The notes under the pieces: generated by a model
The model's database searches: none
What the model saw: only the letters and a program-made list of their open reading frames with translations
Told to the model about the DNA's origin: nothing
Assembly (NCBI GenBank): GCA_029855935.1
Contig: JAGSHN010000032.1
Location: 32,001-96,000, forward strand
Length of the DNA: 64,000 nucleotides
Source: Candidatus Thorarchaeota archaeon
GTDB lineage: Archaea; Asgardarchaeota; Thorarchaeia; Thorarchaeales; Thorarchaeaceae
Reading direction: 5' to 3'
Shown here: piece by piece, positions 1-64,000 of the stretch
How the letters are laid out: each line of letters begins with the position of its first letter
Position numbering within the stretch: the first letter of the stretch is position 1
Made by a program: the position numbers and the translations under genes

Positions 1-96
1 GGGACATCACTGACGTAGCCTGAGCGCCTTTGTGTGTCTGGACACGGTCACAGATGGCCGACTCGCTCGCGTCTGGCAACGGCCCGGCTTATGGGG

Positions 97-528
97 TCAC
101 TGCGACCTGAGGAGTTCATCTATGGAGAGATTGAACTTAGGTCCGATCTCTCGGACAAAGGTCAGAGCGCCGAGGACCACAGCAGTGAGTTCCGAGTGGA
201 AGTTCTCAAGGTTGGAGCTCCTGGGGATATCGTTCTCGGAGTACATCACACCGCTCTCATCTAGGCTGAAGGTCACATCGTCAAGTTCGTAGTTGCGGAG
301 TAGCATCTCTCTCAAGACGCCGAAGCGACTCTCCTCGGGGATCATCGAGAGGTCTCCGAGCCTGACTCGGACCTTTATCCACTCGGGTTTTGTGGACTCG
401 ATGATCACGGGGAGTCTGTGACCCTCCACGTCGTATATCGTGGAGTAGAGATCTCTGTCCTCATCGTAGTCGTATGGCATTCGCATCAGTTCAAGCCAGG
501 TCCTAATCTGTTCACTCTCGAGTGTCAT
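97..528 (-). CDS. YbjN-domain (T3SS-chaperone-like fold) protein
   Basis: 143 aa; pattern LLRNYELDDVTFSLDESGVMY resembles the YbjN/CesT-like LLxxN...FxLD motif. Confidence 0.6.
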   Translation of the reverse strand: MTLESEQIRTWLELMRMPYDYDEDRDLYSTIYDVEGHRLPVIIESTKPEWIKVRVRLGDLSMIPEESRFGVLREMLLRNYELDDVTFSLDESGVMYSENDIPRSSNLENFHSELTAVVLGALTFVREIGPKFNLSIDELLRSQ

Positions 529-601
529 TGTCTACACCAGTCGGGCTGCGGATGGCTGCGCATCCACTAATCAATGTTGATGGGACGTGTCCCCACCATA
601 G

Positions 602-1348
602 TCAGACCTGGGCCTTCTCGCGAATCCACTGCAGTATGGCCCTATTGACATCGGCCGGACGCTCGAACATCACGCTGTGGCCAGCCCCCTCAATGACCAC
701 CAGCTTGCTGTCAGGGATCTCACGCTCCAGATAGTCCGCGTACTTGACGGGTGTCAGCACATCCTCGGAGCCGACAATGATGAGAGTGGGGACGGCAATC
801 TTGCCCACTTCCGGCATGATGTCAAACGTGTTGCACGCCTCAAAGTCACGCTGTATGACTCTGACGGGACACTTCCGCACTTCGGCCTTCGTGGCCTCAA
901 TAAGTTCCTCTGATGCTCCCTCTGCGAACATATACTGCCCCACGGCCTCGACATAGCCATCGAAGTCGTTGTCAAGAAGGTCGAAGATGAACTGGGCCAC
1001 GCGGAGCCTTGCGCCTGTGCCGATGAGGACCAGTCCAGCCAGTCTCTCTGGGTGCCTGAGAGCGTAGAGTTGCGCCAGTGCGCCACCCATCGAGTGACCG
1101 CCGAGAACCACAGGCGGCTCGCTGTCTCTGACCAGCCAGTCGATCTCCTCAAGGTATGATCCAAAGACATCCTCTGGAGACCTATCAGGAGAGCGGCCGT
1201 GACCATTGAGGTCGATGGCTCGCACCCACAGATCCGATGAGAGCCCCCTGATCTGCATAAACCATGTGGCGGAGGAACCTCCGGCACCGTGGACGAGGAC
1301 CAGCGTGGGATGATTGCCCTTGCCCGACTCTTCGTAGTGTATTCTCAT
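602..1348 (-). CDS. Alpha/beta-fold hydrolase
   Basis: HGAGG oxyanion loop, GHSMGG nucleophile elbow, GSEDVLTP (Asp), GAGH (His). Confidence 0.95.
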   Translation of the reverse strand: MRIHYEESGKGNHPTLVLVHGAGGSSATWFMQIRGLSSDLWVRAIDLNGHGRSPDRSPEDVFGSYLEEIDWLVRDSEPPVVLGGHSMGGALAQLYALRHPERLAGLVLIGTGARLRVAQFIFDLLDNDFDGYVEAVGQYMFAEGASEELIEATKAEVRKCPVRVIQRDFEACNTFDIMPEVGKIAVPTLIIVGSEDVLTPVKYADYLEREIPDSKLVVIEGAGHSVMFERPADVNRAILQWIREKAQV

Positions 1349-1472
1349 TGCCTGCCGAGCCGTCGTGCTCGCCGTGCCTTTTCTCGCTTTCGGAGGATAT
1401 CCCGAGATTGGATGACAGTCTGTGCAGACATGAGTTAGGCTTAAATCGCTTCGTACTGCCTCCCCTCACACC

Positions 1473-1916
1473 TTGAAGGCCATCCATAACCGTACCTCAC
1501 TCCTACTATGCGTGGCGGGTGGAGCCCTTCTCGTCGCGTCTGGAGCAATGGGCCCGATGAGAGTCGCCCGAAGTCTGGCAGATAGTCTGAATCAACTCTT
1601 CGGCCCCGAGTCGGTTATGAGCTTCGAGATACTGCTGGGCATTCTGACGGTACTGATGATTCTTGCTGGAATCGGCGTCATTGTGGGTGGCGCTGTGATG
1701 ACCACTCGGAGAGTCGAGGCGGGACGCATCATCGTTGTCGTTTCGGTGGCGATGGGAGTCCTTGGCTTGGTGATCTGCCTCTTTCAGGCTGCTGTCACTG
1801 GCGAGCTGGCTCTGGACTGGGGTCTTCAGCTTGTCCAGTCACTCGGCTGGCTGGGAGCCATATTCGCTTTGATTGCCCGCATCATTGCGGAGCAGATGCC
1901 TCTCACGGCCCAGTAG
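1473..1916 (+). CDS. Hypothetical 4-TM membrane protein
   Basis: 147 aa, four hydrophobic stretches; TTTAAA-like TATA element (cttaaa) ~30 bp upstream. Confidence 0.75.
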   Translation: MKAIHNRTSLLLCVAGGALLVASGAMGPMRVARSLADSLNQLFGPESVMSFEILLGILTVLMILAGIGVIVGGAVMTTRRVEAGRIIVVVSVAMGVLGLVICLFQAAVTGELALDWGLQLVQSLGWLGAIFALIARIIAEQMPLTAQ

Positions 1917-1919
1917 GGG

Positions 1920-2147
1920 ATGATGTCGCTGGAACCACGGCGGATGAGCGCCCTTCTGAGAGCGGCACTGCTGCTGCTGTGGCTCGTGGCTTGGATACTG
2001 TACTGGCTCTCCGGAAGGAACACGGTCGTGGGACTGGCGCTCCTCGGGCTGGCTGCCCTGGCAAGCGTGGTGATCATAATCGTCAGCTGGTTCATCTGGG
2101 GCAGATACAGTTCAGAGCTTGCTGACATGGGTATTGCTGCACCGTAG
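1920..2147 (+). CDS. Small 2-TM membrane protein
   Basis: 75 aa, two hydrophobic helices, starts 3 nt after previous stop. Confidence 0.65.
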   Translation: MMSLEPRRMSALLRAALLLLWLVAWILYWLSGRNTVVGLALLGLAALASVVIIIVSWFIWGRYSSELADMGIAAP

Positions 2148-2187
2148 AGGTCCCCACTGCGTGACAGTTCTCAGCATCAGAGATCCG

Positions 2188-2583
2188 TCACACGTCGAAC
2201 ACGGAGACCGATGACTCTAGGTTCTTGGCCGCCTGGATGCACTCTCTCAGGATGCCAACCTTGTCCTCCGTCATCGGCGCAAAGCACGCGACGAACCAGA
2301 TTCCCTTCCCGGTGCCCACTATTAGGCTGACTGCACCATCGGGATTGATGGCCACGAATCCGTCCCTCTCTCTCAGAGCCGTGAGGAACTCGATCATCTT
2401 CACCGTGAATGTCTGCTGGCCCGTGTTCCACGCGTGGAGTATTGTCGCAATGTCTTGTTCCTCAAGATGCATGTTCTCCGTAGTATAGACTATTCTGCCC
2501 TCATAGTCGAATACACAGGCGCCGATGATCTCCGTGTAGTTGGACATGGCAATGTCTATGGCTCTCTTGATTCGCATGACCAT
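2188..2583 (-). CDS. Asgard-type profilin-like protein
   Basis: 131 aa from ATG 2583; IIGACVFDYEGRIVYTTEN, HAWNTGQQTFTVKMIEF, GFVAINPDG, ECIQAAKNLE follow the Asgard profilin helix/strand pattern (QTENW-like motif, xxN-x-xG, C-terminal helix). Confidence 0.75.
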   Translation of the reverse strand: MVMRIKRAIDIAMSNYTEIIGACVFDYEGRIVYTTENMHLEEQDIATILHAWNTGQQTFTVKMIEFLTALRERDGFVAINPDGAVSLIVGTGKGIWFVACFAPMTEDKVGILRECIQAAKNLESSVSVFDV

Positions 2584-2729
2584 CTCTCTGTCCCCGCATC
2601 TACACTGTCGCGGGCCATTGAAATACATATCCTGCTTGTATCGGCGCCGCCGCAGGTGTGATAGACCCTGACCGGTACCAGGTACCCAGCTATGCACCCC
2701 TCCTCATTCACCTTGTCGCTCGTTGACCA

Positions 2730-3329
2730 TTATCTGACCTTTGCGAGGGCCGTTGCTAGGAGGACCAGCCTACTGTGCAGCTCATCGTTGTTCACGGTGG
2801 CACAGAGTCGTCGGTTGCTCACGTGAAGGCCGTGCCGGAGCGCTATCTGCTCAAGATTCGAGGTCCTCACGGGACCCGAGCGTACGGTGTACACGAACCA
2901 GTCGTCGGTCCCGGGTTCCCTCATCCGGCACGTGATATCAACATATCGGTTGTTCTCCTCGTCTAGGACGACACGGAACCTGCGACCAATCCTCTTCTGG
3001 ATCTTGACACCAGAGCCGAATATGCCCCTGAGAACTCCCATTGTGTATATTGTGGCTGGCGTGGGAAGGAATGCCCACGTCCAGAAGGCATAGAAGAAGA
3101 GCATCACGGAGACGGCGAGGATGAATCCAGCTGTGTTGAAGGAATACACGACCTCAAAGCCCGCGACCCAGCCCTCAGGCACATTGACTGGAATCTCTCC
3201 AGGAATCTCCGTCAGCGGTGTTCTGTAGAACACGTAGGTCGTGATGGCAAAGGCTATCATTATGGCACCGATGGCGATTCGCTGGCGTTCTGTATACAAC
3301 GCCCGCGCGCGTCTGAGCAGCATATCCAT
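2730..3329 (-). CDS. Hypothetical membrane protein (2 TM + soluble C-terminal domain)
   Basis: ATG 3329 lies 1 nt after the stop of the upstream wHTH gene; two TM segments. Confidence 0.7.
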   Translation of the reverse strand: MDMLLRRARALYTERQRIAIGAIMIAFAITTYVFYRTPLTEIPGEIPVNVPEGWVAGFEVVYSFNTAGFILAVSVMLFFYAFWTWAFLPTPATIYTMGVLRGIFGSGVKIQKRIGRRFRVVLDEENNRYVDITCRMREPGTDDWFVYTVRSGPVRTSNLEQIALRHGLHVSNRRLCATVNNDELHSRLVLLATALAKVR

Positions 3330-3330
3330 A

Positions 3331-3729
3331 TCAGGTACCCTCCAGGGCCTTGAGATACACCTCGGTCGCCTCACTCCCAAAGTCCCTGCACATCTCTATC
3401 AACACCTTGAGCAACGGGTGCTCGGGGTTGATACGAATCGCGTACAGTTTCGGGGTGAGTTGGTCGATCAGTATCATCCTGTCCTGTTCCAAGTGCGAGA
3501 GGACTCCGCGGTAGAGGCTACGCGACTTCCCGCTATAGCCAATCAGCCGGCTCAGCTGAACGCCGCTCACGCTGCGCGGGTATATATGAGCCAAGGCCAG
3601 CAGAATTGCCCTCTTTGTGTCGTTGAGCGAGGACATCAGCTGGATCAGTTCATATGCCGCGCGACGTGGGTCCTCGTTCATTAGTCCGACCAACCGAGTA
3701 TCTAGATTGTTGTGTTCTTGACCGCACAT
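3331..3729 (-). CDS. Winged helix-turn-helix protein
   Basis: KRAILLALAHIYPRSVSGVQLSRLIGYS...LSHLEQDRMILIDQ...YAIRIN; start could also be 3681. Confidence 0.75.
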   Translation of the reverse strand: MCGQEHNNLDTRLVGLMNEDPRRAAYELIQLMSSLNDTKRAILLALAHIYPRSVSGVQLSRLIGYSGKSRSLYRGVLSHLEQDRMILIDQLTPKLYAIRINPEHPLLKVLIEMCRDFGSEATEVYLKALEGT

Positions 3730-3901
3730 AGGGTCATCCCCCAAATGGCGGAAGGCTGTCCAAGAACAGGGCCGCCGAACGTATTTCATTCTATCGTATC
3801 GGTCAAACGATTCTCCACCTCAGGCAACATAGAGTTAATAGCATTTGTTGCATAGCATAGAGCCGAGCTAAGGGTAAAAGATCTCATAGGAGGTCATCAA
3901 G

Positions 3902-4480
3902 ATTAGCACATTTGGAAGTAAGTACTTCGGTTGGCTCATATCGTTGGCCATAGTCTTGGCGCTCGGCTGGGTCCTGTTTCCACCAGGCTATGAGGCACTC
4001 ATTCAGTGGCTCGCGCCTGAGCTGGGCAACTATGTGCGGCCAACGCTGATCATGGTAAACCTGATGATAGTGGACCCCACAAAGAACCCCGTCATCCTCG
4101 CCGCGTGGGGTGCCGCTGGCTTCATTGGCGGTGTCTTTGCCGGGACGAAGAAGGGTGCCTTTGTCGTGGGCCTGGTCACGTGGCTCAGCTGTCTGGGCAT
4201 CCTTGCCTTTTCTGTCTATCAGATGATGCAGACCGGTTTCTCGACAGGCTCAATGCCACCGATGCCCCCTGGCTCGTCTATTCTCGACATCCTGTCCATA
4301 CCGCTGGTCCAGTCGATGATATCGCAGCTACTCCCTATGCTGTTGTCATCGGCATCGTCGGGTGGTAGTTTCGACCCGACGAGTCTGATAATGAGCCTGG
4401 CGATCTACGTCATCGTCCCGCTGGTGACGGTCATTGTGGCTGGAATGGTCGGGGCTACTATCCGTCCGAAGGAGGAATGA
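3902..4480 (+). CDS. Hypothetical ~4-TM membrane protein (probable ATT start)
   Basis: Frame open from 3890; AGGAGGT at 3888-3894 sits 7 nt before ATT 3902; ORF track start is TTG 3944. Confidence 0.75.
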   Translation: MSTFGSKYFGWLISLAIVLALGWVLFPPGYEALIQWLAPELGNYVRPTLIMVNLMIVDPTKNPVILAAWGAAGFIGGVFAGTKKGAFVVGLVTWLSCLGILAFSVYQMMQTGFSTGSMPPMPPGSSILDILSIPLVQSMISQLLPMLLSSASSGGSFDPTSLIMSLAIYVIVPLVTVIVAGMVGATIRPKEE

Positions 4481-4481
4481 T

Positions 4482-6149
4482 ATGATGAAAATCGCTACAA
4501 AGCACGCATTGGCACTATCGTTGCTGGTGTTTCTAATGGTGGTCCCTGCTGCTGTTGCAGCGGGAGGCCAGTCAGATGTGGGTATTCGCGCCACCGGTGA
4601 GATGGATGAACTCGTTGGAACGATTCTCACAGAGGGGGCGGATGCCCTGTTTGCGAACATTGACGAGGCCGGGCAGCCGCTCGTGATATATGGACGGGCT
4701 GGCGTGCCGACATCCGTCATCGACTTCAGTGACCCTGCATTCGACAACTGCATTGCTTTTGGTGTTGTCTCCGCAAGGGGCGAGATTGTGAAGATCCTCG
4801 CGGAGCAGCTGGGAGCGGCCAGTCAAGGAGGAGGAATGCTTGCTCCTGTCCCCGACTCTCTCGTCGCTCAGCAGTTCGGTGGTGATCAGGGATTCTCTGA
4901 AGGGCCGGACCTGTCTTTCCTGCTCGGAGACGAGTTCAGTATCCTTGCGGCACTCTATCTGAATGTTGACTCTGCGACAGCGCAGCAGAGGATGAGTGCG
5001 TTGATGTCTCAGATGACATCTGTGTTCAACTACCAGTTTGCCTACATCTACTCCATTCGCATCGATCAGAGCACGATACCGCCCGATGCCAACATCACTC
5101 TTCCGTTTGACTCCCTTGATGTCTTCCTCTATCAAGTACTGAATCCGTTCTCTGAGACAGCACAGTCGATACTCGACGTCCTGGGTCAAGATGGATTGGG
5201 CTCGTCGGTGGATGTCAGCAAGTTCAGTGAGGCAAGGTCTGCTGCCGCAGGCTTTCTTGCCGTACCGGACTTGGCCTACCTTGTGGACTTCGTCAACAGC
5301 ACCTTTGGGGGCATGGCAGCCAATGGCGGTTTCACGACGGCCTCTGCTCCGGACACGGCCTCGCTGTTGATGCAGCAGTTGCCTCCCTTGGAGGGACCCG
5401 TGGCAATAGGGGCGATTGGCTACTATGACGACCAGGTACTGTCCTCGTCGGACACGAGCGTCGGTATGGCAAGCCTCATCGGCGCAACAGGCTCCCTGAC
5501 AGCGCGTCCGGAAGGGCTCAGCGTAGTGATGATGCATGTCCCGGAGTCGGTCAATATTTCCTCGGTCCTCCCACAAGAGGAGAACTACACGTACTTCGAC
5601 AACACGACCAACATTGTCGTCTGGAACGCCACGCACTATGGTTCGGTACCTGACTACAAGATCTACTTCGGCAGCACGGAGTTTCCGCCACTCATCACAA
5701 TCGAGCGGACGTTCTCGCCAGAGACAACTACTCCGGGCGGCGAAGTGCAGGTCACTGTGACAGTGACGAATGATGGCGACCAGCCGGTGACGGATGTAGC
5801 AGTGAGCGACTGGGGCATCCAGGACACCTACGACACGATAACGGTCACAGGCACGAGGAACGCCACTGCGGCAACACTGAACCCTGGCGAATCGGTGTCC
5901 TACACATACACCGTCCACTTCGTCAACGAGGGGACGTATGCCTTCCCGCCCGTTGTCCTGCAATACGAATATGCCGGAAGGGCGTATAGCAAGCACATCC
6001 CTGAGGAGGGCTATACGGTGACCAACCCACCAGCGAATGTCCTCTCTCAGGCGATCTCTGACGGTATGCCCTACACTGGCGCTGCGGTCGGTCTTGTCGC
6101 ACTTGGTGCGATTGTCCAGATTGCAAAGTTTGCAGGTCGCCGAGACTGA
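4482..6149 (+). CDS. Secreted, C-terminally anchored surface glycoprotein with Ig-like DUF11/BatD/TRAP-beta-like domain
   Basis: Signal peptide, several N-x-S/T sequons, ITIERTFSP...VTVTVTNDGDQPVTDVAVSD...LNPGESVSYTYTV...YAFPPVVLQY, C-terminal TM. Confidence 0.8.
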   Translation: MMKIATKHALALSLLVFLMVVPAAVAAGGQSDVGIRATGEMDELVGTILTEGADALFANIDEAGQPLVIYGRAGVPTSVIDFSDPAFDNCIAFGVVSARGEIVKILAEQLGAASQGGGMLAPVPDSLVAQQFGGDQGFSEGPDLSFLLGDEFSILAALYLNVDSATAQQRMSALMSQMTSVFNYQFAYIYSIRIDQSTIPPDANITLPFDSLDVFLYQVLNPFSETAQSILDVLGQDGLGSSVDVSKFSEARSAAAGFLAVPDLAYLVDFVNSTFGGMAANGGFTTASAPDTASLLMQQLPPLEGPVAIGAIGYYDDQVLSSSDTSVGMASLIGATGSLTARPEGLSVVMMHVPESVNISSVLPQEENYTYFDNTTNIVVWNATHYGSVPDYKIYFGSTEFPPLITIERTFSPETTTPGGEVQVTVTVTNDGDQPVTDVAVSDWGIQDTYDTITVTGTRNATAATLNPGESVSYTYTVHFVNEGTYAFPPVVLQYEYAGRAYSKHIPEEGYTVTNPPANVLSQAISDGMPYTGAAVGLVALGAIVQIAKFAGRRD

Positions 6150-6266
6150 GCGTCAGATCCGAGTGAGGGACCCATCCGGTCTTGGACTGGTTGGGCTCCC
6201 CTGCTCGCCTTTCTTTTTTCCTCGTGCTCCAGCAACTATATCAGGGTCCACCTGTAGCCCTTCTTC

Positions 6267-7238
6267 TTGATTGACATGCCGCTGCGAGACGAACTCTCAG
6301 GTTTTCTCAAGTTGCCCACAAGGTTCTTCGGTATTCCCGAGCCGCAGGAGGGCGACCCCGATGTGGCAGTCCTTGGAGTCCCGTACGACCTCACCTCCAG
6401 CTATGCTCCGGGATGCCGGTTCGGACCTGACGCACTGAGGCGTGCAACGACATCTGAGAGATCTCACAGTCAGGCAGTATACGTCGACTGCGGAATGTCA
6501 GACGGTCGTCAGCCGATGTTGTCAGAGTGCATCACGCTGGAGGACCTCGGCGATCTTGAGATAGACCTGCGACCGCCCCAGGCTGCGCTCATCGACATCT
6601 CGGATGCGATGTATCGACTGGCCCCGCACGGAACGGGGTACCTGCTGGTGGGCGGTGACCACTTTGTGACATACCCGGCTCTCCGAGGCCTACGCAGAGG
6701 GCATCCCGCTGAGTACGGTCTGGTATGGTTTGACGCCCATGCCGACTTCTACCCGGACTACGGTGGCGTCAAGCTGTCACATGCGACCACCCTGCGCCGA
6801 ATTATCGAGGACGGTCTGATTGACCCGCATAACATAGTCGCGGTGGACCTTCGTGCTGCCCTCCGAGAGCAGGCTATGGAGCTGGAGAGACTTGGTGCGC
6901 AGATCGTGTCTGATCAGGTTGGACTTGAGGAGGCTCTCGGGTCGCTGGTAACACGCATCGATGCGCTCTACGTCACGGTCGACCTCGATGTGCTGAGTCC
7001 CGAGCTCGTGCCAGGTGTGTCCCATCCCGAGGGCGGAGGGCCATCGCTTGAGTCGCTGTTCAGGATGTTGCACAGCTGCTTCCGGACAGGGATGGTCCGG
7101 GCCACTGATATTGTTGAGCTGAATCCTCTCCTCGATGGATCCGGGCTGACAAGGATAACCGCAAGGGACGTCGTCCGTTCGATTCTATCCGGATTCGCAT
7201 TACAGAAGGCCTTTAAGGAGAGGCAACAGTCCGCGTAG
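6267..7238 (+). CDS. speB: Agmatinase / ureohydrolase family protein
   Basis: GVPYD, GCRFGPDALR, GGDH, DAHAD, DLDVL, ELNP metal-binding motifs. Confidence 0.85.
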   Translation: MIDMPLRDELSGFLKLPTRFFGIPEPQEGDPDVAVLGVPYDLTSSYAPGCRFGPDALRRATTSERSHSQAVYVDCGMSDGRQPMLSECITLEDLGDLEIDLRPPQAALIDISDAMYRLAPHGTGYLLVGGDHFVTYPALRGLRRGHPAEYGLVWFDAHADFYPDYGGVKLSHATTLRRIIEDGLIDPHNIVAVDLRAALREQAMELERLGAQIVSDQVGLEEALGSLVTRIDALYVTVDLDVLSPELVPGVSHPEGGGPSLESLFRMLHSCFRTGMVRATDIVELNPLLDGSGLTRITARDVVRSILSGFALQKAFKERQQSA

Positions 7239-7299
7239 TGCTGGCGTTCTCTGGCGCCAGTCTCGCCCTGCCGAGACACGACTACGGTGTGGATTCAAG

Positions 7300-8673
7300 A
7301 TGGCAGACTACGACGTCATAGTTGCCGGCGCAGGCTCGGCCGGAGCAATAGCGGCCTATACGCTTGCGAAGAGGGGCCATCAGGTACTGCTCATCGACAG
7401 AAAGACGAGAGAGATGATCGGCCACAAGACGTGTGGCGATGCCCTTGGAGCGCATCACATCCGGTATCTGAAAGAGCTGATTGGACTCCCCGATATTCCT
7501 TCGAGCATCGTCGAGCACCCTGTCAATGGCATAGATCTGATAGCGCCTGACCTTGAGCACAGGCTCACACTTGCGGGGCCGACCACCGACGGGTACTCGT
7601 TCAACCGTCACAAGTTCGGTCAGTGGTTGCTTGGACTTGCTGAGGAGGCCGGTGCGGACGTCATGGCCTCGACCAGGGCCAAACGTCTTCTGTTCGACGA
7701 TCACAGGGTGTCTGGCGTGCGTGTACGTGCCGATGACAGCGAGACTGACCGGGACCTCACAGCGCGTATTGTCGTTGATGCGACTGGTGCTCCTGGCGTG
7801 CTGCGTCGCCAGCTGCCGGATGGCACAATGGTGGAGCGTACGGTTGCCAAGGAGGACCAGATGGTTGCCTGGCGTGAAGTGTACCATACGCCCGACTATA
7901 CGTTTGAGACACCTGACCTCCTTGAGATCTATTGGAACCAAGAATGGACCAAAGGCGGCTACACGTGGGTCTTTCCACAGGGTCCGCACCGCGTCAATGT
8001 CGGGCTTGGCTATATGATGCTGCCCGGCCATCGGCCGCCGCAGAGGGTGTACGATGAGTTTGTGCGACCCAACTGGGACTTTATGAGAACGCGGTTGGAG
8101 ACGATTGACGCCAGCGGTGGTATTGCGCCCGTTCGTCGCCCCCTTGATACGATGGTGGAACACAACTTCATGCTTGTGGGTGATGCGGCCTGTCAGGTCA
8201 ATCCTGTACACGGCGGAGGTATAGGTTCCTCGATGAGAGGCGGCGCTCATGCCGGCATTGTGGCCTCTGAGGCGCTTGAGGAGGGAGACACATCACTGGA
8301 AAGGCTGTGGCCCTACAACATCCGCTATATGGAGTCGTACGGTGTCAAGCAGGCCTCGCTTGACATCTTCCGCTGGTTCTTGCTCAATGTGACAAACGAT
8401 GACATCAACTTCGCTTTTGAGAAGGGCATCGTGAAGGGGTCCGACCTCCTTGAGGTCAGTATGACGGGCAAGCTTGTGCTGGGTGCTGGAGAGAAGTTCC
8501 GCCGACTGGTCTCGGGCATCGGCAAGGTTCCTCTGTTGATGCGCGTCAATCGGGTTGCCAAACTGATGGAACAAATAAAGGTGCTCTATGAGGAGTATCC
8601 GACATCGCCGGAGGGACTGCCTGCTTGGAGAGAGCGTCTTGGGCCGATCTATGAGGCCGCAAAGAACGCCTGA
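7300..8673 (+). CDS. Digeranylgeranylglycerophospholipid reductase (geranylgeranyl reductase)
   Basis: GAGSAG FAD motif, CGDA, GGYTWVFP, GDAACQVNPVHGGG, YGVKQASLDIFR as in Sulfolobus-type GGR. Confidence 0.9.
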   Translation: MADYDVIVAGAGSAGAIAAYTLAKRGHQVLLIDRKTREMIGHKTCGDALGAHHIRYLKELIGLPDIPSSIVEHPVNGIDLIAPDLEHRLTLAGPTTDGYSFNRHKFGQWLLGLAEEAGADVMASTRAKRLLFDDHRVSGVRVRADDSETDRDLTARIVVDATGAPGVLRRQLPDGTMVERTVAKEDQMVAWREVYHTPDYTFETPDLLEIYWNQEWTKGGYTWVFPQGPHRVNVGLGYMMLPGHRPPQRVYDEFVRPNWDFMRTRLETIDASGGIAPVRRPLDTMVEHNFMLVGDAACQVNPVHGGGIGSSMRGGAHAGIVASEALEEGDTSLERLWPYNIRYMESYGVKQASLDIFRWFLLNVTNDDINFAFEKGIVKGSDLLEVSMTGKLVLGAGEKFRRLVSGIGKVPLLMRVNRVAKLMEQIKVLYEEYPTSPEGLPAWRERLGPIYEAAKNA

Positions 8674-8713
8674 TTGATATCTCTCATTAGACGCGAGAAG
8701 TCTCTCGCACAGG

Positions 8714-9709
8714 GTGATGCCAATGACGCAGGTCGAACGCGTCCGTGTTTCTCTGGGCACTGCGATGCAGTTCGGCCTGCTCGATGGCGACCCGGGAGCG
8801 CATTACACGACAGCATTCTTGATGACCTACAGGTCCGGTCGATGCGCAGCCAACTGTGCCTTCTGTCCCCAGGCCCGAGAGAGTCATTCCTCCTCCGACC
8901 GTCTGTCTAGAATTGCTTGGCCAGACTTTGAGTTTGCACGTGTGCTTGACGCCACGGCGCAGCGCGGGCATCTGTTCGAGAGACTGTGCATCCAGTGCAT
9001 CCTCTATCCCGGTCTTGTGGACGACATTGAGAGAATGGTCTTATCATTGAGGAATGTGACGCAGATGCCTATCTCTGTTGCCTCAGGACCTCTCTCTGAG
9101 GAGGAGCTGTCACGTCTCCGGAGTGCTGGTGTCAACGACATTGGGATAGCGATGGATGCCTCAACGCCCGAGATCTTCGACCGCGTCAAGGGCTCGGGAC
9201 GCAGGACACGGTTTAGATGGGATTCCCACGTGGAAGCCATCAGACGGGCTCTCAGGGTGTTTGGCCGTGGCCACGTGACGACTCACCTGATTGTGGGGCT
9301 GGGAGAAACTGAGGCAGAGGCTCTGGACTTTCTCAAGATGATGCACAGTCTTGGTGTCACCGTGGGTCTCTTTGCACTGACCAGCGTCCGCGGAACGGCA
9401 ATGGAGGACGCGTTGCCCCCGCCGCTCTCCGTGTACCGGCGTATTCAGGCAGCGAGGTATCTTCTGTTCGAGGCTGGCCTCAATCAGTCGCTCATCAGGG
9501 TCGACGAAGAGGGCAGAATCACGGTCAAGTTAGATTCGAAGAGCATAAGAGGAAGGCTCTCCACAGGTATTGCGTTTATGACCTCAGGCTGCAAGGGCTG
9601 CAACAGGCCGTATTACAACGAGCGGCCCCGAGGTCCGATGTACAACTTTCACAGGCCGCTGACGAGAGAGGAGGCCAAGCAGGCACTACACGATACGGAG
9701 CTGATATGA
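8714..9709 (+). CDS. Radical SAM protein, biotin-synthase-like, probable LipS1/LipS2-type lipoyl synthase subunit
   Basis: CAANCAFC (CX3CX2C), HLIVGLGETE, C-terminal TSGCKGCNRP; directly upstream of lipoate ligase genes. Confidence 0.8.
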   Translation: MMPMTQVERVRVSLGTAMQFGLLDGDPGAHYTTAFLMTYRSGRCAANCAFCPQARESHSSSDRLSRIAWPDFEFARVLDATAQRGHLFERLCIQCILYPGLVDDIERMVLSLRNVTQMPISVASGPLSEEELSRLRSAGVNDIGIAMDASTPEIFDRVKGSGRRTRFRWDSHVEAIRRALRVFGRGHVTTHLIVGLGETEAEALDFLKMMHSLGVTVGLFALTSVRGTAMEDALPPPLSVYRRIQAARYLLFEAGLNQSLIRVDEEGRITVKLDSKSIRGRLSTGIAFMTSGCKGCNRPYYNERPRGPMYNFHRPLTREEAKQALHDTELI

Positions 9710-9712
9710 AGA

Positions 9713-10480
9713 ATGGAGGAGTTGCGTTTCCTTGACCTTGAGACACACTCTGCAGCGATAAACATGGCCATAGACGAGGCGATAATGCGGTCGCTGCGTG
9801 ACGGTGCGGCAGTTCCCACCTTCAGGATATACAGATGGCAGCCCTCCGCTGTTTCCATCGGTGTCTTTCAAAGCATGCGCGAGGAGGTCAATCTCGACTA
9901 CTGCAAGACCTTTGGTATTGATGTCGTCAGGCGGATAACTGGTGGCGGTGCTGTCTATCACGACTATGATGGCGAGATCACCTACAGCGTCATCCTCCCT
10001 CAGGGTCATCGTCTGGCCCCTGCGGACATTCTCGAGTCCTATAAGTTGCTCTGCAAGGGCATAATTCTTGCACTCCGTCATCTCGGTATCAAGGCCGAGT
10101 TCCGCCCGGTCAACGACATCGTGACGGGTGGAAAGAAGATCTCGGGCAACGCCCAGACACGCAGGTTCTCGTGTCTGCTCCAGCACGGTACTACGCTTCT
10201 TGGCCTCGATGTCCGGAAGATGTTCTCCGTCCTTCGGGTGCCGCAGGAGAAGATCTCCGACAAGATGATAGATGATGTCAAGCAGCGGGTGACCTCCATC
10301 CGGGACGTTCTCGGCGAGATGGTGGGGATGACGGAACTCCGTGATGCCATAGTCGCTGGGTTCTCCGAGGCACTCAAAGTCGAGCTTGTCCCCGGAGCTC
10401 TATCCCGGACAGAGTGGGAGATGGCCAACACACTGGCGCGGGAGAAGTACTCGAGTGATGAATGGAACTTCAAGAGGTGA
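9713..10480 (+). CDS. lplA: Lipoate-protein ligase, catalytic subunit
   Basis: NMAIDEA, RRITGGGAVYHD, KKISGNAQ, LQHGT. Confidence 0.95.
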   Translation: MEELRFLDLETHSAAINMAIDEAIMRSLRDGAAVPTFRIYRWQPSAVSIGVFQSMREEVNLDYCKTFGIDVVRRITGGGAVYHDYDGEITYSVILPQGHRLAPADILESYKLLCKGIILALRHLGIKAEFRPVNDIVTGGKKISGNAQTRRFSCLLQHGTTLLGLDVRKMFSVLRVPQEKISDKMIDDVKQRVTSIRDVLGEMVGMTELRDAIVAGFSEALKVELVPGALSRTEWEMANTLAREKYSSDEWNFKR

Positions 10481-10484
10481 GGAC

Positions 10485-10781
10485 GTGTATAGGTCGGTCT
10501 ACAAGGTACCGGGCGGCAAGCTGTTGAAGGTACAGTTCGACGTTGCTGAAGGCCGTCTTACAAGTGTTCGTTTCACGGGCGACTTCTTTCTTCATCCGGA
10601 GGAGGCGCTGGAGGAGATTGAGTCGAGGCTTGTGGGCGTGGAGCCGGAGCCTGACCGCATCCGTTCAGTCGTTGAAGACGTGTTCAGAGAACGTAATGTC
10701 ACTGCCGTTGGCTGCGGTCCTGCCGACTTTGCGGAGGTCATAATTGACGCTCTGCAGCGGGGCCCGGCGGAGTCGGTCTGA
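10485..10781 (+). CDS. lplB: Lipoate-protein ligase accessory (C-terminal domain) subunit
   Basis: KVPGGKLL, FTGDFFLHPEE; GTG start after GGTGAGG. Confidence 0.85.
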   Translation: MYRSVYKVPGGKLLKVQFDVAEGRLTSVRFTGDFFLHPEEALEEIESRLVGVEPEPDRIRSVVEDVFRERNVTAVGCGPADFAEVIIDALQRGPAESV

Positions 10782-11006
10782 GGGCCGACCTTCTCCCTGC
10801 CGCGCTGAGGTGAGGCTGTCGGTCCTGTGCCTCGCCCAATGGCGGTTAACATCGGACATTCTTGTCTCGCAGCAGACCAAATCCTTCCTTACATGAGCTA
10901 ATCCGACAGGTATCGAATCGCCATGGCGTTTACCTGGGACCTAACAGGTCGTGTTTCCGCAGGCCAAAGCTTATTCTGGCCAACGGTTTGGGTAGAATTG
11001 ACTGCT

Positions 11007-11249
11007 ATGACCGATGCCAGATTCTACAATGACAAGATATACGTCCCCCGAAGTGTTCGCGAGAAACTTGGGCTAAGGAATGGCGACATAGTCCGATTTC
11101 AGACAACCAGCGAGGGCGAAGTGCGGCTTGTTATTCTGAGGAATAGTGAGGCGACACAACGGCTTCTCAAGCTGCTGGAGCACCCTCCAGACTTGGGAGC
11201 AATCAGGGGCGGACTGAGTTGGGCTGAGATCTATGAAAACGTTGCTTGA
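11007..11249 (+). CDS. vapB: AbrB/MazE-type antitoxin
   Basis: KIYVPRSVREKLGLRNGDIVRF; overlaps the PIN gene. Confidence 0.8.
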   Translation: MTDARFYNDKIYVPRSVREKLGLRNGDIVRFQTTSEGEVRLVILRNSEATQRLLKLLEHPPDLGAIRGGLSWAEIYENVA

Positions 11250-11688
11250 CACAAATCTGCTAGTTCACGCATTCAACGCATCGTCTCCACATCACGCGCG
11301 GGCCAAGAGAGTACTGCACGATGCTCTGGAGTCACGCATTGACGCATATGTCACCCCTCAAATCCTCTATGAGTTCTTTGCTGTTGTCACGGACTCACGC
11401 AGAGTGGAATGCCCTCTCTCCACTGAGGACGCAACCAAGATATGTACGGACCTCTGGGTTTCCCCTGCCATCACGATTCTCGAACCCCAGTCCGCGATAT
11501 CCCTGGATGTGTTTGAACTGGCCAATTCCCACGGATTGCGGGGGGCCGAGATACTTGACTGTGTCATAGCGGCGACAGCGCGGGCGTGTGGCATATCTCG
11601 TATCATTACCCAGAATGTCAAAGACTTTGCGAAGTTCGACTTCCTCGGTGTCGTGAATCCCTTTCACGACTGGGCCACCCTCCGGTAG
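11233..11688 (+). CDS. vapC: PIN-domain toxin
   Basis: LLDTNLLV, QILYEF, DCVIAATA, TQNVKDF. Confidence 0.9.
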   Translation: MKTLLDTNLLVHAFNASSPHHARAKRVLHDALESRIDAYVTPQILYEFFAVVTDSRRVECPLSTEDATKICTDLWVSPAITILEPQSAISLDVFELANSHGLRGAEILDCVIAATARACGISRIITQNVKDFAKFDFLGVVNPFHDWATLR

Positions 11689-11943
11689 GCGCAGCAAGGT
11701 TGTTTCCTGAAGGCCGACAACAGTCTATCTGAACTAGCCAAGGGATCTGATCTCATCTGCTGCTCTCTCTGGCGACGCCTAAGCGGGCCTTCCAAGGACT
11801 GGTTTCTCTTCTCAGAGGCAGTACCCGAAACGGCAGGTACTCGTCCAGTCGTAGATAGAAAGATATACGCAGACGCACATCTGCTGAGCGAGCTCTGCCT
11901 CTGTTTCCGGAGGAGTCGAGATCAAAGGACGGTGCACTGAAGA

Positions 11944-12933
11944 ATGGCTCTTAACGCCTATTTCACGATAGTTCTGCTGGCGATAGTCTTGTTTTTCATC
12001 GTGTGGGGTCTCGGGTGGCTCCTGGAGAGAATCTCGCGGGCTGCTCTAAAGACGACGCGCGAGATAGGCTCAAGGGGATGGAAACTTCTTGTGGGTCCCG
12101 GAGTTGCCCTTCACGAGTCCTCGCACGCGCTCGGCTGCATCTTCACGGGAACGAAGATCGTCGAGTTCAAGCCGCTGGCGGTACAAGAGACCGAAGACGG
12201 AATTGTTCTTGGGTACGTGTCTCATCAGAGGCCATCGAGTCCGCTGAAGGGTGCCGTCATAGGTCTGGCGCCCGTGGCAGTCTCGCTGGTTCTGTTGGTG
12301 TTCTTCGCACTAGGAGCGACGTACCTTGTTCCCAGTAGTCCGGGCATTGGCGGCAGAGCGCTGGAGCTATTGACTGATCTCATCGGGTTGAAGAATAACC
12401 CTGCGCTGCTCGCCGACCCACTGTACCCGGCCGTGAGGATATTCGAGTTTGTCTACCTCTTCCTGTACACCTTTGGTGCCCTCACGGTGATCAATCCGCT
12501 GTTCTGGATAGTGGCCTTCTTGGCGATGACGATAATGTTCAGCAACTCTCCCTCGGACGTTGACATTGAGAATGCATGGGCCGGACTGAAGATCATCCTC
12601 ATCTTCGATCTGATATGGCTGGTCATTGCGTTCTTCTATCCCCTAGCAGGATGGGCCCTCTACGGGCTGTTCGAGCTGCTGGCCGTGTTGTGGGCGCTGT
12701 CGCTGGGTTTTGCTGCCGTGGGCATTGGTTTCTTCATTCTGCTTGCAGGTCTGTCCAGAATCCGCTATCCCTACAACATTGTACCCATCGTGGTCTGCAT
12801 AGCGACTGGCATCGCGCTGATGTACGCTGGCATCGGTACGCCCACATTTCAGACGGTCGCGTCAATCGGTGCTCTCGTCGGAATGATACTCCTCCTGCTG
12901 GCTGTCAGGGGATCCCCCGAGCGGACAATCTGA
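11944..12933 (+). CDS. Membrane metalloprotease-like protein (M50B-like)
   Basis: PGVALHESSHAL (HExxH), LGYVSH, LAP, SPSDVD; many TM helices. Confidence 0.75.
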   Translation: MALNAYFTIVLLAIVLFFIVWGLGWLLERISRAALKTTREIGSRGWKLLVGPGVALHESSHALGCIFTGTKIVEFKPLAVQETEDGIVLGYVSHQRPSSPLKGAVIGLAPVAVSLVLLVFFALGATYLVPSSPGIGGRALELLTDLIGLKNNPALLADPLYPAVRIFEFVYLFLYTFGALTVINPLFWIVAFLAMTIMFSNSPSDVDIENAWAGLKIILIFDLIWLVIAFFYPLAGWALYGLFELLAVLWALSLGFAAVGIGFFILLAGLSRIRYPYNIVPIVVCIATGIALMYAGIGTPTFQTVASIGALVGMILLLLAVRGSPERTI

Positions 12934-12994
12934 GGCGGCTGAAGAAGAAGCGTGAACTCGCCGGGCCGCCTCGTCCTCCCCGGCCAACGTTCTC

Positions 12995-13870
12995 TCACAG
13001 GCTCTGCTCATATAGTATGAAATACCTGTTCTCGTACTCCTTGTCGACGTAGCCTAGGTATTTGGACCACTCCTTGGCTCTCTTGCCAAGAAACACGGCG
13101 ATCCTGTGGATGCCCCTCTGGGCACTCTCCTCAACCACCCGTGCCATCACGTCGACGAATGCTGTTCTGTCGATTGCGTACACGGTGTACGCAGCACGTC
13201 GCTGCTCTCCTCGCCCCACAACCCTGTAGAAATAGACAGCCTCTGGTGTGCCGTCCTCGCCAATCACCGCCCTGAACTCTGTCCTCTCTCCAAGCCTCTT
13301 CAACCCATCGACGCTCTTGTCCTCGAACATCCACGCAAGAGGGACCCTCTCTGTGTCAAGCAGGTCAGGATACTGGGTGCTGTAGTGGTACAGGCGCTCA
13401 GGAGAGATCGTCAGTGGCAGAATGTTCGGGCTCGGCGTAGGATGCGGCGGGTACGGGTGCTCGATCTTCAGATATCCCACCCGCGTGGCGATAGCGAAGC
13501 CTGTCTTCTCTGCCACACGCTGTGAGGCAACGTTCCTACTTCCTGTGGCGTATCTCAGGAGACGCAGGCCGCTGCGTCGGGCCTCACTCACAACGTGCTT
13601 GACGATCTGAGTGGCCAGTCCTTGCCCCTCATGTCTGGTACTGACTCGAAGTCCCTCGACCCAGGCGATGCCGGTCCCCGGGATGGACTCAAGCGCGCAG
13701 ATTGCCACGATGTCCTCTCCCTCGTCTATGCCATAGACGTGAGCGGTGGGGCTTCTGATCCAGAGTGGGAACTGATCTGGAACATAGTCATTGCCCTCCC
13801 AGATATCGGCGCAGAGTCTTCTCACTCTGCCGCGATCCTCGATGGTCAGTTCTCGTGGAGTGGCTGTCAT
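12995..13870 (-). CDS. GNAT acetyltransferase with C-terminal second domain
   Basis: WEGNDYVP, WVEGLRV...HEGQGLA, NVASQRVAEKTGF. Confidence 0.85.
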   Translation of the reverse strand: MTATPRELTIEDRGRVRRLCADIWEGNDYVPDQFPLWIRSPTAHVYGIDEGEDIVAICALESIPGTGIAWVEGLRVSTRHEGQGLATQIVKHVVSEARRSGLRLLRYATGSRNVASQRVAEKTGFAIATRVGYLKIEHPYPPHPTPSPNILPLTISPERLYHYSTQYPDLLDTERVPLAWMFEDKSVDGLKRLGERTEFRAVIGEDGTPEAVYFYRVVGRGEQRRAAYTVYAIDRTAFVDVMARVVEESAQRGIHRIAVFLGKRAKEWSKYLGYVDKEYENRYFILYEQSL

Positions 13871-13966
13871 CTCAACGGCTGACGTACACCCTGCAATAAG
13901 AACCGATTGTTCTGTGCCATCATCTCTGGCGACGGGCTCTCGGGGCGCGGTCTATCACGTCCGTAC

Positions 13967-14983
13967 TCATTCGTGTGTCCCCAACCCTATTCTTGCTCCG
14001 ATCCGTCTGTTGATGGCGACCTCCCCGATGTCCGCACAATATGATGCTATCCTCTCAAGGTGCATTAGCAATAGGACCATTCTCGGTGACTTCTCTCTTC
14101 TTGACGAGCCCATCTTCTCAAGCCTCTTCGCAAGGCTCTCAGCGCTCTCCAGCACTGCGATTGCTTTGTTGTCGCTGGTGGAGAGTGACTGCTCTCCACC
14201 ATCTCCGATGTCGAAGAACGTCCTCGTTGTGTTCTCGTAGACCTCAGTCAACGACTTTGCTACGCGGGCCACTGATGGCCGGACCGTCTTCATAGCCCTC
14301 AGCTCTGAGGCGGCACCGCAGACGTGATCGGCAATTCGCTCGACGTACTTGGCTGCCAGGCTGAAGTTGAGGCAGTCGGACGGGGAGATTGCTATTCTCT
14401 TGGCGTAGCTCAGGTCTTGAAGGGCGAGATGGCAGAGTCGCTCGACGAAGTACCTGTGACGGTCCACGTCTTCGTCCCGCGCGATGATCTTTGACGCAAT
14501 GCTGACCTCACCCGTGACCATCGCATTGACCAACCCGTTGAGCATGTACTTTGCTGTTGCGAACTGACGCTTGAGGATGGGCTTGACCATTTGTTTCTCG
14601 CTTGTGTCGCTCACCACGATACTGGCACTGTGTTCGTCGAGAATCTCAAACCCGGGCAGCCTCCTTATCCATCCGCTGATCTTCTCTCTCACGCCTATCG
14701 CGATTGGCTCCGGGAAGACGATGTTGACAGAGTCGGCCCCTATCACGTACGCGCCAGTCAGCAGGTTCTCAATGCGCGACGGATTGACATCCGGCGACGA
14801 TATTGTGAGTCCCCCTCCCTCGGTCTCGCGGACAGATGCTGGAAAGAGCATCAGCGCACCATCAGGGCCCTGTTCCATTCTGATCTCAGCGTTCTTGCTG
14901 AGCCTGTTTCTTCTGACCCACTCCCGCGGTAGGTACACATAGTAGGAGTTTCTCACGAGGTGAAGTCGCCTTGTCACTGTCAT
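13967..14983 (-). CDS. Phosphate uptake regulator (AbrB domain + PhoU repeats)
   Basis: RRLHLVRNSYYVYLPREWV AbrB domain; YVERIADH and LERIASY PhoU motifs; divergent from pstS. Confidence 0.9.
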   Translation of the reverse strand: MTVTRRLHLVRNSYYVYLPREWVRRNRLSKNAEIRMEQGPDGALMLFPASVRETEGGGLTISSPDVNPSRIENLLTGAYVIGADSVNIVFPEPIAIGVREKISGWIRRLPGFEILDEHSASIVVSDTSEKQMVKPILKRQFATAKYMLNGLVNAMVTGEVSIASKIIARDEDVDRHRYFVERLCHLALQDLSYAKRIAISPSDCLNFSLAAKYVERIADHVCGAASELRAMKTVRPSVARVAKSLTEVYENTTRTFFDIGDGGEQSLSTSDNKAIAVLESAESLAKRLEKMGSSRREKSPRMVLLLMHLERIASYCADIGEVAINRRIGARIGLGTHE

Positions 14984-15372
14984 CGGCGTATCTCCTCTTG
15001 GCGATTGTACTCGACTCGTCTCGGCCCGCACGCAGCAACGGGACGCTCCCTCCTGTCATCCGCCCCCTTTTCCCTTTTCCTATCCGTGGTGCAGTCCCCG
15101 CCACATGCCCGTACCAGCCGGCAGGTACGTGCTAGTGCACTCGCCGTACCATCCCCTCACCCGCCCTCCTCTGTGGCGTGGGCGTCCAAGTCGGCAACCA
15201 AGGCACGGGGCGCTGAAGCCTGACGCGCTCCCCGCTCGTACCGGTGCGCGTCTAGTACGTCTAGTACAAGCATGCCTTGGCAGTGAAGTGGATGCAGAGA
15301 GTTTAATACCTGCCTTTCCGGGGTCTGGACCCCAGAGTAGGGCCGTCTGTCGGTCCCGAGGATGGATAAGAG

Positions 15373-16419
15373 ATGGGACTGAAGACCACTTGCCTGGTGT
15401 TCGTTGCTGGGATAGTCCTTGGACTCGTCATAGGGCCTGTTGTGCTGGCGCCATCCTCCGGGGGTACTAGTCACACGATCACTACAGCAGGCTCGACGAC
15501 GGTGTTTCCGCTCTCGCAGGAGTGGGCGACGCACTTTCATGATGACCATCCGACGTTTACCGTCAGTCCCAACACCGGAGGTTCGGGACTTGGGCAGAGC
15601 CAGGTGGCGGCTGGTCTGGTCGATATCGGAGCATCGAGCTCGTATCCCGAGCCTGCCTACTGGGAGAATAATCCGCACGTCAAGATACTCCCAGTGTGCG
15701 CGGACGGTGTCGCGGTCGTTGCCAATCCGGCTGTGAACGGCACCGTCCTGAGGCTTGACTGCGACATGGTCGTCGCCATGTTCCAGCGCGAGGTCACGAC
15801 GTGGGAGGAGTTCGAGAGCACCTTTGGCGTGGAGATTCAGCAGACCGGTCCCATCAACGTGTACGTCCGTTCTGACGCCAGTGGGACCACGTCGACCTTT
15901 GCGCGCTGGCTGGAGACAGCCGACGAGAACACCAATCCCAACGGTGCTGAGTACGAGTGGACGCTGGGACATCACGAGTCGGTCTCGTGGCCAGAGGGCG
16001 TGAACTCCGTCGATGGTAATCCTGGGGTCGCACTTGGTGTGGCCGATGACCAGAACGGGATTGGCTATGTCGGACTGGCATTCATGGAGGGTCTGACGAC
16101 TGCGCAGTTGTACAACCCGTCAAGCGGGGAGTGGGTGTCTCCCTCGGTTCAGAACGTGCTGAACGCGGTGCCCGAGGAGATGAGTGACCCTGGTGTGGAT
16201 CTGATGAACGCACCAGCACACGACGCCTACCCCATTGCCCGTTTCCTGTACTATCTTGTCAACAGCGATCACCTGCGCTGGCCAGTACTGGTGTTTCTCG
16301 AGTGGGTGCTCGTCCGAGGGCAGGTCTATGTGCCCGATGTCGGGTACGTCCCTATCACGGGCAGTTCGGCTATGACATATGCGCAGCAGGTCGTCAGTTC
16401 ATTAAGCCCCACGGAGTGA
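15373..16419 (+). CDS. pstS: Phosphate ABC transporter substrate-binding protein
   Basis: AGSTTVFP, GGSGLG, RSDASGTT, YPIARFLY. Confidence 0.95.
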   Translation: MGLKTTCLVFVAGIVLGLVIGPVVLAPSSGGTSHTITTAGSTTVFPLSQEWATHFHDDHPTFTVSPNTGGSGLGQSQVAAGLVDIGASSSYPEPAYWENNPHVKILPVCADGVAVVANPAVNGTVLRLDCDMVVAMFQREVTTWEEFESTFGVEIQQTGPINVYVRSDASGTTSTFARWLETADENTNPNGAEYEWTLGHHESVSWPEGVNSVDGNPGVALGVADDQNGIGYVGLAFMEGLTTAQLYNPSSGEWVSPSVQNVLNAVPEEMSDPGVDLMNAPAHDAYPIARFLYYLVNSDHLRWPVLVFLEWVLVRGQVYVPDVGYVPITGSSAMTYAQQVVSSLSPTE

Positions 16420-16572
16420 TGTGGTTCTGAATGATGGAGCAGGAGACGCGCACTGAGATGGTGAAGAGTTGGTGCTCGCATACGATGGTGTCAGATGTTC
16501 TGGGTGCGAACAGACGGTTGCCGCGCTGGGCTGTGTCTCGGGCCCGGCCTGAGTTCGCCCGGAGGCGATGAG

Positions 16573-17598
16573 ATGGTAATGCCCACGATTAGAGAAACTC
16601 TTGCAGCGTGGTCGAGACAGATCTCTGAGAGATACGAGAGTCTGTCTATGCGGCTTCGACGTTTGAAGGACCCAGCACATGTCGACCTTGCTGGGCGAAT
16701 CGGCCTCTTCATCCCAGCGACAACGGCAATCCTCATCATAGTCTTGATTCTGACCTTCCTGTGGTATGAGTCGATGCCAATCCTCACCAGTGATGTGGGT
16801 GGCCCGGCCATCTTTCTCGAGCCGACTTGGGACCCCAACAGAGACCTCTTTGGCATCGGCGTCTTCATTGCCGGGTCGCTCGTCTGCACGGGAATTGCTC
16901 TCGGAGTCGCACTGCCTGTCGGAATCGGAGCCGCGATCTTCCTCAGCGAGTTCTGTCCGTCACATCTTAGGGACGTCCTTCGAATGATCATCGAGATGAT
17001 GGCAGCCGTGCCGTCAATCGTCTACGGTCTATGGGCCTACACGGTGATGGTGCCGTGGATTCGCGACTCGGTGTATCCTGCGGTGTCTTCGAATCCTCTG
17101 CTCGCGTGGGTGCCGTTCCTTCAGGGCCCGACGAACGGCTACAGCGCTCTGGCTGGGGGCCTCATCCTCGCCATAATGCTGCTTCCGACGGTTGTCAGTG
17201 TATCGGATGATGCGCTGAGGTCCGTGCCACGGTCGCTCAGGGAGGCCTCGCTGGCCCTTGGTGCCTCGGAGAGCGAGACAGCCTTGAAGGTCGTACTGAG
17301 GGCGGCGTTGCCGGGCGTGGGCGCAGCCATTGTTCTCTCGCTCGGACGCGCGGTCGGTGAGACAATGGCCGTGCTGATGGTGACGGGCAACTCGCTCACG
17401 ATTCCCTACTCGCTGTTTGACCCGTGCTATGTCATGACCAGCATAATCACGAATCAGCTGGGCTACGCCTTTGTCTTTCCGCTCTGGAGGTCCGCACTGT
17501 TCGCTGTCGCTCTGGTATTGATGCTGATGTCAATCTGTTTCACAGCGATAGCCAAGGTGCTGATCTGGAGAGGCACGCGGATAGGAGCAGTGGTCTGA
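16573..17598 (+). CDS. pstC: Phosphate ABC transporter permease
   Basis: AVPSIVYGLW, REASLALGA, GRAVGETMAV. Confidence 0.95.
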   Translation: MVMPTIRETLAAWSRQISERYESLSMRLRRLKDPAHVDLAGRIGLFIPATTAILIIVLILTFLWYESMPILTSDVGGPAIFLEPTWDPNRDLFGIGVFIAGSLVCTGIALGVALPVGIGAAIFLSEFCPSHLRDVLRMIIEMMAAVPSIVYGLWAYTVMVPWIRDSVYPAVSSNPLLAWVPFLQGPTNGYSALAGGLILAIMLLPTVVSVSDDALRSVPRSLREASLALGASESETALKVVLRAALPGVGAAIVLSLGRAVGETMAVLMVTGNSLTIPYSLFDPCYVMTSIITNQLGYAFVFPLWRSALFAVALVLMLMSICFTAIAKVLIWRGTRIGAVV

Positions 17599-17607
17599 GG
17601 TGATGGA

Positions 17608-18588
17608 GTGAACAGGACGGACGATGAACGGGAGAGAGAAGGGACGCAGGCAGGACGGCTCTGGACTGTTCTGTCAGAGGGCGGGACACGCCTTGTTGCG
17701 TTGGGCGGACGGGCACGAAGGCTGACACGCCGTGAGGTGAAGGACATAGTGTTCAAGTTGCTCGTGGCGCTGATGGTGCTGATCGTCGTGACACCTTTCT
17801 TCCTCCTTCTTGCGCGGCTGCTCTCTGTGGGCCTTCAGGACCTGGTGGGGTCGGGGCCCGGACAGGGCTGGGAACTGATAGCCACACTGCCTGGTGCTGC
17901 GCTCAGAGGCGGAGTACTCAATGCAATCGTCGGGACCACGGTTCTCGTCCTCGTTGCAACGGCAGTCGGAGTCCCCCTGAGCGTGATGGGTGCAGTGTAT
18001 ATCAATGAGTACTCCCGGCCGGGACGGGTTCGCACGGCAATCGAGTTCGGGGCCGACGTCCTCGCCGGGATCCCCTCAATAGTGTTCGGCGCCTTCGGAT
18101 TCACGTTCCTTGTGGCCTATCTCGGTCTCGGTCTGGGCGCTCTCACTGGTGGGTTGACGCTGGCCTTTATGATGATACCGACAGTGATGCGCACGACTCA
18201 GGAGGCGCTGAAGCAGGTGCCGTCTTCGCTGCGAGAGGCCTCTCTGGCTCTCGGTGCCACAAAGTGGGCGACCACTTGGCGGGTCACCGTCCGTGCTGCA
18301 CTGCCCGGGATAGTGACGGGAATTCTGCTTGCGGTAGGTCGTGTGATGGGCGAGACCGCTCCGCTGATCTTCACGACGGGCAACAATCTCGGGCTTCCGA
18401 CGGGCCTAGTGGGACCGGAGTCGTGGGTGGCATCGCTACCGTTCACAATCTGGTCGTACATTATGGACCCACGTCCGTATCTTCAGGTGCGTGCACACAG
18501 TGCTGCCCTTGTTCTTCTGATGATGGTCCTCATCGTGGACATCTTGGCCAACTACGCATCACGTCGCCTGACAAGGAGGATTGTCTGA
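17608..18588 (+). CDS. pstA: Phosphate ABC transporter permease
   Basis: GIPSIVFG, REASLALGATKW, RVMGETAPL. Confidence 0.95.
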   Translation: MNRTDDEREREGTQAGRLWTVLSEGGTRLVALGGRARRLTRREVKDIVFKLLVALMVLIVVTPFFLLLARLLSVGLQDLVGSGPGQGWELIATLPGAALRGGVLNAIVGTTVLVLVATAVGVPLSVMGAVYINEYSRPGRVRTAIEFGADVLAGIPSIVFGAFGFTFLVAYLGLGLGALTGGLTLAFMMIPTVMRTTQEALKQVPSSLREASLALGATKWATTWRVTVRAALPGIVTGILLAVGRVMGETAPLIFTTGNNLGLPTGLVGPESWVASLPFTIWSYIMDPRPYLQVRAHSAALVLLMMVLIVDILANYASRRLTRRIV

Positions 18589-19347
18589 GTGTACGAATAC
18601 AGGATAGAGGTAAAGGACCTAAACACGTGGTTCGGCGAGAAGCATGTGCTGAAGAACATAACGTGCTACTTCGAGGACAACTCTGTGACGGCCATAATGG
18701 GTCCCTCTGGCTGCGGAAAGAGCACACTCCTCAGGAGCATAAACCGGCTCAACGATCTCATCCCTGGTTTCCGACTGACCGGGCAGATCTTCTTTGCAGG
18801 GAGCAACATCTACGACCCGGACAGAAACGTTTACGAGCTCCGAAAGAGAATAGGAATGGTCTTTCAGAGGCCGAACCCGTTCCCGATGTCCATAAGGGAG
18901 AATCTCACCTTCGGTCCTCGTCTGCACGGCATAAAGGATGAGGACGAGCTTGAGCGTATTGTTGAGGACTCGCTACGCAAGGCCGCACTATGGGATGAGG
19001 TCAGAGATCAGCTCGACAGTCCAGCGGTCCATCTCTCAGGTGGTCAGCAGCAGCGTCTGTGTATTGCAAGGGCCCTCTCTGTCGATCCACCAGTGCTGTT
19101 GATGGACGAGCCTGTCTCAGCGCTTGACCCCATTAGCGCGGGAAAGATAGAGGACCTCATCGTACAATTGAAGAAGGAATACACGATAATCCTAGTGACC
19201 CATAACGTTCAACAGGCGTTCAGGGTCTCGGACCAGGCGGCCTTTCTATATATGGGCGAACTTGTGGAGTTCGACAAGACAAAGCGAATTGCCGTCGCGC
19301 CTGAGGACCCACGGACAGAGGCCTTCATAACAGGCAGAATAGGATAG
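18589..19347 (+). CDS. pstB: Phosphate ABC transporter ATP-binding protein
   Basis: [39 protein letters not shown]. Confidence 0.97.
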
Positions 19348-19357
19348 GTGGAGACAG

Positions 19358-20050
19358 GTGAGAACGCAACTGGAGTTCTATATGGAGGAGATAAAGAATC
19401 GTGTCGCAAGGATGTACGAGCTGGCGAGCCACGCCTTCATGATGTCTATAGAGGCCTTCAAGGAATTAGATGTGGAGATGGCTCGTGAGGTACAGCGGAC
19501 GTCCGACGAGATAGAGGAGTTGGGCATCAAGATTGAGGACAACGTGTTTGAGACCATCGTCCGCCGCCAGCCTGTCGCTCGGGATCTGCGTGCCCTGGGC
19601 AGCTACAACTTCGTCTCGTTGCATCTATACCGAGTCGGTCGCTACGCGTACAAAGTGGCCCACATAGTCAAGCTTGCAAGTCAGCACGAACTGTCACACT
19701 ACAAGAAACTCGAGTCGATTCCGTATATGGCAGGGCTTGCCAAGAAGACACTTGACATTGCTATGCACGCTCTCCTTGAGGGCGACCTCTCGCAGATTGA
19801 CGAGCTGGAGAAGCTCGAGGCGTCGTCAGACAAGGAGACCGTGGCAATGTTCGAGGAGATAGTGGAGTATCTGAAGAAGATGACCGGCATAACAACGATG
19901 TCCCTGTTCTACGTCATCGTCGGACGCTACTGCGAGCGTGCTGCAGACCACGCCTTCTCAATCGCTGAGAGGGCCATCTATGTTCACACTGGCAAGAGAA
20001 GAAAACTCGGCCTTGCGTACAAGGGCTCGGCTGACCGTGGCCCGCACTGA
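19358..20050 (+). CDS. phoU: Phosphate transport system regulatory protein
   Basis: QPVARDLR, ERAADHA; last gene of the pst operon. Confidence 0.9.
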   Translation: MRTQLEFYMEEIKNRVARMYELASHAFMMSIEAFKELDVEMAREVQRTSDEIEELGIKIEDNVFETIVRRQPVARDLRALGSYNFVSLHLYRVGRYAYKVAHIVKLASQHELSHYKKLESIPYMAGLAKKTLDIAMHALLEGDLSQIDELEKLEASSDKETVAMFEEIVEYLKKMTGITTMSLFYVIVGRYCERAADHAFSIAERAIYVHTGKRRKLGLAYKGSADRGPH

Positions 20051-20077
20051 GGAGAGGAGCGGGAACACGACTGACCT

Positions 20078-20599
20078 CTACACTGACCTCCCGGCTCTTA
20101 TAGCCTCGACCAGACTAGTGAATGCAAGGTCAACGTTGACGTTCTCGGTGGCGCTGGTCTGTATGAGTCGTGTCGCCTTCTGCTCAGCGATTCTCATGAC
20201 CTCCCGCGGGTCCACAACGGTGTCAAGGTCAATCTTGTTTTCGACCATCACCACAGGGACGTCTCCTGCAGCGGAGAACAGCGCATCCAGCCACTCGTCC
20301 ATGTGGTACAACGTCTCAGGGCGTGTACGGTCGAACACAAAGAACGCGCCAGATGCGTTCGAGCAATACTGTTCTCTCAGCTGCGCAAACGACTCCTCCC
20401 CGCCCAGATCCCAGATCACCAGCTTGTACACTGCTCCCTTGAGTCTGACAAGCTTGACGTGAAGAGTCGCACCGATGGTGCTGCCGATATCACCCGGGAG
20501 ACTGTCATAGACATACTGCTGAACAAGTGAAGTCTTCCCGACCCCCGTGTCACCAAGGAACACGAGCTTGTAGACAAAGTCGGGCTCGGGAGAAACCAA
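20078..20599 (-). CDS. Rab-like small GTPase
   Basis: GDTGVGKT, STIG, WDLGGE, NKID, TSAT; no C-terminal Cys. Confidence 0.92.
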   Translation of the reverse strand: MVSPEPDFVYKLVFLGDTGVGKTSLVQQYVYDSLPGDIGSTIGATLHVKLVRLKGAVYKLVIWDLGGEESFAQLREQYCSNASGAFFVFDRTRPETLYHMDEWLDALFSAAGDVPVVMVENKIDLDTVVDPREVMRIAEQKATRLIQTSATENVNVDLAFTSLVEAIRAGRSV

Positions 20600-20671
20600 G
20601 ACGCACCACCGCGGCCAGGTGTACAGGCGTGAGGGATAAAACCTTCGTTCCTACTACGCAGACGCGCCTCT

Positions 20672-21205
20672 TCAGACCATGGTGAACTTCTCGCGTGCCT
20701 GAGTTAGTATCTGCCGGGAGAGCGTGAGGAAGGCCTCCTCTACGTTCATGTCTTCCTTCGCACTCGTTCTCACGTAGACGCAGTTGAACTTCTTTGCTAT
20801 CTCCTCTGCGTAGCCGGGCTTGATCTTTGAGTCCAGATCAATCTTGTTTTCCACGAGGACAAGGGGTATCGTTCCTGTGACCTCGTAGAGAACGCTTATC
20901 CACTGATGTATCCGGTCGAGAGTTTCAGGGCGGGTGGTGTCGAAGACAAAGAAGGCGCCCGCCGCGTTCTGGTAGTAGGCTCGTCGCAGCTGCTCAAAGT
21001 CCTTCTGTCCGCCTATGTCCCAGATCACCAGCTTGATGCGTACATCCTCGACATCGACAGTCTTTACGTGAATGTCGGTGCCTATTGTCGTGAGATACTC
21101 GCCCTCAAAGCTATTGTACACGTACCTTCCAACTAGGCTGGTCTTGCCTACGGCCGGTTCTCCAAGGAAGACTATCTTGAACAGGTAGTCAACAGGCGCG
21201 TGCAG
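20672..21205 (-). CDS. Rab-like small GTPase (probable CTG start)
   Basis: Frame extends upstream of the ORF-track start to include DYLFKIVFLGEPAVGKTS; also TTIG, WDIGGQ, NKID, TSAK. Confidence 0.92.
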   Translation of the reverse strand: MHAPVDYLFKIVFLGEPAVGKTSLVGRYVYNSFEGEYLTTIGTDIHVKTVDVEDVRIKLVIWDIGGQKDFEQLRRAYYQNAAGAFFVFDTTRPETLDRIHQWISVLYEVTGTIPLVLVENKIDLDSKIKPGYAEEIAKKFNCVYVRTSAKEDMNVEEAFLTLSRQILTQAREKFTMV

Positions 21206-21414
21206 CTGAAATACTCTCCGGTGTCCGATGTTTCATCAGATGAGGGGGGCGAGAACAAGATAAAACTATCGAGCTTCTGGGAACTGTGCCCCGATGTTGA
21301 TCCGTCATCATGGCTCTTGTTCTCGCATATTCTTCTGCATACCACAATTCACGCCTCACAAGACCAAAAGTGACAAAAGCAGGCATAGATGCGCAGCAGT
21401 GGGTGTCCCATGGT

Positions 21415-22206
21415 ATGCGGATTGGAACCTTTGCGCGGAACAATGACCAAGTCGCAATGGCGATAGACAATGATGCTGACTTTGTAGAACTGCGAATGGA
21501 CCTTGAACACTCCATTGACTTTGAGGCCGCGAAACGACAGCTCTCTGACGCTGGCATTGGGATCACCCTTCACCTACCGAGCTGGCCCGACTGGCGCCCG
21601 ATTGAGGTGAGTCAGCTTGTGCTTCCGTACGTCGATCTCGGCAGACTGATGGATGCCGAGTTGGTGACCATTCACACGACTCTCTCAAGCATCTTTTATA
21701 CGGATGGGGAGATTGACGACTTTCTCAATGGCATCGGCCCCGTGTGTGAGGCTGCCGAGAGCTCCGGTGTGCAGCTGGCCATAGAGAATCTCGGGCTGCA
21801 GTACACAGAACTGGCCCTTCTGTTTGACCAGCAGCCCTGTATGAAGATGGTGCTGGATGTTGGTCACGCTCAGATCATGGCGCTGAGAAACCGTGCACTG
21901 GACCACGTGGAGTTCTTCTACGACCGTATTGCAATGGTCAATCTTCACGACAACAACGGTTCCAAGATGCTGGACGAGGTGATTGTCCTTCGCAGAGAGG
22001 GGCCTCTCTCCCGTCAGGAGATGAGAGAAGTCGCAAGACGGTACGACGAGCATCTCCCAATCGGTGAGGGGAGTGTGGATTTTGAGAGCGTTCTCTCTGC
22101 CCTGAAGAAGAGAGGCTACGATGGCAGATTCCTGATGATGTGCGCCGACCCGGCACGGTTCCCCGAGGAACGGGAGAAGTTCCTTGCTCTATGGCAGCAG
22201 GTCTGA
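21415..22206 (+). CDS. Sugar-phosphate isomerase / AP-endonuclease-2 TIM-barrel protein
   Basis: LAIENL, LDVGHA, NLHDN, HLPIGEGSVDF. Confidence 0.85.
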   Translation: MRIGTFARNNDQVAMAIDNDADFVELRMDLEHSIDFEAAKRQLSDAGIGITLHLPSWPDWRPIEVSQLVLPYVDLGRLMDAELVTIHTTLSSIFYTDGEIDDFLNGIGPVCEAAESSGVQLAIENLGLQYTELALLFDQQPCMKMVLDVGHAQIMALRNRALDHVEFFYDRIAMVNLHDNNGSKMLDEVIVLRREGPLSRQEMREVARRYDEHLPIGEGSVDFESVLSALKKRGYDGRFLMMCADPARFPEEREKFLALWQQV

Positions 22207-22210
22207 CTCG

Positions 22211-23317
22211 TCACGCTTTCTGCAAGATCGAGTCTTTCAGACGTTCTACCTGTTCTATGCCCTTGCTATCTCCAGCGGCCTCGTAGAACGCCCGCGCAAT
22301 GGCCAGCATCTTCTGAGCCTCTCCGTTCTTTCCTTGTACGACAAAGAACCTCGCTCGTTTCAGCCGCGCCTCAGCCATCTCCGAATAGACGTGAGTGGGA
22401 TACTCAAAGAGGTCGGGCACGAACGTGGCGCCGCACCTCGGACAGGTGACCGGGGTCGCCTCTCCCACAGCCGCTCTCTCCTCTGCAACGGGCGGGGGGC
22501 CGGCGGTGGCAGGAGCGCTGGGCGGCGCCTCTGGGACGGCCGCCTCAGTCTGAGGTGCCGCAGTCCCTTCCGGTGGCTGCCCCTCGGATGGCATGACTGG
22601 GATCTCAGACTCGTCGACTTCGATCTTCTCGTAGAGAGAGGACCTGAACTCCGAGGGTACTGATGCCTCTGGAGGTGGTGCAGGAGGCGGCTCGACAGGT
22701 GGCCCCTCAGGATGAATTATCGCTGACATTGCTCCCAGTATCTTGACCTCGCTCTCCTCCGGTCGTTCCTCAAGACTCTCCTCTGGAGGTAGCTCGCCCT
22801 CGGCCTTCTCCTCTCTCCATTCGACGGCCTCAGGCGCGGTGGGCTCTGCGCTCGGAGCAGGAGCGGCCGCTGCAGGTGCTCGTGCGGGCTGCGCCTCTTC
22901 GGGCTCTGCACTCTCCTCAAGCAGCTCCTTCACCTCACTTGCCCTGAGCATCCTTGTCTCGACCACCCCAGTACCAGTCTCCTCAAGGCCGACCTCCTCA
23001 GCCTTCTTGAAGGCTTCTCTGGCCTTCTCAAGCTCCGACTTCACTCGCTTCCTTGTCCCCCGTCTGACGCGATCCCTTGCGACCTGTGACGGGCGGACCC
23101 ACTCCTCCTCTACCACAACTGCCTTCGGTCCTTGCTCTGCCTCTGTTTCCTGGGCAGCTGCTGCCGTTCCTGTCACAACCCTACCCGTCTCTGGGACCTC
23201 TACCTGCGGCTTCGCCAGGCGTGGTCTCCTCTTCGACACAGTCAGCTTGGCACCACATCTTATGCAGAACTTTCTCGTTGGCAGGTTCGCCTTTCCACAA
23301 TTGGGACAGACCTTCAT
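22211..23317 (-). CDS. Zinc-ribbon protein with Pro/Glu/Ala-rich linker and C-terminal TPR-like helices
   Basis: CPNC...CIRC at the N-terminus, CPRC near the C-terminus; start may be 23362. Confidence 0.75.
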   Translation of the reverse strand: MKVCPNCGKANLPTRKFCIRCGAKLTVSKRRPRLAKPQVEVPETGRVVTGTAAAAQETEAEQGPKAVVVEEEWVRPSQVARDRVRRGTRKRVKSELEKAREAFKKAEEVGLEETGTGVVETRMLRASEVKELLEESAEPEEAQPARAPAAAAPAPSAEPTAPEAVEWREEKAEGELPPEESLEERPEESEVKILGAMSAIIHPEGPPVEPPPAPPPEASVPSEFRSSLYEKIEVDESEIPVMPSEGQPPEGTAAPQTEAAVPEAPPSAPATAGPPPVAEERAAVGEATPVTCPRCGATFVPDLFEYPTHVYSEMAEARLKRARFFVVQGKNGEAQKMLAIARAFYEAAGDSKGIEQVERLKDSILQKA

Positions 23318-23478
23318 TTGGCCACCCCACTTACTGACCGAGCTATACGCATCGTTGCTCATATAGCTTTGCCAAAGGAGCAGAAAGGACAGGCCTCGTC
23401 GGAGTGGGGCGCACTCCTCACTAGCCCCATATCGACGGGCATAAAGCGTTATATCCCCCCTCCTCTAGGGCTCAGGTC

Positions 23479-25923
23479 GTGAAAGTCTATAGCATCCCGG
23501 ACTGTGCATGGAGGATTAGGCTAGATGGACGGCCTGAGCGTGAGGGCTGCCCTAGGCGCTATCCCATCGGTCTGATGTTGCGAATGGCGCCTGTCCTGTT
23601 GAGAATTCGCAGGCAGAGGAAGGTGGCTGGGAGGGGTGCCGAGCCGCCGTCGATGTTCTCTGTGAGCGCAATCAACGACGGTCACAATCAGGGCGTACCC
23701 ATCGGTGGTCTTGGTGCTGGCAGTATCGGCAGAACATATCGCGGCGACTTTGCCAGATGGCACCTAAACGTCGGCGAGCACGTATATCACCCGTCTATCC
23801 CCAATCAGTTCCATCTCTTCATCCGACGCGACGGAGAGCGTCTTGCACGGACGCTCAATCCTCGTCCGTCGGCTCCCGTCCTCTCATCATGGGGGTGGGG
23901 TCTTGAGCCACATAGGGCCACGTATCACGCTCTATTCCCGCGAGCTTGGACTGTGTACGACTATGCTGACTGGGGTCTGCAGTTGACGTGTGAGCAGATC
24001 TCTCCCGTCATTGGTCACAACTATAGGGAGTCATCTTATCCTGTGGGAGTGTTTCACTGGTCCGTTCAGAACGTCGGTTCGCGTCCGCTGGACGTCTCTC
24101 TGATGCTCACGTGGGAGAATGCCATTGTGCCCACACGCAAGGCGCACCCCGGCGACTCTGTCTCAGGACACGTCTCTGAGCGTCAGGCGATGGTGGAGCT
24201 TCGACATGGCGAGGACGCGGATTGCTATCCCGTGTCCTTTGGGCTAGGGGTGGCATCGGACGATGCCTCTCTGCTCCTTCTGGAGAGCTTCGACACAGAG
24301 GGCGGCGGTGCGGGCGTGTGGTCCACATTCAGTGATAGGGGCATCGTGGACGAGAGGGCATCGGCGAATCCTGTGAGGTCAGGTCACCGCCACGGAGCTG
24401 CGTTGTGCTCTTGCACGAATCTGATGCCCGGAGAGTCGAAGGATATCACGTTCGCCGTCGCGTGGGACATCCCCATAATCAGGTTCGGTCGGAGGAGCTG
24501 GTATCGTCGCTACACGAGGTTCTTTGGGAGTTCTGGGGACAACGCTCTTCGTCTCACGGAGACAGCCCTTGGCGGCTGGCGCGAGTGGTCCCGACAGATT
24601 CACAAATGGCAGCAACCAGTTCTCGAGTCCGACCTGCCAGACTGGCTCAAGTGCGCCCTGTTCAATGAACTGTACTACCTCGTCGATGGTGGCACTGCGT
24701 GGACGGCCGGTCCGGTGGGGGCCAAGGATGATCGGGATGCTGGCACAGACCAATCCGCGAACGGGGCCGGGTCAGAACTGAGTGACGATATCGGTCACTT
24801 TGCGTATCTGGAGTGTTTTGACTATCCGTTCTACAACACGTACGACGTACACTTCTACGCGAGTTTTGCTCTTCTTTGGAACTGGCCATTACTGGATAAC
24901 TCCATTCACACCGACTTCGCCGATGCGGTTCTTGCCTCGGACGAGCGGGAGCGGATGCTTATTCTTCACAGGGGGACGGCTCCGAGGAAGCCCTACGGCT
25001 GCATACCTCACGACCTAGGGACTCCGCAAGAGGATCCTTGGGTGGCCACCAACGCGTACAACGCACAGGATGTGAGCCGCTGGAAGGACCTCAACACCAA
25101 GTTTGTGCTGCAGGTCTACAGGAACTACGTGATCACTGGAGATAGAGACTTTCTTGAGTACTGCTGGCCGAGCGTCAAGGTGGCAATGGAGTACGCCGAC
25201 CGCTTTGACACGGACGGTGACGGCCTCATCGAGAACGAGGGCTTTCCGGACCAGACCTACGACGTCTGGACGATGCAGGGCGTGAGTACGTACTGTGCCG
25301 GACTTTACCTTGCTGCGGCCGAGGCGATGGTCGCAATGGCCGGGATAATGAACGAGCCGGACGTTGCAGAGAAGTATCGTGAGGTGGTCAGCCGCGGTCG
25401 GAGAAGATTCACCGACTTGTTATGGACGGGTGAATACTTCAGGTTCGACTCGAGCGGCGGCCGTCATAGCGACAGCATTATGGCGGACATGCTCTCAGGC
25501 CTCCTGTATACGCACGTCTGCGGTCTCCCTCGGTACGTCGACGCGGAGAAGGCCCGCATGTCGCTGAGAACAATATTTGAGTTCAACGTGCTTCGTTTTG
25601 CGGATGGCGAGATGGGCGCGGTCAACGGTATGAGACCGAACGGCAAGGTGGACCGAAGCAGCCCGCAGTCAGCAGAGGTGTGGACTGGCACGACCTATGC
25701 CCTTGCGGCCCTGATGGCCTATGAGGGTCTACTGGAGGAGGCGGAGAAGACGGCCTACGGCATCTACAGAGTCACGTACCACTCACTCGGCTACTGGTTC
25801 AGGACACCTGAGGCGTGGCTCAGTGACGGCTCCTATCGCGCGTCGATGTATATGCGACCACTGGCCGTCTGGGCACTCGGGATGGCCCTCCTCCGCGATC
25901 GTGGTCACGAGGACGATGTCTGA
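23479..25923 (+). CDS. GH116 beta-glucosidase / non-lysosomal glucosylceramidase (GBA2-like)
   Basis: GVPIGGLGAGSIGR, LFNELYYL, YLECFDYPFYNTYDVHFYAS (nucleophile Glu), DQTYD (acid/base Asp), YMRPLAVW. Confidence 0.95.
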   Translation: MKVYSIPDCAWRIRLDGRPEREGCPRRYPIGLMLRMAPVLLRIRRQRKVAGRGAEPPSMFSVSAINDGHNQGVPIGGLGAGSIGRTYRGDFARWHLNVGEHVYHPSIPNQFHLFIRRDGERLARTLNPRPSAPVLSSWGWGLEPHRATYHALFPRAWTVYDYADWGLQLTCEQISPVIGHNYRESSYPVGVFHWSVQNVGSRPLDVSLMLTWENAIVPTRKAHPGDSVSGHVSERQAMVELRHGEDADCYPVSFGLGVASDDASLLLLESFDTEGGGAGVWSTFSDRGIVDERASANPVRSGHRHGAALCSCTNLMPGESKDITFAVAWDIPIIRFGRRSWYRRYTRFFGSSGDNALRLTETALGGWREWSRQIHKWQQPVLESDLPDWLKCALFNELYYLVDGGTAWTAGPVGAKDDRDAGTDQSANGAGSELSDDIGHFAYLECFDYPFYNTYDVHFYASFALLWNWPLLDNSIHTDFADAVLASDERERMLILHRGTAPRKPYGCIPHDLGTPQEDPWVATNAYNAQDVSRWKDLNTKFVLQVYRNYVITGDRDFLEYCWPSVKVAMEYADRFDTDGDGLIENEGFPDQTYDVWTMQGVSTYCAGLYLAAAEAMVAMAGIMNEPDVAEKYREVVSRGRRRFTDLLWTGEYFRFDSSGGRHSDSIMADMLSGLLYTHVCGLPRYVDAEKARMSLRTIFEFNVLRFADGEMGAVNGMRPNGKVDRSSPQSAEVWTGTTYALAALMAYEGLLEEAEKTAYGIYRVTYHSLGYWFRTPEAWLSDGSYRASMYMRPLAVWALGMALLRDRGHEDDV

Positions 25924-25947
25924 TTGAACTATCGTGCTTGCCGATGG

Positions 25948-27222
25948 TCAGGCGGCGTGATCGTCGGTGCTACGGCGGCCTTGGCCAATCTCTCTCTGGA
26001 TTCTCAAGACGGTGTGTGCCACCTTTGAGTAGGCCTCGCCCAGTGTCTTACCCACGCCAAGGACGGTACACACAGGGTCGCCACGCCTGACCACCACACC
26101 TGCGGGCGTTCGGTCTACGGTTCCCTCAAATGCAGACAGGTCAGGGACAGGGCCAGTCCGCCTCGCATAGGCGACTATCTTGGCAACGGGTCTCAGTGGC
26201 AGTCCGGTCACAGGGAGCTCCCCCTCACAGGCCCTAAGGTGCATCGCCATCAGCGACCTGCCCGAGGCCAGCTCAAGCATCTCAAGCGTGCCCGTCACAC
26301 GCGGGTTCACCTCGAGCACCCACGCCTGTCCCTGGTCGTCTACAACGAAGTCGATTCCATTGTAGCCGATCAATCCGAGACCAGTGCAAAGACGTGCCAT
26401 CTGTTCGGAGAGAGAGGCAATATCATCCTCTGTGAGCGGTGACGGCCAGTAGTTACCGCAGTACACAAAGTCACAGTTTCGTCCTGCCAGTGGCATCCCG
26501 ATCAGCTGGCCTTGGATGCTGACCGTGACCGAGTCACGTCCGTCCCCAATCACCGTTGCACTGCAGTCGACGCCGCTGACATACTCCTGTATAAGAAGCG
26601 GCCGAACGCCATCCTCCCTTTGGCGTCGAGAGAACTCTCTGACAAGATGCTTCTCATTGATGGCCACACGAATCCCGCCGCCCCCGCCGGATGTGGGCCG
26701 TCGGATGACGCACGGATAGCCAATTTCTCGACCGGCTACCATCGCTCCCTCTGCAGTCGTCACGAGCCGCTCCGCAGGCATCCTCAGTCCCAGTTCCTCT
26801 GCCAGTCGTCTTACGAGTTCTCTGTCGCGAGCGCGCCTGAAACCGTTCGCATCGTTCCCAAGGAGTCTTGCTCTTGCCTCGAGTCGTTCCACAGCCTCCG
26901 GGTGGTCATCGAAACCGCTTCCCAGCACCAAGTTCCGAATATCCGGATCGAAGTTGCCAACAAAGTTCTCAACGAGAGCGTCATAGACGGGCTGTTCCAA
27001 TGAGGCACGCTGACGCTGTCCAGGTCGCGGATTGAGCACCGCGACCCAACGGTCACAGCAGGAGCTCAGGTCGTCGTCTCCCCAGAAGTCCGAGACGAAG
27101 ACGGTGGCACCTAGCCTCTTGAGCGAACATGCTATCGGACGGGCGTTGAAGCCAACCACTCCGACGCTTCCCTGGAAGGACGGTCTCTCCATCGCTCTGT
27201 CACTAGCCCCGTTTACCTCCAA
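25948..27222 (-). CDS. ATP-grasp domain protein (COG2232-like)
   Basis: DFWGDDD, LGSGF, SGGGGGI, IQEYVSG, YCGN, GIDF, LEVNPR. Confidence 0.85.
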   Translation of the reverse strand: MEVNGASDRAMERPSFQGSVGVVGFNARPIACSLKRLGATVFVSDFWGDDDLSSCCDRWVAVLNPRPGQRQRASLEQPVYDALVENFVGNFDPDIRNLVLGSGFDDHPEAVERLEARARLLGNDANGFRRARDRELVRRLAEELGLRMPAERLVTTAEGAMVAGREIGYPCVIRRPTSGGGGGIRVAINEKHLVREFSRRQREDGVRPLLIQEYVSGVDCSATVIGDGRDSVTVSIQGQLIGMPLAGRNCDFVYCGNYWPSPLTEDDIASLSEQMARLCTGLGLIGYNGIDFVVDDQGQAWVLEVNPRVTGTLEMLELASGRSLMAMHLRACEGELPVTGLPLRPVAKIVAYARRTGPVPDLSAFEGTVDRTPAGVVVRRGDPVCTVLGVGKTLGEAYSKVAHTVLRIQREIGQGRRSTDDHAA

Positions 27223-27313
27223 TAAGGCTGTTGCTCGTCGACTATCGCCTTCATCCGCTGCCTGCGTCGCTGTCTCAGTGACCTTTATCTCTCCTCCCTA
27301 CCCGGTGAGGGCT

Positions 27314-27631
27314 ATGAAGAGAGTTCACGAGTCGGAGATTGACCTTGTCAGGGTTGAGGGAACCAGAGGCCACGTGGATGTCTGGGATGCGGTCAGAGGG
27401 CCGATTGTCGCTGGTGTCCGTGAGGTCGCTCCTGAGAGTAGGGTGCCACCAGCGCCTCATCGTCATCCCGAGGCACAGCTCATCTACGTCATATCGGGAG
27501 AGCCGCTGATAACGAACGGTTCCGAGACGCTCCGGCTGAGAGAGGGCGACTTTGTGATACTTGACCCTGATGAGGAGCACTACATCATCACCGATGATGT
27601 CCCGGCCAGGCTGTTCGAGGTTCGATACTGA
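27314..27631 (+). CDS. Cupin domain protein
   Basis: PHRHPEAQLIYVISG...GDFVILDPDEEH. Confidence 0.85.
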   Translation: MKRVHESEIDLVRVEGTRGHVDVWDAVRGPIVAGVREVAPESRVPPAPHRHPEAQLIYVISGEPLITNGSETLRLREGDFVILDPDEEHYIITDDVPARLFEVRY

Positions 27632-27750
27632 GGGAGCATACGACGCACCGTGAGGCCTCGTCAGGGCTACGTCGTCGTCTTGGCGGCCCGTGTCTGTGCT
27701 CTCAGGCGAGAGTATGTCATTCACTGTCTTCGGAAGCCTCTTTCTCCAAT

Positions 27751-29343
27751 TCATCCAGCGCGACGCCTTCGTAGGGCCCCAACGACAACTACAACGACGA
27801 CGACAGCAACTGCGACACCGATTGCTATCGCAGGGACAAACGCTGATGCGCCCGTTGCTGTCGTGGACTCGGTTGTCGACGAGGTCGTTTCGTTCGGGGC
27901 GCCTACCACCGTGTAGACAAACCGGGCGTGACTCCAGACGCCATCCTCGTCCCGAACGTACACATCGAGATAATGCTCGCCATTCACAGCCGGTATCGCG
28001 GACGGTTCTGTCGAGTTTGCTCCACCATCCCACGAGAACAGCTTGGCCACCGGGACCCTGCTGAAGTAGATCTCTGGGACCACTCCCGGCCTGACTTGCG
28101 TGTTGTTTGCGTACACGCGCTCCTCTATCTCAATGGGTCCGCGGTCCGGAAGAGAGTAGGTCTCAGCCACGGTGCCGTCCGCCCTGACTGCTGTGAAGTT
28201 GACGCTCTGCGGTGAGACTTCAACGCGGAGATAGTGATAGAACGCGCCGCCCCACGGCGTCTCGTACGGCGGAGCCCCGGCACCGCCTGTGATTATGTGG
28301 ACGACACCGTTGACGGTCAGTCTGTTGTAGAGATGATCGTGGCCGGCGAAGAAGGCAGTCACGTTCGTGTCCTCAAGCAGCTGCTGGAGGTCTGCTCGTT
28401 CGTCCTTGTTCACGTCAAGAGCACTGCCGATGTGTCTGAGCGGGTAGAGCGGTCTGTGGGCAAAGACGAACTTCATTTCCTCAGTGGCCTGTGTCAGATC
28501 GTTGACCAGCCAGTCCCACTGTGGACCTGCTATGCGGCCCTCGTAGGCCTCCTGTTCCGTGTCTAGGAGGATGAAGTGCACACCTGCAAAGTCGAAAGAG
28601 CCGTACGTCTTCGGCTCGTCGGGCATCTCAAAGGCCTCTAGGAAGTACTTGTCGTTACGCACCCCCGTTGGAGTACGGATGTCGTGATTCCCAATCACGC
28701 CGTAGATGGGGACATAGTGACCCAGTCTGTCAGTGATGTTGGTGAAGTGCTCCCAGATGTTCTCGTTAGCCTTGTCGTCTGAGGTCAACGAGTAGACATA
28801 ATCGCCGGTCATCACAACAATGTCGGGGTCTTCTGCTGTCACAAGGTCGATGATCTCCGAGAAGACCTGAGGCTGTGTGGGCGCTGTGTCTTGGCCCGGT
28901 CGATTGTCCCCAAGGACAATCATCTTGAACGGCTGTCCGTCCGGTGGTGCAGTCTTGAAGTTATACGTGTCGCTCTCGGTCCCATTCGAGATGACCTTGT
29001 AGTAGTATCTCGTGCCGGCCTCCAATCCGCTGAGCCAGACACGGTGTTCAGTGACGGTGTCCGTGCTGCTCTCCGCATTGCTGAGGGTATTCTGCGCGAG
29101 GCCGTACTGAACAGTCGAGTTGGTGGGATCGCTTGTCACCCAGTAGATCATTGCTGTACTGTTCGTGACAAAGTTCACCGTGGGGCCTCTCACAACTGTG
29201 GTGCCCGCCGCGGGCTGATGGCTGTCTTGAGGGGCCGGAGCCGTCACGGTATGTGGTTCTGCCAGTGAGAGTGTGACAACGGCCCAGGCGGTCCCCGTGA
29301 GGAGTAGCAATACGACGAACCCTTTCCGCCAGTGAGGAGACAT
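27751..29343 (-). CDS. Purple-acid-phosphatase-like metallophosphoesterase with FN3 domain, surface-anchored
   Basis: Signal peptide, HRVWLSGLEAGTRYYY, GDNR, GDYV, GNHD, AHRP, GHDH, Thr-rich linker + TM + RRRR. Confidence 0.9.
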   Translation of the reverse strand: MSPHWRKGFVVLLLLTGTAWAVVTLSLAEPHTVTAPAPQDSHQPAAGTTVVRGPTVNFVTNSTAMIYWVTSDPTNSTVQYGLAQNTLSNAESSTDTVTEHRVWLSGLEAGTRYYYKVISNGTESDTYNFKTAPPDGQPFKMIVLGDNRPGQDTAPTQPQVFSEIIDLVTAEDPDIVVMTGDYVYSLTSDDKANENIWEHFTNITDRLGHYVPIYGVIGNHDIRTPTGVRNDKYFLEAFEMPDEPKTYGSFDFAGVHFILLDTEQEAYEGRIAGPQWDWLVNDLTQATEEMKFVFAHRPLYPLRHIGSALDVNKDERADLQQLLEDTNVTAFFAGHDHLYNRLTVNGVVHIITGGAGAPPYETPWGGAFYHYLRVEVSPQSVNFTAVRADGTVAETYSLPDRGPIEIEERVYANNTQVRPGVVPEIYFSRVPVAKLFSWDGGANSTEPSAIPAVNGEHYLDVYVRDEDGVWSHARFVYTVVGAPNETTSSTTESTTATGASAFVPAIAIGVAVAVVVVVVVVGALRRRRAG

Positions 29344-29471
29344 GACTGTTCCTCTGTGTCTTGACGCCTATGTTGAAAAGAGTTACGAGACCGCCGACCA
29401 AATGCCAGAGCAGGCGTCACAATCCAAGAGCTTATTGGGTCTGTCGCAAGACTGTCTGAGAGGTCTAGTAG

Positions 29472-31568
29472 ATGAACGAGGAGCGACGACCCAATCGGCT
29501 GGCTGATGAGACCAGTCCGTACCTACTGCAACACGCGTACAATCCTGTGGACTGGTATCCTTGGGGAGAGGAGGCCTTTGAACGAGCGCGGCGCGAGGAC
29601 AAGCCCATCTTCCTGTCGATAGGCTACAGCACGTGTCACTGGTGTCACGTGATGGCACACGAATCCTTCGAGGACGAGGAGGTGGCACGACTGCTCAACG
29701 AGAACTTCGTCTGCATAAAGGTTGATCGCGAGGAGCGTCCGGACGTTGATAGGACATACATTAACATCGCTCAAGCGATGATCGGCCACGCAGGTTGGCC
29801 TCTGACGATCTTCATGACCCCTGACAAGGTGCCCTTCTTTGCGGCCACCTACATCCCCAAGTATCCCTCCCGCGGAAGGCACGGGATGTTGTCTCTCTTG
29901 CCTCTCATCTCGGAGATGTGGCGGACGAGACGTGATGAGATTGAGAGGGTAGGGGAGCAGCTGAAGAGGGCTCTTGCAACGGCTCCCTCTCTAGCGGGAC
30001 GATTGCCCAGTGTTGAGGTCTTTGACGAGGCGTTTCAGGTCTATCTTGATACCTTCGACTCCACGTGGGGTGGTTTTGGAACTGCTCCCAAGTTTCCCGC
30101 ACCTCACAACCTGATGTTCCTGCTCAGACATTGGCGTATCACGGGCGACACTCGTGCGGTCCAGATGGTCGAGCAGACTCTCACGGCAACGCGGAGGGGC
30201 GGTATCTTCGATCAGGTCGGCTTCGGGTTTCACAGGTACTCGACAGACTCCCAGTGGAGACTCCCCCACTTCGAGAAGATGCTGTACGATCAGGCAATGC
30301 ACATCATGGCCTACACCGAGGCCTATCAGGTGACGGGCAAGACGGAGTACGCCAAGACTGTGGCAGAGGTCGTCGAGTACCTGACACGGGACCTGATGAG
30401 TCCTGACGGGGCCTTCTACTCAGCAGAGGATGCGGACTCCGAGGGGCGCGAGGGGGCATTCTACCTGTGGTCGGTTGAGGAACTGTCCGACGTGCTCAGT
30501 CCGGAAGAGCTGAAGGTCGTGACCACAGCCTTCTCTCTATCGGAGGACGGAAACTTCCACGACGAGGCGACTGGACGGCGGACCGGGCTCAACTTGTTGT
30601 ACTGGAGCCTGCCTCCTGACCGCGTGGCCTGGGAGCTGGATATGGATGCCGGGTCTGTGCTTGACATCCTCGAGTCGGCGAGAAGGAAGATGCTTGAGCG
30701 TCGGGCGACGCGTGAGAGGCCGCTTCGCGACGAGAAGATCCTAACCGATTGGAATGGCCTTGTCATTGCTGCTCTCGCCAAGGCTGGCGCCGCAATCAGT
30801 CCAGAGTTTCTGCAGATTGCCGAACGTGCTCTTAGAGCAGTCGTGGAGAGCCTGATGTCGGATGACGGCGAGCTCTATCACAGTAGTGCCCGCGGCTCGC
30901 TTGGCCAGGTCGCCTTCTTAGATGACTACGCGTTCCTGGTTTGGGGGCTACTGGAGCTCTACGAGGCGACATCGGACCCGGGACATCTGCGTCTGGCGCG
31001 TGACCTTCACAACAAGATGCTGGAACTTTTCGAGGACCGGGAGAACGGAGGGCTGTTCTTCTCAGGCGACAGGGCCGAGCAGCTTCTAGTCCGAGACAAG
31101 AGCGCCTATGATGGTGCAATCCCCTCGGGCAACTCTGTCGCTGCCCTGAACAGCGTCCGGCTGTCAAGACTGACCGGGGACCCTGCGCTGGAGGACGGGT
31201 GCCGCAGAATAGTGCAGGCATTCTCCGCAAGCATTGAGAGGAGTCCCACCGCTCACTCGATGATGCTGTGCGCGCTGACCTATCTGAGAGGGCCATCTCA
31301 CGAGCTGGTGATTGTTGGCGATGACTCAGATATCGATGAGATGCTGCGGAGTGTGCGGTCGTGGTTTCTTCCTCACACGGCGCTTGTAGTCAAGACTCCG
31401 CGGAACGTGTCGGCTGGGCTTGAAGAGCTTGCACCGTACACCTCAGAGTATCCGGTGCCCTCGGACGGCCATCCCGTGGCCTATGTCTGTTCAGGGCAGA
31501 CCTGCAGTCCGCCAGTCACTGATGTGGACGAGCTCCGTTCGCTGCTGGACGTGCGTTCTCTCGTCTGA
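29472..31568 (+). CDS. yyaL: Thioredoxin-domain / six-hairpin protein YyaL (SPATA20-like)
   Basis: [44 protein letters not shown]. Confidence 0.95.
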
Positions 31569-31647
31569 CCTCCCGCGAACCGTCGACAGACAATCTTTAT
31601 ACCCACCCTTGTATGGTTGATATTAGGCACCTGTCTGAGGGAAAGAG

Positions 31648-33219
31648 ATGCCGGACGATAGGCTTACTGACCAGGAGAAGACCGAGGTTCTTGAGTCACT
31701 TGACAAGGCCCAGCTGAGTGATGACGAGGTACGACAACTGGTGGAGGCGCACGCTCTCGAGGGAGTGGAGCCCATAGACTCAGAGGAGGACCTAATCTCT
31801 GCTGCAGCCGAGGCTCTTGAGTTCGTGGAGTCGCTCGACACAACAGAGACTCCGGCAGAGGCTGCGGCAGCCGAGGATGCAATGGCGGGCTTTGATGGCC
31901 TGCTTCGCCGGCTTGAGAACCTGAGGACAGAGATCGCCTCTCTTCAGCGTGGCGTGGTCGGTGTCTTCGCTGCACAGCTCCTGACATTCCGTGGAAAGGT
32001 CGTCGAGCTCAAGTCGCGAATCTCCGAGGAGATGGTCGACAAGCTGAAGATGCAGTTCTTCAAGAGCTTCATCGAGTCGACGTTTGTGGAGATTGTGGAC
32101 AAGGAGTTCTCTGCGCTTGAGAAGGACCTTGTTGACAAGATAGTCGACCAGACACAGTCAAAGTTCAAGGAGTTTGCTGAGCGCGTGCGTCAGTCGGAGG
32201 TTGCTCTTCGACAGGCCATCGTTGAGCAACAGGACATCGTCCGGTCGTTTATGGACTCGCTCGAACAGGAGCTTGCTGCGGCTCGTGAGGAGGTCCGCGA
32301 ACGCGAGCAGAAGATAAAGAGTCTGCAAGCAGAGATTGACAAGCTGCACGCGCAGATCGATGCCGGGATGGGAGCCAGTGTCAGGGTCGAGGAGCTCGAG
32401 CGCAAGGTGAGTGATCTCGAAGAGGAGGTCGCACGTCTGAAGCGCGAGCTCGAGCGCAAGGACGAACTTGTGAGGGCACGGGAACAGGAGCTTGAGGCCT
32501 CAAGAAGCGAGGTGGAGGAACTGCGTGCGCAGCTTGCGGAGGCTCTCAGTCAGATTGAGGTGTACAAGGCCGAGGCTGCAGCGGCCAAGGCTCCCGTCGC
32601 ACACACGGATGCGGAGTATGAGGCTCTTCAGGAGAAGGTGCGAGTGCTTGAGGAGGCGGCAGAGCAGCGTCGTGCTGAGGCCGAACAGTATGCCGCCCGA
32701 GTGAGAGAGCTTGAGAGAGAGCTGGAGGCAGTCAAGAAGGAGAAGGCGGCTGTCGAGGAGATTGCCCAGAAGCGTCTTGAGGAGATCGAGTCGGTGCAGG
32801 AACGCATCAAGGGTGTGAGTGAGCTTGAACAGCGGGTCTACGAACTGGAGGACAAGCTGAAGGAGACCGAGGAGAAGCTGACCATTGCAGAGATGCAGCG
32901 CGAGGCCTATGAGAAGGCCACACGTCTGATGGAGAAGGAGCGCGATATGGCCCTTGAGATGCGCGACCTGGCGAATGAGAGAACCAAACGCTACATCAAA
33001 GTCCTTGGTATGGAGGCCAACACCAAGGTCCTGCTGCTCGTCGACGAGGTCGGTCAGATGAGCTTTGCAGACCTCGGCAAGGCGCTGGGCATCCCTGCTG
33101 GACTCGCGGCGAAGCACGCCCGTGAGCTTGCCAAGCTGGGAGTCCTCAAGGTTGAGGGCGACAAGGCGGTATCCACGCTACCCCGTGTCGAGATTGAAGA
33201 GGGCGAGGTGAAGGTATAG
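31648..33219 (+). CDS. Long coiled-coil protein with C-terminal winged helix
   Basis: Several hundred residues of E/K/R/L heptad-like sequence; C-terminal MSFADLGKALGIPAGLAAKHARELAKLGVLKVEG. Confidence 0.8.
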   Translation: MPDDRLTDQEKTEVLESLDKAQLSDDEVRQLVEAHALEGVEPIDSEEDLISAAAEALEFVESLDTTETPAEAAAAEDAMAGFDGLLRRLENLRTEIASLQRGVVGVFAAQLLTFRGKVVELKSRISEEMVDKLKMQFFKSFIESTFVEIVDKEFSALEKDLVDKIVDQTQSKFKEFAERVRQSEVALRQAIVEQQDIVRSFMDSLEQELAAAREEVREREQKIKSLQAEIDKLHAQIDAGMGASVRVEELERKVSDLEEEVARLKRELERKDELVRAREQELEASRSEVEELRAQLAEALSQIEVYKAEAAAAKAPVAHTDAEYEALQEKVRVLEEAAEQRRAEAEQYAARVRELERELEAVKKEKAAVEEIAQKRLEEIESVQERIKGVSELEQRVYELEDKLKETEEKLTIAEMQREAYEKATRLMEKERDMALEMRDLANERTKRYIKVLGMEANTKVLLLVDEVGQMSFADLGKALGIPAGLAAKHARELAKLGVLKVEGDKAVSTLPRVEIEEGEVKV

Positions 33220-33237
33220 TCTGCGCCAATCGCTGCC

Positions 33238-33585
33238 TCAGAATGCTATCGCGCGATCACCAGCCTCGAACGAGTCGACAATCTCGCTCCAATAACCGGC
33301 AATCTTCTGAAGTGATCGAGAGAGGTCCTTCGTGAGCCTGTATTTGCCCATCCGCTTCTCGACGATGCCGACGTCACGCAGCTTTCGCATCACCTTTACG
33401 TACAGTCCCCTGCTCGATAGGACGAATCTCTCCCACTCAGAGTCGGGGACGACGCCGCCATTCTGGATGATCTCGTTCAGTATCTTCGAGGCCTGTTCGA
33501 CCTGCATCTCAGTGAAAAAGATGTGACGCAGCAGATGTCGTGGAGTCACCAGCGTTGGCCTGCGTGTTATGCTGATCTTCGGCAT
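33238..33585 (-). CDS. Small winged-helix protein
   Basis: GLYVKVMRKLRDVGIVEKRMGKYRLT. Confidence 0.75.
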   Translation of the reverse strand: MPKISITRRPTLVTPRHLLRHIFFTEMQVEQASKILNEIIQNGGVVPDSEWERFVLSSRGLYVKVMRKLRDVGIVEKRMGKYRLTKDLSRSLQKIAGYWSEIVDSFEAGDRAIAF

Positions 33586-33697
33586 ATTCCATACCCGAAT
33601 ATGGGGACCGAACATTGCCAATATGAGAGTGGGTATTACCGGGCAGCTCAAGTTATAATGCGGCGTGCCAGTCGCTGTGTCATCGAGAGCGATTGCT

Positions 33698-34813
33698 ATG
33701 CGTCTGGAAGAGTTCAGTCTTGAGCGCATTCAGTCTGTCTGGGAGCACATCGTGGAGATCAATCTTGCCGAGAGTGGGATTGAGCCACTCCGCCTCGGAA
33801 ACCTGATGGATACGTGTGAGCTCCGGGACGTCAGACTAGGCTATCCTCAGACCAACGGCGGGTTGGAGCTGCGACGGAACATCACCAGTCTGTTTACTGG
33901 TGCGACAGAGGAACATGTCTTGGTGACGAATGGCGGTTCTGAGGCCAACAACGTGGCTCTCTGGTGGTTGCGTCACGAGAATCCCGACCGTGACCACATT
34001 CTTGTGGAGCTTCCGAACTACATGCAGATCTGGGGTCTCGCCGGCTCGTCAGGACTGAGGAGAGATGCCTTCTGGCTCAGAGAAGACGGCGGGCAATGGC
34101 GGTTGGACATCGAGGATCTGAAGGAGAAGGTCACAAAGAAGACACTGGCAGTGACTCTCTGTACGCCGAACAATCCCACTGGCTCAGTGCTCAGTGCGGA
34201 GGAGATTCGCGCGGTCGTGGAGATTGCCGAGGACCACGGCGCGGTAGTGCTGTCGGATGAGGTGTACCGCGGTGCAGAGCTGAGAGGCGGTATGTCGCCA
34301 TCTGTATGGGAACATGGTGAGAACGTACTCATCACCGGCGGCCTCTCGAAGGCCTATGCTGTTCCGGGCCTGAGAGTCGGCTGGATTGTGGCAAGGAACG
34401 AAGAGTGGGCGAGACAGCTCTGGGCATACACGGACTACACGAGCATCAGTCCGTCCCTGCTGGGTGATCTGCTTGGCACACTTGTCCTCGACCCGGTGCA
34501 TCGCGACCGCATCCTGGAGCGGAACAGGAGAATCCTGCGTGAGAACTGGGCGGTCGTTGAGGACTGGCTGGAGTCAAATGATGACATACTGCACTGCATT
34601 CCTCCCCGTGCCTCGGCCGTATGCATTGTGAGATACGACCTTGACATAGGCTCGGAGTCGCTCGCCCAGAGGCTGATTCGCGAGCGGAACGTACTGATCG
34701 CTCCGGGTGATCACTTCCTTCTTCCTCATCGCATCCGCATAGGATACGGTCACAACAGAGAGCAGCTCGAGGAGGGCCTGCGCAGGGTGACGGAGACGCT
34801 GCGGGAGCTGTAG
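33698..34813 (+). CDS. PLP-dependent aminotransferase class I/II
   Basis: PNNPTG, SDEVY, GLSKAYAVPGLRVGW. Confidence 0.93.
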   Translation: MRLEEFSLERIQSVWEHIVEINLAESGIEPLRLGNLMDTCELRDVRLGYPQTNGGLELRRNITSLFTGATEEHVLVTNGGSEANNVALWWLRHENPDRDHILVELPNYMQIWGLAGSSGLRRDAFWLREDGGQWRLDIEDLKEKVTKKTLAVTLCTPNNPTGSVLSAEEIRAVVEIAEDHGAVVLSDEVYRGAELRGGMSPSVWEHGENVLITGGLSKAYAVPGLRVGWIVARNEEWARQLWAYTDYTSISPSLLGDLLGTLVLDPVHRDRILERNRRILRENWAVVEDWLESNDDILHCIPPRASAVCIVRYDLDIGSESLAQRLIRERNVLIAPGDHFLLPHRIRIGYGHNREQLEEGLRRVTETLREL

Positions 34814-34843
34814 GGTCTGCAGAGGGGATGTACTCCTTCAGGT

Positions 34844-35371
34844 CTATGCATCGGCTCCTGTTCCGTCATCGTCTGGGTCGCTGTCATCATCATCCTCTAT
34901 GGCGAACTCGTCGAGTGGTGAATAGAGGTGTCCATAGAATGTCGGCGGTGATCTCTCCTCCTCGTCGAGTTCAAGGCCCTCTGTATCGGCTATCTCGCGT
35001 CTGAGCGTGTACGACAGGGCGCCGTTCCATTCAAGATACTTGTTCAGGTCCCTAGAGATTCGTCCCTGAAACGCCCCGCACGGTCCTCCGCAGAAGACCA
35101 TCTCACCACGGACCTGGAGATTGCCACCGCACCATCGGCATACCGCGGGATGGCCGTGCGCGTAGATCACACCATTGACAAGACGACCGAGAAAGACGGT
35201 CCCGTCGAACTCGCACACTATCCGACTCTGGTCATCTGTGAGTGGTGTCCAGATGCCACTGTTATCTGATGCGGTGCCCATCGACGGGCAGATAGAATGG
35301 GCTGTCGGTCCGTCATCATCATTGCCAAAGTCCGTGAGACGCGACTGCACCGATCTGCGGTCCCTATGCAT
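34844..35371 (-). CDS. Hypothetical Zn-ribbon protein with N-terminal PIP-like motif and acidic tail
   Basis: QSRLTDF; CRWC...CGGPC; poly-Asp C-terminus. Confidence 0.65.
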   Translation of the reverse strand: MHRDRRSVQSRLTDFGNDDDGPTAHSICPSMGTASDNSGIWTPLTDDQSRIVCEFDGTVFLGRLVNGVIYAHGHPAVCRWCGGNLQVRGEMVFCGGPCGAFQGRISRDLNKYLEWNGALSYTLRREIADTEGLELDEEERSPPTFYGHLYSPLDEFAIEDDDDSDPDDDGTGADA

Positions 35372-35472
35372 ACCATCAGGTCTCGACTGGGACTGATAAA
35401 CACCACATCAGTCAGCCCCATAAGACAACACCACACACAACTTTATCTTGAAAGTCCCCGATACCCCACTGA

Positions 35473-35658
35473 GTGATTGAGATGAGCGAGAAGATAAAGA
35501 AGTTCGTAAGTGTCCTTGCCGGGAAGCTTGACATCACCTGTGACGAGTGCGGTGGCACGATGCGACCAGGCGGTCACTACGAGCTTGAGTATCAGGGCAA
35601 GAAGTACCAGTTCTGCTCAGAGAAGTGCATGGAGGCCTACGAGGCCAAACTGTCATAG
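35473..35658 (+). CDS. YHS/TRASH-like small metal-binding protein
   Basis: CDECG...EYQGKKYQFCSEKC. Confidence 0.8.
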   Translation: MIEMSEKIKKFVSVLAGKLDITCDECGGTMRPGGHYELEYQGKKYQFCSEKCMEAYEAKLS

Positions 35659-35682
35659 ACTCTGAACTTGTCACCAACATAC

Positions 35683-35724
35683 GGGAGGGGGACCACTGGC
35701 ACCCCCTCCCAAAACGTATTTTTT
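35683..35724 (+). terminator. Hairpin + T-run downstream of the YHS gene
   Basis: GGGAGGGGG / CCCCCTCCC perfect 9-bp stem, then TTTTTT at 35719-35724. Confidence 0.55.
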
Positions 35725-35790
35725 CCCCGAAATCGCTGCCGAACGAGCCACGCGAGATGTGCTCTGTGAGTGCTGATTTTCCAAACGAAA

Positions 35791-35807
35791 TGCCAACCAG
35801 GTTGGCA
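35791..35807. promoter_or_regulatory. 17-bp interrupted palindrome TGCCAACC-A-GGTTGGCA (candidate operator)
   Basis: Perfect 8-bp arms; nested inside a 9-bp inverted repeat TGCTCTGTG/CACAGAGCA (35760-35820). Confidence 0.4.
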
Positions 35808-35998
35808 CGTCCACAGAGCAGGCCTCACGTGCTACCGTTGCCTCTGGTTACGGAGGTATCTCTCTCAGTGGAACTTTCGTCTTCCTCACCAATACCCGAC
35901 CTGCTCGCGTCCGACAAAAAGGTATTTTAGAAAACAGATAGCCGACACTCAAGCAAGTGTCTTGAAGGGGAGTAGGAACTCTGACGACACCCATTGAG

Positions 35999-36695
35999 AT
36001 GACGGTCGAAGAGCTTCGTCGGAAACTGCTCTACATCAAAGAGCTTGGCTGGATACGGACTTCACGTCGGGGCGATACCGGGGTCGGCCATACTCTGGAA
36101 GGTCTGTTGGGCTACAGCGAGAATAACCTCTCTATCCCCGACTGGGGTCTGCTCGAAGTGAAGACGACCCGAAAGGCATCCGACACTCCGATAACGCTTC
36201 TCAGCAAGAGCCCCAAGTTGGTGCCGGGTCTTACAAGAAGGGACCTCCTTGAACATCACGGCTACTTGGACAAGGGATCGCGTCAAGCACTGTATGTCGA
36301 AATCGATGCCGTGCAGCCCAACTCCAAGGGCTGGTTCACGGTTGTGGACCGGGAGAAAGGCAGAATCGATTTTCTCCACAATGATGAAGGTTGTTGCTTA
36401 TCAGGATACAGAGGAGCTGGGAGCCGCGCTTGAGCACAAGGTATCGAACATGGTCCTGATAGTGGCTGAGCGAACGAGAGAAGGCCGCGATGAATTCTTT
36501 CTCTACTCCGAGGCGTTTCTGCTGGGGCAAGCGGATCTGCACCGACTACTTGAGCTCATCGAGAATGGTGCAATAATATTCCACTGGAGGATGCATCTCC
36601 GGCCAAACGGAACCGTCAGGGACCACGGTGCTGCGTATCGCATCAAGCAGTCGAGGCTTCCAGAGCTCTACTCGCGCGTAGAACGGTTGGTCTAG
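35999..36695 (+). pseudogene. MvaI/BcnI-family restriction endonuclease, frameshifted near 36385
   Basis: GVGHTLEGLLG..ENN..PD..EVK in the first frame; VVAYQ...RDHGAAYRI in the second; joined product ~231 aa. Confidence 0.85.
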
Positions 36696-37965
36696 ACCTT
36701 TCTCAGTATGACGATGCTCTCGGTGTGCATAGTGTCGGCCTTCAGTCCCTCGATGTTCTCAGGGGCATTCTGCCAAGGCATGCGCTTGGTCGGAATCCTT
36801 CTCGGGATTGTCAGATGCTGGGCAAGTCCTCTTGCGTCTGCAATCTCTGCAACTATTCGGTCAGTGGGGATACGTACCCTCGCAACCATTCTGTTCCCGA
36901 TGACGATACTGGCGTATCTCCCTGTCTTCAGTCTGTCGCGAATAGCGACCAGAGATTCGGTGAGGTCCCTGAAGAAGCTGTACACATGTTGGGCACGGGT
37001 TGGGTTCCTTTCGCGAATTGCCTCGAGTGTTTCAGCAAGGGTCACACTCCCAAGATGGGACATCTCAGACCTGTGATTGGAGCCACCAAGTCCCCTCTTG
37101 TCGACGGTTCGGACAGCGTCCTCATCAAGCCCTATCCATAGTGCTGGGAACCTGGAGTACTGACCGTACGCGACAGTGGTCCCGCTATCACCATACGGCG
37201 GCGACGTGACAACAAGATCGATACTCTCATCATCAACCGGTGCGCTGCGATTGTCAGCCTCGATCACAGCTGGCCGGTAGTACTGGTGGCCTTCGAGATA
37301 TTTTACGAACTGGTCTATGAGTGAGATACATCGGTCAGCGTGCCTAACGAATGTTGCTCGAACATCGGGTCTGAACTTGGTCAGTCTCTCAGCGGACATT
37401 CGTACGATCTTGAACTCTCCCTTCTTGGCGTTGGAGACCTCTCGGACCGTCAGTGCAAGACAGAGAAGGAAGAACTCACGAACCTCTGGCGTGTTGGCCA
37501 CGGCATCAATTGCGTGGCGGAGTCTGGCGAGATCTCTCTGCACGTAGGACTTGAACCAGTACTCTATGTTTGGGATCTTGGGCACGCTAGGGCTCACATT
37601 GTCCGCAACGCTCTCTACGTGCATCATCACCTTCCGTGATGTGTCGCGTAGCACCGAGGCATCAATCGGTGTAGTCTTCACCCGGGAGAGAAATATCGCG
37701 AAGGGATTGAGGTCTGTACCTATGGACCTGCGCCCCAGCAGCATCGACTCCACAAGGGTAGTCCCTGAACCACAGAACGGGTCCCACACGAGGTCACCCT
37801 CTTGCGAGTATCTGATGATAAGCCGGCGCGCAATCTGCGGTATCATTCTCGCGGGATACTGGTGGAAGCCATGTGTAGGTAGTTGGTGTCAGCTCCGTCG
37901 AAGGTCCAGTCATCCTGGCTCGTTGCTTCTCCCCGTCCAAACTCTGGGAGTCGAGTCCGTTCCAT
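36692..37965 (-). pseudogene. N4-cytosine DNA methyltransferase (M.MvaI-like), 1-nt frameshift at 37877-37878
   Basis: DPFCGSGTT, VTSPPY; N-terminal DWTFDGADTNYL and THGFHQYPARMIP are in different frames; the 384-aa remainder is intact. Confidence 0.85.
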
Positions 37966-38148
37966 CACAACCAATCAACTCTATCAGACTACCAGCATAT
38001 CAAGATGTTGTACGGTGGAACCGAGATAGGGCCCACTGGAAACGAAACAACTTGGGCTCTCCCGCGCTCCAGGGGTTGCCATCCTGTGGACCATAGATTC
38101 TTCTGGCGCGCCACTGTGACCAGTCCAAAGACTGGTCGCGAAATCCAA

Positions 38149-38514
38149 TCACTCGCCAAACTCCACGCTATCGCGAATTGTCGAGTACCGCGATAGGTCG
38201 TCCGAGTCGTCGCTGGCAGCCGCAGCCTGCTGCTGAGACACGTATCTGTCGCCCGTCCAGAAGGCTATCTCCGCTATACCGTCGTACTCTGAGAGAGGCC
38301 TATCACTGATGTCATTGCCTCTGTCGTCGACGACAATCCACTCCGAGTCCTCGCTGAGGCCGCGGAATGCCCAGCCTCTCCTCAACGCCTCACGAAAAGT
38401 GGTATCAGCTCGCCCCGAGACTATGATCTCCTGGCCTGTTTCGGGTTCCCGTATGACCCTCTTGAGAATGGAGGGGTCGTCATCCATAAATTTCCCCCTG
38501 TGAAAATTGGGCAT
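38149..38514 (-). CDS. Hypothetical protein, possible ubiquitin-like (beta-grasp) domain
   Basis: KRVIRE-PETG-QEIIVSG-RADTTFREALRR...WIVVDDRGNDISDRPLSEY...AEIAF. Confidence 0.6.
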   Translation of the reverse strand: MPNFHRGKFMDDDPSILKRVIREPETGQEIIVSGRADTTFREALRRGWAFRGLSEDSEWIVVDDRGNDISDRPLSEYDGIAEIAFWTGDRYVSQQQAAAASDDSDDLSRYSTIRDSVEFGE

Positions 38515-38781
38515 GTCATCTCGCCTAGTGCGCCTCGACCTGATGAGGCGCGTGACAGAACGCAGCTTCTTCCTTATCTGCCACCACGGGCGGTAGCCGC
38601 CTCGGATACGCATCTCGTCATCCCTGTCCAGTGAACAGATTGCATCAAGATATCAGTGTTTTCTCCTACCGCATCTCGGCATCGCCGCGTCTGTGGCAGA
38701 GCTCACTCTCTGCGTGCTCGTCTACACTCGGTTTCCCACGAGGAATGGGCCTTGGAACTATGCCTTGTCGTGAGCGTACCC

Positions 38782-39774
38782 TCATATGGACAGTGGGCGT
38801 ACAAGTTCCAGCAGATTTAGGTCTACCTCCTTAGTCTTCGTGTAGGTGTCCACAAGAGGCGTTTCAGTGAGCCCACCATTGACCTCGCCGACCATTATCC
38901 CGGTCTTGCCGTCGAGGATGCACTTCACCGCGTGAGCGCCGAGCTTTGTGGCAAGGATTCTGTCGTATCGTGTCGGGTTGCCTCCGCGCTGGATGTATCC
39001 CAGCACCGAGACCCTGCAGTTCTCACCAACAAGTTCTGACATCCTCCTGCCAATCTCAACGGCGTTCCCAGCCTCATCGCCCTCTGCCACAATCAGGAAG
39101 ACGAAGCCCTTTCCTCTCCGTCGACCCTTGATGATTGTCTCGGCGATACGCTCAATGTCGGTCGGTGTCTCGGGAATGAGGATGTCCTCTGCCCCGCAGG
39201 CAATCCCGACGTGCAGTGCGATGGCTCCCGAGTAGTGACCCATGACCTCGATTAGAAATATCCGGTCGAAGGACTGAGCCGTGTCGCGGATCTTGTCAAC
39301 CGCGTCAATGGCGTTGTTCACCGCCGTGTCAAAGCCTATGCTGAAATCGGTCCCGTACACGTCATTGTCGATTGTACCGGGGATGCCAATTATCTGGCCC
39401 GACCAGAAGCGGCTGAGCTTGTCCAGCGCCTGCATAGTGCCATTCCCGCCAATGGCGACGAGGGCATCAATCCCCTCATCTGTCAGAATCTGTGCAGCCC
39501 TGCGCTGGCCCTCCTCTCTCCTGAACTCCTCTGAGCGACCTGTCGTGAGAATCGTTCCACCACGGTGGATGATGTTCGCGACGGACCGTGCATTGAGCTT
39601 CTCAAGTCGCCTGTCGAGGATTCCCTGAAGGCCACCGTAGATTGCGTAGACCTCCAACCCGTTAAAGATGCCCACCCTGACGATTGCCCTTATACAGGCA
39701 TTCATCCCGGGACTGTCGCCGCCGCTTGTCAAGACTCCTACTCGCATACCCGATGATAGCGACTGGTCGCTCAT
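38782..39774 (-). CDS. pfkA: ATP-dependent 6-phosphofructokinase (bacterial type)
   Basis: LTSGGDSPGMNA, GGTIL, GGNGT, PGTIDND, EVMG, LGYIQRGG. Confidence 0.95.
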   Translation of the reverse strand: MSDQSLSSGMRVGVLTSGGDSPGMNACIRAIVRVGIFNGLEVYAIYGGLQGILDRRLEKLNARSVANIIHRGGTILTTGRSEEFRREEGQRRAAQILTDEGIDALVAIGGNGTMQALDKLSRFWSGQIIGIPGTIDNDVYGTDFSIGFDTAVNNAIDAVDKIRDTAQSFDRIFLIEVMGHYSGAIALHVGIACGAEDILIPETPTDIERIAETIIKGRRRGKGFVFLIVAEGDEAGNAVEIGRRMSELVGENCRVSVLGYIQRGGNPTRYDRILATKLGAHAVKCILDGKTGIMVGEVNGGLTETPLVDTYTKTKEVDLNLLELVRPLSI

Positions 39775-39799
39775 AAATCAATGTGAGGGGACGTACTCC

Positions 39800-40756
39800 T
39801 CAGACGAGGTTCTTGATACGCAGGTAGACAAGGAGTGGTACAGTGATTATAAGACTGAGTGCAACGAGAAAGACAAAGGCGAACGGCTCATTCTGAAGCG
39901 GGAGTCCCACATTCATCCCGTAGAGACTGGCAATCAGTGTGGGCACCATCACCACAAGGGAGATGGATGTCAGTGTCTTCATGACGCGGTTGAGGTTGTG
40001 GCTCACGATGCTGTCGTAGGCATTCATTGCATTCTCAATGAGGTCCCTGTAGATTGCGCTGAGCTCGAGCTGCTGCTGAAGGTCCACCTCAAGGTCCTCA
40101 AGCCTCTCGTCGTCAAGGACCATCCTGCCAATCGAATGGAGTCTCTTCAGTCTCCGCAGCACCTTCATGTCTGCCTTCAGCGCAGCCTCCATGAACACGG
40201 CGTCACGCGAGAGCTGGAAAAAGCGGTCGAGCTGCGACGGGTATATCTCGGTGAAGATCGAGTCCTCGATGCTGTTGATTGTCGCCTCTATCACATCGAG
40301 CATATGCTCGAAAGAGCTGATGACAATCTCCCAGAGGACATAGATGACCTCTGCTGCAGTTGTGCATAGACGTATCTTTGACATCATCCTCTGCTTCCTC
40401 AGGGGTATCCTCTGATGCCTAAGGATGACGACGTCCCGGCCGTTGGTGAAGATACCTATTGGATAAGTGGAGTACTCACGGTCCGGCTCCTCTAGGTTGA
40501 CGGGCACACGCAAGACCATCATCGTGAACCTATCCTGCACCTGCAGTCTTGGCCGCTCATCGAGGTCCTGCAGGTCCCTCAGGTCGTCAAGGTCGATGTC
40601 GAAGTGTTCCGATATCTTGATGAGGTCTTCCTCACGAATCTCCTGTACCTCAATCAGGAGCGGCTCATCCGGCGCCTCTTCGAAGCTCGGGTACTCGATG
40701 CCGCTCTCTAGGGCCATTATGGAGAACACTCTCTCTGTGTCGCTGGACTTGCTCAT
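39800..40756 (-). CDS. corA: CorA-family Mg/Co transporter
   Basis: DLDERPR, LNRVMKTLT, YGMNV, two C-terminal TMs. Confidence 0.93.
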   Translation of the reverse strand: MSKSSDTERVFSIMALESGIEYPSFEEAPDEPLLIEVQEIREEDLIKISEHFDIDLDDLRDLQDLDERPRLQVQDRFTMMVLRVPVNLEEPDREYSTYPIGIFTNGRDVVILRHQRIPLRKQRMMSKIRLCTTAAEVIYVLWEIVISSFEHMLDVIEATINSIEDSIFTEIYPSQLDRFFQLSRDAVFMEAALKADMKVLRRLKRLHSIGRMVLDDERLEDLEVDLQQQLELSAIYRDLIENAMNAYDSIVSHNLNRVMKTLTSISLVVMVPTLIASLYGMNVGLPLQNEPFAFVFLVALSLIITVPLLVYLRIKNLV

Positions 40757-40869
40757 CGAGAATACCCAGATGTCTTCTGCGAACGGCGAGTTATGAATCT
40801 GACTGAGGCGCGTACATCAGCTGCGAGATGAGTGTGACAAGCGTTGCCCCTCGGAGTCGCTCTTGGGGG

Positions 40870-41430
40870 TCACCATCTGTCCCAGTGGGCAATCTCAGAC
40901 AAGTCTCTCCTCGACTTGGGCGCGTACTCCTTCGCCTTTGTTTCCTCGTCCAAGGTCGCAGGATCTGCTGGATGGCCGAAGAAGACCACCGTGACGACTC
41001 GGTATTCCTCTGGTATCCCGAGTGTGGTCTTCAGTCTCTCCTCGTTCCATCCTGCGGTGGGATGGCCCATCAGACCCACGTGCACGGCCTGCAACAGCAT
41101 GTTCTCTACAGCAAGGCCCACGTCCATCATATGATACGGTAGGCCATGTGCCCCGCAGCCACCATCCTCCCGGGTCGCCACCACGATCATCAAGGGCGCG
41201 TTCTTTGCCCATGCGTTGCCTCTGCTCAGTGCCTCGTGGGCCTGCTCCAGAACCTCTCTGCTACGGATCACGACAAAGTCCCATGCCTGTGTGTTCGCGC
41301 AGGACGGGGCGAGTCTTCCAGCCTCAAGGATCAGTCTGACATCATCGTCGGAGACCGGAGTATCTGAGAACGCACGACCGCTTCGTCTGTGCACTATCTC
41401 GGGTAGCAAACTCTTCTCCATGTTGGGCAC
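40870..41430 (-). CDS. Nitroreductase family protein
   Basis: RRSGRAF, APSCANTQAW, DVGLAVENMLLQA. Confidence 0.93.
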   Translation of the reverse strand: MPNMEKSLLPEIVHRRSGRAFSDTPVSDDDVRLILEAGRLAPSCANTQAWDFVVIRSREVLEQAHEALSRGNAWAKNAPLMIVVATREDGGCGAHGLPYHMMDVGLAVENMLLQAVHVGLMGHPTAGWNEERLKTTLGIPEEYRVVTVVFFGHPADPATLDEETKAKEYAPKSRRDLSEIAHWDRW

Positions 41431-41703
41431 CAGGTCCTCAGTATGTGCTGTGCTCGGGATATGGCTTGTGGTGCAGGCTATGGCACGAGGGGACTGCCGG
41501 GCGTCTATGCCAATTTGCGTTGCGCGTGTTCAAGGTGACTCATTGCTGTGCGGAGGCCCCAGCGAGAGCACGAGAAGACGGAGCACGGAGCACACACTTG
41601 GGCGACAGTGTTGGCATGTTGGGCTGAGTATGCTGGGTGTCGGCTATGGCCAACTGGGGGTCCTCTGCTGACGAGCACAGTCACTGGGGCCAGAGCCGCC
41701 TGT

Positions 41704-42147
41704 TCAGCCTTGACTGGCCTGTACGCCATAGATGATGCCGGCAAGTATTCCGAACACCCCGGCCAGGACAGATGGGCCAACGATTGCTATCGCCGCCGCG
41801 TCGCCTATGCTGTAGGAGAGCAGATCAGCGTAGAGATAGGCTATCACAAGTATCAGTATACCCATCCCACAGCCGCACAGCGGTGCGGCGTCCGTAAACT
41901 GGCCCGTGGACCTACCGACGATGACAGGCCGTCCGGCATAGTCATACTCGTCCGAGTAGCGGTAGACGGGTGCCTGTGCACCAGTTGCCGCACTGTATGC
42001 GCCGTAGAACATAATGAACGCGAATATCACCGAGAGCACGGCGGCGGTGACATCATCTTCGTATACCGCCAAGGCCACACCCGCCTGGGCCAGCAGCAGG
42101 AGCCCAGAGAGCACAAAGAAGAATGCACTCAACTTTGAACCAGCCAT
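41704..42147 (-). CDS. Hypothetical 4-TM membrane protein
   Basis: 147 aa, four hydrophobic segments around a Tyr-rich loop. Confidence 0.7.
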   Translation of the reverse strand: MAGSKLSAFFFVLSGLLLLAQAGVALAVYEDDVTAAVLSVIFAFIMFYGAYSAATGAQAPVYRYSDEYDYAGRPVIVGRSTGQFTDAAPLCGCGMGILILVIAYLYADLLSYSIGDAAAIAIVGPSVLAGVFGILAGIIYGVQASQG

Positions 42148-42495
42148 TTCTATCTTCCCTTGACAAGACTCTTGGGATAGTCCTGATTGGCAAAGAAAGA
42201 GAAGCGAGTTCGTGACAGGTAGGGGTCGGAGAATCATCGCTCGGTACTGTGAACATTGACAGACAAGAGTCGATGCAAGACGCTTACAATCCCTTGCTCA
42301 TCAGCACTCAACCAATTGGTAAATAGAGCTGGCAATCTCGGTATTCAATCTTGTGGAACTCTAGACGCCAGAATTGGTGATGCATACTCTGGACCGGTTC
42401 GGTCACACTACGCGTTTCTTCCGGGAATGGGAGGCGACCTCGGGCGCTTGTCGCAAGCCTGTATCCCCAACGACGGATGAAGAGTTCTCCTCAGG

Positions 42496-43563
42496 CTATG
42501 TAGCAAAATAGTGGTCGAGGAAGAGTGTGACCCAGTCGTAGAATGACCCGAGCATTTTCCTCACGAGACCCACTGTTAGGTCGCGCCTGAGAATCATGTC
42601 GATGATGGCCTTTCTCAGGAACGGGTAGTAGTGTGGCAATGGCAGGACATTGAGAGGAAACTCCTTGTGCAACGTGAGGAAGGCGTTCACACGTTCAACC
42701 CACCTCGCGTTGATGAGGTCCTCTGAATACGTCGTTGGGTCCTCCAACACAATCGACTCGAGCTCAGCCAGCATTGGCGAGAAGATCTCGCGCTGGATCT
42801 GGTCAAATGAATAGCCGCTCACGCGGTGACTTGGCGACTCAGCAAGCCTTCTGTACAGCGCAGCAAGGTCGTCAGACCCGGGCACAGTGTAGACCTCCCG
42901 TCGCAGTCGCACGAGTCTCGAGACCTCCGATGAGATTCCTCTCGCCTTCTCAAGCACCGAGAAGACATGGATGAACATCTCACTGTCCCAAGCCGGGGAA
43001 CCGAAGATGTCCCTATACTCGCCAATCGTCTTTCTATAGGCCGCAGGGATGCGAAGCTCGTGCGGGCTGGTTATGCTCCATATGTTGAGAAAGATGAATG
43101 GCGGGAGGTCGACCTTGGTGCCCGGCGAGAGGCGATAGCTGGGGAAACAGTAGTTCCCGTCAACAACGATGAGGTCGGGCTCGAGTGGTGCCACCCCGTT
43201 CTCCTTTGCGTAGGCTGTCGGCGCGTCCCTGATCATCCCAAGGACCTGTTCGGGCGAAAGGGGACGGAACTCGCTCGGCCGGACCAAGTGCAGGTTGTCT
43301 CCTGCAGGGAGATAGTAGGCAGTGCCGAGTCCGGACAGCGAGAAGGCAGTCTCGAATCCCGTTTCGCCATCGAGCCTGATATCCCTGAGAGACTGGAAGA
43401 GGTCCTGATTCGTGTGATTGATGTCAACAGCCAGGACCTTCAGCGGCGGTGTACGTGATAGTGCCCACGTGACCAGTGCAACCGCAAGCGGAGTCTTCCC
43501 ACTGCCGCCCTTGTTGCTCGTCACAATGACCGTCTGTGGTCGTCCCATCTTCGTTGTTATCAC
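42496..43563 (-). CDS. Divergent ParA/MinD (SIMIBI) family P-loop ATPase
   Basis: Deviant Walker A NKGGSGKT, VLAVDIN, Walker B LIVVDG; long unrecognised C-terminal region. Confidence 0.8.
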   Translation of the reverse strand: MITTKMGRPQTVIVTSNKGGSGKTPLAVALVTWALSRTPPLKVLAVDINHTNQDLFQSLRDIRLDGETGFETAFSLSGLGTAYYLPAGDNLHLVRPSEFRPLSPEQVLGMIRDAPTAYAKENGVAPLEPDLIVVDGNYCFPSYRLSPGTKVDLPPFIFLNIWSITSPHELRIPAAYRKTIGEYRDIFGSPAWDSEMFIHVFSVLEKARGISSEVSRLVRLRREVYTVPGSDDLAALYRRLAESPSHRVSGYSFDQIQREIFSPMLAELESIVLEDPTTYSEDLINARWVERVNAFLTLHKEFPLNVLPLPHYYPFLRKAIIDMILRRDLTVGLVRKMLGSFYDWVTLFLDHYFAT

Positions 43564-43577
43564 CCCTTTCTGTACGT

Positions 43578-44516
43578 CTATCCAGTTCCATTCAGCAGGC
43601 CGAACACGAACGTCAGGACTGTTCCCCAGCCCACGTAGAGGATGAAGTCCATTGCGACCTGCAATGCTATCACGCCTGCAAAGGTCACCATCAGGCGCTT
43701 GATGATCGGCTCGGGGGAGGCCAGCCTGTTCAGCTCACCCTGCGCGCTCTCAAGCAGCCGAATGTTCTTCCTGAGATTTCGCATCGCATCCTCCAGCTTC
43801 GCCTTGATGTAGCCGGGGTCGTCCGAGAGTCGACCCTCCTCTAGCATTATCATAGCGTTCTTCCATCGCCGGCTGAAGTCTTCCATCGCCGATAGCACCC
43901 TGTGTCGTTTCTGCTCCACAAGCAGCTCGTACTTGTTCAGCTCGTAGACGACGACCTTGATGACCGAGGCCAACACTATGAGTGTGCCCAAGTTCAACAC
44001 GCTGCTCAGGAAGAACGTTATGCCCACTATGGGGCTCTGAGAGAAGAACTCCCGGATGATTGTCAGGCCACGAAGTCCTGCCGCCTTGTAGAGGGCGATG
44101 AACAGCAGCAACTTCAGCGTCAGGTACAGCCTCGACAGGCTCAGCCTGAGCCAGCTCCGGCTGACTGTTCCACCTGCCGAGAATGGCTTGTCGATGAAGA
44201 CGCCGAAGATTGTCCCGCCGATATTGAGCATGAACAACACGGAGACAGCGAACAGTGCAAGTCCGAGTGCAAGGCGCACCCAGCCTGTGACACTCATCAC
44301 TCCGTCATCGACGGTCTCAAGTACGTGCTGCATTGTCACAAAATCGTGTTCCGTCGCCGCACGCCACAGTGCATCTACGAGGTCTGGCCGCGAGTGTAGG
44401 TACGCAGCGAAGAACATCCCGTACAATAGGACAGCAGCGAGTGATGCAGCGAACACGGAACGGAAGAACGACCGGAGCCTGCTGTCGTTGGCTGTCCCGT
44501 AGATGGCGTGCGACAT
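43578..44516 (-). CDS. Multi-TM membrane protein with soluble coiled-coil hairpin
   Basis: About 4 TMs, ~80-aa charged helical region (YELNKYE...LNRLAS), then a C-terminal hydrophobic segment; 14 nt upstream of the ATPase. Confidence 0.75.
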   Translation of the reverse strand: MSHAIYGTANDSRLRSFFRSVFAASLAAVLLYGMFFAAYLHSRPDLVDALWRAATEHDFVTMQHVLETVDDGVMSVTGWVRLALGLALFAVSVLFMLNIGGTIFGVFIDKPFSAGGTVSRSWLRLSLSRLYLTLKLLLFIALYKAAGLRGLTIIREFFSQSPIVGITFFLSSVLNLGTLIVLASVIKVVVYELNKYELLVEQKRHRVLSAMEDFSRRWKNAMIMLEEGRLSDDPGYIKAKLEDAMRNLRKNIRLLESAQGELNRLASPEPIIKRLMVTFAGVIALQVAMDFILYVGWGTVLTFVFGLLNGTG

Positions 44517-44864
44517 TCTCGTTGCCCCCAAGCGGCATATGGGCCTCGAATGCTGTGTTAATATTGTTTGTTACTACGTCCTATGGGACAGAGCACGGCC
44601 CACGTGTCCTGACAATCCCCAGTTCAGATTCGGTGTTCACCCCACCACATTGATCAGAAACTGGGGGAGGTATGGCCCACCCGGCCCGGAGAGACGAACT
44701 GGTAGCGAATCCAATGAGTAAGGAACCGAGATATCGGGGTCTCGGAAGAGCCGAATAGTGATGGCAATTGCAATGGACTGTGTGAGAAGTCGGCAGATAG
44801 GAGTGACCACAGCATTGCGGCATTCTCATCTGACGCAGTCATCATGGGTGTTTCTGTTTGCGCT

Positions 44865-45617
44865 TCAGTAGTAGGCCCGTTCTGCTGGCGCATCATATCC
44901 CGAATATGTGTAGGGCACATACGCTTGAGTGAAGACATATGCGGCCAGAACATTCGATATCACTGATGCAGGGCCGCCAAGGAAGAAGAATATGGCTGTG
45001 GCCATAGCTACATCAGCCATACCTGTGAAGTGGCGTGCCTTCATAAACGAAACTCCGGCTAGGATGCCGTACGTGATCAGCATTATGATGGATATGACGA
45101 ATCCAAGGAAGAAGTAGTAGAGCATCCCCATTCCATAGAGTAGTAACCAGATTGCAGCAAACAGGCCGCCTCCGACCATGCCAATCCCTGCCGCAAAGAC
45201 GTGAAATCCGTCCCCGTAGTTCCTGTAGAACCCGTATATACCGACGGACTCCAATACGATTCCCAGCCCTGTCGCCATAAATCCGATGATTGGCATGTTC
45301 ACCATCAGGAATGGCCAGAATGCACAGGCAAGGATTCCTCCTGCTGCTCCGACCCAGAAGAAGTTCGGCGTTGGAACTCCCGTCGGCATAGGCTCCTCCA
45401 GTGGTGCTGCCTGAGCCAGCCCAGACTGAGAGGGGCCCTGCCCTGGTCTGGGCCGTTGTTGTCCCGGAGCCCCCCAAGGCGTCGCTCGTCCTTGCGCAAG
45501 ACAGTCCTTGCAATACAGCACTCCTTGGACGTCAACGGCACACTCCTCGCAGACGGCCTTGCCACAAGTCATGCAAGTCCCGACTGCATCACGGTCGTTG
45601 TGAACGAAGCACTTCAT
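44865..45617 (-). CDS. B-box-like zinc finger + multi-TM membrane protein
   Basis: CFVH-x7-CMTC-x4-CEEC-x10-CKDC, Pro/Gln linker, TM helices. Confidence 0.8.
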   Translation of the reverse strand: MKCFVHNDRDAVGTCMTCGKAVCEECAVDVQGVLYCKDCLAQGRATPWGAPGQQRPRPGQGPSQSGLAQAAPLEEPMPTGVPTPNFFWVGAAGGILACAFWPFLMVNMPIIGFMATGLGIVLESVGIYGFYRNYGDGFHVFAAGIGMVGGGLFAAIWLLLYGMGMLYYFFLGFVISIIMLITYGILAGVSFMKARHFTGMADVAMATAIFFFLGGPASVISNVLAAYVFTQAYVPYTYSGYDAPAERAYY

Positions 45618-46021
45618 CCCACTATGACCCTCCATGGCACGGAGATTGGCTCGGTTGTTGAACTGGCGACATATATTTGTACCTCCAACGTGTCAAACGG
45701 GCGGACACTCGTCGAGCGATACTGGTACAAACTAGCCTCCCGATGAGCACGAGATCACGAGCAGACGTGTTGTTCGGGCAGAGCGGGTGTGTCAGGGAGT
45801 AGATTCCCGAGACCTCGACGGTTTCTGGTGATGTCGAGGCAGAAGAGTCCGTGTCGACCAGCCCGCTCATATCCCTCGGGTCATCTGCGCAATTCTACAC
45901 GAGATTCGTTCTCGGGTTGCCGTACGAACACAGGCGCGCCCATTCGGAAACTGTGGGTCGCGACGAACACGACCAGACCTAGTCGCAGCCTGCCATCAGT
46001 CCTTTGGGCTGACTCGTTAGA

Positions 46022-46921
46022 TCACACACCACCCGTCCATTCCTCGCCGACTTGTGTGTCAATGTCAGTGTCCATATCTTGTTGGATTTCAGGAAGACCG
46101 GCTGGTGTATCGACTGGCCTCTCAAACGGTACATTGGCGTGGTAGAAGACGTATGCCACCAAGAGACCCTGGACAACGAGCCCCAAGAACAGAATGTAGT
46201 CGTTGACAACGGTGATAATGGTCGCAATGGCAACAATCGCGGCCGCTATCGTTGCTCTATCCCGGCCTGTGTAGTCGCGTACCAGAATGAGTGATATACC
46301 CACAAGTACCTCAGAGGCTGCCAGCATAAGAAACCCGTAACTTCCTCCCCAAAAGAAGATGAGCACAAATTCCTCCAGAATGCGGATGTAGGTGAGACAG
46401 TATAGCCCAAAGAGAAAGAAGACCCCGCCCGTGACGACGCCGAGAGTGGCAGACACAATGTGAAACGCGCCTCCGTAGTTCCAGTAGAAACCTACAAGGC
46501 CCACAGATAGAATCATTATACCCAGGCCCACGACTAGTAACGACGTGAAGAATAGGTAATCTAGTCCAATATACCAATGGAGCGGGGCCAACCCCGATAC
46601 GGCCATCAGAATACCACCAAGGAATCCTGCCATGAAGAAATTCCTGGAGGGACTACGTGTTGCTCTCAGACCCGCACGTGGTTGCAGTCCTCCGTATGGC
46701 GGTGGTTTCGGTTGTCTTGGCTGAGGTCGTAGTGGCCTGACCTGTCGGGGTCGGGCCTGTGGCTGTGGTCGACGTTGCTCGGATGCGGCCCGTCCGGTTG
46801 ACAGGCAGTTCTTGCAGTAGAGAATCCCTTGAACCAGAACCGCGCACTCCTTGCAGACGGCCTTTCCGCAGGTCGTACAGGTGCCCACACCGTCACGATC
46901 CGGGTGTACATAACATTTCAA
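46022..46921 (-). CDS. B-box-like zinc finger + multi-TM membrane protein (paralog)
   Basis: CYVH-x7-CTTC-x4-CKEC-x10-CKNC; shares NFF.AG, GFY.NYG..FH and TG motifs with its neighbour. Confidence 0.8.
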   Translation of the reverse strand: MKCYVHPDRDGVGTCTTCGKAVCKECAVLVQGILYCKNCLSTGRAASEQRRPQPQARPRQVRPLRPQPRQPKPPPYGGLQPRAGLRATRSPSRNFFMAGFLGGILMAVSGLAPLHWYIGLDYLFFTSLLVVGLGIMILSVGLVGFYWNYGGAFHIVSATLGVVTGGVFFLFGLYCLTYIRILEEFVLIFFWGGSYGFLMLAASEVLVGISLILVRDYTGRDRATIAAAIVAIATIITVVNDYILFLGLVVQGLLVAYVFYHANVPFERPVDTPAGLPEIQQDMDTDIDTQVGEEWTGGV

Positions 46922-47095
46922 CTCAGTACTACCCCCAAGGATAGTGGAATGTTGTGACGGCCTGCTGGAGTGGCTTATATTTCTACTTGCGGCGTGCAGC
47001 TACGTAGAGCTGTTGGCTGGTCATGCCCGTCACTAGTGGTATATGTCATGCGAGATATGAAGCATCACGCAGTCCTCGGCATATGTGGAGTGGTG

Positions 47096-47939
47096 TTGAC
47101 TGACACGGAGATTGACTGTTGTATATAGGGTGGTCCTACAATGGCGCCTTGTCTTCTTTGATGAGGTCGTAGGGATGGTCCAGACAGTGCTCGGTCGTGA
47201 TGTTTCGCGACAGTACATCCACTGCAGGTATGTTCGAGGTCTACTTGATATCGGGCGAATTGCGTGGATTCGCCGTGGACGGTACTCTGCACCTACGTCT
47301 GACAGGTTGTGGGGGCCACGAGCACCACGCGGTGGTACCGTACAAGACCCGTCCACCGGGGTATTGAGCTGCCTTGAGGCGTTCGAGGTGTAGGGTGCGA
47401 ACTGTCCATTTGATGCGTTCACGTCAGAGATATGCGTCCGTTGAGAGGGCTGCTTCTCGCCATTCATATACGAAGGCGGGCGGATGAGGCCGATGGTCGT
47501 GGATAACACGGAGAGTGAGATTGTCGAGGTCCGCTACGGCATTCACACATACCGCGTTCGTGTGAGCAGGCGTGGGTGCATATTTCTCTACCGCATCGAG
47601 AGGTCCAGTCGGGTGTCAAACTGGGAGAGCGTCTTCAAGAGCCTTGCATGACTGAGAGGCGTCGACTTGAGGAAACTGAAACGCCTCCTCTATGAACGGA
47701 ATAATCAGATGCTGCTGCGCAAGGCGTGGCTGATGTCTGAGCTGCCGACGTATGAATCCACTCTCTATAGGAAAGGGGACGCAATGTTGTTGCTTGACCG
47801 CATCGTTGACCGCATACAGGGGCCTCCGCGGTACTCGTTTCAATACAACGACACGCGCTATTCTGCCTTTGGCACGATGCACGTCGACCCGTGGCGGCTC
47901 TACGTGCCTCCAACCTTGAGGTTGTGCTGCGCGGCATAG
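47096..47939 (+). pseudogene. Degenerate AbiEi-like (type IV TA) antitoxin/regulator
   Basis: One frame with stops at 47391, 47442 and 47649: ...IAWIRRGRY...GVLSCLEAFEV*G...WESVFKSLA*LRGVDLRKL...NQMLLRKA...WRLYVP. Confidence 0.65.
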
Positions 47940-48042
47940 CCTCAACAAGCCAGTCGATTCTTCGTGTCGCGTGGCCAAGGGAGGATTAAAAGACTAGCGA
48001 GGTTCTATGTACCTCGTGGTCGCCCCAGTGTCGGCAGAATAT

Positions 48043-48540
48043 CTAGTCCCCGAATGGAGGAAGCCAGCCGTGGTAGCCCATCGATAGCACATAGGCCCTC
48101 TTCGTGACTCTATGAGAGATTCGTAGTGCTGCGTACACCGCCTCCGATCCTGTCTTGAAATATGCCGCACGGCCTGCAACGGAGAGGTTGCGGATGAGCC
48201 ACTCTGCGACTTCAACCTCGGCCGGATGCCGAATGGAGAGGCTCAGGCCCTCGTCAAGTTCAAGTCTAATGGCCCGGAGTAGGTCGCGGTCGCAGTGGCC
48301 GAGAATCACGGTCCCGCTTCCCAAAAAGAGGTCGACGTACTTGTTCCCAGCAACATCCCATACGTACGCACCCCGGCCTTGGAGAAATATCTTGATTGAG
48401 GGCTGGAACACGCTAGGTTGTTCTCAACCATTAGGGGCAGGCGGAACGTTCCCATCGGCTGCACAAGTCCCCCCACTTGTTATGTCTGGGCAACGAAGGA
48501 GGATTTCCAGCTCTTCGAGGAGATCTCCTCGCAAACCGAG
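48043..48540 (-). pseudogene. Fragment of class-III aminotransferase (GSA-aminomutase-like)
   Basis: GRGAYVWDVAGNKYVD, LGH, KTGSEA, YHGW, then truncated; in-frame TGA at 48424-48426. Confidence 0.8.
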
Positions 48541-49007
48541 CCGCAAACGGCCAACACATTGATTCAACGGAAACAACGCGATGATATGAAGCAGGTTTTC
48601 GTACAGAGTCCGCCGCCTAGGCTGACACTGCCTCAGAGGGGCAGGTCGACCTGCCGAAGAGGCTCGTACCACAGCACCAGTTCCGGCAGGTTTGAGCACT
48701 GACCTAGAGGTCACGTCAAGGGAGCGATCTTTTCCTCCACGGGACGAACCCCCTCCGCATTCGACGGGCGCCCTTCCATTCTATCCTCAAGCATTGGCAA
48801 GCTCGACTACCCTCAGCGACCGGTCGCGACAGAAGTGTCCGCCGGAGGGGCAATGCAATCTGTCAGGGGTGAGATGCCGTCCTACAGGGCCGAAGAACAC
48901 TTATGAGTTACTACCACTGTTGACTCTGAGCAGAGGTTCGACATTGGGACCCCGATTGGGCCCGATCAACTGCGTAATGCTGCTCGTGGCTTGATGGGGG
49001 AGAAGGT

Positions 49008-49634
49008 GTGAAACGCTTGAAGATGGAAGTGGACGGACTGATTCCTCTCCCTGAGTCCTCAAATGAGAGGGCGGTAGATGTCCTGACCAGGGCATTCTCG
49101 AACGATGCGCTTGAGGCCTACTTTTTTCCCGACGAGGCCGAACGTCGGAGGCTGGCACCGATGTTCCACAGGTATCGTCTGAATCAGGCAAGACTCTACG
49201 GGACCGTGCTCACCACATCCCCAGATGTGGAGGGCGTCGCTGTCTGGATCCACTCGTCCTCTGGCAAGGGTCTCATAGCGACATTCAGAGGCGGTGGCCT
49301 CTGGATGGTTCCACGAATCGGAATGAAGCGGCTGAAGAGGATGCTCAGGTATAAGGAGTTCGCCGTTGGCCAGAGGGAGAAGTATGCACCAGAGCCGCAC
49401 ATGCATCTGACCTCAGTCGCGGTGGATCCCGAGCTACAGGGGCAGGGGTTCTGCAGCAAGACGTTGCGCCCTGTGTTCGCCTATCTCGACAAGATTGGGC
49501 TTCCGTGCTATCTTGAGACTCAGAGCGCGAGGAATGTTTCAATCTATGAGCACTACGGGTTCGAGGTCGTCTCTGAGGCTGAAGTACCAGATTCGGACTT
49601 GACGTACTGGGGCATGGTGCGCTCACCGCAATGA
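49008..49634 (+). CDS. GNAT acetyltransferase
   Basis: VAVDPELQGQG, CYLETQSARNVSIYEHYGF. Confidence 0.9.
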   Translation: MKRLKMEVDGLIPLPESSNERAVDVLTRAFSNDALEAYFFPDEAERRRLAPMFHRYRLNQARLYGTVLTTSPDVEGVAVWIHSSSGKGLIATFRGGGLWMVPRIGMKRLKRMLRYKEFAVGQREKYAPEPHMHLTSVAVDPELQGQGFCSKTLRPVFAYLDKIGLPCYLETQSARNVSIYEHYGFEVVSEAEVPDSDLTYWGMVRSPQ

Positions 49635-49804
49635 GCGACCACTTATCCGGGCTCTGGTCGACGGCGAGCCTATGGGATCACGGCGGCCATCAGACTGAGG
49701 GTGTGTTCCCCAGACTATCTGCCCAAATTTGGTCTCTCCAGTGGCAACTGTTCCAGTGTCATCTGTGCAGCAGCTGATGACGTTTCTGCAGACGTGTTGC
49801 CTCA

Positions 49805-51133
49805 TCATATGACAACGTTCTCAGGCTCAACCTGTCTGTGTTTGAGACTGAGCGCATCGGACGGAATCTTTCTCCCTCCGTAGAGCTCCGCCTCGGGCTG
49901 CCCACGGTAGAGTGCGTCGGCAATCCTGGCCAGAGCGTCCGACTTCATTATCCCGCTGCCGCTGGCCCCGTTGACCACAATGACGCCGTTCTCCTTGTAC
50001 ACTGTGGGGATGGCATCGGGCGAGTAGCTGTATCCGCCGCCCCAGCCTCCGACCGGCTTCACATCCGCGAATGCCGGGAAGTACTTTGAGAGCACAGGAT
50101 AGAGGCTCAGCTCGTAGTATGAGATCTCTGAGTTGGCATAGTCCTCTGTCTGAACATAGTCATAGGCCCGACCGAGTTTGTCGCCGCAGCCAATCCAGAA
50201 GCCCTTCTCCTCCAGCTGGGGTCTGAAGTAGACCGAGCCGCCTGCGCCGGCTGTCGGCAGGATGACGAACGGGATGCAGCCCAACTCATTGAAGCCCTTG
50301 GTGTAGAGCAGGTCAAGTAGATCCTTCTTGTCCTGCGCGTGGATGACGAACAGCTGTCGTTTCTTTGCCTTCAGGAGGCTGTTCATTCCAATCGGGTCCA
50401 GTAGCTCGTTGGCCCACGCGCCTGTCGCCAGTACTGTGGTCTCCGCCCTGAGAACCTCACCCTTGTCTGTCACTACTCCGTTGACGCGTTTGAACTGCCA
50501 GACGAATGGCTCACCCGGTAGGTCGAGCTTCGGGTCGGCCTCGAGAAGCAGTCTTGTCACGTTGACGCCAAAGCGTGGCTTGACATGTGAGATCTTCTTG
50601 AACTCCTCGTAGTAGAAGTCCACCAACCGTGTCGGGTCGAGCACACCGCAGTCTGCACCGAAGAGGCCATAGGCAACCTCCCTGAGATTCATCAGCTCGG
50701 CCTCCTCGTCGTTACTGAAGTCAGTGTTCAGTCCAGGGATCAGCTCCTTGAGCTCCTCCTTGTTGTAGACCCTGAAGTGAACGCCCGACCTCTCCATCCG
50801 CTCCATCCATAGCTTGACGCTCTCGTGATTGAACTGCTCCTCGCCGAGCAGCCAGAGGTAGCCGACCTTCTCGAACATCAGCTCGTGACCCATCTCTTCC
50901 TGAATATGTTCAAAGAACTTGATGCTGGTGTCGGTCAGGAGCTGGTTCGTGGAAGATGCGAACATATTTCGGACAGCCGCGGCACTCATTGCGGTGTTCG
51001 CCTGTCCGGGTGCCGACAGTCTGTCGATGAGAAGAATGCGTTTGTCGGGGTTGTTCTTCTGAATGTAGTAGGCCGTGGCCACGCCCAGTACACCAGCCCC
51101 GACCACGATGACGTCAAAGGTCTCATCGCTCAC
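49805..51133 (-). CDS. FAD-dependent oxidoreductase (DAO / sarcosine oxidase beta / proline dehydrogenase family)
   Basis: VVGAGVLG, LATGAW, SPDAIP, GASGSGIM. Confidence 0.9.
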   Translation of the reverse strand: MSDETFDVIVVGAGVLGVATAYYIQKNNPDKRILLIDRLSAPGQANTAMSAAAVRNMFASSTNQLLTDTSIKFFEHIQEEMGHELMFEKVGYLWLLGEEQFNHESVKLWMERMERSGVHFRVYNKEELKELIPGLNTDFSNDEEAELMNLREVAYGLFGADCGVLDPTRLVDFYYEEFKKISHVKPRFGVNVTRLLLEADPKLDLPGEPFVWQFKRVNGVVTDKGEVLRAETTVLATGAWANELLDPIGMNSLLKAKKRQLFVIHAQDKKDLLDLLYTKGFNELGCIPFVILPTAGAGGSVYFRPQLEEKGFWIGCGDKLGRAYDYVQTEDYANSEISYYELSLYPVLSKYFPAFADVKPVGGWGGGYSYSPDAIPTVYKENGVIVVNGASGSGIMKSDALARIADALYRGQPEAELYGGRKIPSDALSLKHRQVEPENVVI

Positions 51134-51452
51134 GATGGTAGCCTCCGTACGAACGCTACCGGGCTGAAGTCAGCCGCCCTATAACAGTTTGCCTCGCCCC
51201 TGTGAGTAGGTGCTGACCAGGAAAGAGATGTGGGCAGGCCACACGGCATCCTGAATGTGCGACGCGTTGTCAGGCATCCCACGCAGTGGCGTAGCCAACA
51301 CGAGTGCGACATAGAGCATCGTTATTGGCGATTCCATTGCGCGGCTTCATTGATAACTATAGGCTGCGGATGCGTGCGAGGCTGCACATTCCTCTGTCAC
51401 CGGGTTGGCCGACGCAAGAGATCCCATCCAGGCTGCCACAGAGCCTGCCCGT

Positions 51453-52274
51453 CTATTCTGTGGGCGGTGGCACTGTCAGCTGATAGCGGTCATTGAACAT
51501 CTCCCTGAGGAACAGTCGCGAGACTATGATGCCACAGACGACCGTGGCGAGGAATATCATGATGAAGATGATCACTTGGTAGAAGGCCGCGGCGACCGGG
51601 TTGGCACCGCCAATGATCATTCCACTCATCAGGCCGGGGATGCTGACGATGCCCAGAGAGGCGTATCGGTTGAGGTTCGGCAACATACCGCTCCTTATCG
51701 CCTCACGTATGGTGAGCTCTGTGGCCTGTAGCGGTGTCGCGCCCAGAGCGAGAGCAGTTTCCATCAGTGCTCTCTGTTTCTGTGCATTGGACCACATCCT
51801 GTCGAGAATGAGGCTCGTCATCCCCATAGAGTTGCCAATGACCATCCCACCCATCGGGATGATGAATTCGCCCCTCTGCTGGATTATGCCCAGAAACGTC
51901 ACAAGGAGCATCACGCCGACTCCCCCTACGATGACTCCAGGCAGAGACGTCCTAAAGACACCGGGAATGTAGTCCAGATTGCCACGTACTGTGTAGGCAG
52001 CGAAGGTTGCCATGAATAGCAGCACTGCAAAGATGATGATCATATCCTCAAGAGCAAATATCTCAACGAGAATGAGGGCCATCAGGATAATCTGAATGGT
52101 ACCCCTGATTGTCCCGACTATGAGTTTGTTCCCGACGCCAAGGCCCTGCCATCTGTTGAGAAGGAGAATGATTGCCAGAAGTATCATAGCCACGACATAG
52201 CCCTGCGCCGCCGTGACGACCTCTGGTGGCAGAGTCGCGAGCCAGTCCATCAGCGTTGGTATCTGAATCATCAT
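51453..52274 (-). CDS. fetB: Iron-export ABC permease FetB (UPF0014)
   Basis: IPMGGMVIGNSM, GIVSIPGLMSGMIIGG. Confidence 0.9.
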   Translation of the reverse strand: MMIQIPTLMDWLATLPPEVVTAAQGYVVAMILLAIILLLNRWQGLGVGNKLIVGTIRGTIQIILMALILVEIFALEDMIIIFAVLLFMATFAAYTVRGNLDYIPGVFRTSLPGVIVGGVGVMLLVTFLGIIQQRGEFIIPMGGMVIGNSMGMTSLILDRMWSNAQKQRALMETALALGATPLQATELTIREAIRSGMLPNLNRYASLGIVSIPGLMSGMIIGGANPVAAAFYQVIIFIMIFLATVVCGIIVSRLFLREMFNDRYQLTVPPPTE

Positions 52275-52277
52275 TGT

Positions 52278-52931
52278 CTATTGACCTCCTCTTGAGTTGC
52301 CAATCTCTATTATCCTGTCTGCCAAGCGCTGGGCCTGTTCGCTATTGTGTGTCACAATCATCACGCCGATGTCTTGGTCACTGATCACGCGCTGAATGCT
52401 CTCCTCAACGACCTCTGTGGAGTCATCATCCAGAGCTGCTGTCGGCTCGTCCAGCAGCAGGACCTCGGGCTCCAGCAGGAGGGCCCTCGCAATGGCCACA
52501 CGCTGCTTTTCCCCTCCCGAGAGATTCCCTGCGGTCTTGTCGAGCATAGAAACAGGGAGGTTGACCTGACTGAGAACATCCCTGAGCCTCTCCTCGGACG
52601 CCTCAAGCCTGTGAATCCGCAGTCCCCAGAGAAGATTCTCCCTGACATTGCCCGGAAACATGCTGGCCTGTTGAGGAACGAGAATCATACTTCTACGCAA
52701 TTCTCGTGGGTCCCATTCGGTCACGTCCTTGCCGTGAAAGAGCACCCTTCCGGCCGTCGGCGAGACGAGGTTGACCGCTATCCTGAGGAGCGTGCTCTTG
52801 CCGCCTCCGCTGGGCCCTGAGATTCCTATGGTCTCGCCGTGATTCAGTGCAAGATTGAGGTCCCTGAAGAGGACCCTCTCACCAAAGGCCATTGTGACAC
52901 CCATCATCTGTAGGACTGGTCCTTCGCCCAT
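52278..52931 (-). CDS. fetA: ABC ATP-binding protein FetA-like
   Basis: GPSGGGKST, LSGGEKQR, LLDEPT; upstream of fetB. Confidence 0.88.
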   Translation of the reverse strand: MGEGPVLQMMGVTMAFGERVLFRDLNLALNHGETIGISGPSGGGKSTLLRIAVNLVSPTAGRVLFHGKDVTEWDPRELRRSMILVPQQASMFPGNVRENLLWGLRIHRLEASEERLRDVLSQVNLPVSMLDKTAGNLSGGEKQRVAIARALLLEPEVLLLDEPTAALDDDSTEVVEESIQRVISDQDIGVMIVTHNSEQAQRLADRIIEIGNSRGGQ

Positions 52932-53108
52932 CAGTTGATCGCCAAATTGGTGCAGCAATGCAAGACCTACTTAGATGTTTCAGTGACAGCCACACTCAGC
53001 TGGACAATGCCCGCTGGACGAGTCAGACGCGGCCAGTGCTGGCGAGTCAACTCCATCTGCGCAAAGCACTTATGGGCACGCCTAGACGGGTGCTCGGAGG
53101 TATGACGC

Positions 53109-54116
53109 TTGCCGGGCCTCGTAGTCAGACGTAGTAACGGGGAACTTAGGTGGTACCCCTTCTTCAAGCACGGTGATACCTACACCTTCTACCCCGACAA
53201 GGAGTACGGTGAGGATGAGACTGGGAGACGAGTTGGACGTGGCTTCAAATTCGAGAAGTACCTGCCCGGTTACTGGATGCCAGCCAAGTCGCCCGTGAGG
53301 CATCGCCGTATCGGCGGTGGTAACTCGCTGGTCGTTCTGGAGAAGGATGGTGACCTTAAGTTCTATCGGTTCGAGGGCTTCACATTTATGGTCAGCGACA
53401 CAGGAAAGAAGGTCGGAAGGGGCTTCAAGTCCGACTGGGACTATGTGGTGGCCGAGTGGACCGGGAATGGCACCAGCGACCTTCTTGTGAGGGATGAGGA
53501 TGGCAATCTGAGACTGTTCCCGTGGAACGGTGAGAAGTTCATTGACCTCGGCGGCGATGAGAAGGTCGGTGTGGGCTTCAAGAAGGACAAGTTCACTCAT
53601 CTCTTTGCGGGCTACTGGACTGGCGGAGACACACCCGACCTTGTGGCCAGAGAGCGCGATGGCGACCTCTGGCTGTACCTCTTCGATGGGAAGACCTTCC
53701 GCGGCCACGGGAAGCCGCGCAAGATCGGCCGCGGGTTTGGCAACCAGTTCACGCACTACTTCGTCGACGAGTGGATGGGCAACGGCACGCCCGACCTGAT
53801 TGTCCGTCACAAGAACGGCAACCTGATTCGATATCCATATGGCAAATTCGATTCTTCAAAAGATCACTACGTGTTTGCCGAACCGCCATACGCCACTGTT
53901 GGTCGGGGGTTCAAGAGCGACTGGACATACATCGTGGGCCACTGGCGACAGCCCGGTCATCCCGACCTCCTGGTATGCGACAATCATCACAATATGCGGT
54001 TCTACCCATTCGAGAACGGCGAGTTCGTGGAACTACCAAAGGACCAGAAGTTTGTCGGCCGGGACTGGAAGTTCACCCACTACTGGGACTTCTATCCGGT
54101 CGAGGAACAGGGATAG
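53109..54116 (+). CDS. FG-GAP / tachylectin-like beta-propeller repeat protein
   Basis: Six repeats of PDLxVRxxxGxLxxYxF...VGRGF; TTG start after GGAGGT. Confidence 0.8.
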   Translation: MPGLVVRRSNGELRWYPFFKHGDTYTFYPDKEYGEDETGRRVGRGFKFEKYLPGYWMPAKSPVRHRRIGGGNSLVVLEKDGDLKFYRFEGFTFMVSDTGKKVGRGFKSDWDYVVAEWTGNGTSDLLVRDEDGNLRLFPWNGEKFIDLGGDEKVGVGFKKDKFTHLFAGYWTGGDTPDLVARERDGDLWLYLFDGKTFRGHGKPRKIGRGFGNQFTHYFVDEWMGNGTPDLIVRHKNGNLIRYPYGKFDSSKDHYVFAEPPYATVGRGFKSDWTYIVGHWRQPGHPDLLVCDNHHNMRFYPFENGEFVELPKDQKFVGRDWKFTHYWDFYPVEEQG

Positions 54117-54255
54117 ACGACGAGGGCGGAGCCCGGGCCAGCCGACAATTGGCCCCCGCAGTGGAAAGTGGGCGAACAAGGCCAGTCCCTCCACCGGAAC
54201 CGTCCGCAACGGTCTTAAGCTCGTCAGTAGAGCTCCATCTCCGGGTGTGACGAGA

Positions 54256-55035
54256 ATGGCGGACGGTCTGAGCACGCAGGAAGGTTTCGAGCTGTTTGGT
54301 GGAATTAGTGAGACGAAGCAACACGCTATAGGGGTTTTGCTGGCCGCGGTATACGGCGTTGCCAGTGCCGTACCAATCAGCGCCTTTCTCGGCGCGGTGG
54401 GTGTCAGCGGTGCCATCGGCTTCTCGATCTGTATTGCGCCGCTCTTTGGCATCTTGCTGGGGCCCTCACGAGGCTTTGCCTACGGGCTTGTTGCTGGTAT
54501 CATACAGCTTATGGTAGCCGTGTTCGTGCCGACAGCGGTCGTGCCTCTCATTGTGCCGACAATTCCCCTCGGCCCTGCCGTGTCGGGCCTGTTTACCGGT
54601 CTTGCACTGCGTCCGCGCACGACCCTGGGAGGGATCTCGTTGCCTGGTCCGCTGCTGACGGCGGGGTACCTGATGGCCATCATCATCCTCTACGAGATAC
54701 CGAATGGCCAGGCGTGGTGGTTCCCTGCCGTCTTGATGCTGGCTGTGGTGGTGGCTCTGGCCCTGCAGGTCACTGGATTCGAGTTCGATCCCGAGTCGTT
54801 CGGTCCTCGCCGATATCTGCAGCTCCTGCCTCTGGCCCTGATAGGAACGGCAACGGATTTCTCCACGATGATGATGGGCGCGGTCTACCTAATGGCAATT
54901 CCCGCCCCTACATTTGGCTGGGTGATATTCCCCTTTATGTTGATCGAGAGGACAGCCGCGACCCTTATCAGCGCCGCAGTCGCAGCAGCCGTTCTGGCGG
55001 CGTTCCCCGAAGTGTTCTACTCAGTATCTTCGTGA
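54256..55035 (+). CDS. Membrane protein, ECF S-component-like
   Basis: IAPLFGILLGPSRG, about 8 TMs, IERT near the C-terminus. Confidence 0.65.
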   Translation: MADGLSTQEGFELFGGISETKQHAIGVLLAAVYGVASAVPISAFLGAVGVSGAIGFSICIAPLFGILLGPSRGFAYGLVAGIIQLMVAVFVPTAVVPLIVPTIPLGPAVSGLFTGLALRPRTTLGGISLPGPLLTAGYLMAIIILYEIPNGQAWWFPAVLMLAVVVALALQVTGFEFDPESFGPRRYLQLLPLALIGTATDFSTMMMGAVYLMAIPAPTFGWVIFPFMLIERTAATLISAAVAAAVLAAFPEVFYSVSS

Positions 55036-55062
55036 TGACAATCGGGTGGCGGTCATTGAGGC

Positions 55063-55692
55063 TCACAGGCCGAGGCCACGTGCGGTCTCCGCAATGACTG
55101 TCCTGATGGCCCGCATCTCGTCATCAAGTCTCATTGTGGGCAGTGTCGCTGTTCGCTTCTGTATGGCCTGCTCAGGCAGAGGCGGGACGTGTACAAAACC
55201 GATGACCCCGCTAATCTGACCCGTGTGCCGCCAGTGGAGAAGATTGTAGAACAGCCAGTTGCATCCGTACGTCCCGGCGTGGTAGCTCACCTCTGCAGGA
55301 ATTCCCATCTCCCTCAGTCTCTGGGCAAGACCCGTCACGTCGAGCATCGAGAAATAGGCGGCTGGGCCGTCGGGAATGATGACGTCTGTCTCGGGGAGGT
55401 TGCCATAGTTGTCCTCCCGCTGTGTGCTCACTGCGTTGATGGCGATCCGCTCGAGCGTGATTGCACCCCTGTTCGCCTGTCCGCACGCTATGATGACGGC
55501 GGGGGCTGTCTCACCAATTAGCCTTCGGGCCTCGGACAGACAGGATGTGTAGTCCAGCGGCAGCTGGGCGCCCACAACGGTCAACCCCTCTATTTCTCCA
55601 CCGTCAAGGGAAAGTGCGACCTCCGCTGAGGGGTTTATCTCGAAGTCATCAAAGGGCTCGAAACCTGTGACCAACACGTTCTCTAGTGCCAT
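55063..55692 (-). CDS. pcp: Pyroglutamyl-peptidase I
   Basis: VTGFEPF, ERIAIN, AGTYGCN, GFVHVP (E-C-H triad). Confidence 0.95.
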   Translation of the reverse strand: MALENVLVTGFEPFDDFEINPSAEVALSLDGGEIEGLTVVGAQLPLDYTSCLSEARRLIGETAPAVIIACGQANRGAITLERIAINAVSTQREDNYGNLPETDVIIPDGPAAYFSMLDVTGLAQRLREMGIPAEVSYHAGTYGCNWLFYNLLHWRHTGQISGVIGFVHVPPLPEQAIQKRTATLPTMRLDDEMRAIRTVIAETARGLGL

Positions 55693-55707
55693 TGTGACCA
55701 CCCACAT

Positions 55708-56397
55708 CTATGAAGCGTGGAGCATCGAGACCGCCCCACATATGAAAAGGGCCCCGAGGACAATCTGAAACACACCGACGCCAACATTCAACCAGTTGAT
55801 GCCTCCAATGTTGGCGTGCCGTCGCACCCTGTCGGTCCCCAGAGACAGGAATGCTCCATATATCAGATCGGTCGATATGTGGGTGACGTAGACGAGAATG
55901 CCAGCAATGAACAATGCGCCGACTCCAGCCTGTATCCCGACAACGAGCACGGTCACGGTAGAGAGGCCGATGGCAAACCACCACAGTATGAAGTACGGCG
56001 ACAGAATGCTGACCAGAGCGCCTTGGGTGATGGCAGCAAGAAGACTCACACGGCTCCGAGACACGGGGTCCGACATCTCATCGTCAGGCGAGATGCGATA
56101 GTCGCGGAGAGCTAGTAGTCCGAACAGCACCACGACCGATCCCCCAAAGAGCAAGATCATCGCGACCGTCTGGTCTGTCAGCGCAATTGTCTGGAGGCTC
56201 ACAACAATGGCCGCCACTATCACTAGTTCCACGATGGCGTGACCAACCATCGGCAGCATGCCAAAGGCCCTCCCGCCAGTCGTGGCATTCTGGATGACGG
56301 CAGCTGAAAGTGGTCCAGGCGCGAGCGCCCCCGTGAGCGAGAGGAGGAACCATGCCACCAGCGCCTCTACAACCGTCACGTCGGTGTCACTCTCCAT
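55708..56397 (-). CDS. LysE-family translocator
   Basis: GALAPGP, GHAIVE, SPYFILWW. Confidence 0.88.
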   Translation of the reverse strand: MESDTDVTVVEALVAWFLLSLTGALAPGPLSAAVIQNATTGGRAFGMLPMVGHAIVELVIVAAIVVSLQTIALTDQTVAMILLFGGSVVVLFGLLALRDYRISPDDEMSDPVSRSRVSLLAAITQGALVSILSPYFILWWFAIGLSTVTVLVVGIQAGVGALFIAGILVYVTHISTDLIYGAFLSLGTDRVRRHANIGGINWLNVGVGVFQIVLGALFICGAVSMLHAS

Positions 56398-56592
56398 AGA
56401 CCGGAATGGCTCACGGGCTTTTCAGTGTATATATAGAATGGACACATACGATGCCGTCTGCCTGTTGGCGAATGGGCAGGACAATGCAGTCACCTATTCT
56501 TCCACAGTGAGGCCAGCCTCCGTGCTGAGATACGAAAGATTCATTTTGAGTCGTGTAGGCGGTTTAACAACACTATTCTTGGAGAAGAGGAA

Positions 56593-57282
56593 ATGAAGTA
56601 CGCTATCAATGCAATTCTTGCGCTTGCAATCATCGCGATGTTCATGGTTTCTCCGGTCGCCGCCGCTACCTCACAGGGTCTTGAGTGGGGCATCCACACT
56701 GGCGACAGGTTTGATTTCACCCTCAGGTCGAGTGAAACTGGCTTGAACGAACAGATCTACTTGAACATCACGTCGATGCCGGCGACTGCAATCCCCGACC
56801 CCTTGACATCATGGGGTAGTATACCAGACCCCGATGTCGGCGCGTACTGGGCGAACGGCACATCGATGGGGCTCTATATCCTTGTCTTCCTTGGCCTGCT
56901 GTCAACGGGAGGAAAGATTGCCGTACCTGTGGGCAATTTCTCCCTACTCACGAATCTCCTTGCGCCAGAGCTCATAGGGGAGGACTTCATCAACGATGCC
57001 AGTGTATGGGGTGTCGAGCTGGTGCATGAGCTCAACTCCACGCACGAGGGACACATCCGTGTGACGTACTCAAAGTCAGACGGCTTCCTTGCTGAGTACA
57101 TTCTAACCATGGTCGTTTCGGCCACGGACGAGGTCGTACAGGAGCTGTCCGCCAGGAGAAACAACCTTGGCGGTGGTATTGGAATCGACCAGCTAGTCCA
57201 GCTTGCAAAGGACAATGCCCTGTACATCGGTGCTGCAGTCGTCGTTCTGGTGATCCTCGGCGTTGTCTGCAAGAGGCGATAG
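56593..57282 (+). CDS. Secreted, C-terminally anchored hypothetical protein
   Basis: Signal peptide, GLEWGIHTGDRFDF, YSKSDGFL, C-terminal TM + KRR. Confidence 0.75.
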   Translation: MKYAINAILALAIIAMFMVSPVAAATSQGLEWGIHTGDRFDFTLRSSETGLNEQIYLNITSMPATAIPDPLTSWGSIPDPDVGAYWANGTSMGLYILVFLGLLSTGGKIAVPVGNFSLLTNLLAPELIGEDFINDASVWGVELVHELNSTHEGHIRVTYSKSDGFLAEYILTMVVSATDEVVQELSARRNNLGGGIGIDQLVQLAKDNALYIGAAVVVLVILGVVCKRR

Positions 57283-57292
57283 TGGAATGTGA

Positions 57293-57322
57293 CGGGGCTA
57301 GAGGCCCCGCCCCTCTCTTTTT
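57293..57322 (+). terminator. Hairpin + pyrimidine run between convergent genes
   Basis: CGGGGC-TAGAG-GCCCCG followed by a CT/T run. Confidence 0.45.
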
Positions 57323-57412
57323 CTCCTCCTGCTGTGCTCTACCAGCGAGGACTCCGGACGAAACTGGATATGGGGCCGTGTAGCCAGTGCGAAACGGCAG
57401 TTCTGGCTGGAC

Positions 57413-59344
57413 TCACTCCCGATGGTTCTTCCGAAGGTGCGCAATAGTTGCTGCTGTGAACCCTGCAGCGACGGCTGCGGCGACGACTGTGACGCCGAGC
57501 GATATCGGGCGGAGGCCGAGTATTCTCCCAATGCCATAAAGACCTGTGGTGTCACTGTCATTGACTGGCGGACTGGTGATCGTTGTGTCTGGAGTTCCGG
57601 GTGTTGATGGACTCTGAGGGGAGTGGACGATGTTGAAGGGATGTTCTCTGTTTATAACGAGCTGGAGGTTGCTGTGCTCATCCCACGCGGAGATGGAGAA
57701 AGGACCCGATGTGACAACGGATTCGACGGACTGGTCGAACCGCCAGTGAACTAGCTGGTCGGTGGTCCAGTTGGAGATTATGTGAGCAGGTAGAACGGGG
57801 AGCGTGCCAACACGAAGGAGGTTCCAGTATGACTCGTCCTTGAACTCGATGACGATTGACCTCCTGTCGTCTGTGGTGACCTGGGCCACATTCTGGACAC
57901 ACCGATGGAGCCACAGACCTGAGGCCATCCTGAGAGAGTCAATCGTCTGTTTGACATCATACGATGTCACTGGCATTCCATCACTCCAAGTAAAGCCTTG
58001 TCTTAGAGTGAAACGGATCTGCATCCTCCCCTCTGGGACGTTGGGGTCGTCGTGGTGGGTATCGATCTGAAAGGTCCGGGCAAGCCACATATCCGGTTCT
58101 CCGGAGGGCCTTCTGCGCAGGAGACTGTCGTAGGCGAGAGAGAGTATGGTCCTGCGCAGGTCGTGTGCCAGTGCAGATACCTCGATGAGAATCACTGTGC
58201 CAGGAAGAACAGTCCTGCCTGCTCGGAATGTCCCCCCGACAGGGCCCCCCTGCTCCTGTTTTAGGCGCACCAGATATGGTGTCCACCAGCTGAAGAAGCC
58301 ATCTTCGATCGTGAACACGGGGTCCTCTAGTTTCTCACTGTTCCATAGTTGATAACGATACTCCTGGCAGATCGGTATGAAGGGGCATTGCTCAGCGACT
58401 ATTCTCTGCATCTCGATTGCAGCATCGTAGACTTCGGAATAGCTTGAGGCGTGGAGGAACTGGTTTCGATAGAAGTCGAACGTGTTGTTCCTGAACTTTG
58501 GGAGATTGACATATGGTCGGTCTGCATTGCCCGACCAGAACTCGTCTGCCATCCAGATAATGTCATTGAACCGCGGATAGAGCACGTGCAGAAAGAAGAA
58601 ATAGCGTTTCTCGCGCTCGATGCTGAGTAGCTCGCTAACGCTCCACTCATCGTAGACTATGAGCTGGCTCTGTATTCCAATGTCTTCCAGAGTCGACACT
58701 ATTGTCTGGCCCGCGGCCCGGGCCTGCGGCGAGTCGTGTGTCACAACTGGGAGGATCCCGAACTCGACACTCGCCCGACCCAGTGGTCCCGGGCCTTCCA
58801 AGTAGCTGTCATTATCGGAGTCAAAGAATCCCGCATTCGCAAGAACCTGTCGGGCCTTTGTGACGAGTCCGTAGCGGTACATCGGACCTATGACCTTCTC
58901 GGCTGTGAAGGGGTCTGTTGGAGGGATGCAGGCCTCAAGAGTTCTGCCGGAGTTGTTCATCGCATCACGGAGAATCGCAACCTTGTCGATTGCGAAGGCA
59001 ACGGCCCTCCGGAATTGCGTAATATTAAGGGGATATCTCTCAGTGTTCAGTGATAGGGACCAGTACCAATCGCAGGGGATCATCACAGTGCGAACAGACT
59101 GTGTAGTATTGATCTGTGACAGGCGGTCGTATCGGACCGGGTCAAGTGCCATATCGATGTCGCCATTCTGCAGGGCCACGAGTTCCTCGTCGGTATTGGA
59201 CAGCCCGACATAGTCGATTCTGTCTACGTAGCCCCCATACGGTGGAGTGGAGGCCATAGTCTTCTTGGCGACTATCTGTGGAGATACTGCTGCGAGCAGG
59301 ACTAGACTGATTGCGATGATGCCCACGCCACGCCTTACCAACAA
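57413..59344 (-). CDS. ABC transporter substrate-binding protein family 5 (circularly permuted), membrane-anchored
   Basis: ALQNGDID and FRRAVAFAIDK precede GGTF...YDSL...WLA...WSDGMPVTSYDV; C-terminal TM. Confidence 0.85.
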   Translation of the reverse strand: MLVRRGVGIIAISLVLLAAVSPQIVAKKTMASTPPYGGYVDRIDYVGLSNTDEELVALQNGDIDMALDPVRYDRLSQINTTQSVRTVMIPCDWYWSLSLNTERYPLNITQFRRAVAFAIDKVAILRDAMNNSGRTLEACIPPTDPFTAEKVIGPMYRYGLVTKARQVLANAGFFDSDNDSYLEGPGPLGRASVEFGILPVVTHDSPQARAAGQTIVSTLEDIGIQSQLIVYDEWSVSELLSIEREKRYFFFLHVLYPRFNDIIWMADEFWSGNADRPYVNLPKFRNNTFDFYRNQFLHASSYSEVYDAAIEMQRIVAEQCPFIPICQEYRYQLWNSEKLEDPVFTIEDGFFSWWTPYLVRLKQEQGGPVGGTFRAGRTVLPGTVILIEVSALAHDLRRTILSLAYDSLLRRRPSGEPDMWLARTFQIDTHHDDPNVPEGRMQIRFTLRQGFTWSDGMPVTSYDVKQTIDSLRMASGLWLHRCVQNVAQVTTDDRRSIVIEFKDESYWNLLRVGTLPVLPAHIISNWTTDQLVHWRFDQSVESVVTSGPFSISAWDEHSNLQLVINREHPFNIVHSPQSPSTPGTPDTTITSPPVNDSDTTGLYGIGRILGLRPISLGVTVVAAAVAAGFTAATIAHLRKNHRE

Positions 59345-59584
59345 GTCCTCACTTCCAGACGTCCCGATATTTCTGTCAATACGAACAGGATATCAGGTAT
59401 AAGCTATCTTGTTGACGTAGCAACACATTGGCGCCAACCTACCAGTCTATTTGGTGATGGCCGTTGCAGTTGGGCCTCCCTCTTCTCCGCGGGAGAGGCC
59501 GTTTTCGGGCCGTGGCTGCTGCGACCCAATAGGCTTAATAGACTGGGGGCATCAGCGGTCGAGGACCTAGGGAGCGGTTCATCT

Positions 59585-60799
59585 GTGAAAGTTGTACAGA
59601 TAGCACTGCCCTTCGACAAGACGGCGCCTATATACAACTTCCTCGTCGAGGCTCTGGACATCGATATGATTCACAAGATCGATGTCGGAGAGGCGCACCT
59701 CCTGACCTTCAGAGTCCCGGATGCCAAGGTGGCAGACCTTGTCGAGGCGCTGAAGAGTCACGGGGTTGGCGTTGACTACGGCTATGTTGACATCCTTGAC
59801 ACCAAGGTGTCGTTGCCAGGCGATGTATCAGAGAGCAAGTCAGAGGAGAAGATACAGCGCGAGGCGATGCTAGCGGTCGAGGAGATTTACGTCAATGTCG
59901 AGCGTCAGGCCTCTCTCAGCTTCGACTTCATCGCATTCTGCATACTGGCTGCACTGATGGCGGGCGTGGGACTGATCCAGAACAACGTCACGGTCATAGT
60001 TGCCTCCATGCTCCTATCGCCGCTGATGGGGCCGATGCTGGGCGTTGCACTCGGATACGTTGTCGGTGACAGGGCCCTCTTCATCAAGGGAACAAGGAAC
60101 GAGCTGATAGCGCTCGGAGTGTCATTCGCTGTCGGTGCCATTATGGCCGCGGTAATGCCGCTACTCTATCCGGGGACTCCGTCACTGGTGGACATCATCG
60201 AGTCGCAGTGGAATGGCGGTCCTGTGGTGCTCACCGAGATTACAAGGAGGGGCGGCTTTTCCACGTTGGACGTTGGCGTGGCGATATTCTCGGGTGCTGC
60301 AGTCGCAGTATCGGTGACAAGAGGCGATATGTCCTCCCTCGTTGGTGTCGCGATATCTGCTGCTCTGATGCCTCCTGCTGTTAATGTTGGTATGATGCTT
60401 GCTCTCGGGCTGCTGAACAGTTCGGCCGCCTGCATGGAGATTGGCATCGGATCATTGATGCTCCTTGTGATGAACATAGTGATCATTGATATCGCCGCCA
60501 TTGTGATGTTCAGGATAAAGAAGCTCGGTGTGATAGCCGACAAGTCCGCTAGATGGGTGGCCGTAGCGCACCTGAAGAAACAGGGGATGGGCGCTCTCTA
60601 CCACACGTACACTCAGCCAAAGCGTGAGGGCCCTGTTCCGACACCCGCGCCGGCTGCGCCAGTCCCTGAGCCTGAGCCTATCAGGCCTCCACCTCCCGAA
60701 TCAGGGGGACCTGACGTGGAGACCGTGGCGCCGACAGAGGAGGAGAGCGCACCTACGGACACCGCTGGCGAGAACGAGACAGGTGGAGAGTCCGCATAG
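59585..60799 (+). CDS. DUF389 / TIGR00341 membrane protein
   Basis: VASMLLSPLMGP, LVGVAISAALMPP. Confidence 0.9.
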   Translation: MKVVQIALPFDKTAPIYNFLVEALDIDMIHKIDVGEAHLLTFRVPDAKVADLVEALKSHGVGVDYGYVDILDTKVSLPGDVSESKSEEKIQREAMLAVEEIYVNVERQASLSFDFIAFCILAALMAGVGLIQNNVTVIVASMLLSPLMGPMLGVALGYVVGDRALFIKGTRNELIALGVSFAVGAIMAAVMPLLYPGTPSLVDIIESQWNGGPVVLTEITRRGGFSTLDVGVAIFSGAAVAVSVTRGDMSSLVGVAISAALMPPAVNVGMMLALGLLNSSAACMEIGIGSLMLLVMNIVIIDIAAIVMFRIKKLGVIADKSARWVAVAHLKKQGMGALYHTYTQPKREGPVPTPAPAAPVPEPEPIRPPPPESGGPDVETVAPTEEESAPTDTAGENETGGESA

Positions 60800-60958
60800 C
60801 GACGCCGAGACAGTGCAGTTCTCACCGTAAGCCGTAGTCTCCGAGCGGCAACGCCGTAGTGCTCTCTATACGGGAGGTAATACTAGGATACATAGCGTGA
60901 CGCCCTACAGTCAAAGTGCGGGTTAACTCGCTAACCAGTTTCAGTCGGAGGCTGCGAG

Positions 60959-61333
60959 ATGGCTCCAGTCAAGGGCACCAAGAACAAGCTGTTCAAGGGT
61001 CTGACCGAGCACGATATTCTCGTCTGGGAGGAGGAGAAGATGCGCTACCAGCGTCGTGTGGGCCACAAGGTGACGGACCTGGAGTTTCTCCGCTATCTTC
61101 TGATGACGGCATCGCGTCCGGTCGTGACCGGAAAGGACGGTGTCGTGTCAGGTTACCTGACAGGAACGGGGCCCATCTACGAGAAGACAGACACACTGCT
61201 TGAGAAGTACAGGTCAGCAAGACTCTCCCAGACGGTACGCGGGGGGACAACGCAGCCCAGCACCCACGTACATATGGATCTGACTTCCGAGACCACTCCT
61301 ACCGACCAGGTCGCAGGGACGCGACACATCTAA
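60959..61333 (+). CDS. Hypothetical protein (possible ribbon-helix-helix-like N-terminus)
   Basis: GGAGG then ATG; coding-like composition. Confidence 0.6.
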   Translation: MAPVKGTKNKLFKGLTEHDILVWEEEKMRYQRRVGHKVTDLEFLRYLLMTASRPVVTGKDGVVSGYLTGTGPIYEKTDTLLEKYRSARLSQTVRGGTTQPSTHVHMDLTSETTPTDQVAGTRHI

Positions 61334-61360
61334 ATGCTCGAACTAGTCTTCTAGAAAGAT

Positions 61361-62575
61361 ATGTCACGAGTCACGGTCCTTGGTGGAGCCGGAACAGTCG
61401 GAGCGGTGGCCGTGCGGACCCTGCTCTCGTCAGGCGAATTCTCTGAGGTGGTAATCGCCGACCTGAATATGCCACTTGCTAATCAGCGACTCAAGGAGAT
61501 GGCGGATGACAGGCTCTCAGCCGTGAAGGTCGACGCCTCTGATGTCGAGTCTGTCAAGCGGGTCATCAAGGACTCAGAGGTCGTTGTCAATTGCGCCGGA
61601 CCGTTCTATAGGCTCGGTCCGAGCGTTCTTAGGGCGGTGATCTCCGCTGGTGTGAACAGCGTTGACGTCTGTGATGACTTCGATGCGACGCGCCTTCTGC
61701 TGAAGATGGACGAGGATGCCAAGAAGGCTGGCATAACTGCTCTGACGGGAATGGGCAGCTCGCCGGGCATAGCAAACCTGATTGCGAAGCTCTGTGCTGA
61801 CCAGATGCTCGACGAGGTCGAGTCGATCGACATCCTGCACGCGCACGGCGGCGAGCCCAGAGAGGGCCCGGCGGTCGTTGCGCACAGGATACACAGTATG
61901 CTCGCAGACATTCCTATGTACCTCGATGGCAAGTTCACCACGGTCAGGTACTTCGAGGAGAGCGGTAGGGCTCTGGAGGAGGATGTCGACTTTCCCAAGC
62001 TCGGTACGTTCAGGTGCTATCCGTATCCCCATCCTGAGACCATCACCCTTCCCCGCTACATCAAGTGCAAGAGAGTGACCAACCTTGGCTGTGTGCTACC
62101 CACTGAGTACTACGACCTCATCCGCAACATTGTCCGGCTTGGGATAGTGGGCGATGAACCGATTGACGTGAAGGGCGTGAAGGTGGCGCCGCTCGACTTT
62201 GCTATAGCCTACATCCTTCACGAGCGCGAGAGAATACTTCGGGAAACGAACTTTGGTACCCAGCGTGGTTGTCTCAAGATCACAATCAAGGGCAAGCTCG
62301 ACGGCAAGCCGCACAGGTTCGACTTCTCGCTTGTTTCCGTCGGTCAGTCAATGGGCGAGGGGACGGGCATTCCTGCAGCCATAGGTGCGATACTGATGCA
62401 CAAGGGCAAGATAACAGAGAAAGGAGTGTTGCCTCCCGAGGGCTGCGTCAATCCGTTCGAGTTCCTCCTTGAGATGCAGAGACATCTGGGTCTGGACAGC
62501 CTCAGCTCCGAGGAGTCGCCACTGATCATTGAGTCGACCGACAGCGAGGGCAATACTGAGCGCGTCACGCTGTGA
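61361..62575 (+). CDS. Saccharopine dehydrogenase-like oxidoreductase
   Basis: LGGAGTVG, NCAGPFY, GMGSSPG, HPE, TGIPAAIGA, GVLPPE. Confidence 0.88.
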   Translation: MSRVTVLGGAGTVGAVAVRTLLSSGEFSEVVIADLNMPLANQRLKEMADDRLSAVKVDASDVESVKRVIKDSEVVVNCAGPFYRLGPSVLRAVISAGVNSVDVCDDFDATRLLLKMDEDAKKAGITALTGMGSSPGIANLIAKLCADQMLDEVESIDILHAHGGEPREGPAVVAHRIHSMLADIPMYLDGKFTTVRYFEESGRALEEDVDFPKLGTFRCYPYPHPETITLPRYIKCKRVTNLGCVLPTEYYDLIRNIVRLGIVGDEPIDVKGVKVAPLDFAIAYILHERERILRETNFGTQRGCLKITIKGKLDGKPHRFDFSLVSVGQSMGEGTGIPAAIGAILMHKGKITEKGVLPPEGCVNPFEFLLEMQRHLGLDSLSSEESPLIIESTDSEGNTERVTL

Positions 62576-62683
62576 GACCTCCAGAATACCGGTCCTTGGC
62601 CTCCAGAGCATCAGGTTGGCCAAAAGCTATTTTGGAGACCTACACGACTAGATACGTTCCTCAATGTTGTGGGAGTGTGCGCA

Positions 62684-64000
62684 TTGACCACATACGTGTT
62701 GGCTCACGATGTCGGTACTGGCGGCGACAAAGCATCACTCATTGACCAAACAGGGAGAATCGTCGCCTCCGCCGTGAGGGACTATCCTGTTCTCTACCCG
62801 CAGCCCGGCTGGGCTGAACAGGACCCGGAGGCGCACTGGTGGCAGGCCATCTGTGAGACCACTCGGCGCGTACTATCGGACTCTGGTGTTGAACCGCGGG
62901 ATGTGGCCGCTGTCGTCTTCTCGACGCAGATGATGGGGACCATTCCTGTGGACCGTGATGGCCGGCCCCTGATGAACTGTATGACCTGGATGGACACCCG
63001 TGCGGCTGAGCAGAACAAGGCGATCATCTCCAATCCCATCAGGATGCTGAGGATGCTGCGGCTGACTGGCGGGCTGCCGTCGGGCAAGGACATCATTGGC
63101 AAGATCGTCTGGTTGAGAGAGGAGCGTCCACAGATCTATGAGAAGACGCACAAGTTCCTGGACTGTAAGGACTACCTGATTCATCGCTGCACGGGCGAGT
63201 ACGTGACATCCTACGACTGTGCCAACCTCACGTGGTTCATGGACTCGCGCAGAGGCAGATTGAGGTGGTCGTCGACGATACTGGGCTGGATTCGGCTCGA
63301 CGAGGACAGGCTTCCAAGGCTTGCGCCGTCGACAGAGATAGTCGGGACACTCACGCCCGAGGCGGCCTCTGAGATGGGTCTCACCACCGAGACTCAGGTT
63401 GTCAATGGGGCAGGCGACATGACGTCCGCCGGTGTGGGCTCTGGCGCTGTCCGTGAGAGGGAGGTACATCTCTACGCCGGGTCCAGCGCCTGGCTGGGTG
63501 CCCATGTGTCGAGCAGGAAGCTGGACATCTGGACCTATACCGGGTCCATCTGCAGCGCCATCCCGGGTATGTACTTGATGATTGCAGAGCAGGAGTCAGC
63601 AGGGGCGTGTCTGAAGCACCTGCGGGAGAACTGGCACTGTGACCTGTGTCGTCACGTCATCGAACGCGCCGCAACAGTCTGCACCCAGTGTGAGACAGGT
63701 GAGCGGAACCCCTACGCCGAGCTCGACGAGATAGCGGCTGGCGCCTCTCCCGGTTCTGAGGGCCTAATATTCGCACCGTGGATGTTTGGTGAGCGCTCGC
63801 CGATTGATGACCATTTCGTGCGTGGTGGATACTTCAATCTCTCCCTTGCTCACGGCAAGACCCATATGATTAGGGCGGTACTGGAGGGCGTTGCCTATCA
63901 CATCCGGTGGATGATGGAGGGCCTTGAGAAACGGAAGATGCTGGGACGAGTGCCTGCCGTGAACATGATTGGCGGGTGTGCCCGCTCTGACATCTGGCCA
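62684..64000 (+). CDS. FGGY-family carbohydrate kinase (xylulokinase-like), runs off the window end
   Basis: Not in the ORF track; translated from TTG 62684: LAHDVGTGG, PGWAEQDP, TWMDTRA, GAGD, GERSP, RAVLEGVAY. Confidence 0.92.
   Translation, partial: MTTYVLAHDVGTGGDKASLIDQTGRIVASAVRDYPVLYPQPGWAEQDPEAHWWQAICETTRRVLSDSGVEPRDVAAVVFSTQMMGTIPVDRDGRPLMNCMTWMDTRAAEQNKAIISNPIRMLRMLRLTGGLPSGKDIIGKIVWLREERPQIYEKTHKFLDCKDYLIHRCTGEYVTSYDCANLTWFMDSRRGRLRWSSTILGWIRLDEDRLPRLAPSTEIVGTLTPEAASEMGLTTETQVVNGAGDMTSAGVGSGAVREREVHLYAGSSAWLGAHVSSRKLDIWTYTGSICSAIPGMYLMIAEQESAGACLKHLRENWHCDLCRHVIERAATVCTQCETGERNPYAELDEIAAGASPGSEGLIFAPWMFGERSPIDDHFVRGGYFNLSLAHGKTHMIRAVLEGVAYHIRWMMEGLEKRKMLGRVPAVNMIGGCARSDIWP

Follow-up and report, generated by a model that had tools for sequence, protein, structure and literature searches.

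Why should an archaeon keep, beside a membrane protein of no recognised family, a ParA/MinD-class ATPase whose water-activating aspartate appears to have become an asparagine? To our knowledge, ATPases of this class are the chief means by which prokaryotic cells are spatially organised, and timed hydrolysis in almost every member studied needs the DxD sensor. Such a pair lies in the window, the whole 64,000-nucleotide stretch of a Candidatus Thorarchaeota contig that was analysed. We tentatively favour the view that it forms a self-contained two-gene unit, in which a hairpin-presenting membrane protein and a soluble ATPase would work together as an ATP-held latch at the membrane.

Both genes lie on the minus strand, together with two short elements that may govern their expression:

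42496..43548 (-), ATPase gene of the ParA/MinD fold, read from the ATG at 43548 (350 aa)
43560..43566 (-), Shine-Dalgarno-like GGGGTGA, 11 nt before the ATPase ATG and 11 nt past the partner stop codon
43578..44516 (-), partner gene, a polytopic membrane protein of 312 aa with about five transmembrane (TM) helices by hydropathy and an N-terminus predicted inside
44558..44565 (-), TATA-like AATATTAA, some 45 nt ahead of the partner ATG, from sequence only

The open reading frames are as the first-pass annotation described them (ATPase 42496-43563(-), partner 43578-44516(-)), the ATPase frame being open up to a GTG at 43563; this 355-aa form is the source of the residue numbers used here. Since every ATPase homologue begins at a Met aligned with M6 of the 355-aa form, and since the GTG at 43563 sits within the Shine-Dalgarno-like GGGGTGA, the true start is probably the ATG at 43548. 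From that start the two genes are 29 nt apart; the 14 nt reported before holds from the GTG. Database homologues number 36 for the ATPase (55-72% identity) and 26 for the partner (45-63%), and both frames are real genes and not chance ORFs. The non-coding gaps of about 350 bp that had been noted on either side agree with the upstream gap (about 348 nt, 44517-44864) but not with the downstream one (about 258 nt, 42238-42495). The TATA-like AATATTAA is a possible archaeal promoter for the pair.

That the ATPase belongs to the ParA/MinD fold is apparent from its motifs and from its predicted structure:

43492..43512 (-), deviant Walker A motif KGGSGKT, in which Lys18 is the signature lysine and Lys23/Thr24 belong to the P-loop, with Pro25 next in the chain; invariant in 22 homologues
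43402..43425 (-), switch-I/sensor DINHTNQD (D47, N49, N52, D54), with the Asn49 codon at 43417-43419
43159..43176 (-), Walker B DLIVVD (D130...D135), which has the ParA-clade pattern 'DhhhhD'; unchanged throughout the Thor family
42664..42951 (-), stretch that is largely helical by DSSP of the AF2 model (about residues 205-300), with many invariant residues (GSDDL, YSED..NARW)

The AF2 model (pLDDT 86.8, pTM 0.90) matches delta, ParA, McdA, MinD and Get3 structures across residues 1-355 in VIA-align at Z 11-14. The best match is 2oze (Z 14.0, rmsd 3.9, 239 residues aligned), and further matches spanning about 1-355 are 8ray (Z 13.2), 6noo (Z 12.5) and 4v02 (Z 11.9); by family, ParA, McdA, MinD, BcsQ and Get3 lie at Z 11-13. 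Foldseek pairs the ATPase with Soj (E 6.5e-5), but its global superpositions are poor (TM 0.26-0.45, rmsd about 15), and VIA-align was thus taken as the basis for the fold. What had first been read as some 200 aa of unrecognised C-terminus turns out to be the remainder of the ParA fold, to which residues 1-355 align at Z 14, with helical insertions added. Of the 355 residues, 239 align to a 284-aa ParA-type chain, and the helical stretch at about 205-300, whose exact limits we infer, probably holds most of the roughly 100 aa in excess over a canonical ParA. This stretch is charged, neither hydrophobic nor Met-rich. The ParA-clade beta insert after switch I is present in the model (strands 72-96), and the closing helix (340-354), a high-confidence part of the model, falls within the ParA-fold core.

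Set against the features by which the ParA clade of SIMIBI NTPases has been delimited (bioRxiv 10.64898/2026.10.19.760177), the ATPase has the deviant Walker A KGGxGK[ST] with its extra N-terminal lysine (KGGSGKT, invariant in the 22 homologues), the DhhhhD Walker B (D130-LIVV-D135) and, by AF2 and structure comparison, the ParA/MinD-type fold, but its sensor reads D-I-N, with the first Asp kept and the second replaced by Asn. As had been supposed, none of the curated families in Pfam, NCBIfam or PADLOC takes it in. No Pfam model exceeds its cut-off (CbiA 19.7 bits against 25.4, AAA_31 16.2 against 27, MipZ 12.3 against 20.7), and these sub-threshold matches are confined to the N-terminal 40-90 residues; the Get3/ArsA model PF02374 gives no match. 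No NCBIfam family claims the protein either, the best being BcsQ TIGR03371 (E 0.01, 15.3 bits against a cut-off of 157.85, N-terminus only), while the MinD equivalogs TIGR01968 (cut-off 212.9) and PRK10818 (cut-off 508) reach 11.9 and 10.8 bits. In PADLOC-DB 2.0 the ATPase matches only mad8 (E 0.062) and the partner nothing. Longer or fused versions of the ATPase were sought by a word-based search, which is weak evidence, and none appeared at E <= 0.001.

The central question is whether Asn49 truly stands at the catalytic position. KGGSGKT, the Pro after Walker A, the VDINHTN-type motif and the N49 codon at 43419-43417 are all in the sequence as first reported. In the alignment of 22 homologues D47, I48, N49, H50, N52, Q53 and D54 are invariant and residue 51 is T or V; K18, G22, K23, T24, D130 and D135 are invariant as well. 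Every further locus has Asn49 too, and distant relatives keep it almost without exception, so that it is a conserved residue; a private mutation or sequencing error is ruled out by its invariance in all homologues.

It is possible, if unlikely, that the Asn does not lie at the catalytic position at all and that Asp47 is the water-activating Asp of an ordinary hydrolase; in Get3 and NifH a single Asp is present and serves water activation. Asp47 of the window ATPase sits at the canonical +23 from the Walker A Thr. Since the NCBIfam MinD match spans 11-56 of the ATPase and 4-49 of the model, an ungapped alignment would equate D47 with MinD D40. HMMER itself places the gap otherwise, pairing D47 with the first Asp and leaving the MinD second Asp as an insertion, and its gapped alignment is ambiguous at the sensor. 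However, the alpha-1 loop of the window ATPase is 2 aa longer. Across 19 rows from the family and superfamily the sensor Asn stands at +22 to +25; in nine of them, those with an alpha-1 loop of canonical length, it is the Asn that stands at +23 and the Asp at +21. The second Asp has this +23 spacing in Mrp and ParA-like paralogues of the same genome. When five canonical paralogues are aligned with the ATPase by MAFFT, D-I-N likewise falls under D-x-D. Moreover, beta-2 is predicted to stop at D47, in agreement with the definition of the DxD sensor as located at the end of core strand beta-2 (bioRxiv 10.64898/2026.10.19.760177). The assignment of Asn49 to the second Asp of the ParA DxD sensor is thus supported by spacing, paralogue alignment and the predicted position of beta-2, with some alignment ambiguity, and Asp47 as the catalytic residue is disfavoured on the alignments; if it were right, hydrolysis could be normal.

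The substitution is not a peculiarity of Thorarchaeota. D-x-N-x-x-N-x-D marks a rare wider group of proteins of about 330-390 aa, found in several Asgard families, in a Parabeggiatoa bacterium and on a virus-like contig that bears a terminase; a bacterial look-alike cluster joins them, so that the group is not restricted to Asgard archaea. Nearly all of these distant relatives hold D-x-N, K18 is nearly invariant, and in Walker B D135 is invariant while the first Asp (D130) is partly kept. One member (P0079), found by profile search, is fused to a STAND/AAA-like N-domain. Outside the Thor family an unannotated polytopic membrane gene lies immediately upstream in 18 of 27 contexts examined; upstream partners of distant relatives have 10-14 predicted TM helices. 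The Thor partner profile found none of these upstream proteins (all E > 0.1), and none of 10 other partners scanned against Pfam exceeded a cut-off. Given these dissimilar partners, and given that in one Asgard family (f14) most loci have no upstream membrane gene, the link to a membrane protein is frequent but not universal.

Within the family of the window's genome the pairing is strict. The same 23 of 86 genomes carry both ATPase and partner, adjoining on one contig in every case, which bears out the linkage that the first-pass annotation had suspected from a single locus. In the loci measured the two genes overlap by as much as 16 nt or stand up to 29 nt apart, the latter being the spacing in the window from its likely ATG. 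Among seven genomes of six genera no third conserved gene appeared within about 10 kb, and the pair is the sole conserved element. Mobility was considered as a cause of the variable flanks and rejected: the window's neighbour genes are scattered over different contigs in a genome of the same genus (G003), and variable flanks are thus a common trait of these genomes that does not single out the module.

Such a distribution invites the idea of an anti-virus or conflict system, in which a ParA-like switch controls a membrane-perturbing effector encoded upstream, as proposed for PCTM; we regard this as rather improbable. ParA-clade NTPases have repeatedly been recruited to predicted immune systems, some with upstream 2TM/SLATT-type effectors, and in PCTM systems ParA is proposed as a switch at the membrane (bioRxiv 10.64898/2026.10.19.760177). 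The D-x-N group, for its part, includes the STAND/AAA-like fusion and the member on the terminase-bearing contig, and the pair is present in only part of the family (8 of 16 genera). However, the ATPase tree tracks genus labels, with eight changes, the minimum possible and a value reached in none of 200 shuffles. Within-genus identity of the module (68% and 62%) is on a par with that of a housekeeping-type nitroreductase orthologue (67%); neither ATPase nor partner is fast-evolving. Most carrier genomes have a single copy, PADLOC gives no significant match, and the neighbours in the window are metabolic and transport genes. Inheritance of the module looks vertical on this sequence evidence. 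The ATPase also differs from the described systems in its make-up: the PCTM ParA itself bears a C-terminal TM domain, whereas the Thor ATPase is soluble, and ConB2 typically has Arg for a Walker A Lys, whereas the Thor ATPase has both lysines, a DxN sensor and vertical-looking inheritance. Asgard archaea and a DxN sensor are both absent from the text of the preprint by Li, Burroughs and Aravind (bioRxiv 10.64898/2026.10.19.760177), which treats conflict systems centred on ParA.

The partner matches no family in Pfam, NCBIfam or PADLOC, and a language-model atlas gave only low scores for it (0.78). Its AF2 model (pLDDT 72) has long helices at 176-230 and 234-266, and residues 269-308 can be read as one or two TM helices. 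Three features stand out:

43719..43940 (-), helical hairpin of residues 193-266, predicted to lie in the cytoplasm and set between TM4 and the final TM
43941-43958 (-), invariant KVVVYE, directly preceding the hairpin
43779..43814 (-), motif GY.KAKLEDA.R at the tip of the hairpin, better conserved than any other soluble part of the partner

At the hairpin tip G235, Y236, A239, K240, L241, E242, D243 and R246 are invariant in 18 homologues. A model of the complex (two ATPase chains, partner 186-272, two ATP and two Mg) scored 0.00 and is uninformative for or against binding.

A helical hairpin between TM helices recalls the Get3/Get1 system, in which a SIMIBI dimer is received by a cytoplasmic coiled-coil hairpin, and there are weak structural matches on both sides. 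Partner residues 175-288 (TM-hairpin-TM) align to WRB (Get1; 6so5_D, the WRB/CAML/TRC40 complex) at Z 9.9, rmsd 4.0 over 114 residues, and Get3 chains occur among the structural matches of the ATPase at Z 10-11.8. BcsR, MinE and Get1 share a common binding face on their respective SIMIBI dimers (PMC7840130). The pair might then be a targeting or insertion system in which the ATPase dimer ferries a client and the partner hairpin is the receptor that opens the dimer. Yet this is very unlikely. The WRB match is tied with dozens of generic helical hairpins at Z 9-10 (Vipp1, CHMP4B, designed bundles), and for the Oxa1/Get1 core (TM1, cytoplasmic coiled coil, TM2, TM3 and hydrophilic groove) the comparison gives this same Z of 9.9, equalled by many generic hairpins, in a model of pLDDT only 72; the Get3 chains score no better than other SIMIBI families. 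Get3 keeps the catalytic Asp (D57), has a groove for hydrophobic clients and forms a dimer linked by zinc, and the Thor ATPase gives no sign of any of these. Its helical stretch is charged, and neither the TDPAHN-type switch I with catalytic Asp nor the helical client-binding subdomain of Get3/ArsA proteins is evident in it. Besides, the genome already carries a separate ArsA/Get3-type gene with a TDPAHS motif (STDPAHS).

Closer in fold and sequence are the positioning ATPases, MinD, FlhG, MipZ and ParA being the nearest structural and sequence neighbours. The partner could then serve as membrane anchor and/or MinE-like activator that helps to position a complex for division, motility or the envelope. 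As in MinD, Walker A is of the deviant type with its signature Lys, and the fold agrees (4v02, Z 11.9); the action would again be at the membrane with a partner expected to bind the dimer and govern hydrolysis, and the ParA-clade beta insert, here at strands 72-96, is the part that binds MinE or ParB in known systems. We nonetheless give this reading little credence. Oscillating and gradient systems require regular ATP turnover, and MinD D40A is a hydrolysis-dead trap. MinD has D-x-D and its own C-terminal amphipathic membrane-targeting helix, whereas the Thor ATPase has no membrane anchor of its own, its predicted C-terminal helix (340-354) packing with the ParA core; MinE, unlike the Thor partner, is soluble. 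No cargo gene is linked, and the Pfam-scanned neighbours (PFK, CorA, nitroreductase, B-box membrane proteins and a GNAT) include, as was first remarked, no ParB, MinE or pilus genes. An ArsA/ArsB-like pump or regulated transporter, energised or gated by the ATPase, is improbable too: the arrangement recalls arsAB, where a SIMIBI ATPase gene adjoins a polytopic membrane gene, and the upstream partners of distant relatives are transporter-like with their 10-14 predicted TM helices, but the Thor partner has only about five and no transporter family match, none of the 10 scanned partners reaches a Pfam cut-off, and Asn at the catalytic position speaks against sustained ATP turnover.

A more appealing scenario remains the ATP-held latch. 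The partner would present its conserved helical hairpin to the cytoplasm, while the ATPase retains what ATP binding and a sandwich dimer call for, namely the signature Lys, the P-loop Lys/Thr, Asp47 on the Mg side and Walker B, with the water-activating Asp apparently replaced by Asn. Given this replacement, ATP-bound dimers are expected to be long-lived, and the enzyme would be a latch and not a fast cycling motor. Such dimers may act at the membrane with the partner, either by docking on the hairpin or because engagement of the partner completes hydrolysis and permits release. Our best guess is that the output would be to control or to assemble whatever the partner itself does in the membrane. 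Linkage, fold, motifs and conservation are established by the analysis, whereas ATP-dependent dimerisation, slow hydrolysis, hairpin binding and the downstream role are what we infer from them; docking on the hairpin, the analogy to Get1/Get3 or to TadZ, and an ATP-trapped state with impaired hydrolysis, all put forward in the first-pass annotation, likewise keep their "may".

By analogy, the closest precedent for the ATPase is BcsQ of enterobacterial cellulose secretion, a ParA/MinD-class SIMIBI ATPase that also lacks the water-activating switch-I Asp, with a natural Cys or Ser at this position (39); on purification it is a sandwich dimer already loaded with ATP, its ATPase activity is only weak, and together with BcsR it acts as part of a membrane complex (PMC7840130). 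The structural match (6yar, Z 11.8) and the top NCBIfam match (TIGR03371) point the same way, as does the reliance of BcsQ on a small dedicated partner in a membrane complex. The differences are nevertheless considerable. BcsQ lacks the cis P-loop Lys (Thr15), whereas the Thor ATPase keeps both lysines, including Lys23; the substitution is Cys/Ser in the one and Asn in the other; and the Thor ATPase is archaeal, about 100 aa longer and has no cellulose synthase genes nearby. Its partner is a polytopic membrane protein and not a 7-kDa soluble peptide, and the likeness in sequence is restricted to the P-loop region. Since only the loss of the catalytic Asp is held in common with BcsQ (TIGR03371/PF06564), the ATPase would be BcsQ-like in its working without being a member of that family. 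Even BcsQ presumably hydrolyses its ATP in time, and the Asn is therefore no proof of inactivity.

It is tempting to extend the argument to the wider group, although we consider the extension speculative and rather unlikely. D-x-N ATPases and their upstream polytopic proteins would then form an undescribed, ancient class of two-component membrane machines, spread over Asgard families, some bacteria and at least one virus-like element, in which an ATP-latched dimer is received by a cytoplasmic helical element that supplies the missing catalytic step. This would parallel Get3/Get1 or MinD/MinE but be an independent invention, for membrane-protein assembly, targeting or gating.

For the Thorarchaeota themselves, one group of these archaea invariably keeps together an uncharacterised pair, and in its highly divergent ATPase the usual catalytic Asp is always Asn, which suggests a slow, ATP-held switch at the membrane. 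Here a lineage appears to have fixed Asn at the catalytic position while keeping all of the ATP-binding and dimer residues, and to have tied the enzyme to a dedicated membrane protein. After BcsQ, it may be the second case in which nature has independently put to the test what purpose a SIMIBI dimer latched by ATP can serve, and since the unit is small (two genes, of about 350 and 312 aa) it is directly testable. In an Asgard setting, such membrane-organising machinery would be relevant to the origin of eukaryotic cell organisation.

The ATPase (P0001) and its polytopic membrane partner (P0002) lie together on one strand of the window, and the positions given in the first-pass annotation for KGGSGKT, Pro25, DINHTNQD and the Asn49 codon were all verified on the sequence.

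42496-43563, minus strand, ATPase open reading frame, 355 aa counted from the GTG
43159-43176, minus strand, DLIVVD of the ATPase
43402-43425, minus strand, DINHTNQD of the ATPase, with the Asn49 codon at 43417-43419
43492-43512, minus strand, KGGSGKT of the ATPase, coordinates confirmed
43546-43566, minus strand, ATPase start region, with the GTG as mechanical start of the reading frame and the ATG at 43548 as conserved start
43560-43566, minus strand, Shine-Dalgarno-like GGGGTGA, within which the GTG opening the ATPase frame (43563) sits
43578-44516, minus strand, partner, 312 aa
about 45 nt ahead of the partner ATG, minus strand, AATATTAA box

Since the GTG falls inside GGGGTGA and all ATPase homologues start at the Met equivalent to M6, translation probably begins at the ATG at 43548, which would give a protein of 350 aa and a spacer of 29 nt to the partner; the genes are thus closely spaced, as first described, but likely not by 14 nt. 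Residue numbers follow the 355-aa GTG frame used in the earlier annotation, database numbering being 5 lower (Asn49 is Asn44). The non-coding flank is indeed close to the proposed 350 bp upstream (about 348 nt), but is only about 258 nt downstream. The products of the neighbouring genes in the window are phosphofructokinase, CorA, a nitroreductase, small membrane proteins, a pair of B-box membrane proteins and a GNAT protein; as had been noted, ParB, MinE and pilus genes are missing. Immediately upstream of the pair, two paralogous membrane proteins (44865-45635 and 46022-46921, both minus strand) each combine a B-box-like zinc finger at the N-terminus (C-x2-C...C-x2-C; PF22586/PF00643, below cut-off) with a linker rich in Pro and Gln and about five TM helices. 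The antisense frames within both module genes (42967-43458, 43902-44399 and 44098-44502, plus strand, 134-165 aa) are not separate genes; they find tblastn matches in other genomes because they shadow conserved genes on the opposite strand.

A word-based protein search returned 36 ATPase homologues (55-72% identity, about 350 aa) and 26 partner homologues (45-63% identity), the named ones almost all labelled Thorarchaeota. Whole-genome searches located the full-length ATPase in 23 of the 86 genomes of the window's own taxonomic family. Those 23, and no others, are recovered with the partner profile, whose match in each lies directly upstream on the ATPase's contig, so the suspected linkage holds across genomes. 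At the loci measured, the two genes overlap by up to 16 nt or stand up to 29 nt apart (the window, with its likely ATG start). Eight of the 16 genera carry the pair, and it was not found in three well-sampled ones (0/28, 0/7 and 0/4), which, given the incompleteness of metagenome-assembled genomes, means not found rather than absent. Within about 10 kb it is the sole element shared by seven genomes from six genera. The unshared surroundings are no sign of mobility, since the window's neighbours are scattered over three different contigs in a genome of the same genus (G003) and a nitroreductase orthologue, at 67% identity, has diverged to the same degree as the ATPase (68%) and the partner (62%). 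Genus labels are respected in a maximum-likelihood tree built from 20 ATPases, with 8 label changes, the minimum possible, and none of 200 shuffles as low. Linkage, divergence and tree therefore make the two genes a stand-alone, vertically inherited unit, which some genera apparently lost or never gained. One Thorarchaeota genome carries a second, divergent module (G349:C161:14884-15840; L063:2171-3892), whose ATPase motif is DTNPQNSN and whose own 235-aa polytopic partner overlaps the ATPase start.

The ATPase was thought to fall outside characterised subfamilies, and it does: curated models match its first 40-90 residues only, CbiA (19.7 bits), AAA_31, MipZ, BcsQ, ParA and MinD all staying below cut-off, and PDB sequences yielded no significant match. 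Its confident AF2 model (pLDDT 86.8, pTM 0.90) matches ParA/MinD-fold proteins from end to end (residues about 1-355): delta of pSM19035 (Z 14.0, rmsd 3.9, 239 residues), ParA (13.2), McdA (12.5), Cfd1 and ApbC (12.2-12.3), MinD (11.9), BcsQ (11.8) and Get3 (10-11.8), with no known family standing out. By this alignment the C-terminal 200 residues or so, previously called unrecognised, are the rest of that fold. About 100 extra residues form mainly helices at about 205-300, rich in invariant residues (GSDDL, YSED..NARW), and the last strand with its P-x-N-h-h-P motif is kept even in distant relatives. The protein has the Walker A, Walker B and fold of the ParA clade and lacks its DxD.

Changing the second Asp of DxD, equivalent to D40 in MinD, D44 in Soj and D57 in Get3, yields hydrolysis-deficient, ATP-trapped dimers; the H. 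pylori Soj D41A entry, an example of such a change, is among the ATPase's structure-search matches. Asn49 proved to be conserved rather than private, D47, N49, N52 and D54 being invariant within the Thorarchaeota family. A profile search of 1.84 billion representatives returned only 18 proteins at E <= 0.001, so this is, by sequence, a rare lineage distant from canonical ParA/MinD; the distant matches span 305-390 aa, one 727-aa fusion excepted, and nearly all read D-x-N-x-x-N-x-D. Three lines of evidence argue, with some ambiguity left, that Asn49 sits at the second Asp. Counted from the Walker A Thr, the Asn is at +23 in 9 of 19 family and superfamily rows (range +22 to +25), which is also where the second Asp falls in Mrp-type and ParA-like paralogues of this genome, the window ATPase having a loop 2 aa longer; MAFFT with five canonical same-genome paralogues stacks D-I-N under D-x-D; and predicted strand beta-2 ends at D47, where the ParA-clade definition puts the first Asp (bioRxiv 10.64898/2026.10.19.760177). 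However, HMMER gaps this region differently, and D47 would be the catalytic Asp if the protein were matched to MinD without gaps. We consider a catalytic Asp47 unlikely, as spacing, stacking and strand end instead put the Asn at the second position.

At least six further Asgard families have full-length D-x-N ATPases. Candidatus Parabeggiatoa is the source of one member, another has typical bacterial neighbours (rimM-trmD-rplS), and a third lies on a virus-like contig (L061:1284-4179; JGI 3300009529 contig, 17.4 kb). Besides a terminase large subunit and a DEAD/ResIII helicase, this contig has three genes in a row, for a membrane/zinc-ribbon protein, a protein resembling the partner (TM helices, helical stretch, last TM) and the ATPase. 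The best ESM Atlas shape match is a 363-aa bacterial cluster (TM 0.67, 308 aligned residues), ordinary ParA models reaching about 0.5. A polytopic membrane gene (162-658 aa, 3-14 predicted TM helices) stands immediately upstream on the same strand in 18 of the 27 contexts examined outside the Thorarchaeota family and is divergently transcribed in two; the seven contexts that lack one all belong to a single Asgard family (f14). These partners show no detectable sequence similarity to the Thorarchaeota partner and none reaches a Pfam cut-off; several share its plan of N-terminal TM helices, soluble helical stretch and last TM. Three upstream membrane genes in other Asgard families (L064:4088-5479, L072:4024-5424 and L076:3531-5504, all minus strand) encode large proteins of no Pfam family, with 10-14 TM helices and a terminal acidic cytoplasmic helix (e.g. 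FENILRDLERILQEE). At two Asgard loci (L023:4822-9423, GCA_016840025.1 contig; L070:56-3251, G115:C208) two D-x-N paralogues come in tandem after the membrane gene. The Walker A of the first is degenerate (NRSASGKT or SRSGSGKT), suggesting a heterodimer in which one subunit is inactive; the next gene at L023 is for an AAA ATPase that has a helical N-domain. The only fused form seen, P0079 (727 aa, ENA metagenome), has a STAND/AAA-like NTPase domain (GERRTGKTS) at its N-terminus, fused to a ParA-like domain of the D-x-N type (IDLNWENADL), and hints that one branch may belong to signalling or conflict systems.

The partner matched no family in any library searched, and its language-model look-alikes are weak. 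Its AF2 model (pLDDT 72) and hydropathy predict a basic N-terminus, TM1, an acidic helical loop that is probably extracellular, TM2, TM3 and TM4, the last continuing into a long helix (176-230) that forms a hairpin with a return helix (234-266), and a hydrophobic end segment about 40 residues long (269-308). Invariant segments lie at the membrane exit (KVVVYE) and the hairpin tip (GY.KAKLEDA.R), the tip being a natural candidate for a protein-binding site. In a structure search, generic helical hairpins such as Vipp1, CHMP4B and designed proteins crowd the Z 9-10 range; WRB (Get1) in the TRC40 complex appears amid them (Z 9.9), a modelled likeness that is a lead, not evidence.

What might such a pair do? 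A conflict system with a membrane effector is rather improbable. The text of a recent survey of ParA-like NTPases in immunity covers ParA proteins that carry fused TM domains (PCTM) as well as many kinds of partner, and mentions neither Asgard archaea nor a D-x-N sensor (bioRxiv 10.64898/2026.10.19.760177); the ATPase belongs to none of the PADLOC, MinD, BcsQ or Get3/ArsA families. Get3/Get1-like targeting, for which there is the WRB lead, and an ArsAB-like pump, which would also pair an ATPase with a membrane protein, are more doubtful still. MinD-like positioning is as improbable as these two.

A more appealing scenario, held tentatively and at somewhat below even confidence, is an ATP-held dimer working with the membrane partner in the manner of BcsQ. 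BcsQ has Cys or Ser, rather than the Asn found here, at the water-activating Asp, is an ATP-loaded dimer by default with weak ATPase activity, and works in a membrane complex as the proposed driver of 'one-shot' assembly (PMC7840130); its behaviour is the nearest documented to the one proposed. The nucleotide-binding and dimer-forming apparatus of the anchorless ATPase is intact, with Asn at the position of the water-activating Asp, the partner has a conserved, predicted cytoplasmic hairpin, and the gene pair is conserved. From these features we infer that ATP would hold the ATPase in a long-lived sandwich dimer, that this dimer would act at the membrane together with the partner, and that hydrolysis or release may depend on the partner.
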